Shown one piece after another: positions 1 through 37,712 of a stretch of DNA of 37,712 nt. The notes under the pieces are model-generated. The model saw only the letters and a program-made list of their open reading frames with translations. It searched no databases and had not been told where the DNA came from. This DNA is from Candidatus Lightella neohaematopini (GTDB lineage: Bacteria; Pseudomonadota; Gammaproteobacteria; Enterobacterales; Enterobacteriaceae). Both the position numbers and the translations under genes were made by a program. Each line of letters opens with the position of its first letter. The stretch's first letter is position 1. The stretch spans positions 1 through 37,712 of the forward strand of contig JAOBJS010000001.1 in assembly GCA_025728375.1 (NCBI GenBank), written 5' to 3'.

Positions 1-950
1 CGTCTTGCTGATACAAAACCCAATGTACCATGTACCATTAATGTAGCATATTTTGCAAGTATATACTTTGCTAATGGTACATTATTAACTTTTATATTTC
101 TTCTTTCCAAGAAAAGAATAGTTTTTAAGTTAATTAAAGTAAATAATTTTAAATACTTGTATATATGAGTATCGTTAATGTTAATTAAAAATTGATAAAA
201 TTTATATGGACTAGTTTTTTTTGGATCTAACCAAATTACCCCACAACCAGTTTTACTATATTTAGTACCATCTGATTTTAATATTAATGGTAAAGTAAAA
301 CCAGTAACTAATTTGTGATAAATATTTTTTATTAAATTAACACCAGAAATAATATTATTCCATTGATCAGAACCACCAATTTGTAACACTACATTATAAT
401 GTTTATTTAAATAAAGAAAATCATATCCTTGTAATAGAGTATAAGAAAATTCAGTAAAAGTAATACCAAAATCATTATTTAATCTTAATTTAATAAAATA
501 TTTACTTATCATATTTTTTATAGAAAAATACTTTCCTATAAATTTTAAAAATTTAATTAAGTTAATTTTTTTAAACCAACTAAAATTATTCAAAATAATA
601 ATACTATTATTACAATTAGAACTTAAAAATTTAGATATTTGTAATTTAAGTTTTTTTATATAATATTTAATTTTTTCTAAATTTTGCAACTTACGTTTTT
701 GAGATTTAAAACTAGGATCACCAATTAAACTAGTAGCTCCACCAATTACAATAATAACTTTGTGACCTGCTAATTGAAAATACTTTAAACAAACTAATAA
801 AGCTAAATGACCTAAATGCAAACTATCTGATGTTGGATCAAAACCACAATATAAAGAAATAAATCCATGTTTTATTTTTTCTTGTAGAACATTATCATTA
901 ATAATATGTTTTACAATACCTCTATTTTTTAATTCTTGAATTATATCCAT
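1..950 (-). CDS. tyrS: Tyrosine--tRNA ligase. 5' about three quarters of the gene; the 3' end runs off the left edge of the window.
   Basis: Absent from the ORF track because there is no stop in the window. My translation from ATG (950-948) reads MDIIQELKNRGIVKHI...LYCGFDPTSDSLHLGHLALLVCLKYFQLAGHKVIIVIGGATSLIGDPSFKSQKRKL. It includes ...LILKSDGTKYSKTGCG (KMSKS-class motif) and ...LAKYATLMVHGTLGFVSAR ending at position 3. It stays in frame throughout and is collinear with E. coli TyrS residues 1 to about 317. Confidence 0.93.
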   Translation of the reverse strand, partial: MDIIQELKNRGIVKHIINDNVLQEKIKHGFISLYCGFDPTSDSLHLGHLALLVCLKYFQLAGHKVIIVIGGATSLIGDPSFKSQKRKLQNLEKIKYYIKKLKLQISKFLSSNCNNSIIILNNFSWFKKINLIKFLKFIGKYFSIKNMISKYFIKLRLNNDFGITFTEFSYTLLQGYDFLYLNKHYNVVLQIGGSDQWNNIISGVNLIKNIYHKLVTGFTLPLILKSDGTKYSKTGCGVIWLDPKKTSPYKFYQFLININDTHIYKYLKLFTLINLKTILFLERRNIKVNNVPLAKYILAKYATLMVHGTLGFVSAR

Positions 951-1483
951 ATTACTTGACCTATATTAAATAGGTAGTTTATTTAATTATAATATTTTTA
1001 TTTATTTTGTGATAGATAACTTTATAGATATTAATTTATATTTATTAAAATAAAATATCTACCTATATTATAAGATAAAATTAATAATACTTTACTACTA
1101 TTAAATTCTTAAATTAGATTTATTGATTAACACTTAATCAAGTTTAAATAATATCACCTTATTAAATTAATATATCTAACTAATTATTATATATTAATTA
1201 ATTGTTATTTGAAATAATTAACTTTATATGATCAATTATTTATTATAATTTATTTACTTATAAGAATAATATAATAAAAAATAAATTTTTACATAATTAT
1301 TTTTTTGACTAAATTATATATTTTATTATTTCAATTGATAATGGCTATTATTTTATTTTTCCTAAAAATAAAATAATATAATTAATGCTATTAATTATAA
1401 AATATAAATTTATAATATAAATTACTTATTAATTTGATTAATTAATTTTAATAAGTTAATAAATAATTAGTTAAAATTATTAT

Positions 1484-1813
1484 TTATTTATTATACTTAT
1501 TAAAAACTTGTTTTATTAAAATTTCTAATTTACCATTATGATACATATCAGTTATAATATCACATCCCCCGATTAAATTTTTATCTAACCATAATTGAGG
1601 AAATGTTGGCCAATTACTATACATAGGTAATATACGTCGAATATCATCATGTTCTAATACATTAATATATGCAAATCTTTTACCACATGCAAATAATATC
1701 TTTACAGCTTGCATAGAAAAACCACAACTAGGTCTTTCTGGTGTACCTTTCATATATAAAATTATCGGATTATTATTAATTTGTTTTTTAATTTTTATAA
1801 TTACAGAATCCAT
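1484..1813 (-). CDS. grxD: Monothiol glutaredoxin (Grx4 family)
   Basis: 109-aa ORF with the CGFS active site (RPSCGFSMQA) and Grx4-like sequence throughout. AAGGA Shine-Dalgarno upstream of the ATG. Confidence 0.9.
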   Translation of the reverse strand: MDSVIIKIKKQINNNPIILYMKGTPERPSCGFSMQAVKILFACGKRFAYINVLEHDDIRRILPMYSNWPTFPQLWLDKNLIGGCDIITDMYHNGKLEILIKQVFNKYNK

Positions 1814-1842
1814 TATATTTCCTTAAATATTGATTTTATAAA

Positions 1843-2457
1843 TTAGTTACTGAGTTTACTTTGCATAAATTTTTCTACAGTAGATATTATAGTTTTAGTT
1901 TGATAATCAATTTCAATATTAACAAAATCAAATAATTTTCTATTTTTTAGATTAGTACATCTTAATGTTTCTGGAATCAAATGAACACAAAAATTGTTAT
2001 TAATTACTCTACCTACAGTTAAACTAATACCATCTATACTAATAAATCCTTTAGGCAATATAAATTTAATTAACTCATTTTTTACATTAAACCAAATAAT
2101 CTTATTATTATCTAAGCTAATAATATTAACAATTTTACCTAATCCATGAATATGACCAGAAACTAGATGACCACCAATTTCTTTGGTAAGATTCATAGAT
2201 CTTTCTACATTTACTATATCACCTATCTTTAAAAATTTTAAATTAGTACAATATAAAGTTTCTTTTATTATATCAAAACTAATTATATTTTTGTTAATAA
2301 TAGTAACTGTTAAACAACATCCATTTATAGAAATTGATGCGCCAATAATTAAATTATTTAATAAGTTTTTAGTTAATTTTATTGATAAAGTTAAAAAATT
2401 ATCTTTCTTATTAATACATATTACAGGTGTAGACAATTGTACTATTCCAGTAAACAT
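1843..2457 (-). CDS. ribE: Riboflavin synthase alpha chain (E. coli ribC, also called ribE)
   Basis: 204 aa with an MFTGIV N-terminus and the two internal lumazine-binding repeats typical of riboflavin synthase. Confidence 0.9.
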   Translation of the reverse strand: MFTGIVQLSTPVICINKKDNFLTLSIKLTKNLLNNLIIGASISINGCCLTVTIINKNIISFDIIKETLYCTNLKFLKIGDIVNVERSMNLTKEIGGHLVSGHIHGLGKIVNIISLDNNKIIWFNVKNELIKFILPKGFISIDGISLTVGRVINNNFCVHLIPETLRCTNLKNRKLFDFVNIEIDYQTKTIISTVEKFMQSKLSN

Positions 2458-2607
2458 ATATTTTATTCCTTTTTATATAATGTTAAAATAATAATTTTAA
2501 TATTATATATTTTAATATTAAATAATTATAATTACTAGATTTAAATAAAAACTAGTGATACTATAGTTATATAATTAAATTTTAGTAGATTTTTAATTGT
2601 AATTAAT

Positions 2608-2682
2608 ACGTCCGTAGCTCAGTATGGTAAGAGTGTCACTATGACATAGTGATGGTCGGTGGTTCGAATCCACTCGGACGTA
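2608..2682 (+). tRNA. tRNA-Val (anticodon GAC), no encoded CCA
   Basis: Hand-folded cloverleaf. Acceptor ACGTCCG/CGGACGT, D arm GCTC..GAGT, anticodon stem TCACT/AGTGA with loop ATGACAT, T arm GGTGG-TTCGAAT-CCACT, discriminator A. The body closely matches E. coli tRNA-Val(GAC), except for a compensated G1:C72 to A1:T72 change. Confidence 0.9.
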
Positions 2683-2833
2683 TTTAAGTAAAAAAATTAG
2701 TTATTATCTATATAGATATAATTTTTTCAAATATAATTATAAATAATTATTGATAATAAAATATAAATTTAATAGATTATAAAAATAATTTGATTTTACT
2801 ATGTTATTTAGTTATTACATAAGGAAGGTAATT

Positions 2834-3070
2834 ATGAATTATATTAAATTAATCCAAACTATTTTAGTTGTTGGTTGTTTTTCTTTAGTTGGTTGTTCTA
2901 ATAAGAATAAAATTAATCAAATATCTTCAGAGGTTAAAACATTAGATACAAAGTTTAATAAAATTAGTAATGATGTGGATAATATGCATTCTGACATACA
3001 AAATGCTAAAAATAATGCGGTTAGAGCTAATCAAAGATTAGATAATCAGATCACTAACTATCGTAAGTAA
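2834..3070 (+). CDS. lpp: Major outer-membrane (Braun) murein lipoprotein Lpp
   Basis: The track ORF starts at 2801, but AAGGAAGG lies 5 nt before the ATG at 2834. The product MNYIKLIQTILVVGCFSLVGC|SNKNKINQISSEVKTLDTKFNKISNDVDNMHSDIQNAKNNAVRANQRLDNQITNYRK has a lipobox (LVGC), the Lpp heptad repeats, and the C-terminal YRK with the peptidoglycan-linking Lys. Confidence 0.95.
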   Translation: MNYIKLIQTILVVGCFSLVGCSNKNKINQISSEVKTLDTKFNKISNDVDNMHSDIQNAKNNAVRANQRLDNQITNYRK

Positions 3071-3084
3071 AACTTTGTTATGTT

Positions 3085-3119
3085 GTAGAATAACGTTTAG
3101 CTAATATACGTTATTCTAC
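3085..3119. terminator. Perfect 12-bp stem hairpin between convergent lpp and sufE
   Basis: GTAGAATAACGT (3085-3096), an 11-nt loop, then ACGTTATTCTAC (3108-3119), an exact reverse complement. It contains more G/C than its surroundings. No clear U-tract on either strand, so its role as a terminator is inferred from position. Confidence 0.5.
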
Positions 3120-3168
3120 TAAATGATGTATGTATTTACATTTATAATACACAATATATTTCTTAAGA

Positions 3169-3576
3169 TTAAATAATTAAGTGTTGTTTTGCTTGGTCTC
3201 TTATATTTTTAATTATTGATCGCAAACCATGATTTCTAGATATAGTCAAATATTTATTTAAATTCAAATTATTTAATAATGGATATACATTAAAATTAAT
3301 TAATTCTGTTAAGCTTAAGTCTTTGTATAAAATAAAGACTACGGCAATTAATCCTTTTACTATTAAAGCATCGCTATGTCCTTGTAAATTAACTTTATTA
3401 TTGTAGTTATTTAAAACTATCCAAACTTGACTTTGACAATCAGAAATTAAGTATTTAGATATTTTATATTTATTAGGAAATAATGGTAATTTTTGTCCTA
3501 ATTCAATTAGATATAAATATTTTTCTTCCCAAGAAAAACAGTTATTAAAATTATATATTAATTGTTTTTGGTTCAT
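3169..3576 (-). CDS. sufE: Cysteine desulfuration protein SufE (sulfur acceptor)
   Basis: 135 aa. The conserved persulfide-acceptor Cys context (SDCQSQVWI) is as in E. coli SufE. It is the last gene of the suf cluster. Confidence 0.9.
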   Translation of the reverse strand: MNQKQLIYNFNNCFSWEEKYLYLIELGQKLPLFPNKYKISKYLISDCQSQVWIVLNNYNNKVNLQGHSDALIVKGLIAVVFILYKDLSLTELINFNVYPLLNNLNLNKYLTISRNHGLRSIIKNIRDQAKQHLII

Positions 3577-3591
3577 TATTATTTACTTAAT

Positions 3592-4824
3592 TTAAGTAAT
3601 TAATATTTTATTAATCTTTGTTAAGATATCTACTAATTTATCTATTTCAAAATAATCATTATACATAGCTAACGATATTCTACACATACTATTAACTTTA
3701 AAATAATTCATAATTGGCAATGCACATTGATGACCAGTGCGAATAGCAATACCATAAATATCTAATAAACTACCTATATCATAAGCGTGATGTGTTCCTA
3801 AATTAAAAGAAATTACACTAATTCTATTATACGTAATAGATCCATAAATTTTTATATTAGGAATATTATTTAAAACATCAAAAGCATATTTAGTTAACAA
3901 CTGTTCATGTAATGCAATTTGTTGTAATCCAATATCTTTTATATAATCAATAGCAGCACCTAATCCTATAATACCAGCAGTATTGGGTGAACCAGCTTCA
4001 AATTTCCATGGTGCTTGATTAAAGGTAGTTTCTTCTGTTAAACTAACATTTTTAATCATAGCACCACCAGTCTCCCAAGGAGACATACTATCAAGTAAAT
4101 ATTTTTTACCATATAATATTCCAATACCAGTTGGACCATACATTTTATGACCTGAAAATACATAAAAATCACAATTTAATAACTGTACATCAACTTTTTG
4201 ATGCATAATACATTGTGCTCCATCAACTAGTACTAAACTATTGCTAATATTTTTTACTTGATTAATAATATCTTTTATTGGATTAATAATACCTAATACA
4301 TTTGATACTGCAGTAATAGCAAATAAACGAGTATTATTATTTATTAATGATGATAACTGTGATAAATCTAAAGTACCATTCGGTAGTAATGGTATATATT
4401 TAAGAAATAATTTTTTTTCTTTTGCTAGTATTTGCCAAGGTACAATATTAGCATGATGTTCCATTTCTGTAATAACAATACTATCCCCAGGATACAAAAA
4501 TTTTCTACCCCAACTATAAGCAACTAAATTAATACTCTCAGTTGTACCCTTAGTAAATATAATTTCTTCAGTTTGTTTAGCATTGATAAAATTAGCTATC
4601 TTACAACGTACTTGCTCTACTTTATTAGTTGCTTCACGACTTAATGTATGAATACCTCTATGAACTGCTGCATATTCATATTTATAATAATCCATTTCAC
4701 GTTCTATTACATAATTAGGTTTTAATGAGCTTGCTGCATTATCAAAGTATACTAACTGATTATTATTTATTTTTTTATTTAAAATAGGAAAATCTAATCT
4801 GATTTTTGATATGGGATATATCAT
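3592..4824 (-). CDS. sufS: Cysteine desulfurase SufS (group II, PLP-dependent)
   Basis: 410 aa. PLP-Lys motif SGHKMYGPTGIG and catalytic Cys motif RTGHQCALP, with synteny between sufD and sufE. Confidence 0.95.
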   Translation of the reverse strand: MIYPISKIRLDFPILNKKINNNQLVYFDNAASSLKPNYVIEREMDYYKYEYAAVHRGIHTLSREATNKVEQVRCKIANFINAKQTEEIIFTKGTTESINLVAYSWGRKFLYPGDSIVITEMEHHANIVPWQILAKEKKLFLKYIPLLPNGTLDLSQLSSLINNNTRLFAITAVSNVLGIINPIKDIINQVKNISNSLVLVDGAQCIMHQKVDVQLLNCDFYVFSGHKMYGPTGIGILYGKKYLLDSMSPWETGGAMIKNVSLTEETTFNQAPWKFEAGSPNTAGIIGLGAAIDYIKDIGLQQIALHEQLLTKYAFDVLNNIPNIKIYGSITYNRISVISFNLGTHHAYDIGSLLDIYGIAIRTGHQCALPIMNYFKVNSMCRISLAMYNDYFEIDKLVDILTKINKILIT

Positions 4825-4830
4825 AATTAA

Positions 4831-6087
4831 TTAAATTAAATTTTTAAAAATGTTAAGTATTATTCTATGTAATTCATAATGATTAATTTTATTAATTACT
4901 TCTTGCAAAAAAGCATCAATAATTATTTTCCTAGCATCAACATAACTAATTCCCCTTGAGCACAAATAAAAAATTTGATCACAATTGATATTACTAATAA
5001 TTACTCCATGAGTACAATGAACTTTACGATTATATATTTCTATTTGTGGTTTTGTATTAAATTGTGAAGTATTATCTAATAATAATCCTTGGCTAAATAT
5101 GTTACTATTAATTTTTGAAGCTAATCCCGCTATTTTTATCATCCCATTAAGTAAATATTTACTATTATTACTGACAATAGCTTTATGTAACTGACTACTA
5201 GTACAGTTACTAGCAACATGGTGTATATAAGTATTAATTATATTATTGTTATTATTTGATAATACAGACAAACTATTAGCACATATCAGTGCATTAACTC
5301 CGTTTGATTCAATATGCATTTCATCTTTATGAATTTTATTTCCTACAACAAATATATTACTATTTAATTTAGCATGATTATTAATAGTAATATATTTATA
5401 ATTAAAATGATAACTATAACAATTTTCTAATGATAATTTAGTATAGTTAAGTATAGCATAATTATGAATAAATATAAATGTATTAATATTACTAATACAA
5501 GAATAATATTTATTATTATTAGTAAAATATTCTATAATGTGCGCTTTTGTATTTTTTAAAATATTAATACAATAACGATTTTGTGATATATTGACTGTAC
5601 TTTTAGATATACCATCATTAATATGTAGTAAGTATATTGGTTTTTCATCAATATCTTTATCTATATCAATAATATACGTTTTATAACAGAAACTCTCTGT
5701 TAAATGATAAAATATATCAGAATTTTTATTAAAATTTATATTGTTATCATTATATTTAAGTTTAATGCTAATATTTTTATTATAATTACTTAACTCAGAA
5801 TAAAAATTACCATTAACAAAAACTAATATATGAACATTTGAAATAATACTAGATACATTAAAATTGTTAAAATGTTTGTTACTTTGCAGTACAAACTTAC
5901 TTTTTAATAATTTATTATAACTCATATCATCATAATACTTATTAAAAATACTTGGCATTGACCATAACATTTTAATATATTTCCAGTGTTTATAAAATTT
6001 TATTGAACTATAAGTTTTTTCTTTACTAAATAATTTATACCATTGAGGTAATAAATTACTAGTATTACTGTTTAGTAAACCAGTCAT
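4831..6087 (-). CDS. sufD: Fe-S cluster assembly protein SufD
   Basis: 418 aa. Collinear with E. coli SufD (MTGLLNS..LPQWYKLF N-terminus, ...TKPQIEIYNRKVHCTHGVIISNINCDQIFYLCSRGI C-terminal region). Overlaps the sufC 3' end by 23 nt. Confidence 0.9.
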   Translation of the reverse strand: MTGLLNSNTSNLLPQWYKLFSKEKTYSSIKFYKHWKYIKMLWSMPSIFNKYYDDMSYNKLLKSKFVLQSNKHFNNFNVSSIISNVHILVFVNGNFYSELSNYNKNISIKLKYNDNNINFNKNSDIFYHLTESFCYKTYIIDIDKDIDEKPIYLLHINDGISKSTVNISQNRYCINILKNTKAHIIEYFTNNNKYYSCISNINTFIFIHNYAILNYTKLSLENCYSYHFNYKYITINNHAKLNSNIFVVGNKIHKDEMHIESNGVNALICANSLSVLSNNNNNIINTYIHHVASNCTSSQLHKAIVSNNSKYLLNGMIKIAGLASKINSNIFSQGLLLDNTSQFNTKPQIEIYNRKVHCTHGVIISNINCDQIFYLCSRGISYVDARKIIIDAFLQEVINKINHYELHRIILNIFKNLI

Positions 6088-6808
6088 AGCCGTATTCCTC
6101 TAATTTTTCTACTAAAAATTTATTACCAGATTTGATAATACAACCATTGTATAGTATATGTACTTTATCCGGTTCAATATATTTTAAAATTCTTTGATAA
6201 TGAGTAATAATTATAAATGATCTATTTTTATTTCGTATACTATTTAAAGTAGTAGCTACTAATTTTAGTGAATCAATATCTAAACCTGAGTCTATTTCAT
6301 CTAGTATACATAATTTTGGTTCTAATAATAATAGTTGTAAAACTTCACTTAATTTTCTTTCTCCACCAGATAAACCCACATTAACAAATTTATGTAATAA
6401 ATCATCAGACATATTTAATAATTTAATTTTACTTGTTATTAATGGTATTAAGCGTTCATTATTTAATGCTGATAAATTATTACCTTTTCTTATATTATTA
6501 ATTGCTACTTTAAGAAAAGTAAAATTATTCACACCTGGAATATCTATTGGGTATTGAAAAGCAACAAATATTCCGTATTTTGCTCTTTCATCAGGATTAA
6601 GATTTAATAAATTATTGTTATTAAATATTATTTTACCATTAATAATATTATATTTTTTACTTCCTGCTATAACAGCAGACAGAGTACTTTTTCCTGATCC
6701 GTTAGGACCCATAATAACATGTACTTCACCGCAATTAACTATAAGATTTAATTTTTTTATAATAATATTATTGTTTACGCCAACATCTAAATTTTCTATA
6801 ATTAACAT
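6065..6808 (-). CDS. sufC: Fe-S cluster assembly ATPase SufC
   Basis: 247 aa. Walker A GPNGSGKST, ABC signature LSGGERK, Walker B CILDEIDSGLD, H-loop ITHY. Confidence 0.95.
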   Translation of the reverse strand: MLIIENLDVGVNNNIIIKKLNLIVNCGEVHVIMGPNGSGKSTLSAVIAGSKKYNIINGKIIFNNNNLLNLNPDERAKYGIFVAFQYPIDIPGVNNFTFLKVAINNIRKGNNLSALNNERLIPLITSKIKLLNMSDDLLHKFVNVGLSGGERKLSEVLQLLLLEPKLCILDEIDSGLDIDSLKLVATTLNSIRNKNRSFIIITHYQRILKYIEPDKVHILYNGCIIKSGNKFLVEKLEEYGYDWFTKQ

Positions 6809-6843
6809 ATAACCTCAATCGAAATGAACTAAAATAATTTATA

Positions 6844-8301
6844 TTATCCTAAACCTTCATCTAAATTTATAGTAAGTAATTTTTTTGCTTCCATTGCAAA
6901 TTCTAATGGTAATTTAGTAAATATATCTTGACAGAATCCACTAATTATCATAGAAATAGCATTATCATTATCTATTCCTCTTTGATTAAGATAAAATAAT
7001 TGGTTTTCACCTACTGATGAGGTTAAAGCTTCATGTTCTACTTGTGAAGTATTATTATATACTTGAATATCTGGTAAAGTATAGGTACCACATTTATTAC
7101 CAATCATAATAGAATGACATTGTGTATAATTACGTGAATAACTAGCATTAGAATCTATTTTTACTAATCCACGATATGTATTTTTACTACGACCAGCTGA
7201 AATACTTTTAGAAATTATAGTAGAGTTAGTGTTTTTACCTAAATGAATCATCTTTGTTCCAGTATCAGCACATTGATGCATATTAGTAAGTGCAATAGAA
7301 TAAAACTCACCCGTAGCATTATTACCTTTAAGAATAATACTTGGATATTTCCAAGTTATTGCTGAACCAGTTTCTGATTGAATCCAAGACATTTTTGAAT
7401 TATTACCTATACATAATGCACGTTTAGTTACAAAATTTAATATTCCACTTACATGATCAACACCTGCGAACCAGTTCTGGATAGTGGAATATTTTACTGT
7501 AGCATTATCTAATATAATTATTTCTACCACTGCTGCGTGTAATTGATAATTTTTTCTTATTGGAGCTGAACACCCTTCAATATAACTAACGTAACTATCT
7601 TGATCTGCTATAATAATAGTTCGTTCAAATTGTCCAGTATTTATAGAATTAATACGAAAATATGTAGATAATTCTATTGGACATTTTACTCCTTTGGGAA
7701 TATAAACAAATGTACCATCTGATAGTACTGCAGAATTCAGAGCTGAAAAAAAATTATCATTTATAGGAACAACACTACCCAAATACTTACGAACTAATTC
7801 TGGATAATTATTTATTGCAAAACTTAAAGAACAAAAAATAATACCATAACTTAATAATTCTTTTTGATAAGTAGTAGATACTGAAACAGAATCAAATACT
7901 GCGTCAATTGCAATATTATTAATTTCTTCAGTAGGAATTCCCAACCTATTAAATGTCTGTTTTACTTCATTAGTAAGATAATAATTATTTGTTTTTTTGT
8001 TATTTACTGTATTATCTTTATATTTTGGTGCAGAATAATAACTATAGCTATTATAATCAATATCAGGATAATAAGCATTTAACCAATGTGGTTCTTTCAT
8101 ACTCATCCATGTATAATAAGCTCTAAGACGGAATTCCAACATCCAGTTTGGTTCACATTTTTTTCTCGAAATATTACGTATTACTTGTTCATTTAATCCA
8201 TTTTCTAATTCATCACTAATTAATTTAGTATAGAATCCTTCTTTATATTCTATATTTTTTTTTACTAGATTAATTATATCTTTTTCATTTTTATTTATCA
8301 T
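6844..8301 (-). CDS. sufB: Fe-S cluster scaffold protein SufB
   Basis: 485 aa. Long conserved blocks such as FERTIIIADQDSYVSYIEGCSAP, SKMSWIQSETGSAITWKYPS and QVEHEALTS..GENQLFYLNQRGI. It is the first gene of the cluster; no sufA lies upstream. Confidence 0.95.
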   Translation of the reverse strand: MINKNEKDIINLVKKNIEYKEGFYTKLISDELENGLNEQVIRNISRKKCEPNWMLEFRLRAYYTWMSMKEPHWLNAYYPDIDYNSYSYYSAPKYKDNTVNNKKTNNYYLTNEVKQTFNRLGIPTEEINNIAIDAVFDSVSVSTTYQKELLSYGIIFCSLSFAINNYPELVRKYLGSVVPINDNFFSALNSAVLSDGTFVYIPKGVKCPIELSTYFRINSINTGQFERTIIIADQDSYVSYIEGCSAPIRKNYQLHAAVVEIIILDNATVKYSTIQNWFAGVDHVSGILNFVTKRALCIGNNSKMSWIQSETGSAITWKYPSIILKGNNATGEFYSIALTNMHQCADTGTKMIHLGKNTNSTIISKSISAGRSKNTYRGLVKIDSNASYSRNYTQCHSIMIGNKCGTYTLPDIQVYNNTSQVEHEALTSSVGENQLFYLNQRGIDNDNAISMIISGFCQDIFTKLPLEFAMEAKKLLTINLDEGLG

Positions 8302-8428
8302 TATATATACTTGTTAATATTAATAAGTGATTATCTAAAATATTAGAAATATTTTATTTATTAAACTTTACTAAAATATTTAAAAATAATTAATATTGTA
8401 AAAATATCTTTAATAAAAAACTTACTTA

Positions 8429-10801
8429 TTACCTTAGATATGCACCAAATCTCTGCTTTAATTTTAAAAAACACTTATTAACAATACCAGATATTTCATT
8501 TTCTTCTAAATTACGAGAATAATTTTGTATTTTTATACTAATAGTAACACTTTTATAACCTTTAGAAATATTACTACCTTTATACACATCAAATATTTTA
8601 ACATTAATTAAACTGGTATCAATACATTTTTTGCATTCTTTGATAATATCAATAGATAATATATCATCTGAAACTATAATAGATAATTCTCTATAACTAA
8701 CTGGATACTTAGATAATAAATTAATTTTTCTATTTTTTTTAAATTTATTAATATAATTCCATAATAACTCAAAAACTAATATTTTATTTGATGAAGATAA
8801 TTTTTTTTGTATTAGTGGATGAATAGTGCCAATTAAGCCTATATAAGTATTTTTAAAAAAAATATACGAACTTTGTCCTGGATGCAATAATGGATCATTA
8901 CAAACCCTAAATTCTATATTATCTATTATATCAGTTAAAGTAAATATTGATTCTAAATCACCTTTAATATCGTAAAAATCTAATAATCTATTAGATAGAT
9001 TCCAATGTTTATATGAATAATTACCATAAACTAATCCTGATAACATAAAGTTCTGTATAATACGATTACTATTATTATAGTTTTTATTATAAGAAAAACA
9101 AAATCCTGATTCAAATAAACGAATACATTGTAATTGTCTATTTTTATTATAGATTAATGCTTGAATTAATCCAGGTAATAAAGATAACCTCATAGATGAC
9201 ATATTCATATTTATTGGATTAATTAGTTTAACTAATTTTTTGTTTGGATATAACAAAGTTTGTAATTGTTTATCAGTAAAACTATAACTAATAATTTCCT
9301 GATATCCTTTATCTACTAATAACATTTTGGTACGATCTAATAATGTTGATAACTTGAATTTAGATAACGTTATATATTTATTATTATTTAATTTATTATT
9401 ATAAATATTATCAAAACCACGTATACGTATTAATTCTTCAATTAAATCTTCTTCTTGTAATAAATCATGACGCCAACTAGGAGAACAAACATACCAAGAA
9501 TATTTTTTTTTATCAACTAAACAACCAATGTTATATAACATATTATTTATATCATTATTTGGTATTTTAACTCCAGTTATTTTATAAAATTTACTTTCTT
9601 TTAGTATTATTTGGTTATTTTTTGGTAATAATTTATTATAGGTTACACTTGTAATTGGTCCTGGAATACCACCATATATTTTTATTAATAATTCAGTAGT
9701 TTTTTCTATAACAACTGCTACTAAATGGTAGTCCAATTTATTCATAATAATGTTAAAATTATTATTTGTAGTGAATTTATTAATATAATTAATACTATCT
9801 AAAGTATTAAAAAAAGCACAATTAATAACTATATCTATATTATCATTAACATTATTAGATAACTCTAAATAAGATAATGTTTTTTTATGGTTAGAAATTA
9901 CTATATTCTTAGGTAAAAAATTTAATTTATTTTGCTCTATGTTATCAGTTGATTTTAACTTACGAACTATAATTCCATTATTAACAATATTTTTATTAAA
10001 AATCATTACTACATAACCTAATTCTAGAAAAATATAATTGATAATATCTAAAATAGAAAATGTTAACTTTATACCTACTCTACGTAATTTCTCTAATAAC
10101 CATATAGGTAATGGATTGTTAAGACTAATATTTTTAATTATTCTTGATAAATAAATTGGACATATACAAGGAACTTTTACATTAACTTTAACAACATCTT
10201 TTATTTTTGGTGGTATTATATTATAATAACTAAGTAAGTTAAATTTAATATTATTAAGTGTTAATATTTCCCTAGCTAATCCTAAAACATTATAACAATC
10301 AATTCTATTAAATGGAATATTAATATTAATAATGTTATCATTTAAATTTAAGTATTTTTTTACATTATAACCAATTGGAGCATCATGTGGTAATGTTATA
10401 ATATTATTACCATATTCATTAATACCTAAATCTAAGAATGAACACAAAATACCTTCTGATAATATTCCGTTTATTTTAACATATCTAATATATTTATGTA
10501 CCACAGTAGTTGCTCCTACTGGAGCAACTACTACTTTAGTATTAACATTAACTATTATATTGTCTAAAATAATATTAATAGTTTTACAACCAATATTAAT
10601 TTTTAATAAAAATAAATTATTTAATTTTGATAAATATTTAATTTCTGTAATAGTACCAATTACTAACCCTGAAATATTACTATTAACTAATAAATTAACA
10701 TTATCTACTTCAAATCCTGATATAGTTAATTTATTAATTAAAGAATTTATATTAATATTTAAATTTGAAATCTCACGTAACCAAAGTTCACTAAATATCA
10801 T
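8429..10801 (-). CDS. pheT: Phenylalanine--tRNA ligase beta subunit
   Basis: 790 aa (about 795 in E. coli). MIFSELWLRE N-terminus, and it lies directly downstream of pheS. Confidence 0.93.
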   Translation of the reverse strand: MIFSELWLREISNLNININSLINKLTISGFEVDNVNLLVNSNISGLVIGTITEIKYLSKLNNLFLLKINIGCKTINIILDNIIVNVNTKVVVAPVGATTVVHKYIRYVKINGILSEGILCSFLDLGINEYGNNIITLPHDAPIGYNVKKYLNLNDNIININIPFNRIDCYNVLGLAREILTLNNIKFNLLSYYNIIPPKIKDVVKVNVKVPCICPIYLSRIIKNISLNNPLPIWLLEKLRRVGIKLTFSILDIINYIFLELGYVVMIFNKNIVNNGIIVRKLKSTDNIEQNKLNFLPKNIVISNHKKTLSYLELSNNVNDNIDIVINCAFFNTLDSINYINKFTTNNNFNIIMNKLDYHLVAVVIEKTTELLIKIYGGIPGPITSVTYNKLLPKNNQIILKESKFYKITGVKIPNNDINNMLYNIGCLVDKKKYSWYVCSPSWRHDLLQEEDLIEELIRIRGFDNIYNNKLNNNKYITLSKFKLSTLLDRTKMLLVDKGYQEIISYSFTDKQLQTLLYPNKKLVKLINPINMNMSSMRLSLLPGLIQALIYNKNRQLQCIRLFESGFCFSYNKNYNNSNRIIQNFMLSGLVYGNYSYKHWNLSNRLLDFYDIKGDLESIFTLTDIIDNIEFRVCNDPLLHPGQSSYIFFKNTYIGLIGTIHPLIQKKLSSSNKILVFELLWNYINKFKKNRKINLLSKYPVSYRELSIIVSDDILSIDIIKECKKCIDTSLINVKIFDVYKGSNISKGYKSVTISIKIQNYSRNLEENEISGIVNKCFLKLKQRFGAYLR

Positions 10802-10810
10802 TTTATCTTA

Positions 10811-11791
10811 TTATTTAAATTGTTTAAGAAAACGTAAATCACTTTTAAAAAAATATCTTATATCATTAATATTATAACGTATCATTACTAAACGTTCTAT
10901 TCCTAAACCAAAAGCAAAACCAGAAAAAATTTTTGTATTTATATTTAAATTTTTTAGTACTTTAGGATGAACCATACCACAACCAATAACTTCTAACCAA
11001 TTATCATTGTTCATGATATCAATCTCCATTGATGGTTCAGTAAATGGAAAATAAGACATACGAAAACGGATAACTTTTTTTTTATTAAAGAAAAAATTTA
11101 AAAATTCACATATTATATTTTTTAAATGTAGCAAATTTATGTTACGATCAACTACTAATCCTTCCATTTGATGAAACATTGGTGTGTGAGTAACATTATA
11201 GTCTTTTCTATAAACTTTTCCAAAGGAAATAATACGTATTGGTGGTTTATTATTCTTCATGTATCTAATTTGTATACTAGATGTTTGTGTGCGTAATAAT
11301 ATTTCTTTATTTAACCAAAAAGTATCTTGAGGCTTTCTTGATGGATGATTAATTGGTATATTTAACGCATCAAAATTATGATAACTATCTTCTATTTCTA
11401 GTCCAGGAACATTAATAAAATTTAATCTGTAAAAAAAGTGGCTGATATCTATTATTGTAGATGTAATTGGATGTAATCCACCTATTCTATTAGTTCTTCC
11501 AGGCAATGTAATATCTATTTTTTCGTTAGCAATAGATTTTTCTAATATTTCTTTTTCTAAATGTGTTCTATGTTCTAATATTATATTTGTAATGTCACAT
11601 TTTATTTTATTAATTAGTTTGCCAACATAAGATCTATCTTTTAGACTTATTAAGTGTATTTTTTTTGTTAATTTACTAAGATAACTATTTTTACCTAAAA
11701 ATTTACTATAAATTAAATCTAACTCATAAGTATTTTTTGATGATAGTACCCTTTCTTTTACTTTATTAAATAAATTTTTGATATTAGACAT
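10811..11791 (-). CDS. pheS: Phenylalanine--tRNA ligase alpha subunit
   Basis: 326 aa. Class II core motifs (HPSRKPQDTFW, FRMSYFPFTEPS, GFAFGLGIERL). Confidence 0.95.
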   Translation of the reverse strand: MSNIKNLFNKVKERVLSSKNTYELDLIYSKFLGKNSYLSKLTKKIHLISLKDRSYVGKLINKIKCDITNIILEHRTHLEKEILEKSIANEKIDITLPGRTNRIGGLHPITSTIIDISHFFYRLNFINVPGLEIEDSYHNFDALNIPINHPSRKPQDTFWLNKEILLRTQTSSIQIRYMKNNKPPIRIISFGKVYRKDYNVTHTPMFHQMEGLVVDRNINLLHLKNIICEFLNFFFNKKKVIRFRMSYFPFTEPSMEIDIMNNDNWLEVIGCGMVHPKVLKNLNINTKIFSGFAFGLGIERLVMIRYNINDIRYFFKSDLRFLKQFK

Positions 11792-11820
11792 AATAATTAA
11801 AATTACATAATAAATAAAAA

Positions 11821-12168
11821 TTATTGTTTTATTTGTTTAATTAAATTTCTAAATATTTCTGGATGATTTATAATTAAGTTAGTAATTACTTTTCTATTTA
11901 TTAGAATAGATAATTTTTTTAATTTATATATTAACTGACTATAAGTTAATCCATATAATCTAGAAGCTGCATTTATTTTAATAATCCATAACTTACGAAA
12001 TTGTCTCTTTTTATTTCGACGATCTCTATAACTATATTGATTAGCTTTTATAACTGCTTGAAAAGCTGAACGATACGTTCTCGATCTAGCTCCATAGTAA
12101 CCACTTGTCTGTTTTAATATTTTTTTATGTCGTTGATGAGCAGTTACTCCTCTTTTAACACGAGTCAT
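11821..12168 (-). CDS. rplT: 50S ribosomal protein L20
   Basis: The track start (12180) is a TTG lying inside the Shine-Dalgarno. The sequence TTGGAGGATAATATG places GGAGG 6 nt upstream of the ATG at 12168. The product [19 protein letters not shown].. matches the L20 N-terminus. Confidence 0.95.
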
Positions 12169-12189
12169 ATTATCCTCCAAAATTTATTA

Positions 12190-12387
12190 CTATGAATAAG
12201 GTAAGCACTTATTAATCACTTTTGAGTTACTTCTTGTCATTATTGCTTTAGATCTTAATTGTCGTTTATATTTTGATGTTTTTTTTGTTAAAATATGACG
12301 CATGTTAGACTTTTTATATTTAAATTTACCAGACGATAATTTTCTAAATCTTTTTGTAAAACTACGTATTGTTTTTATTTTTAACAT
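12190..12387 (-). CDS. rpmI: 50S ribosomal protein L35
   Basis: 65 aa and very basic (MLKIKTIRSFTKRFRKLSSGKFKYKKS..). It sits in the infC-rpmI-rplT operon position. Confidence 0.93.
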   Translation of the reverse strand: MLKIKTIRSFTKRFRKLSSGKFKYKKSNMRHILTKKTSKYKRQLRSKAIMTRSNSKVINKCLPYS

Positions 12388-12421
12388 ATTAATTTACTCT
12401 TTTTAATTTTATATCTTATTT

Positions 12422-12964
12422 TTATTTTTTTTGCGGGGTTAACATAATACTAATTTGTTTTCCTTCAATCCTTAATAAAGAATTATCCATAATGATTAAT
12501 TTATGTAAATCATTTTTCATACGTTTTAACATATCAATACCAATTTGTTGATGTATAATTTCCCTACCCCTAAATTTTAGAGTTACTTTTACTTTATTAC
12601 CCCGATTTAAAAGTCTAATAATATTACGTAACTTAATATTATAATCATTTTCTTGTGTGTTAGGTCTAAATTTAATTTCTTTAATATTTAAAGATTTTTG
12701 TTTCTTTTTTTGTTCTTTAATTAATTTACTTTTTTCATATATAAATTTACCATAGTTTATTATTCTACAAACAGGTGGAACAATATTAGGATTTATTTCT
12801 ATTAAATCAGAATTCAATTTACTTGCTCTAAGTAAAGCATCTTGTAAACTAACAATACCAATTTGTTTTAAATCTATATTAATCAAACGAACCTTATCTG
12901 CTTTTATTTCTTCGTTAATTCTATTTTTGCACTTAATTAATTTTGACTTAATGTTAATTTTAAT
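12422..12964 (-). CDS. infC: Translation initiation factor IF-3, with an AUU start codon
   Basis: The track ORF starts at an internal TTG (12886). The frame is open upstream to a stop at 12967-12965. Extending to ATT (12964-12962) gives IKINIKSKLIKCKNRINEEIKADKVRLINIDLKQIGIV.. and a 180-aa product, the same length as E. coli IF3 and aligning to ..RPNRINGEIRAQEVRL... GGGAG (12973-12969) lies just upstream. ATT at 12958-12956 is an alternative start. Confidence 0.88.
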   Translation of the reverse strand: MKINIKSKLIKCKNRINEEIKADKVRLINIDLKQIGIVSLQDALLRASKLNSDLIEINPNIVPPVCRIINYGKFIYEKSKLIKEQKKKQKSLNIKEIKFRPNTQENDYNIKLRNIIRLLNRGNKVKVTLKFRGREIIHQQIGIDMLKRMKNDLHKLIIMDNSLLRIEGKQISIMLTPQKK

Positions 12965-12973
12965 TTAACTCCC
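12962..12973 (-). promoter_or_regulatory. infC translation-initiation region: GGGAG Shine-Dalgarno plus non-canonical AUU start
   Basis: The minus strand reads TAA (thrS stop) TAT GGGAG TTAA ATT AAA ATT AAC. There is no in-frame ATG, GTG or TTG between the upstream stop and the conserved NRIN motif. Confidence 0.7.
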
Positions 12974-12976
12974 ATA

Positions 12977-14212
12977 TTAACTTTGAATTAAATAATTACT
13001 TATCTCATATTTAACTTTTTCTATAAAATTATTAATACTTATAATATAAAAATTTTTATTTTTACTAGTTCTAACTGATAATTTTTTTGATGATATTTCT
13101 TCATTACCACAAACAATTATATACGGTATTTTACAAATTATATATTCTCTGATTTTAAAACCTAATTTTTTGTTTCTAGTATCTATTTTAGTCCTTATAT
13201 TTAAGGATATTAAAATTTTTCCAATTTCATTTACATAACTATATTGATTAATACCTATATTTGTAATAACTACTTGTATTGGTGCTAACCATATTGGATA
13301 AAATCCAGCATACTCTTCCGTAATTATCCCTATAAAACGTTCTATTGAGCCTAAAATAGAACGATGTATCATAATTGGAGTACTACGAGAATTATTTTTA
13401 TTAATATAATAGGCATCTAAACGATTTGGAAGAAAAAAATCTAACTGTATAGTACCACATTGCCAAAATCTTCCTAGTGAATCTAATAATATAAACTCTA
13501 TTTTTGGTCCATAAAAGGCACCATCCCCTAATTGATAATCAAAAATTATATTATTTCCTTTTAAAGAATCAACTAATTTTTTTTCAGCCCAATTCCATGT
13601 ATTATCATCACCAATTCTATACTTTGGTCTAGTTGATAATTTAACTTTAATATTTTTAAAACCAAATATATTGTAGACATAATATATCATTCTGATGCAA
13701 TTACTAATTTCATCATATATTTGTTCTTCCGTACAAAATATATGCGCATCATCTTGAGTAAAATTTCTAATGCGCATTAATCCATATAAAGATCCAGATG
13801 GTTCATTTCTATGACAACTACCAAATTCTGCTATTCTTAAAGGTAGATTACGATAAGATTGTATTGTTTGATTAAATATCTGTATATGTCCTGGACAATT
13901 CATAGGTTTAATACAATATTCTCTATTTTCTGAACTAGTAGTAAATATATTATTTGAATAATTATCCCAATGACCTGTAATTTTCCATATATTTTTATCC
14001 ATCATAGATGGACACTTAACTTCTTGATAAGAGAAATTTTTTAATTGTAGTCTGATAAACTTTTCTAATTCTTTAAATATAATTAATCCATTATTATGCC
14101 AAAATATCATCCCAGGTGCTTCTTCTTGAATATGATATAAATCCATTTGTTTAGCAATTTTTCGATGATCACAAAATGAAATGTTATTTTTATTATAAAT
14201 AGTCTGGCACAT
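12977..14212 (-). CDS. thrS: Threonine--tRNA ligase, N-terminally truncated: catalytic core and anticodon-binding domain only, with no TGS/N1 or N2 editing domain
   Basis: 411 aa versus about 642 in E. coli. It starts [42 protein letters not shown], which equals the E. coli region near residue 240. Class II and zinc-site motifs are retained ([32 protein letters not shown]), as is the C-terminal anticodon-binding domain. An in-frame stop lies 6 codons upstream of the ATG. Confidence 0.92.
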
Positions 14213-14410
14213 TAAATTTCTAAAAATTAATTAATTGAATTGTTAAAATTATATTTATCTAGTAAAATATCATCCTTATAAAGAAACTTCAATATATCTA
14301 TGTTTAATTTTGTTAACCTAAATGTATGAATTATAATTTGTTATAAATCATTAACAAAATAATTATTTTATAAATGTAATTTTAATAAATTATAGTAATT
14401 ATTTATAATT

Positions 14411-14887
14411 ATGACAACCGAAGGACATATTTGTTTTGCTATATCTAGTATAATTTTAATAAAAAAAATTAAATTAATAAATTTTATAACTAGTGGTGAT
14501 TGGTGGCACGTTATTTTAGGTAGCTTAATAACATGTTTATTACCGGATATAGATCATCCAAAATCATTTATAGGAAAAAGATTTAAGTGGTTATCTATAC
14601 CGATTTATAAACTTTTTGGACATAGAAGTTTCACTCATAGTTTATTACTAATAATTATAATAATAATTTACGTAAATATTAGAAAAATTAATATTTCTGT
14701 AGATGTGATTTACGCAATGATTATAGGATATATTAGTCATATCATTGCTGATATATTAACTCCTGCAGGAATTCCATTATTTTGGCCATATAGTAAAAAA
14801 TTTAGTATACCAATAATAAAAAAATCTAATGTTAGATTGGAAAGATTAATATCTATAATTATTATTATATACGCAATACAATATTAA
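14411..14887 (+). CDS. ydjM: YdjM-family inner-membrane metal-dependent hydrolase (function unknown)
   Basis: 158 aa. MTTEGHICFAIS..GDWWHV..LLPDIDHPKSFIGKRFKW..FGHRSFTHS..GYISHIIADILTPAGIPLFWPY closely parallels E. coli YdjM. Confidence 0.85.
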   Translation: MTTEGHICFAISSIILIKKIKLINFITSGDWWHVILGSLITCLLPDIDHPKSFIGKRFKWLSIPIYKLFGHRSFTHSLLLIIIIIIYVNIRKINISVDVIYAMIIGYISHIIADILTPAGIPLFWPYSKKFSIPIIKKSNVRLERLISIIIIIYAIQY

Positions 14888-14906
14888 ATAATAAACTATT
14901 AATATA

Positions 14907-16016
14907 TTAACTATACTTATTAGAAAAATTATACATGAATTTAGCAAGTTTTTTTACTCCTAACAAAGACATACTATTATATAAAGATATTCTAATACCA
15001 CCAATTGATCTATGACCAGCTAAATTTAAAAATCCTGCTTTATTAGATTCCTTTAAAAATAACTTATGTAAATTAGCATTAGGTAATTTGAATACTATAT
15101 TAGTATATGATCGATATAGAGATGAAATATTATTATCGTATATGTTACTACTATCTATTACTTTATACAAAATATCAGATTTAATTTTATTTATTTTTTC
15201 AATTTCAGATAATCCTCCTTTTTTCTTTAACCACTTAAGGATTAAATTAGCAACATACCAAACAAAAGTTGGTGGAGTACTAAACATAGAATTATATTTT
15301 GTTAAATATTGATAATTAAAAGTTGATGGAACTATATTATTTTCATTTATGTTAATTAAATCATCACGTATTATTAGTAAAGTTAATCCAGATAAACCAA
15401 TATTTTTTTGGGTACTTGCGTATACTAAACTAAATTTACTTATATCCAACACACGAGATAATATTATTGATGAGCAATCAGCAATAATATTTTGGTTATA
15501 AAAATTAGGTAATTCGTCAATATATATACCATTTACTGTTTCATTAGGACAATAATGTAAGTACGAACTATTATTAGAGATTAACCAATTATTCATAGGA
15601 TAAACTTTTATTAATCCATCTTCTTTATATAAAACATCTAGTTGATTAACAATACAATATTTTTTAGCTTCGTTTATAGCACTATTAGACCAATATCCAC
15701 TATTCACGTAATCAGCAGAACTAAATTTATTTTTTATTAGATTAATTGGAATAATAGAAAATTGTACTCTTGCTCCTCCAAAACAAAATATTATTTTATA
15801 ATTTAAAGGTATATTTAATAATTCCCGTAAATATTTCTTAGTACTTTCTACTATAGAAATAAAATAATCACTACGATGATTAATTTCCATTATAGATATA
15901 TTTTTATTATTCCAGTTGAATAAATCTTTTTTTATTTGTTTTAATACAGAACACGGAATCATTGCTTGACTAGCACTAAAATTAAATATTTTATTATATA
16001 ACATAGTACAACACAT
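14907..16016 (-). CDS. serC: Phosphoserine aminotransferase
   Basis: 369-aa ORF. IFNFSASQAMIP, HRSDYF, the PLP-Lys motif STQKNIGLSGL, and GHRSIGGIRISLYNSM match SerC. Alignment to E. coli (MAQIFNFS) favours the second ATG at 16004 (MLYNKIFNFS) as an alternative start. Confidence 0.92.
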   Translation of the reverse strand: MCCTMLYNKIFNFSASQAMIPCSVLKQIKKDLFNWNNKNISIMEINHRSDYFISIVESTKKYLRELLNIPLNYKIIFCFGGARVQFSIIPINLIKNKFSSADYVNSGYWSNSAINEAKKYCIVNQLDVLYKEDGLIKVYPMNNWLISNNSSYLHYCPNETVNGIYIDELPNFYNQNIIADCSSIILSRVLDISKFSLVYASTQKNIGLSGLTLLIIRDDLININENNIVPSTFNYQYLTKYNSMFSTPPTFVWYVANLILKWLKKKGGLSEIEKINKIKSDILYKVIDSSNIYDNNISSLYRSYTNIVFKLPNANLHKLFLKESNKAGFLNLAGHRSIGGIRISLYNSMSLLGVKKLAKFMYNFSNKYS

Positions 16017-16021
16017 ATTAT

Positions 16022-16411
16022 TTATCTTTTAGAAAATTGAGGACGACAGCGAGATTTTCTTAATCCAACTTTTTTTCTTTCTACAATACGAGAATCTCTA
16101 GTAATAAATCCTAGTTCACGCAATTTACAATATAAACTATTATTATAAGTTACTAATGCACGAGAAATTCCGTGTTTAATTGCATTTGCTTGTCCTAAAA
16201 TACCCCCACCTTTAACCGTTATGTATATATCAAATTTATCTAGTAAATTAACTATACTTAGTACCTGTTTAATCGTAAAAATAACTATTTTTTTATTATA
16301 GTATTGATTAACATCAATACTATTAATTACTATTTTACTGCTTCCTTCTCTCAAAAAAACTCTAGCAACAGCACTTTTTCTACGTCCAGTACCATAATAA
16401 TGTATAGACAT
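16022..16411 (-). CDS. rpsI: 30S ribosomal protein S9
   Basis: 129 aa. [16 protein letters not shown].. and the C-terminal [14 protein letters not shown]. Confidence 0.96.
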
Positions 16412-16425
16412 AATAATATTCCAAT

Positions 16426-16833
16426 TTATAAATTAAATACTTTTGGTTTTTGTGATATATGTTTATGATTTTTATCTAAATAAATTTTTAGTTTTTTAAT
16501 TATATTCTTTTTTAAAGAATTACGGGGTAACATACCACTAACAGCATGTGATATAACGTATTTTGGGTTTCTTATAAAAATATCTTTAAATAATTTTTTT
16601 TTCAAACTACCAATATAACCAGTATGTTTGTAATATATTTTATCCTTATATTTATTACCAGTAACAATTATTTTACTAGCATTAATTACTATAACATAAT
16701 CACCAGTAATTAAATTAGGTAAATAATTAATCTTATGTTTACCAATTAATAAGTTAGCAATCTTACTAGCAAGACGTCCTAATATTTGATTTTCTGCGTT
16801 AACTAAATACCAACAATAATCATTACTTTCCAT
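16426..16833 (-). CDS. rplM: 50S ribosomal protein L13
   Basis: [47 protein letters not shown] matches L13. The track start at 16854 is a TTG. I call the first ATG (16833, MESNDYCWY), but the TTG start would give the E. coli length of 142 aa, so the start is uncertain. Confidence 0.9.
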
Positions 16834-17047
16834 ATTAAATAAATGTAATAACAAAATAAAATGTTAAATTAATTAGAGTTAGTAATCTAACATTATTTTT
16901 ATATATTATCAACAAATTAAATTATTGTTTTTGGTTTTATTAATTTTTAATTTATGTTTATATAATGTATATTAGATTATTACGAAATAGTAATTTAGTT
17001 TAGATAAAATTTAACATAAATATTGATTAACAAAAGGACAATTATAT

Positions 17048-18424
17048 ATGAATACATTATTCTCATTAATTAAAGTATTTGTAATTACTATTGTTACTTT
17101 ACTTAGTAATATTAATATTTATGCATCTTTTCCTTTAACTAATATGAACAGCTCTAATAATGTTCCTAGCTTGTCTTCTATGATAAATAAAGTACTACCA
17201 GCAGTGGTTAATATGCATATAGAGGGCACACAAATTATTAGACAATCAATCTTACCTAAAGAATTTAGATATTTTTTTGGACCTAATATACCTAATAATA
17301 ATAGCGTACGTCAATTTGAAGGATTAGGATCTGGTGTAATTATAGATGCTAACAATGGCTATATTATTACTAATAATCATGTAATACATAATGCTGATAA
17401 AATTAAAATTCAGTTACATGATGGAAGAGAATTTTATGCTAAATTAGTTGGATGTGATGATAAAACTGATTTAGCTTTGTTAAAAATATCTAATCCAAAT
17501 AATTTAACAGAAATTAAAATAGCTGATTCTGATAACTTAAAAGTTGGTGATTTTGTTATTGCAATTGGTAATCCTTTTGGCTTAGGTCAGACTGTAACAT
17601 CAGGTATTGTATCTGCTCTTAGTCGTAGTGGGTTAAATTTAGAAGGATTAGAAAATTTTATACAAACTGATGCTTCAATAAATAGGGGTAATTCTGGTGG
17701 TGCTTTAATTAATTTGAATGGTGAATTAGTTGGTATTAATACAGCTATTTTAGCTCCTAATGGAGGTAATATTGGTATTGGATTTGCTATTCCTAGTAAT
17801 ATAGTAAAAAGTTTAAGTGAACAGTTAATTAAATATGGAGAAATTAGACGTGGTCAGTTAGGTATAAAGGGGACAGAATTAACAGCTGATATAGCAAATG
17901 CTTTGCAAATTAGTACTCAACATGGTGCTTTTGTTAGTGAAGTAATAGTAAACTCAGCAGCTTATAAAGCTGGTATTAAAGCAGGAGATATAATTATTTC
18001 AATTAATGGTAGAAAAATTAAAAATTTTGCAGAATTAAGAGTAAAAATTAGTATTACTAATCCTGGAGATACTATTGTAATTGGTGTATTAAGAGATAAT
18101 AAAATTAATAATATTTCTGTTACATTAGAAGATGGCAATAGTCAATATAATAATAGTATAGAAGAAATTAGCAATATACCTATTTTACAAGGAGCTTTGC
18201 TAAGTAATAACTACAGTAAAATAAAAGGAGTATTAGTTAATAATATAATAAAAAACTCTTCAGCATTTAATATTGGTTTACAAAAAAATGATATAATAGT
18301 TGGTATTAATAAGGATAGCATTGATAATATTCAACAATTAAAAAAAATTCTAAGTAAAAAATTACCTGTTATAGTATTTCATATTATTAGAGGAAAAACT
18401 AATATGTTTTTATTAGCCAATTAA
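17048..18424 (+). CDS. degQ: Periplasmic serine endoprotease of the HtrA family (DegQ/DegP), protease domain plus two PDZ domains
   Basis: 458 aa with a signal-like N-terminus and the catalytic triad contexts NNHV (His), DLALLK (Asp) and GNSGGALIN (Ser). Called degQ rather than degP from its size and its position between rplM-rpsI and murA, as in E. coli. Confidence 0.85.
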   Translation: MNTLFSLIKVFVITIVTLLSNINIYASFPLTNMNSSNNVPSLSSMINKVLPAVVNMHIEGTQIIRQSILPKEFRYFFGPNIPNNNSVRQFEGLGSGVIIDANNGYIITNNHVIHNADKIKIQLHDGREFYAKLVGCDDKTDLALLKISNPNNLTEIKIADSDNLKVGDFVIAIGNPFGLGQTVTSGIVSALSRSGLNLEGLENFIQTDASINRGNSGGALINLNGELVGINTAILAPNGGNIGIGFAIPSNIVKSLSEQLIKYGEIRRGQLGIKGTELTADIANALQISTQHGAFVSEVIVNSAAYKAGIKAGDIIISINGRKIKNFAELRVKISITNPGDTIVIGVLRDNKINNISVTLEDGNSQYNNSIEEISNIPILQGALLSNNYSKIKGVLVNNIIKNSSAFNIGLQKNDIIVGINKDSIDNIQQLKKILSKKLPVIVFHIIRGKTNMFLLAN

Positions 18425-18433
18425 TCAAGTACT

Positions 18434-19699
18434 TTATGTATGCAATTTAGTATTAACTAGTCTAATATTTGCACCAATTAATTTTAATTTTTTTTCTATA
18501 GAATCATAACCTCTATATACATAATGCGTATTATGTACAGTAGTAACTCCTTGAGCTATACAGCCAGCTAATATTAAACTAATTGACGACCTTAAATCAG
18601 TAGCCACCACATCTGTTCCAAATAATTTTTTAACTCCATAACATAATACGGTATTACCTATTATTTTTGCTTTTGCTCCCATTTTAATTAATTCAATAAT
18701 ATGTCTAAAACGATTTTCAAATATTGTTTCAGTAATTTTACTAGCTCCATTAGCAACTAAATTCAATAAACTAAATTGAGCTTGCATATCTGTAGGAAAT
18801 CCTGGATATGGGGATGTACGTATTATAACACCATTAGGGCGCCTACCATGCATATTTAAGCTTATCCAATTTTTACCAGTTCTAATATCAGCACCGGCTT
18901 CATATAATTTAATTAATACTTCATTTAATAAAGTGGGATATGTTGAATAACAAGTAATATGTCCTCTAGAAATAGCTGCAGCTACTAAAAAAGTACCAGT
19001 TTCTATTCTATCTGGTAATATTTTGTAAACACCACCATTAAGATAATTAACTCCATTTATTATAATTTTATTAGTACCTGCTCCATATATTTTAGCACCT
19101 AAAGTAATTAAAAAATTAGCAGTGTCAATTATTTCTGGTTCTTTAGCTGCATTATCTATTATCGTAGTACCAATGGCTAATGTTGCAGCAATCATGATAG
19201 TTAAAGTTGCTCCAACACTAATTTTACTCATATTTATATAAACTCCTTTTAACTTTCCTGATACTGATGCTTTAATATATTTATCTTTTACAGTTATATT
19301 AGCTCCTAATTTTCTTAACCCAAATAGATGAAGATCTATTGGTCTTGCACCAATAGCACATCCACCAGGTAATGGTATTATACCATAGCCAAATCTGGCT
19401 AATAATGGACTTAGTATCCATATAGATGCACGTATGTTATTTGATAAATAATATGGACAACAGATATCTATATTTTTAGGATTAATATATATTGATTTAC
19501 TTTTTTTAATTTTTACGCCAAGCTTATTTAATAATTTTATTGCTATATCAATATCTTTTAATTTAGGTATATTTTTTATTTCTACAATATTTTCTGTTAA
19601 CAATGTAGCAAATAGTATTGGCAAAGCAGAATTTTTTGCACCAGAAATATTTACTTTTCCACTTAATTTAGTTGGGCCATAAATATAAAATTTATTCAT
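18434..19699 (-). CDS. murA: UDP-N-acetylglucosamine 1-carboxyvinyltransferase
   Basis: 421 aa. [10 protein letters not shown], and the active-site Cys context [15 protein letters not shown]. Confidence 0.96.
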
Positions 19700-19721
19700 T
19701 AAATTTTAGTTTATATAAATA

Positions 19722-19976
19722 TTAATTGTTTTTCTTATCATTATAATTTTTCCATTCATTTTTAGTATATGTTGTGATTGATACAGAATGAATAATATTA
19801 TTTTTTATATACTTAGCTAATGGTTTATAAACTTCTTGCTGTCTTTCTAATGTACTTAAATTAATAAAACTATCTTTTATTATTGTGATACATAAATGAT
19901 TATCGTAATTATTAATATAATATTCGTCAGGAGATAAATAATCTAATAAATCTTTCTTTATTTCTTCTATATTCAT
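19722..19976 (-). CDS. ibaG: BolA-family protein IbaG (YrbA)
   Basis: 84 aa, the same length as E. coli IbaG, and immediately upstream of murA as in E. coli. The sequence itself is poorly conserved. Confidence 0.7.
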   Translation of the reverse strand: MNIEEIKKDLLDYLSPDEYYINNYDNHLCITIIKDSFINLSTLERQQEVYKPLAKYIKNNIIHSVSITTYTKNEWKNYNDKKNN

Positions 19977-20205
19977 AATTATTTTACTGAAATATTTAAT
20001 AATATAGATAATTATAATTATAATAAAGTTATATAAAAATTTTTACCGACAATAAATTATACAATATTTAATATTGTAAATAAAATATTAATTAGCATAA
20101 TAAATGTATTAATTCATAATAATATATTGTATTGTAACAACTATAATTTTATATTAAATGATTAAAATTATATTTTATTAACTTTGTTATACTATTGGAA
20201 CTTAT

Positions 20206-21180
20206 ATGTCTTATAATGAATTATCAATTTCTTATGATTTTATATCTACTGGTAAATCTATCTTAAAAAAAGAAATAGATTGCCTAAAAAAATTAAATAA
20301 ATGTATTGATGTTAATTTTCATAATGCATGTAAATTAATATTATATTGTACAGGTAAAGTAATAACAATGGGTGTAGGCAAATCTGGACATATAGCTAAA
20401 AAAATAGCAGCTACTTTTTCTAGTACTGGTACTCCATCATTTTTTATTCACCCTAATGATGCTGGTCACGGTGATTTAGGTATGATATCTAGTAATGATA
20501 TTATTATGATATTATCTAATTCTGGAGAATCTAGAGAATTATTAGTTTTAATTCCAGCATTAAAATATTTAAAAGTAAATATTATTAGTATAACAAGAAA
20601 TATTGGTAATACTATTAGTAAGATATCTCAAGTTAATATTTATACTAACATTATACAAGAAGTTTGTATATTTGGATTAGCACCAACTACTAGTACAACT
20701 GCTATGCTAATAATTGGTGATACTTTAGCAATTACTTTATCTAAAGTAAAAAAATTTACTTTAAACAAATTTATTTTATCACATCCAGAAGGTACAATAA
20801 AAAATACTAATTTAATTAAAGTTAATGATGTTATGCGTAATGTTAAAGATTTACCAGTAATACATCAGGATAGTTCACTATATGAAGTAATGAAAAAAAT
20901 AAATAATTTTTTAGGAATAGTAATTATTTGTAGTCAAGATAATAATGTCATTGGTATAGTAACAAATAAAGACATAAAAAATTTTTTACTTAATAATACT
21001 GCTAATTTAAAACAAACTAAAGTTTCATTAATAATGAAAACTAATTTAATTAGTATTAAATCTAATCAACCGCTAATTAATGCTATTAATTTAATTAAAT
21101 TAAATAAAATAAAAAATTTAATTGTAATAGATAATTGTAAATTAATTGGTATAATTAATATATATGATATTTTTGTATGA
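20206..21180 (+). CDS. kdsD: Arabinose-5-phosphate isomerase (SIS domain plus tandem CBS domains)
   Basis: 324 aa. GKVITMGVGKSGHIAKKIAATFSSTGTPSFFIHPNDAGHGDLGM and LAPTTSTTAMLIIGD match KdsD. Confidence 0.93.
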   Translation: MSYNELSISYDFISTGKSILKKEIDCLKKLNKCIDVNFHNACKLILYCTGKVITMGVGKSGHIAKKIAATFSSTGTPSFFIHPNDAGHGDLGMISSNDIIMILSNSGESRELLVLIPALKYLKVNIISITRNIGNTISKISQVNIYTNIIQEVCIFGLAPTTSTTAMLIIGDTLAITLSKVKKFTLNKFILSHPEGTIKNTNLIKVNDVMRNVKDLPVIHQDSSLYEVMKKINNFLGIVIICSQDNNVIGIVTNKDIKNFLLNNTANLKQTKVSLIMKTNLISIKSNQPLINAINLIKLNKIKNLIVIDNCKLIGIINIYDIFV

Positions 21181-21189
21181 ATTAAGATA

Positions 21190-21735
21190 ATGAATAAAAA
21201 AAAGTTACAAAATACTAATACAGGTTTAATAACACAACAAATATTAGAACTTACTAAAAATATTAAGTTATTAGTTTGTGATATAGATGGTGTTATGACT
21301 AATAATATTATTTATGTTGATCATAACGGTGAAGAATTAAGGTCGTTTAATGTTCGTGATAGTTATGGTATTTTTTGTCTAAAAAAATTTAATATAGAAG
21401 TTGCAGTAATTAGTGGTAGATATTCTAAAGTAGTTAACTACTATTGTAATACTTTAAATATTAAATATATTTATCAAAATAAATTAAATAAAGTACCAAT
21501 ATTATACGAAATATTAAATCAAACAAATTTAACTGTTGATAGTACTGCTTATATTGGTGATGATTTGATAGATATTCCTGTTATGAAATTAGTAAAATTT
21601 AGTGTAGCTGTATCTGATGCTCATCCAGCTTTATTTAAGGTAGCTAATTATGTAACTAATTATGCAGGTGGTAATGGAGCTGTAAGAGAAGTATGTGATT
21701 TATTACTTATTTCACAAAATAAATTGGTTTATTAA
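21190..21735 (+). CDS. kdsC: 3-deoxy-D-manno-octulosonate 8-phosphate phosphatase
   Basis: 181 aa. HAD motif LLVCDIDGVMT, plus ..YIGDDLIDIPVM.. and GGNGAVREVCDLLL. Confidence 0.92.
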   Translation: MNKKKLQNTNTGLITQQILELTKNIKLLVCDIDGVMTNNIIYVDHNGEELRSFNVRDSYGIFCLKKFNIEVAVISGRYSKVVNYYCNTLNIKYIYQNKLNKVPILYEILNQTNLTVDSTAYIGDDLIDIPVMKLVKFSVAVSDAHPALFKVANYVTNYAGGNGAVREVCDLLLISQNKLVY

Positions 21736-21828
21736 CTTAATACATTAGATACAATGTTATGTGATTAATTAATATTGAATATGATATTTTAACTAAATTA
21801 ATAATGAAAAATATTAATAATCAAATAA

Positions 21829-22338
21829 ATGAATTGTTTCATTATTTATTATAATTATTTAAAAATAGTTAATTTTTTATATATATTATTAATTTTATCT
21901 ATTAACTATAATGTATTAGCAAGTACAAAAAATAATATTTTAATATCATCAAATGAACAAATAATTAATTTATTTAGTAATACTATTAAATTTAGCAATA
22001 ACGTTAAAATAAAATATTCTAATATAATAATTAATGCGAATAAAGCTATTATTAATAGTACTAATCGTAATGATATTACTAATATAATTTATGGGTACGG
22101 AAAACCATTAATACATATTAAAATATGTACTAATAATATTAATTTATTGGGTGAATCTAATCAATTTTATTTTAATATAGATAAAAATATCATTCTTTTA
22201 ATAAATCATGTTAATGTTTGTTATGGTAATATTCATATTTATAGTAAGTGTATAATATACTTAATCAATAAAAAACAAATAATATCATTTAATAATAATA
22301 AACAAGTACATATTTTAATTAAGTCAAAATATAAATAA
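21829..22338 (+). CDS. lptA: LPS transport periplasmic protein LptA (OstA-like fold)
   Basis: 169 aa with a hydrophobic signal-like N-terminus. IIINANKAIIN..YGYGKPLIHIK parallels E. coli LptA IKINADKVVV..DGYGKPATFYQ. It lies directly upstream of lptB. Confidence 0.8.
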   Translation: MNCFIIYYNYLKIVNFLYILLILSINYNVLASTKNNILISSNEQIINLFSNTIKFSNNVKIKYSNIIINANKAIINSTNRNDITNIIYGYGKPLIHIKICTNNINLLGESNQFYFNIDKNIILLINHVNVCYGNIHIYSKCIIYLINKKQIISFNNNKQVHILIKSKYK

Positions 22339-22341
22339 TAA

Positions 22342-23066
22342 ATGAGTTACTTAACTGTAAGAAATCTTAGTAAAAAATATAATAATACCATAATAATTAA
22401 TGATGTTAGTTTACACTTTAATTCAAGAAAGATAATAGGTATATTAGGTCCTAATGGTTCTGGTAAAACTACTATATTTTATATAATTATTGGTATTATT
22501 AAAAGTAGTAAAGGAGATATATTAATTGATAATATTAATATAAATAAGTTTTCTATACATAAGAGAGTATATTATGGTATTAATTTTTTACCACAGAAAA
22601 CTTCTATTTTTCGTAGTTTAAGTGTTTTTGATAATATTATGATTACATTAGAAAATAAAAAACATTTATCATATAAAAAAAAAACGAATTAGTATTATCG
22701 TTAATTAAAAAATTTAATATAGAACATTTAACTAATAATATTGGTTATACGTTATCAGGAGGTGAATGTAGAAAAGTAGAAATAGCTCGTGTTATAGCAA
22801 CTAATCCTAAATTTATATTATTTGACGAACCATTTTTAGGTATAGATCCAATATCGATATCAAATATAAAAAACATCATTAAACAACTTAACAATGATGG
22901 TTTAGGAATAATAATCACTGATCATAACACTAAAGAAATTCTTGATTTATGTGATGAGTTGTATATTTTGTATAAGGGTAAAGTTATTGCTAATGGTACA
23001 TCTAAAGAGATTAGATTTAATAAAAAGGTAAAATCATTATATTTAGGAAATGATTTTGTATACTAA
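22342..23066 (+). CDS. lptB: LPS export ABC transporter ATPase LptB, interrupted by a frameshift in an A10 tract (a pseudogene by strict annotation, possibly rescued by slippage)
   Basis: Frame 1 (22342-22692) encodes the Walker A motif GPNGSGKTT and the Q-loop region, and stops at TAG 22690-22692. The frame beginning at 22686 continues as ELVLSLIKKFNIEHL..YTLSGGECRKVEIARVIATNPKFILFDEPFLGIDP..IIITDHNTKE..LYLGNDFVY*, with signature, Walker B and H-loop all intact. The two halves together are collinear with the 241-aa E. coli LptB. Confidence 0.88.
22675..22684 (+). repeat. A10 homopolymer at the lptB frame break
   Basis: Counted directly: positions 22675-22684 are all A. Gaining one A or losing two restores a single reading frame. 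Confidence 0.95.
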
Positions 23067-23086
23067 AGATAAAAAATAAATTAATC

Positions 23087-23109
23087 TACTATACTTTATA
23101 AGTATAGTA
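23087..23109 (+). terminator. Possible terminator hairpin after lptB (10-bp perfect stem, AT-rich)
   Basis: TACTATACTT (23087-23096), loop TAT, then AAGTATAGTA (23100-23109). It lies 20 nt after the lptB stop. The stem is weak and there is no clean U-tract. Confidence 0.3.
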
Positions 23110-23149
23110 TATCTAGTTTAATAATTTTATTAATTAATATTAATATATT

Positions 23150-23806
23150 ATGTTAAATTACAGTATAATATATATTATTTCTGCTCCTAGTGGAACTGGA
23201 AAATCCAGTTTAATTAAATCTTTTATTAATAAAAAATTTTTAAAAAATATAACAATATCAATTTCATATACAACAAGAAAAAAAAGAATAGGAGAAGAAC
23301 ATGGTAAACACTATTTTTTTGTTTCAGTAAAAGAGTTTAAAGAAATGATTAGGAAAAAAATTTTTTTAGAATATGCTGTTGTTTTTGGTAATTACTATGG
23401 TACTACTTATAAAAATATAGAAAATTTAATGAATAATAATATTAGTATAATTTTAAACATAGATTGGCAAGGAGCGAGACAAGTTAAAAATAAATTATCT
23501 AATGTTTGTAGTATATTTATAATCCCTCCATCTATAAGAGAATTAAATAATAGATTATATTTAAGAGGTCAAGATAGTATCCATGTTATTAAAAATAGAA
23601 TTAATCAATTTTATAATGATGTAAGACATTATAAAGAATATAATTACTTAATAATAAACGATAAGTTTGAACTAACTCTAAAACAATTAAAATCTATTAT
23701 GATAGTTGAACAATTAAAAACTAAATACCAAAAAGATAATTTTTTATTAAATGGGAGTATTTATGGCAAGAATAACTGTACAAAAAGCAGTAAAAAAAGT
23801 AGGTAA
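23150..23806 (+). CDS. gmk: Guanylate kinase
   Basis: 218 aa. P-loop SAPSGTGKSSL, plus YTTRKKRIGEEHGKHYFFVS and EYAVVFGNYYGT. The 3' end overlaps rpoZ. Confidence 0.94.
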   Translation: MLNYSIIYIISAPSGTGKSSLIKSFINKKFLKNITISISYTTRKKRIGEEHGKHYFFVSVKEFKEMIRKKIFLEYAVVFGNYYGTTYKNIENLMNNNISIILNIDWQGARQVKNKLSNVCSIFIIPPSIRELNNRLYLRGQDSIHVIKNRINQFYNDVRHYKEYNYLIINDKFELTLKQLKSIMIVEQLKTKYQKDNFLLNGSIYGKNNCTKSSKKSR

Positions 23807-23954
23807 TGTATTTGATCTAATTTTAATTGCTGCAAATAAAGCGAGAAATATACAAAATAGTGAAAGAATGTCTATATTAAGTAATACAATTAATGATAAA
23901 TGTACAATTATTGCTCTTAAAGATATTGAAAAGAACTATTCAATTTATAATTAA
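23763..23954 (+). CDS. rpoZ: DNA-directed RNA polymerase omega subunit (short, 63 aa)
   Basis: The track start at 23751 lies within the Shine-Dalgarno (ATGGGAGTATTTATG). The ATG at 23763 gives MARITVQKAVKKVGNVFDLILIAANKARNIQ, which aligns with the E. coli [31 protein letters not shown]. Confidence 0.9.
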   Translation: MARITVQKAVKKVGNVFDLILIAANKARNIQNSERMSILSNTINDKCTIIALKDIEKNYSIYN

Positions 23955-24152
23955 TAAATAATTGTAATATTACTTTAATATTTAATAATATTTTTATAAT
24001 ATTTAATTAAAATAAATAATTTATTACTAGTTAATTGTTTATTAATTATATAATATAATTTTTAATTATAAAATTCTCATAAAATAATTTATCATAAACA
24101 CTAAAAATAGATAATTAATAATAAGTAAATTATTAATCATTTTAAAAATTTT

Positions 24153-25097
24153 ATGTATAATTATAAATATAATAAATTAATCATACTAGGTTCTGGTCCA
24201 GCTGGTTATACTGCTGCTATGTATACAGCTCGTGCTAATTTAAAACCATTACTAATTACTGGTAATAATATTGGTGGACAATTAATTAACACTATTAATA
24301 TAGAAAATTGGCCTGGAGAATGTAACATATCTGGTTATGATTTAATGAACAAGTTATTTAAACAGATTAAGCAATATAAAATAGATATTATTAATGATAG
24401 CATTGTAGAGACTAATTTTAACACTAATCCTTTCATTTTATATAGCAATAATTGTATGTATATATGTGATGTAATAATTATCGCTATTGGAACATATTCT
24501 CGCCGTTTAGGTTTATTATCAGAAAAAACTTATGAAAATAAGGGTATATCTACTTGTGCGTTATGTGATGGTAACTTTTATAAAAATAAGATAGTAGCTA
24601 TTGTTGGTGGTGGTAATACCGCATTAGAAGAAGCTCTATATTTGTCAAATATTGTTAAAAAAATATATATTATACACAGAAAAGATAAATTTAATGCTGA
24701 ATCTATCATAATAGATAAAATTATGCACCTAGTTAAAAATAATAAAATAATATTGTATAAAAATAGTGTTATTCAGGAAATATTAGGTAATAATGATGTT
24801 CTAACTAATATTAAGGTTAAAAATATATTAAATCAAAATATTATAAGTATTAGTATTAATGGTTTATTTTTAGCAATAGGTCATATCGCAAATACAGATA
24901 TATTTAATAATCAACTAATATTAAAAAATAATTACATATGTACAAATTTTAATAAAAGTTACAAAACTTCAACCTCTGTACCTGGTATTTTTGCAGCTGG
25001 TGATATAGTTTATGGTAATTATCGACAAGCTATAGTAGCAGCTGGTAGTGGTTGTATAGCTGCACTAGATGTAATAGATTACTTAAATAATTGTTAA
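24153..25097 (+). CDS. trxB: Thioredoxin reductase
   Basis: 314 aa. [12 protein letters not shown] (FAD binding), redox-active [19 protein letters not shown] (NADPH binding), and GIFAAGD. Confidence 0.95.
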
Positions 25098-25102
25098 TAA
25101 TT

Positions 25103-25321
25103 ATGAATAAAAAAAATCATATTGAAATGTGGGGGACTGTATTAGATACATTACCAAATACTATGTTTAGAGTTAAATTAGATAATAATCACATAGTTAC
25201 TGCTCATATTTCTGGTAAAATGCGTAAAAATTATATTAGAATCCTTACTGGAGACAAAGTTATTGTTGAATTGACTCCTTATGATATAAATAAAGGTAGA
25301 ATAATATTCCGTAATCGTTAG
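25103..25321 (+). CDS. infA: Translation initiation factor IF-1
   Basis: The track start at 25091 is a TTG inside the trxB 3' end. The ATG at 25103 gives [61 protein letters not shown], nearly identical to E. coli IF1. Confidence 0.96.
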
Positions 25322-25344
25322 TTATCAACTATTAATAATATAAT

Positions 25345-25429
25345 TACCGAAGATCGGATTTGAACCGATAAGTCATTAAGAGACGGTTAATTTTGAGTTA
25401 ACTGCGTTTACCAATTTCGCCACTTCGGT
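25345..25429 (-). tRNA. tRNA-Leu (anticodon CAA), class II long variable arm, no encoded CCA
   Basis: The reverse complement is ACCGAAGTGGCGAAATTGGTAAACGCAGTTAACTCAAAATTAACCGTCTCTTAATGACTTATCGGTTCAAATCCGATCTTCGGTA. Acceptor ACCGAAG/CTTCGGT, anticodon loop CTCAAAA, T arm ATCGG-TTCAAAT-CCGAT. It closely matches E. coli leuX except for A1:T72. Confidence 0.9.
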
Positions 25430-25444
25430 TAAAATGTAAGGTAA

Positions 25445-26512
25445 TTATTGTAACATACTTTTATTTATTTTTATACAGTATATTAACACTATTAAATGTG
25501 ATATTAATACTATTGGTAGTATTTTATGTATGATAAAACTTATATACAATATAAATTGATGTATAACATAAAATAAAAAATTTATTATTAAACTATTTGT
25601 TACTATATTTTTTATAGACAATGTGTCTAATTTACGAAAGATTATTGAAGTTATAATAAATATAATAATAGTGATATTAATAGGTAATAATAATTTATTC
25701 CACATATATAATTGATAATAATCATAATCCATATTATTTTTTTTTAAAAAGTTAATTTGATAATATAATTGTTTAATAGATAATAATTCTGGAGTTATAG
25801 TAAAAATATGTAGTTCATAAGGTGTTAGATTAGTATGCCATATACAAATTGGTATATAATTACTTGATATAGGTTTTGTTAATTTTAGATGATTTACGTT
25901 ATATAATATCCAATAATTTTTAGTAAATTTTGCCATTTTAGCGTGATATATATTGTATAATCTATTATCATTTGTAGTATAAAATATATTTATATTAAAT
26001 ATTTTATTATTATAAATATTATCTATTAAAATAGATTTTTTACTATTTTTAATATAAATATTATGACTAGCAGTACTTTTTTTTATATTAAAATCAAATA
26101 GAAGATAATTAAAAGATAAAATAGTTTCCAGAATTAATAAGAAAAATATTGAAGTAATAATACTAATCTTAATTATTAATATTGTAATTTGATAACATTT
26201 TTTTTTTAGTGTTAAAACTATTATTAACTCATTTTTTAATATTAATGAAATTATACTACATAGTACAGATAAAGAAATTATTATTGGTAAAAATAATTCT
26301 ATATCTTTAATAATATTAAATAAAATTATTAGTATAATATGAACTATTGAATAGTTATATATTTTATTTGATATTTCGATTAATTTATTAATGCAAGATA
26401 ATAGACTTATAATACATGAAATTTGTATAGCATAAATAAAAATATTTTTTAAAATATATAAATTTAATATACCAAATAATAGTTTGGCATATTTATTAAT
26501 TTTATTTGTCAT
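25445..26512 (-). CDS. lptG: LPS export ABC transporter permease LptG
   Basis: 355 aa and polytopic. WHTNLTPYELHIF..LSIKQLYYQINFLKKNN.DYDYYQLYMWNKLLLP parallels E. coli LptG WKTNLTPDKL..LSISGLHNYVKYLKSSGQDAGRYQLNMWSKIFQP. Its ATG overlaps the lptF stop (ATGA). Confidence 0.88.
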   Translation of the reverse strand: MTNKINKYAKLLFGILNLYILKNIFIYAIQISCIISLLSCINKLIEISNKIYNYSIVHIILIILFNIIKDIELFLPIIISLSVLCSIISLILKNELIIVLTLKKKCYQITILIIKISIITSIFFLLILETILSFNYLLFDFNIKKSTASHNIYIKNSKKSILIDNIYNNKIFNINIFYTTNDNRLYNIYHAKMAKFTKNYWILYNVNHLKLTKPISSNYIPICIWHTNLTPYELHIFTITPELLSIKQLYYQINFLKKNNMDYDYYQLYMWNKLLLPINITIIIFIITSIIFRKLDTLSIKNIVTNSLIINFLFYVIHQFILYISFIIHKILPIVLISHLIVLIYCIKINKSMLQ

Positions 26513-27528
26513 AGTAATAACTTTTTAGTTAAATATTCAATTAATATTGTAATAATTAAGTAAAATACGTAAACTAACCACATCAATAAATGTGAATAAC
26601 TAGTTATACTAATAAGTAATAAATGTTGTGTGATAAAAAAAAATATATATAGTATTACTAAAATTGAAATACTTAATACTTTTTTAATATTGCTAACTAA
26701 AATAATTGCAGATAGTAAATAAAATAGTGGTATAGATAATATTAAGTTATATCTCCAATGTAATTCGTTTATATTTTTATTATTAGTATTAAATACTAGC
26801 TGATTTAAATTTAATTGATTAGATAATAAATTATATTTTTTGTTTTTGATGCAAAAAAATAAATAGTATTTTTTAAATTTTGTTATTACTAAATTTTGAT
26901 TTAATAAGTTATAATAATAATTATTACCATTAAATAATATAATTAATTTATATTTTTTATTACAAATAAAATTATAAACATCACCAGTACTTATTAAGTA
27001 ATATTTGTTTGTTTTAATCTTTATTAAAAAAATATTATTTAACTTTTTATTAAAAATAATAGTATTGTTTTTAATATTAATAGGTAGATTATTTGATATT
27101 AATTGATTAATATTGTTTTGTTTATTATTAAATAATAATTTACAATAATATTTATTAGACATTGGTACAACCCACATACTATTAATGGTAGTAAAAAGCA
27201 TAATAAAAATACTTACAATTAATAGTGTTAAATATATTATATTTTTATTATATCCGCAGCTATATATAGCCAATAACTCGTTATTATTATGTATATGTTG
27301 CATAATAATAAATACACTTATTATAATACTTATAGGTACTATAGTTTGTATTATTTCAGGAATCTTTAAAATTATTAAAATAATAGCTAAATTTTTAGTA
27401 ATATGCCCAATAGTAATTAATTTTAGTATTCTCATTGCTTTATTACAAAGGAATATCAATACTAAAATCAATATAATAATAATTTGAATTTTATATATCT
27501 TATTAAATATATATTTAATAATAATCAT
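26509..27528 (-). CDS. lptF: LPS export ABC transporter permease LptF
   Basis: The track start at 27567 is a TTG. The ATG at 27528 gives MIIIKYIFNKIYKIQ.., aligning with the E. coli LptF MIIIRYLVRETLKSQ. Also ELLAIYSCGYNK (E. coli EITVMHACGLSK) and ELHWRYNLILSIPL (E. coli ELNWRITLVFTV). Confidence 0.88.
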   Translation of the reverse strand: MIIIKYIFNKIYKIQIIIILILVLIFLCNKAMRILKLITIGHITKNLAIILIILKIPEIIQTIVPISIIISVFIIMQHIHNNNELLAIYSCGYNKNIIYLTLLIVSIFIMLFTTINSMWVVPMSNKYYCKLLFNNKQNNINQLISNNLPINIKNNTIIFNKKLNNIFLIKIKTNKYYLISTGDVYNFICNKKYKLIILFNGNNYYYNLLNQNLVITKFKKYYLFFCIKNKKYNLLSNQLNLNQLVFNTNNKNINELHWRYNLILSIPLFYLLSAIILVSNIKKVLSISILVILYIFFFITQHLLLISITSYSHLLMWLVYVFYLIITILIEYLTKKLLL

Positions 27529-27682
27529 AATTATATATATTTGATATAATTTAAAATTATTTATCAATTAGATTTATTAATTTTCTAGATATATCTATTT
27601 GTAATTTAAATATTTTAGTTTTATATAATAAAATCTAGTATAATAGATAATTAATAATATTAACAATTGTGGAAATTAATTA

Positions 27683-30553
27683 ATGGATAATCATTATAAT
27701 CCAAAAGATATAGAACAATCAATATATAGGTACTGGGAAAAAAACAATCTATTTCAACCAACTAAAAATAATAAAAAAAATTATTGTATTGTTATACCTC
27801 CTCCTAATATTACAGGAAAATTACATATTGGTCATGCTTATCAGTACACTTTAATGGATATACTAATTAGGTACAATAAAATGCAAGGAAAAAACACTTT
27901 GTGGCAAATGGGTACTGATCATGCTGGTATTGCTATGCAAATTACAGCTGAAAAAATATTAAAGAATAAATATAATAAAATTAGAACAAATTATAGCCGT
28001 GAGGATTTTATTAAAGAAATATGGAAAATAAAGGATAAATTTAGTAACTATATTAATTATCAAATTAAAAGATTAGGTAATTCTGTATATTGGGGTAATA
28101 ATCGATTTACTTTAGATTATAATATGTCATCTTCGGTAAAATCAGCATTTATAAAGTTATATAATGATAACTTAATATATAAAGGTAAAAAATTAGTAAA
28201 TTGGGATTTTAAATTAAAAACTGCTATTTCTGATTTAGAAGTAGTTAATCGAGAACGTATTGGTAATATGTGGTATTTAAGATATCCATTAGCTAATAAT
28301 CAACTTACCATAAATAATTTAAATTATTTAGTTGTAGCAACTACACGTCCAGAAACAATGTTAGGTGATGTTGCTATTGCTGTTAATCCTTATGACAATC
28401 GTTATCAAAATTTAATTGGCAAATATGTTATATTACCAATATTAAATAAAAAATTACCAATTATAGCAGACAAATATGTAGATATTAAAAAAGGTACTGG
28501 TTGTGTAAAAATTACTCCAGCACATGATTTTAATGATTATGATATTGGGAAAAAACATAATTTATTAATAATTAATGTATTTTCAAAAAATGGTACTATA
28601 TTAAATAAACCTGAAATATTTAATAAGAACGGTGTAGTAGATAATGATAATAAAAATATTTATAATATACCTTATTATCTACAAGGATTAGATAGATTTA
28701 AAGCTCGTAATATTATTATAAACAAATTAAAAGATTTAAACTTAATAGATGATATTAAATTACATAAATTAGTTGTTTCTTATAATAACCGTAATAATGA
28801 AATTATTGAACCACTACTAACTAATCAGTGGTATATGCGTACCAGTAAATTATCAAAATTAGCTATTAATCTTGTTAAAGATGGATATATTAAATTTATT
28901 CCAAAACATTATGAAGATTTATATTTTAGCTGGATGAAAAATATACAAGATTGGTGTATTTCAAGACAAATATGGTGGGGTCACCGTATTCCAGCCTGGT
29001 ATGATATTAAAAATAATGTATATGTTGGTAATAATGAACAAGAAATAAGATTATTATATAATATAGATAAAAGTATTACATTACATCAAGATGATGATGT
29101 ATTAGATACATGGTTTTCTTCTTCATTATGGACTTTTGCATCATTGGGATGGCCTAAAAATACTATTTTATTAAAAATGTTTCATCCAACTAATTTAGTA
29201 ATAAGTGGTTTTGATATAATATTTTTTTGGATTGCTAGAATGATTATGTTAACATCTTATTTAGTTAAAAATCATAGTAATACAATTAATATACCATTTA
29301 AAACAGTATATATTACTGGATTAGTATGCGATGAGCTTGGACAAAAAATGTCAAAATCTAAAGGAAATATTATTGATCCTATAGATATAATAGATGGTAT
29401 ATCATTAAGAAATTTAATTTATGAACGTGTTAGACAAGTAACTAATTTTACTGCAATTAAAAGTATTATAAAATATATCAAAAATAAATTTCCTAATGGA
29501 ATTAATGCATATGGTGCTGATGCTCTACGTTTTGCTTTAACAGCTATGTCATCAGCACACAAAAATATTAATTATAATATTAATCAAATATCTAGTTATT
29601 ATAATTTTTGCAATAAATTATGGCAAGTTAGTAGATTTGTATTACTAAATAGTGAAAATTTTTGTAATTATAAATTATCTTCTCTATCTTTAATAGATAA
29701 ATGGATACTAATAGAATTAAATAAGACAGTAAAAAATTTTAAATTTGCATTAGATAGTTATCGTTTTGATATAGCTGTTAATATATTATACACATTCATA
29801 TGGCATCAATTTTGTGATTGGTATATTGAATTAGCAAAAATTAATATTAAATATGGTTCGTTATTAGAAATTAAATATACTAAAAATACTCTATTATTAG
29901 TTTTAAAACAAATATTACTATTAACTCATCCGATTATTCCATTTATCACAGAACATATATGGCAATGTATTAGTAAAAAATTTGATAATAATCAATCTAT
30001 TATATTACAACCATTTCCAAATTATAAAGCATATAATAAAAATATTAATGATATAAATATAATTAATAGTATCAATTTAATAAAAAACATTATTTACACT
30101 ATTAGAAAAATGAGATCAGAAATAAATATAAATAACAATGTACTAATAAAAATTATTCTTAGTAATACTTCTATTGAAGAAGAATTAATAATATTAAATA
30201 ATAGTAAATTTATTAAAAATATAGCTAAATTAAATTCAATTACTATATTAAAAAATAATAAAAAATATAATTATATTCATATTTTTGAGAAAATAAATAA
30301 TATTAAATTAATTATACCATTAAGTAATTTAGATAAAAAAGTATTATATTTTAGATTAGACAAAATTGAATCTTATTTAGTTAAGATAGAAAAAAAAATA
30401 TATATTCTAAATCAAAAATTATTCAATAATAAATTTATAAAGTATGCACCTAAAATAATTATAAACGATGTAAAAAATAAATTAGAAAAATATAATGAAA
30501 TAAAATTAACTTTAATAAAACAAAGAACGTTAATATCTGACTATATAAAATAA
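27683..30553 (+). CDS. valS: Valine--tRNA ligase (full length, CP1 editing domain present)
   Basis: 956 aa. HIGH (GKLHIGHAY), KMSKS (QKMSKSKGN), editing-domain motifs ATTRPETMLGD and TPAHDFNDYDIG, and a C-terminal coiled-coil tail. Confidence 0.96.
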   Translation: MDNHYNPKDIEQSIYRYWEKNNLFQPTKNNKKNYCIVIPPPNITGKLHIGHAYQYTLMDILIRYNKMQGKNTLWQMGTDHAGIAMQITAEKILKNKYNKIRTNYSREDFIKEIWKIKDKFSNYINYQIKRLGNSVYWGNNRFTLDYNMSSSVKSAFIKLYNDNLIYKGKKLVNWDFKLKTAISDLEVVNRERIGNMWYLRYPLANNQLTINNLNYLVVATTRPETMLGDVAIAVNPYDNRYQNLIGKYVILPILNKKLPIIADKYVDIKKGTGCVKITPAHDFNDYDIGKKHNLLIINVFSKNGTILNKPEIFNKNGVVDNDNKNIYNIPYYLQGLDRFKARNIIINKLKDLNLIDDIKLHKLVVSYNNRNNEIIEPLLTNQWYMRTSKLSKLAINLVKDGYIKFIPKHYEDLYFSWMKNIQDWCISRQIWWGHRIPAWYDIKNNVYVGNNEQEIRLLYNIDKSITLHQDDDVLDTWFSSSLWTFASLGWPKNTILLKMFHPTNLVISGFDIIFFWIARMIMLTSYLVKNHSNTINIPFKTVYITGLVCDELGQKMSKSKGNIIDPIDIIDGISLRNLIYERVRQVTNFTAIKSIIKYIKNKFPNGINAYGADALRFALTAMSSAHKNINYNINQISSYYNFCNKLWQVSRFVLLNSENFCNYKLSSLSLIDKWILIELNKTVKNFKFALDSYRFDIAVNILYTFIWHQFCDWYIELAKINIKYGSLLEIKYTKNTLLLVLKQILLLTHPIIPFITEHIWQCISKKFDNNQSIILQPFPNYKAYNKNINDINIINSINLIKNIIYTIRKMRSEININNNVLIKIILSNTSIEEELIILNNSKFIKNIAKLNSITILKNNKKYNYIHIFEKINNIKLIIPLSNLDKKVLYFRLDKIESYLVKIEKKIYILNQKLFNNKFIKYAPKIIINDVKNKLEKYNEIKLTLIKQRTLISDYIK

Positions 30554-30564
30554 ATAAATTAATT

Positions 30565-31083
30565 TTATACTAAATTAGTTTTTGTAAATAATCCAACTTT
30601 TAAATTATTAGCAGTATAAATTAACTTATTATCACATAATAATTCACCATCAGCAATACCAACTATTAGCTTATTATTAATAATACGTCTTAAATGAACA
30701 TGATAAATTATTTGTTTTGATGTTGGTAATACCTGACCAAAAAATTTTACCTCTTTTACTCCTAATGCTCTACCTTTACCTTTTCCACCTAACCAACCAA
30801 GATAAAAACCAACTAATTGCCACATAGCATCTAAACCTAAACATCCTGGCATAACTGGATCATTTACAAAATGACAAGAAAAAAACCACATATTAGGATT
30901 AATGTCTAACTCAGCTTCTATAAAACCATTTTTATAATTACCATAATCTTTATTAATATTAGTTATTCTATCTATCATTAACATATTTAAAGATGGTAAT
31001 TTAGGGCCATCTATACCAAATAATTTACCATATCCGGATGCTATTAAATCATTTTTTGAAAAAAAATTTTGTTCACTTAACAT
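30565..31083 (-). CDS. fabA: 3-hydroxydecanoyl-ACP dehydratase/isomerase
   Basis: 172 aa. [44 protein letters not shown] is almost identical to E. coli FabA. Confidence 0.96.
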
Positions 31084-31273
31084 AAAATTAAATAAAATAA
31101 AATACCTTATATTAAATAATTTTAAACTATTTAAATCATCAAATATAATGCAAAAAAATAAAATATTAGTCTTGTAATTACTGTTAATAAATAATTAAGC
31201 AAAATTATTATTAATTTCTATTAATAAACTTTATTAAATTCCCCATTAAAATTTTAATTTATATAATAAAATT

Positions 31274-31930
31274 TTATCTACGTAATAAATTAATACTGCT
31301 TATTAAACTAACAAATATATTATATAATGAAACGTATAAACTAATCGTTGCTCTAATATAATTAGTTTCACCACCATAAATAATATTACTTATTTCCCAT
31401 AATATAGAAGCAGAAGAACAAATAATAAATATAGTACTAATTGTTAATGATACTATAGATAAATTAAAGAAACTATTTACTATAATTAGTATAAATAATG
31501 ATAGAAAGCCACTAATTATTATACTTGATAGAAATGACATATTTTTCTTAGTTATAAAAATATAAAGAGAACAAAATAGTAGTATTAATGCAGTACCAAT
31601 TAAAGACAAAATTATTATATCATTAGCTCCGGAAAATAATATCTTGCTTAAAGTAGGTCCTAAAGTATAACCCATAAATCCAGTTAAAGCAAATGTAGAA
31701 AAAATACCAAAAATACTATTAGACAATTTTTGTGTTAAAAATAATAAACCATAAAATCCAACTATCACAATTAATAAACCAGGACTAGGTAAACAATATA
31801 TTGTACTAATAGTAGCTATAAATCCTGAAAATGCTAATGTTAAAAATAATAAAAAATAAGTATTGCGTAAAACTTTATTAGTATTTAAAATAGGTTTATT
31901 AACTAAAATATCCTTAACTAATTGATTCAT
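31274..31930 (-). CDS. yccA: BAX-inhibitor-1/YccA-family inner-membrane protein (FtsH modulator in E. coli)
   Basis: 218 aa with about 7 transmembrane segments, an N-terminal LRNTYFLLFLTL and a C-terminal ISLYVSLYNIFVSLI motif typical of the family. AGGAG Shine-Dalgarno. Adjacent to tRNA-Ser(UGA), as yccA is to serT in E. coli. Confidence 0.85.
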   Translation of the reverse strand: MNQLVKDILVNKPILNTNKVLRNTYFLLFLTLAFSGFIATISTIYCLPSPGLLIVIVGFYGLLFLTQKLSNSIFGIFSTFALTGFMGYTLGPTLSKILFSGANDIIILSLIGTALILLFCSLYIFITKKNMSFLSSIIISGFLSLFILIIVNSFFNLSIVSLTISTIFIICSSASILWEISNIIYGGETNYIRATISLYVSLYNIFVSLISSINLLRR

Positions 31931-32088
31931 AAAAGCTCCTATTTATGGTAAATATTGGTGAAATTAATTTAAATATTATAATTTACAATGTGTAAACATA
32001 TTAATTTTATATAATTATAACAATAATTTTTGATATTGTAAATTAGTTGATCAGCACTAATTATAATTGGTATTAATATTAGTTTTTT

Positions 32089-32171
32089 GGAGGAGTGGCT
32101 GAGTGGTTTAAAGCACCGGTCTTGAAAATCGGTAGTAGGAATACTCTAGAGTTCGAATCTCTACTCCTCCG
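32089..32171 (+). tRNA. tRNA-Ser (anticodon UGA), class II, no encoded CCA
   Basis: GGAGGAG/CTCCTCC acceptor, anticodon stem CCGGT/ATCGG with loop CTTGAAA, long variable arm, T arm TAGAG-TTCGAAT-CTCTA, discriminator G. It resembles E. coli serT. Confidence 0.9.
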
Positions 32172-32184
32172 TTATAATTTTATT

Positions 32185-32257
32185 GGGTCGTTAGCTTAGT
32201 TGGTAGAGCGATTGACTCTTAATCAATTGGTCGTAGGTTCGAATCCTACACGACCCA
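32185..32257 (+). tRNA. tRNA-Lys with anticodon CUU, no encoded CCA
   Basis: GGGTCGT/ACGACCC acceptor, D arm GCTT..GAGC, anticodon stem ATTGA/TCAAT with loop CTCTTAA (positions 34-36 are CTT), T arm GTAGG-TTCGAAT-CCTAC, discriminator A. The body is nearly identical to E. coli tRNA-Lys(UUU). Confidence 0.88.
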
Positions 32258-32380
32258 TAAATGAGAATATTATTTTAAATAGATTAAATTATGTTAATAC
32301 TTTTAAACAGGAATTACTTTTTATTAATTTTTATATTAGTATATTATATTATAACTATTTAAGTTAACAAATATAATATT

Positions 32381-32935
32381 ATGCAATTTAATATACCAAC
32401 TTGGTTAACTGTTTTTCGAGTAGTAGTAACACCGTTATTTATTTTTATTTTCTATTTACCATTTACTTGGTCTAGACTGTGTTGTATTACAATATTTATT
32501 ACAGCTTCAATTACTGATTGGTTTGATGGATTTTTAGCTCGTCGTTGGAAACAAACAAGTAATTTTGGAGCTTTTCTTGATCCAGTAGCTGACAAAGTAA
32601 TGGTGTCGGTAGTATTAGTATTAATATCCGATCAATTACATTATTGGTTAATTACATTACCATCATCAATAATTATTGCAAGAGAAATTATTATTTCGGC
32701 ATTAAGAGAATGGTTAGCTAGATTAGGAAAAAATAATAATTTTTCTGTTACTGTAATTAGCAAAATAAAAACTACAATTCAAATTATTGCTATTACTACA
32801 TTATTATGTCAATCAAATAATTATACTATATTGATAATTGGCATAATTTTTTTATATATTGCATTAATATTAACTTTTTATTCTATGTTAAAATATTTAT
32901 ATATTCTTAGACATGAATTTTATAAAAAATTTTAA
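32381..32935 (+). CDS. pgsA: CDP-diacylglycerol--glycerol-3-phosphate 3-phosphatidyltransferase
   Basis: 184 aa. MQFNIPTWLTVFRV.., and the CDP-alcohol phosphotransferase motif DWFDGFLARRW..FGAFLDPVADK. Confidence 0.96.
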   Translation: MQFNIPTWLTVFRVVVTPLFIFIFYLPFTWSRLCCITIFITASITDWFDGFLARRWKQTSNFGAFLDPVADKVMVSVVLVLISDQLHYWLITLPSSIIIAREIIISALREWLARLGKNNNFSVTVISKIKTTIQIIAITTLLCQSNNYTILIIGIIFLYIALILTFYSMLKYLYILRHEFYKKF

Positions 32936-32983
32936 TATTGTTAAAACATTAAATATAATATATATTAGTGACTCTAAAATTTT

Positions 32984-33055
32984 GGCGTGTTGACAGAATG
33001 GTTTATGTAGCGGATTGCAAATCCGTTTATCCCAGTTCGATTCTGGGACACGTCT
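32984..33055 (+). tRNA. tRNA-Cys (anticodon GCA), U73 discriminator, no encoded CCA
   Basis: GGCGTGT/ACACGTC acceptor (G2:U71 wobble), anticodon stem GCGGA/TCCGT with loop TTGCAAA, T arm CCCAG-TTCGATT-CTGGG. It lies downstream of pgsA, as cysT does in E. coli. Confidence 0.88.
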
Positions 33056-33061
33056 TGTTTT

Positions 33062-33146
33062 ACCCGGGTGGTGAAATTTGGTAGACACAAGGGACTTAAA
33101 ATCCCTCAGCTAATAAGCTATACGAGTTCAAATCTCGTCCCGGGTA
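33062..33146 (+). tRNA. tRNA-Leu (anticodon UAA), class II, no encoded CCA
   Basis: ACCCGGG/CCCGGGT acceptor, anticodon stem AGGGA/TCCCT with loop CTTAAAA, long variable arm, T arm ACGAG-TTCAAAT-CTCGT, discriminator A. It resembles E. coli leuZ, which follows cysT. Confidence 0.9.
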
Positions 33147-33163
33147 TTTTAAAAAATTTAATT

Positions 33164-34084
33164 TTAATTAATTATTACTGGTATGCCAGATCTTCTATTT
33201 AATTCGTTATTAAATTTTTTTATATTTATATTATTATTTGCTATAAATTTTTTAATATATTTGTTTATTTTAATTGGTAGTATTTTTTTTGACATAAATT
33301 CTTCTTTACTAGAAGATAATGGTTGATGTACTTCTAAATATATCATATTATTTGGTTCCTTAGCGATTTTTATTGGTTCATTAATAAATTGTACTCTAGT
33401 ACCTACAGGAACATTTTTAAATAAAAATCTAATATCATTATCCCTTAGACGTACACAACCATGACTAATTCTTAATCCAATTCCAAATTTACTATTGGTT
33501 CCATGTATAGCGTAATAATTACCAAGATATAAGGCAAATAATCCCATCGGATTACTTGGACCAGCGGGAAATATTTTAGGTATACATTGCCCATTACGTA
33601 TGTATTCATCTCTAATATTTTTTGTTGGAATCCATATAGGATTACTTTTTTTATACTTAACATAAGTAATCCAATTTTTAGGAGTTTCGTTACCTATTTC
33701 CCCAATTCCAATAGGAAAAACAATAACTTTATTATCTTTTAAAAAGAAATATAGACGCATTTCTGCACTATTAATTATAATTCCTTTATGTAAAGTATTT
33801 GGTAGTATCATTTTTTTAGGTATAACTATTTTAGTACATGATTTAGGTAGATAAACATCTAAATTTGGATTTGCTTCTAACATATTAGTTATACCTACCT
33901 GGAATTTAGCAGAAAAATATTCCAGTGAACATTTATTATTTAATGGAATAATAAAATTAATATTATTACCTATAACTCTACTGTTTGGATTAAAAATTTT
34001 ATATGTTGTAGCAAATAGATAATTATTATAGAATAAATTAGTTATTGAAATAATAATTAATAAAACTTTAAATAAGTATAACAT
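33164..34084 (-). CDS. ldtB: Periplasmic L,D-transpeptidase (YkuD domain), of the YbiS/LdtB type that anchors Lpp to peptidoglycan
   Basis: 306 aa, the same length as E. coli YbiS. SLEYFSAKFQVGITNMLEANP, IIINSAEMRLYFF, PAGPSNPMGLFALYLG..YAIHGTN..FGIGLRISHGCVRLRDNDIRFLF (catalytic HGC), and VGTRVQFINEP. Assignment to a specific paralogue (ldtA, ldtB or ldtC) is tentative. Confidence 0.85.
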   Translation of the reverse strand: MLYLFKVLLIIISITNLFYNNYLFATTYKIFNPNSRVIGNNINFIIPLNNKCSLEYFSAKFQVGITNMLEANPNLDVYLPKSCTKIVIPKKMILPNTLHKGIIINSAEMRLYFFLKDNKVIVFPIGIGEIGNETPKNWITYVKYKKSNPIWIPTKNIRDEYIRNGQCIPKIFPAGPSNPMGLFALYLGNYYAIHGTNSKFGIGLRISHGCVRLRDNDIRFLFKNVPVGTRVQFINEPIKIAKEPNNMIYLEVHQPLSSSKEEFMSKKILPIKINKYIKKFIANNNINIKKFNNELNRRSGIPVIIN

Positions 34085-34137
34085 AAGTACATAAGTTTCA
34101 AGTTATTTTAAATATTTTAAAATCTTTTAATAATAAA

Positions 34138-34164
34138 AAACCTTACTATGATATAGTAAGGTTT
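34138..34164 (-). terminator. Rho-independent terminator downstream of ahpC
   Basis: The minus strand reads AAACCTTACTAT-ATC-ATAGTAAGGTTT followed by TTTATTATT. This is a perfect 12-bp stem and 3-nt loop with a T-rich tail, 54 nt after the ahpC stop. Confidence 0.7.
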
Positions 34165-34217
34165 AAGTTTTGAAAACCATTGCATAATTTTAATTAATCG
34201 TATTAATTAAAAACAAA

Positions 34218-34817
34218 TTATAAATCATTAATATTATTACTTAGGTAATTACTAATACCATCTTTAGTTGGTTCAATTGTATTTTTTCCTATTTGCCACT
34301 GTGCAGGACAAACTTGACCATCAATTTCATGATGTTTAAAAGCATCGATAAATCTTATTATTTCATCTATATTTCTACCTACAGGTAAGTCATTTATAGA
34401 TTGATGACGAACAATACTATCTTTATCTAATATAAAAGTTCCTCTTAATGCTACACCTAACTCTGGATGTTCTACTTCGTAAGATTTTATAATGTTTCTT
34501 TTTATATCAGAAATCATTGGATAATTAATCTTAAATATTCCTCCATTATTAATAGACATAGAACGCCATGTACTATGTGAAAACACAGAATCTGTAGATA
34601 TACCAACTATTTTTACATCACGCTGTTTAAACTCTATATAACGTTTATTAAAAGAAATTAATTCAGACGGACACACAAAAGTAAAATCCATTGGCCAAAA
34701 AAATATAACAGCATATTTATTACTAATATATTCATATAAATTAAAATTATTAACTATTGTTCCATCTTTTAATACTGCTGGAGCCGTAAAGTTAGGTGCC
34801 ATTTTTGTAACTAACAT
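34218..34817 (-). CDS. ahpC: Typical 2-Cys peroxiredoxin (AhpC/TsaA type, about 200 aa, thioredoxin-dependent class)
   Basis: The track start at 34832 is a GTG inside the Shine-Dalgarno (GTGGAGGATAATATTATG). The ATG at 34817 gives MLVTKMAPNFTAPAVL... Peroxidatic Cys motif FFWPMDFTFVCPSEL and resolving Cys motif GQVCPAQW. Confidence 0.92.
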   Translation of the reverse strand: MLVTKMAPNFTAPAVLKDGTIVNNFNLYEYISNKYAVIFFWPMDFTFVCPSELISFNKRYIEFKQRDVKIVGISTDSVFSHSTWRSMSINNGGIFKINYPMISDIKRNIIKSYEVEHPELGVALRGTFILDKDSIVRHQSINDLPVGRNIDEIIRFIDAFKHHEIDGQVCPAQWQIGKNTIEPTKDGISNYLSNNINDL

Positions 34818-35042
34818 AATATTATCCTCCACAAAATATTTTAATTAAATCATATTATAACACATATATTAATAATAACATAACAAATAGTCATTTATAA
34901 TGATACAATAAATAATAAATTAATATTTACTATATTAATATTGTTTTACATTATTTATAGTAGTATAATAGTTAGGTTATTATTTTAATTTAATAATATA
35001 GATTACATATAGTATTTAATAAATTAACAAAGATGTCATTAG

Positions 35043-35435
35043 ATGGATAATTTTATTAACGAAATAATTTTAGCAAATTATAGTAACTATTCACAATCAT
35101 CTGGTAATCCTTATTCAATTTTATTAATGTTATTTATTTTTGTGTTAATATTTTATTTTATGATTATAAGACCTCAACAAAAACGTATAAAATCACATAA
35201 AGTATTAATTAATAGCCTTAAAAACGGTGATGAAATTATGACTAGTGGAGGTTTAATAGGAATGGTTTTAGAAAAAACAAATAATGGATATGCATTATTA
35301 CTACTTGTGGATAATAATAAAGTAATTATTAAATTAGATTATATTTCTATTATTTTACCTAAAGGTACAGTAAATTTACTTAATAAAGATCTAACAAAAA
35401 CAATGAAGAATACACCTAAACTAGACAAAAAGTAA
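35043..35435 (+). CDS. yajC: Preprotein translocase accessory subunit YajC
   Basis: 130 aa. ILLMLFIFVLIFYFMIIRPQQKRIKSHKVLINSLKNGDEIMTSGGLIGMV matches YajC, with a C-terminal extension of about 20 aa relative to E. coli. Confidence 0.9.
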   Translation: MDNFINEIILANYSNYSQSSGNPYSILLMLFIFVLIFYFMIIRPQQKRIKSHKVLINSLKNGDEIMTSGGLIGMVLEKTNNGYALLLLVDNNKVIIKLDYISIILPKGTVNLLNKDLTKTMKNTPKLDKK

Positions 35436-35437
35436 TA

Positions 35438-36574
35438 ATGAATATAATGAATGATCAAGACAGAATATATCTTTCTCGTGCATTTAAATTAGCCAAATTA
35501 GGTAAAATGTCTACATTTTCTAATCCAAATGTTGGATGTGTTATAGTAAAAAATAATAATATTGTTGGTGAAGGTTATCACCAATACTACGGTGGTAATC
35601 ATGCAGAAATAAATGCATTAACAATGGCTGGTAAACATGCATATGGTTCTACTGTTTATGTTACTTTGGAACCATGTAGTTATTACAATAAAACACCACC
35701 TTGTACAGATGCTTTAATAAAAAGTAAAGTATCTAAAGTAATAGCTGCTACTATAGATCCTAATCCAAAAGTATCTGGTAAAGGATTTAGTAAATTAAAA
35801 AACCATGGAATTTTAGTAGAATATGGTTATATGTTAGATGAAGCAGAAAAACTTAATTATGATTTTTTTAAAAGAGTTCGTACTGGTATTCCTTGGGTAA
35901 GTTTAAAGTTAGCATCATCATTAGATGGACGTGTTAATTATGCTTTTAATAAAAAAAAATGGATTACTTCTGTTAAATCAAGACAAGATGTACAAATTTT
36001 TAGAGCAAAAAGTGATGTAATTTTATCTACTTCATCAACAATTATAACTGATAATCCAAAATTAACAGTACGTAAATCATTATTACCAAAATATATAAAA
36101 AATATTTATTCTACTAAATATATTAGAGATCCTATTAGGGTAATTATTGATGTTAACAATCGTATAAATAAAAATTTTAATGTAATTACAGATAATAAAA
36201 TAACTTGGCTAATTAGATCTACTATTAATGATGACTTATTAAAGTCACCAAAAATTAAACAGATTATTTTACCTACATATTCAAAGAATAATAAAACTTA
36301 CTTAGATTTATTTAAATTATTAGTATATTTAGGTAAAAATGAAATAAATAGAGTTTTTGTAGAGGCTGGATCAACATTATCCAGTATTTTAATTAAAAAA
36401 AAATTAATAAACGAATTTATATTATATCAATCACCTAAAATAATAGGGGCAAATGCTAGTTCGTTATTTAATATAAATCAAGAACATAACAATCATAAAA
36501 TAATGAAATTTAAAATTTTGGATGTAAAAAAAATTGGGGTAGATATTAGAATTCGTTTAATACCTAATAAATAA
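35438..36574 (+). CDS. ribD: Bifunctional riboflavin biosynthesis protein RibD (deaminase/reductase)
   Basis: 378 aa. Deaminase zinc motifs HAEINAL and TLEPCSYYNKTPPC, and a reductase domain with KLASSLDGR. Confidence 0.94.
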   Translation: MNIMNDQDRIYLSRAFKLAKLGKMSTFSNPNVGCVIVKNNNIVGEGYHQYYGGNHAEINALTMAGKHAYGSTVYVTLEPCSYYNKTPPCTDALIKSKVSKVIAATIDPNPKVSGKGFSKLKNHGILVEYGYMLDEAEKLNYDFFKRVRTGIPWVSLKLASSLDGRVNYAFNKKKWITSVKSRQDVQIFRAKSDVILSTSSTIITDNPKLTVRKSLLPKYIKNIYSTKYIRDPIRVIIDVNNRINKNFNVITDNKITWLIRSTINDDLLKSPKIKQIILPTYSKNNKTYLDLFKLLVYLGKNEINRVFVEAGSTLSSILIKKKLINEFILYQSPKIIGANASSLFNINQEHNNHKIMKFKILDVKKIGVDIRIRLIPNK

Positions 36575-36596
36575 TTGTATAAGAAGAGAGAATATA

Positions 36597-37076
36597 ATGA
36601 ATATAATGGAAGCTAAGACTATAGTTGATGATAAAACTAATATAGCCATAGTTATATCACGTTTTAATAAATCTGTAAATAATAATTTATTAGATGGAGT
36701 AGTTAATACATTAATACGTGTAGGTAATATGAAAGAAAATAATATTACTATTGTTTGGGTTCCTGGAGTTTATGAAATACCTATAATTACTAATAAATTA
36801 GTACACATAAATAAATATAAAGCTATAGTAGCACTAGGAACAGTAATAAAAGGAGAAACAAATCATCATTACTATATTGTTAATGAATGTGTATCTAGAT
36901 TATCAGAAATGTCAGTAAATAATATTGTACCAATAACATTTGGTATACTAACCACTAATAATATAGAACAAGCTGTTAAAAGATCTGGTATAAAATTAAA
37001 TAATAAAGGTATAGAGATAGCATTAGCAACATTAGAAATGATTAACTTAATACATAATTTGAGCAAAATAAGGTAA
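36597..37076 (+). CDS. ribH: 6,7-dimethyl-8-ribityllumazine synthase (E. coli ribE, also called ribH)
   Basis: 159 aa. MNIMEAKT..IAIVISRFNKSVNNNLLDG..ITIVWVPGVYEIP..ALGTVIKGET.HHYYI..PITFGILTT are collinear with lumazine synthase. AAGAAGAGAG Shine-Dalgarno. Confidence 0.94.
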   Translation: MNIMEAKTIVDDKTNIAIVISRFNKSVNNNLLDGVVNTLIRVGNMKENNITIVWVPGVYEIPIITNKLVHINKYKAIVALGTVIKGETNHHYYIVNECVSRLSEMSVNNIVPITFGILTTNNIEQAVKRSGIKLNNKGIEIALATLEMINLIHNLSKIR

Positions 37077-37078
37077 TT

Positions 37079-37480
37079 TTGAAACAAAATCGTCGTAAAG
37101 CAAGAATAAGAGCATTACAAGCACTATATTCTTTAAAAATAGTAAATAATATAAATAATAATTTTATTTTTAAATTAAATAAATCAATTGTTGATGTAAC
37201 TTATTTTTATAAGTTGTATTTAGGAGTACTAACAAATTATAATCAATTAGATAATATTATGTTACCTTATTTATCACGTAGTATTAGTAAATTAGACCAC
37301 ATAGAACATATAATATTAAGAATTGCTATATTTGAACTAATATATCATAGTTATATACCATATAAGGTAGTAATTAACGAAGCTATCGAATTAACTAAGA
37401 TTTTTGGTACCAATAGTAGTTATAAATTTATTAATGGTGTGCTAGATAAAATTATTAACCAAGTTAATGTAAAGAAGTAG
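37079..37480 (+). CDS. nusB: Transcription antitermination factor NusB (TTG start)
   Basis: 133 aa. (M)KQNRRKARIRALQALYS aligns residue for residue with E. coli MKPAARRRARECAVQALYS, so TTG at 37079 is the start. PYKVVINEAIELTKIFG..SYKFINGVLDK is conserved. Confidence 0.92.
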   Translation: MKQNRRKARIRALQALYSLKIVNNINNNFIFKLNKSIVDVTYFYKLYLGVLTNYNQLDNIMLPYLSRSISKLDHIEHIILRIAIFELIYHSYIPYKVVINEAIELTKIFGTNSSYKFINGVLDKIINQVNVKK

Positions 37481-37501
37481 TTACGTTTTATTTCTAATTA
37501 A

Positions 37502-37712
37502 ATGAAAAATATTATAAATGAATTTTATATTGTAAATAAATTTTTTAAAAAAAAAATAAATGACAACTGTATTAAACTTGGTATTGGAGATGATTGTGCT
37601 CTACTATCTGTTGATAGTAACAAGTATTTTATAGCAATAAGTACTAATTCATTAGTATCCGGAGTACATTTTTTACCTAATACTAATCCAGATGATTTAG
37701 GATATAAAATAG
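37502..37712 (+). CDS. thiL: Thiamine-monophosphate kinase, 5' portion (runs off the right edge)
   Basis: My translation from ATG 37502 is MKNIINEFYIVNKFFKKKINDNCIKLGIGDDCALLSVDSNKYFIAISTNSLVSGVHFLPNTNPDDLGYKI. It matches the E. coli ThiL N-terminus (GEFSLIARYF..LGIGDDCALL..LAISTDTLVAGNHFLP) and sits downstream of nusB as in E. coli. Confidence 0.88.
   Translation, partial: MKNIINEFYIVNKFFKKKINDNCIKLGIGDDCALLSVDSNKYFIAISTNSLVSGVHFLPNTNPDDLGYKI

Follow-up and report, generated by a model that had tools for sequence, protein, structure and literature searches.

A natural equivalent of ΔN-ThrRS in the louse endosymbiont Candidatus Lightella neohaematopini

Synthetases without an editing domain

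In domain content, the closest described counterpart of the enzyme reported here is the engineered E. coli ΔN-ThrRS (residues 242–642; PDB 1EVK, 1EVL, 1FYF, and 1KOG). This construct is reportedly active, mischarges serine, and cannot repress translation of thrS, an autoregulation that is said to need the N-terminal domain of ThrRS, which excludes the ribosome. Deletion of the editing domain leaves activation by ThrRS intact and makes charging less efficient (PMC4267643), and E. coli with the editing mutation C182A in ThrRS grows with little impairment (PMC10057733). Among natural enzymes, yeast mitochondrial MST1 performs no post-transfer editing, and Ser-tRNA(Thr) builds up in vitro (PMC4267643); crenarchaeal ThrRS-cat is likewise encoded by a shortened thrS without an N-terminal editing domain (PMC7373986). 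Crenarchaea keep editing in trans via a DTD-like protein; the editing domain of archaeal ThrRS bears no relation to bacterial N2.

That host-restricted bacteria lose editing is well established and is covered by two reviews that cite Melnikov 2018 (PMC10057733, PMC7373986). Editing-defective LeuRS, PheRS, and ThrRS have been described for Mycoplasma (Li et al. 2011; Yadavalli and Ibba 2013; PMC10057733, PMC3553970), and the PheRS of Mycoplasma mobile was shown to be without editing (PMC3553970). Lightella, a host-restricted louse endosymbiont with a genome of ~463 kb, 22.2% G+C, and ~440 protein genes, 19–23 of them hypothetical (PMC9376444), shares with these bacteria a reduced, AT-rich genome in which editing domains are deleted or their key residues replaced. 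In Lightella the whole ThrRS module is cleanly excised and not point-mutated. Lightella is not mentioned where the reviews relay the Melnikov 2018 survey, nor is the loss mentioned in its own genome paper. The stretch of Lightella DNA that was analyzed (37.7 kb, hereafter the window) has a G+C content of ~20%.

Structure and conservation of the Lightella thrS gene

In the ORF list of the window, thrS occupies positions 12977–14212 of the minus strand and encodes 411 residues that comprise only the catalytic core and the anticodon-binding domain. The core matches Pfam tRNA-synt_2b (PF00587, residues 90–301, E = 4e-59; 13310–13945, minus strand) and is followed by HGTP_anticodon (PF03129, residues 313–401, E = 7e-16; 13010–13276, minus strand); neither TGS (PF02824) nor tRNA_SAD (PF07973) was found in the protein by Pfam at E values up to 1. 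The NCBIfam model for thrS (TIGR00418) gave a score of 539.8 (cut-off 383.65), which places the protein among thrS orthologues, with a match that covers model positions 169–564 of 565 only. Residues 14–406 align with residues 242–634 of E. coli ThrRS (1qf6_A) at 62% identity, and the protein aligns end to end with the 401-residue ΔN construct (1evk/1evl). The original prediction, that the 411-residue enzyme begins near E. coli residue 240, agrees with this alignment, in which residue 14 pairs with residue 242, the boundary of the engineered ΔN-ThrRS used for crystallography. The editing-site residues H73, H77, and C182 of N2 fall in gap columns.

Lightella ThrRS is a natural equivalent of E. 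coli ΔN-ThrRS in which the N1/TGS and N2 editing module is missing, and it has the domain content of a natural minimalist ThrRS. It shares with the construct practically the same boundary, the same domains, the zinc ligands, and the motifs. Unlike the construct, it is natural, chromosomal, and maintained by selection in a co-speciating clade. MST1 is not its orthologue, as a Lightella query matched it (3ugq_A) with E = 8.6e-85 vs 4e-183 for E. coli ThrRS; moreover, MST1 is encoded in the nucleus and is needed for a handful of mitochondrial proteins, and Lightella ThrRS for an entire bacterial proteome of ~440 proteins.

The residue aligned with E. coli D243 is preceded by a 14-residue N-terminal stub (14171–14212, minus strand). 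A possible source of this stub is the ancestral internal Met214 (MLQRIY), with most of the linker helix deleted; a match of four of six residues is the basis for a Met214 origin of the start codon. An in-frame TAA (14231–14233, minus strand), read directly from the sequence, lies six codons 5' of the ATG, as originally stated. The ATG is conserved in seven of seven Lightella sequences, and the six other isolates also have a nearby upstream in-frame stop, such that their thrS frame opens only 15–24 nt 5' of the shared ATG. A misassembly at the 5' end of thrS, which the original prediction had listed as a point to check, is excluded because six further independent Lightella assemblies share the junction. 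The truncated form is the only copy of thrS found in Lightella. No sister lineage with a known thrS length was found by which to date the loss.

The order thrS-infC-rpmI-rplT-pheS-pheT is kept in the window as in the E. coli map, and the same arrangement, together with ydjM, is common to the six other isolates. The infC gene (12422–12964, minus strand; Pfam IF3_N and IF3_C) probably starts with an ATT 12 nt past the thrS stop, and its translation, IKINIKSKLIKCKNRINEEIKA..., is preceded by a stop codon. Upstream of thrS and divergent from it lies ydjM (14411–14887, plus strand; Pfam PF04307). In the E. coli map the two genes keep this relative orientation, with ydjM upstream at a distance of 7.6 kb, and in Candidatus Providencia siddallii ydjM likewise adjoins thrS upstream.

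The intergenic region between ydjM and thrS (14213–14410) measures 198 bp, has a G+C content of 11.6%, and contains no ORF of ≥30 aa. When the whole window was searched by tblastn with the first 242 residues of ten full-length ThrRSs from enterobacteria, the best match had E = 0.16 and sits in an unrelated LptA-like ORF; within the 198-bp gap, similarity to the ThrRS N-domains was not above the level of shuffled sequence. These results support the claim that N1/TGS and N2, some 230 codons, are absent rather than frameshifted. A block at ~14262–14310 is conserved among Lightella strains, with a mean column identity of 88–89%. Upstream of thrS, the sequence that best resembles a sigma-70 promoter (TTGTCA-17-TATAAT; 14389–14417, minus strand) fits the consensus at 11 of 12 positions and is largely invariant among strains, although it is identified by consensus alone and such matches are in total no more numerous than in shuffles.

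The E. coli thrS operator is a structured leader that carries mimics of the anticodon arm (PMC11088916). No operator-like structure was found upstream of Lightella thrS by folding against shuffles: the 221 nt upstream of the gene folded no better than shuffled sequence (z = +0.30), whereas the E. coli thrS leader scored z = −3.03. An Rfam scan of the window at the gathering threshold returned no leader or operator RNA family. The same scan listed six tRNAs and nothing else, with no tRNA-Thr among them. Because the leader is unstructured and the N-terminal domain is absent, translational autoregulation of the E. coli type has probably been lost in Lightella, which fits the original expectation.

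The equivalents of the zinc ligands C334, H385, and H511 are all kept, as are those of R363, E365, R375, Q381, D383, Y462, K465, Q484, and R520, and V376I is the sole change with respect to E. coli among the zinc, motif 2/3, and threonine-site residues checked. In the anticodon-binding domain, the equivalents of the contact residues N575, R583, E600, and R609 are retained. Of 229 columns with ≥97% conservation across 107 full-length relatives, Lightella ThrRS preserves 206. Lightella thrS is under strong purifying selection: its dN/dS between strains (0.07–0.11) was the lowest of six neighbouring genes compared, the values for pheS, pheT, serC, ydjM, and rpsI being 0.16–0.29, and dS reached about 0.5. 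With the catalytic core, the zinc site, and the anticodon domain intact, Lightella ThrRS is almost certainly an active enzyme, as the original prediction had held probable.

Related losses in Lightella and other symbionts

The loss of editing had been taken to be specific to ThrRS, on the grounds that ValRS keeps its editing motifs and PheRS β is full length. Both observations stand, and the conclusion does not. In valS (27683–30553, plus strand; 956 aa), which served as an internal control, T222, R223, D230, K277, and D286 are the same residues as in E. coli, and the CP1 region is 54% identical to its E. coli counterpart vs 50% for the protein overall. The pheT product (8429–10801, minus strand; 790 aa) is indeed full length by its Pfam domains, but all six residues listed as having a role in editing are changed (R244K, H265M, G318N, E334N, T354N, and A356F) and the QPxHxFD and GVMGGxxS/T motifs are both gone. 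The window and two other aligned Lightella strains share these changes, one strain showing minor variants. The part that these residues and both signature motifs play in editing has been defined (PMC3553970), and the loss of the motifs together with R244K parallels the PheRS of Mycoplasma mobile. More than one Lightella synthetase has a deleted or degenerate editing site, the module being affected in ThrRS and the motifs in PheRS β. AlaRS is full length according to the coordinates in a BUSCO table.

The original prediction also named yeast mitochondria as the main known source of editing-less ThrRS. This picture is too narrow, as the ΔN form also occurs in other enterobacterial nutritional symbionts that, like Lightella, keep thrS-infC-rpmI-rplT-pheST. 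ThrRS is truncated to 404 aa in the Blochmannia of Colobopsis nipponica, to 414 aa in that of C. obliquus, and to 410 aa in P. siddallii; in another symbiont it has 430 aa and starts at the Met214 equivalent. In these symbionts ThrRS begins 4, 10, or 30 residues before the equivalent of D243. Full-length relatives exist for truncated cases, namely Blochmannia vicinus (642 aa) and free-living Providencia. Because the start points and the upstream neighbours differ and full-length sisters exist, the sequences indicate separate truncation events, with the ΔN form arising independently in at least three symbiont lineages besides Lightella. PheRS β editing residues are altered in Blochmannia and in the symbiont with the 430-aa ThrRS as well.

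In P. siddallii, a gap of 1041 bp with a G+C content of 8% separates ydjM from the truncated thrS. This gap contains a collinear, stop-ridden match to residues 68–133 and 170–205 of N2; the score of 23.9 bits was reached by 1 of 60 shuffles, and the weight of the match comes mainly from its collinearity. The P. siddallii gap probably carries a decayed N2 remnant, an intermediate stage, whereas Lightella is without any. In tblastn searches of the gaps upstream of thrS in Lightella, in Blochmannia, and in the symbiont with the 430-aa enzyme, matches to the N-domain were not above shuffled sequence.

Databases hold many ThrRS representatives of 400–430 aa that begin at the catalytic core. Many GC-rich representatives of ~400–420 aa, which came without gene context, were not used as evidence and may be second copies or fragments. 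One entry (P0007, 429 aa, starting MLQRIYG, 64% identical to Lightella ThrRS) has an ordinary composition that is not AT-biased; in all likelihood an artefact of gene calling or a fragment, it was not counted. Candidatus Stammera capleta was rejected as a ΔN case, its thrS being broken into several ORFs. By eye, an 85-aa Stammera ORF resembles the start of ThrRS (TGS domain).

Origin and meaning of the truncation

We favor the reading, with a probability of about 0.78, that the single functional thrS of Lightella has had N1/TGS, N2, and most of the linker helix removed by reductive evolution, with loss of editing. What remains would be a dimeric class II core that keeps threonine activation at the zinc site and recognition of the tRNA(Thr) anticodon. 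With the site of Ser-tRNA(Thr) hydrolysis gone, post-transfer editing would be gone as well, and serine would be misincorporated at threonine codons at an elevated but tolerated rate; we infer both the loss of editing and the mistranslation from one fact, the missing editing domain. Contacts with the acceptor stem would have been lost, and charging would therefore be somewhat less efficient, while E. coli-type translational autoregulation would no longer operate. As to the route, the 5' part of thrS may have been inactivated with translation restarting at an internal start, probably the conserved Met214 codon, after which the dead 5' part would have been eroded and deleted until 198 bp were left between thrS and ydjM. 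At least three other symbiont lineages may have followed the same restart-and-erosion route, each independently.

Fidelity might instead be secured within the shortened enzyme, by stronger pre-transfer hydrolysis of Ser-AMP or by a more selective active site, as has been suggested for some mitochondrial synthetases; higher selectivity is reported for the PheRS of yeast mitochondria and the LeuRS of human mitochondria (PMC4267643). We regard such compensation as unlikely, given that all checked active-site residues are as in E. coli with no sign of a remodelled pocket, and that pre-transfer editing alone reportedly does not suffice for the ThrRS of E. coli, of the yeast cytoplasm, or of yeast mitochondria (PMC4267643). 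Even less probable is that editing is encoded elsewhere, as a free-standing N2-like or AlaX-like domain or another deacylase, in the manner of the archaeal split systems (PMC7373986; PMC4267643). Unlike crenarchaea, Lightella shows no DTD-like partner in the 37.7-kb window, and tblastn with the N-terminal domains found no free-standing editing domain there. We know of no free-standing bacterial ThrRS N2 domain. A genome with ~440 protein genes, just 19–23 of them hypothetical, leaves little room for such a factor, and BUSCO lists D-aminoacyl-tRNA deacylase as "Missing" in isolate L207. The destruction of the PheRS editing motifs also argues against relocation and points to a general relaxation of proofreading.

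That the truncated gene is an artefact of assembly or annotation, or a dying gene whose activity is supplied by the host or a co-symbiont, is hardly credible. The source assemblies are metagenome-derived drafts, thrS too is scored as "Missing" by BUSCO in isolate L207, and some lice harbor a Neisseriaceae-related co-symbiont. Against this stand the same junction in seven independent sequences, intact catalytic residues, and the dN/dS of 0.07–0.11, and substantial drafts of the co-symbiont were obtained from two samples only, with a few kb in most (PMC9376444).

Beyond reductive loss in Lightella itself, excision of N1-N2 could be a recurrent, channelled outcome of symbiont reduction, reached via internal re-initiation and erosion, accompanied by decay of PheRS, and without replacement proofreading; we would give this broader proposal even odds. 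Translation would re-initiate shortly before the start of the catalytic core, with the conserved Met214 codon used in some lineages, and the 5' part would then erode. The gaps could be arranged in a series, from the decayed remnant of P. siddallii through the unrecognisable 1.2-kb gap of the symbiont with the 430-aa enzyme to the 200–250-bp gaps of Lightella and the Colobopsis Blochmannia. If the proposal is true, these symbionts run whole proteomes without proofreading of Ser-tRNA(Thr) or Tyr-tRNA(Phe).

Lightella ThrRS is a new example of a known decay, the loss of editing in host-restricted bacteria. It amounts to a selection-maintained version of the laboratory ΔN-ThrRS that serves a complete bacterial proteome and not a few mitochondrial proteins. 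Lightella offers a natural test of the degree of Thr-to-Ser ambiguity that a cell can bear and of whether pre-transfer editing compensates. Because BUSCO scores thrS as "Missing", truncated functional core genes can depress completeness estimates for symbionts. The loss in ThrRS and the decay of PheRS, together with the cases of Blochmannia, P. siddallii, and the symbiont with the 430-aa ThrRS, support the idea that proofreading belongs to the translation functions that host-restricted bacteria lose first, and they suggest how a multidomain essential gene can shorten without losing its function.

The thrS reading frame and its conservation

An ORF search placed thrS at 12977-14212 on the minus strand, with 411 residues. 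Pfam recognises only two domains in it: tRNA-synt_2b of the class II core at residues 90-301 and, at residues 313-401, the HGTP anticodon-binding domain. TGS and tRNA_SAD gave no match to the protein, even at E values up to 1. The enzyme passed the NCBIfam thrS equivalog model TIGR00418 (539.8 bits against a cut-off of 383.65), covering only model positions 169-564 of 565. In a search against solved structures, residues 14-406 aligned with residues 242-634 of E. coli ThrRS (1qf6_A), and the 401-residue deltaN construct (1evk/1evl) aligned end to end, so the Lightella protein starts almost precisely where crystallographers cut the E. coli enzyme.

A TAA at 14233-14231, read directly from the sequence, lies in the thrS frame six codons 5' of the ATG, with no ATG, GTG or TTG among the six codons between them. 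The 198-bp gap (11.6% G+C) between thrS and ydjM (14411-14887, Pfam PF04307) contains no ORF of at least 30 aa and no N-domain signal above that of shuffled sequence. A tblastn search of the whole window with the first 242 residues of full-length enterobacterial enzymes gave nothing credible; its best match (E = 0.16) falls within an LptA-like ORF. Every detail of the truncation in the original prediction was thus borne out: the 411-aa ORF, its boundary, the upstream in-frame stop, and a gap to ydjM with neither coding potential nor a remnant.

The closest proteins, 403-411 aa long and 90-98% identical, are ThrRS from metagenome-assembled genomes of Candidatus Lightella neohaematopini. Chipmunk sucking lice carry this bacterium as their obligate symbiont; its genome measures ~463 kb at 22.2% G+C and contains ~440 protein genes (PMC9376444). 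We compared the thrS locus of six other isolates (L217, L207, L222, L220, L208 and L201). The ATG is identical in position in all six, the frame opens only 15-24 nt 5' of it, and the product is 407-411 aa; ydjM lies divergently about 190-200 bp upstream, and infC-rpmI-rplT-pheS-pheT follow downstream. Misassembly across the junction is ruled out because seven independent assemblies share it.

The truncated gene is under strong constraint. With dS between Lightella strains reaching about 0.5, dN/dS for thrS is 0.07-0.11, the lowest of six neighbouring genes (the rest 0.16 to 0.29). The zinc ligands (C334, H385 and H511, here and below in E. coli numbering), the motif 2 and ATP-site residues R363, E365, R375, Q381 and D383, the threonine-site residues Y462, K465, Q484 and R520, and the anticodon contacts N575, R583, E600 and R609 are all identical to those of E. 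coli. V376I is the sole change among the catalytic residues checked, so the core, zinc site and anticodon domain are as intact as predicted. Across 107 full-length relatives, 229 core columns reach a conservation of 97% or more, and Lightella keeps 206 of them. The low dN/dS, intact residues and conserved columns argue that this is a working synthetase and not a decaying remnant. In isolate L207, BUSCO still scores threonine--tRNA ligase as 'Missing' (PMC9376444 supplement) although thrS is there and selectively maintained; the truncation is the most likely reason.

Two other features of the window were recorded. infC appears to start at an ATT codon (12962-12964, minus strand), 12 nt after the thrS stop; its frame opens right after a TAA and reads IKINIKSKLIKCKNRINEEIKA, which appears to resemble the NRINGEIRA segment near the E. 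coli IF3 start, and the first canonical start, a TTG at 12886, would remove ~26 residues. An AUU start is a known autoregulatory feature of E. coli infC. Cumulative GC skew has its minimum near 17 kb, and gene orientation switches there: most genes at 1-16.9 kb are on the minus strand and most at 17-30 kb on the plus strand. Replication may start or end in the region at about 17000-20000, or a rearrangement may have its boundary there.

Recurrence and probable origin of the truncation

The original prediction took naturally editing-less ThrRS to be known chiefly from yeast mitochondria, a view that proved too narrow. ThrRS is also truncated in Blochmannia of Colobopsis nipponica (404 aa, MDIGDHRK) and of C. 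obliquus (414 aa, MDARDHRK), in the leech symbiont Candidatus Providencia siddallii (410 aa, beginning MFNLKENFKNDHRK), and in the symbiont from Logan SRR27234917 (430 aa). It is kept at 642 aa in Blochmannia vicinus and at full length in Westeberhardia, Buchnera, Gullanella and Sodalis-type symbionts. The deltaN starts lie 4, 10, 14 and 30 residues before the D243 equivalent; these differing start points, together with differing upstream neighbours and full-length sisters, indicate that the truncations were independent events. An exhaustive HMMER search returned many more 400-430-aa representatives starting at the catalytic core, several of symbiont-like AT-rich composition; their entries lack names and context.

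Two further ThrRS arrangements were seen. In Candidatus Stammera capleta (CP144825.1, locus 2314-4182, 13% G+C) thrS is split into at least four ORFs, one of which (85 aa) resembles the N-terminal TGS part by eye; the breakage could reflect a pseudogene, homopolymer slippage or assembly errors. In DPANN MAGs (Woesearchaeota, Pacearchaeota and Nanoarchaeota), ThrRS is 564-583 aa long counted from the first ATG. Its core is 44-52% identical to the Lightella enzyme, and its N-terminal domain (MKILSLHCDYIKFKP, ~170 aa) is a different one, presumably that for editing in archaea.

In E. coli, as in Lightella, ydjM and thrS diverge, but there ydjM is 7.6 kb upstream and arpB to hxpB lie between the two; in Lightella these intervening genes and the first ~700 bp of thrS are absent. 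P. siddallii (OZ034688.1, locus positions 2960-4000) also has ydjM upstream, across a 1041-bp gap of 8% G+C. Within this gap, N2 residues 68-133 have a match on the correct strand that is interrupted by stops and sits ~20 nt off the collinear position, and residues 170-205 have a weaker collinear one; the HxxxH and CxxxH editing motifs are destroyed. At 23.9 bits, equalled in 1 of 60 shuffles, the match is borderline by score alone, but its collinearity makes a true N2 remnant probable, and the locus looks like an intermediate stage of the same loss. No recognisable N-domain was found in the 1161-bp, 12% G+C gap upstream of thrS in the Logan SRR27234917 symbiont, whose start is the equivalent of E. 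coli Met214 (MLEYIS versus MLQRIY). Because the Lightella N-terminus (MCQTIY) matches MLQRIY at four of six positions, its ATG may be the former Met214 codon, with ~15 linker-helix codons deleted after it. The 5' part of thrS would first have been inactivated, with re-initiation at an internal start; the dead region would then have eroded and finally been deleted.

Just after the former linker lies the G248 equivalent (Lightella residue 20), a glycine in 97% of the 107 full-length enzymes. None of the four independent deltaN lineages keeps it: Lightella has Ala and the other three have Asn. W271 is Leu in both Lightella and P. siddallii. These changes may reflect released constraint at the former domain junction, or AT bias.

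Editing by the other synthetases

Editing loss had been predicted to be specific to ThrRS. ValRS (valS, 27683-30553) does keep its editing residues: T222, R223, D230, K277 and D286, positions known from ValRS editing mutants, are all retained, and the CP1 region is conserved above the protein-wide level. PheRS beta (pheT, 8429-10801, minus strand) is full length (790 aa, with a B3_4 domain), but specificity did not hold. All six listed E. coli editing residues are replaced (R244K, H265M, G318N, E334N, T354N and A356F), and the signature motifs QPxHxFD and GVMGGxxS/T are unrecognisable (residues and motifs as defined in PMC3553970). The changes are common to two other aligned Lightella strains, with minor variants in one; H265 and A356 are replaced also in Blochmannia of C. 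nipponica and the Logan SRR27234917 symbiont. Similar changes occur in Mycoplasma mobile PheRS, for which absence of editing has been demonstrated (PMC3553970). PheRS editing is probably lost in Lightella too, and the replaced residues and missing motifs argue that proofreading is relaxed in at least two synthetases and not in ThrRS alone. AlaRS is full length by the BUSCO-table coordinates of the genome paper (PMC9376444).

Probable consequences for translation and thrS regulation

The E. coli thrS leader folds far better than shuffled sequences (z = -3.03), whereas the 221 nt upstream of Lightella thrS fold no better (z = +0.30) and match no Rfam family. The N-terminal domain is reportedly needed for thrS repression. 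In E. coli the enzyme's own mRNA is the target, and repression acts through a structured operator resembling the anticodon arm of tRNA(Thr) (PMC11088916). Given the missing domain, the unstructured leader and the lack of an Rfam match, loss of E. coli-type autoregulation, as originally predicted, is plausible. The thrS-ydjM region is 88-89% identical among strains, and a block on the thrS side (about 14262-14310) is near-invariant in seven strains; synonymous divergence in the flanking genes is 0.23-0.37 per site. The block, possibly the thrS promoter, holds TTGAAG-17-TATTTT and a four-codon mini-ORF (ATG ATA TTT TAC TAG, 14273-14259). A good sigma-70-like match lies at 14417-14389 upstream of thrS, and the conservation probably stems from the two divergent promoters.

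The N2 domain of bacterial ThrRS is the site of Ser-tRNA(Thr) hydrolysis, and we infer that ThrRS editing is lost in Lightella. No substitution hinting at a more selective pocket was found among the active-site residues checked. Deletion of N2 leaves activation unaffected, lowers charging efficiency and leaves only pre-transfer editing, reported to be insufficient against mischarging; in vitro, Ser-tRNA(Thr) builds up with yeast mitochondrial ThrRS, a natural minimalist enzyme (PMC4267643). Growth of E. coli is little affected by the editing mutation C182A, and the replacement of Thr by Ser is regarded as mild (PMC10057733). From these data, tolerated, elevated misincorporation of Ser for Thr is most likely the Lightella state. 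Indirect evidence on a separate editing domain or other deacylase comes from BUSCO, in which D-aminoacyl-tRNA deacylase is 'Missing' for isolate L207 (PMC9376444 supplement).

Functionally, the engineered E. coli deltaN-ThrRS is the closest analogue; among natural enzymes, yeast mitochondrial ThrRS and crenarchaeal ThrRS-cat, the latter with a partner that edits in trans, come nearest. The Lightella genome paper mentions neither thrS nor synthetases (PMC9376444). In symbionts of this kind, truncation of core genes depresses the completeness that BUSCO estimates. In evolutionary terms, the nearest context is synthetase editing loss in Mycoplasma and other host-restricted bacteria (PMC10057733, PMC7373986, PMC4014445). 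Of what is added here, the recurrence of the truncation and the intermediate stage in Providencia are of most interest.
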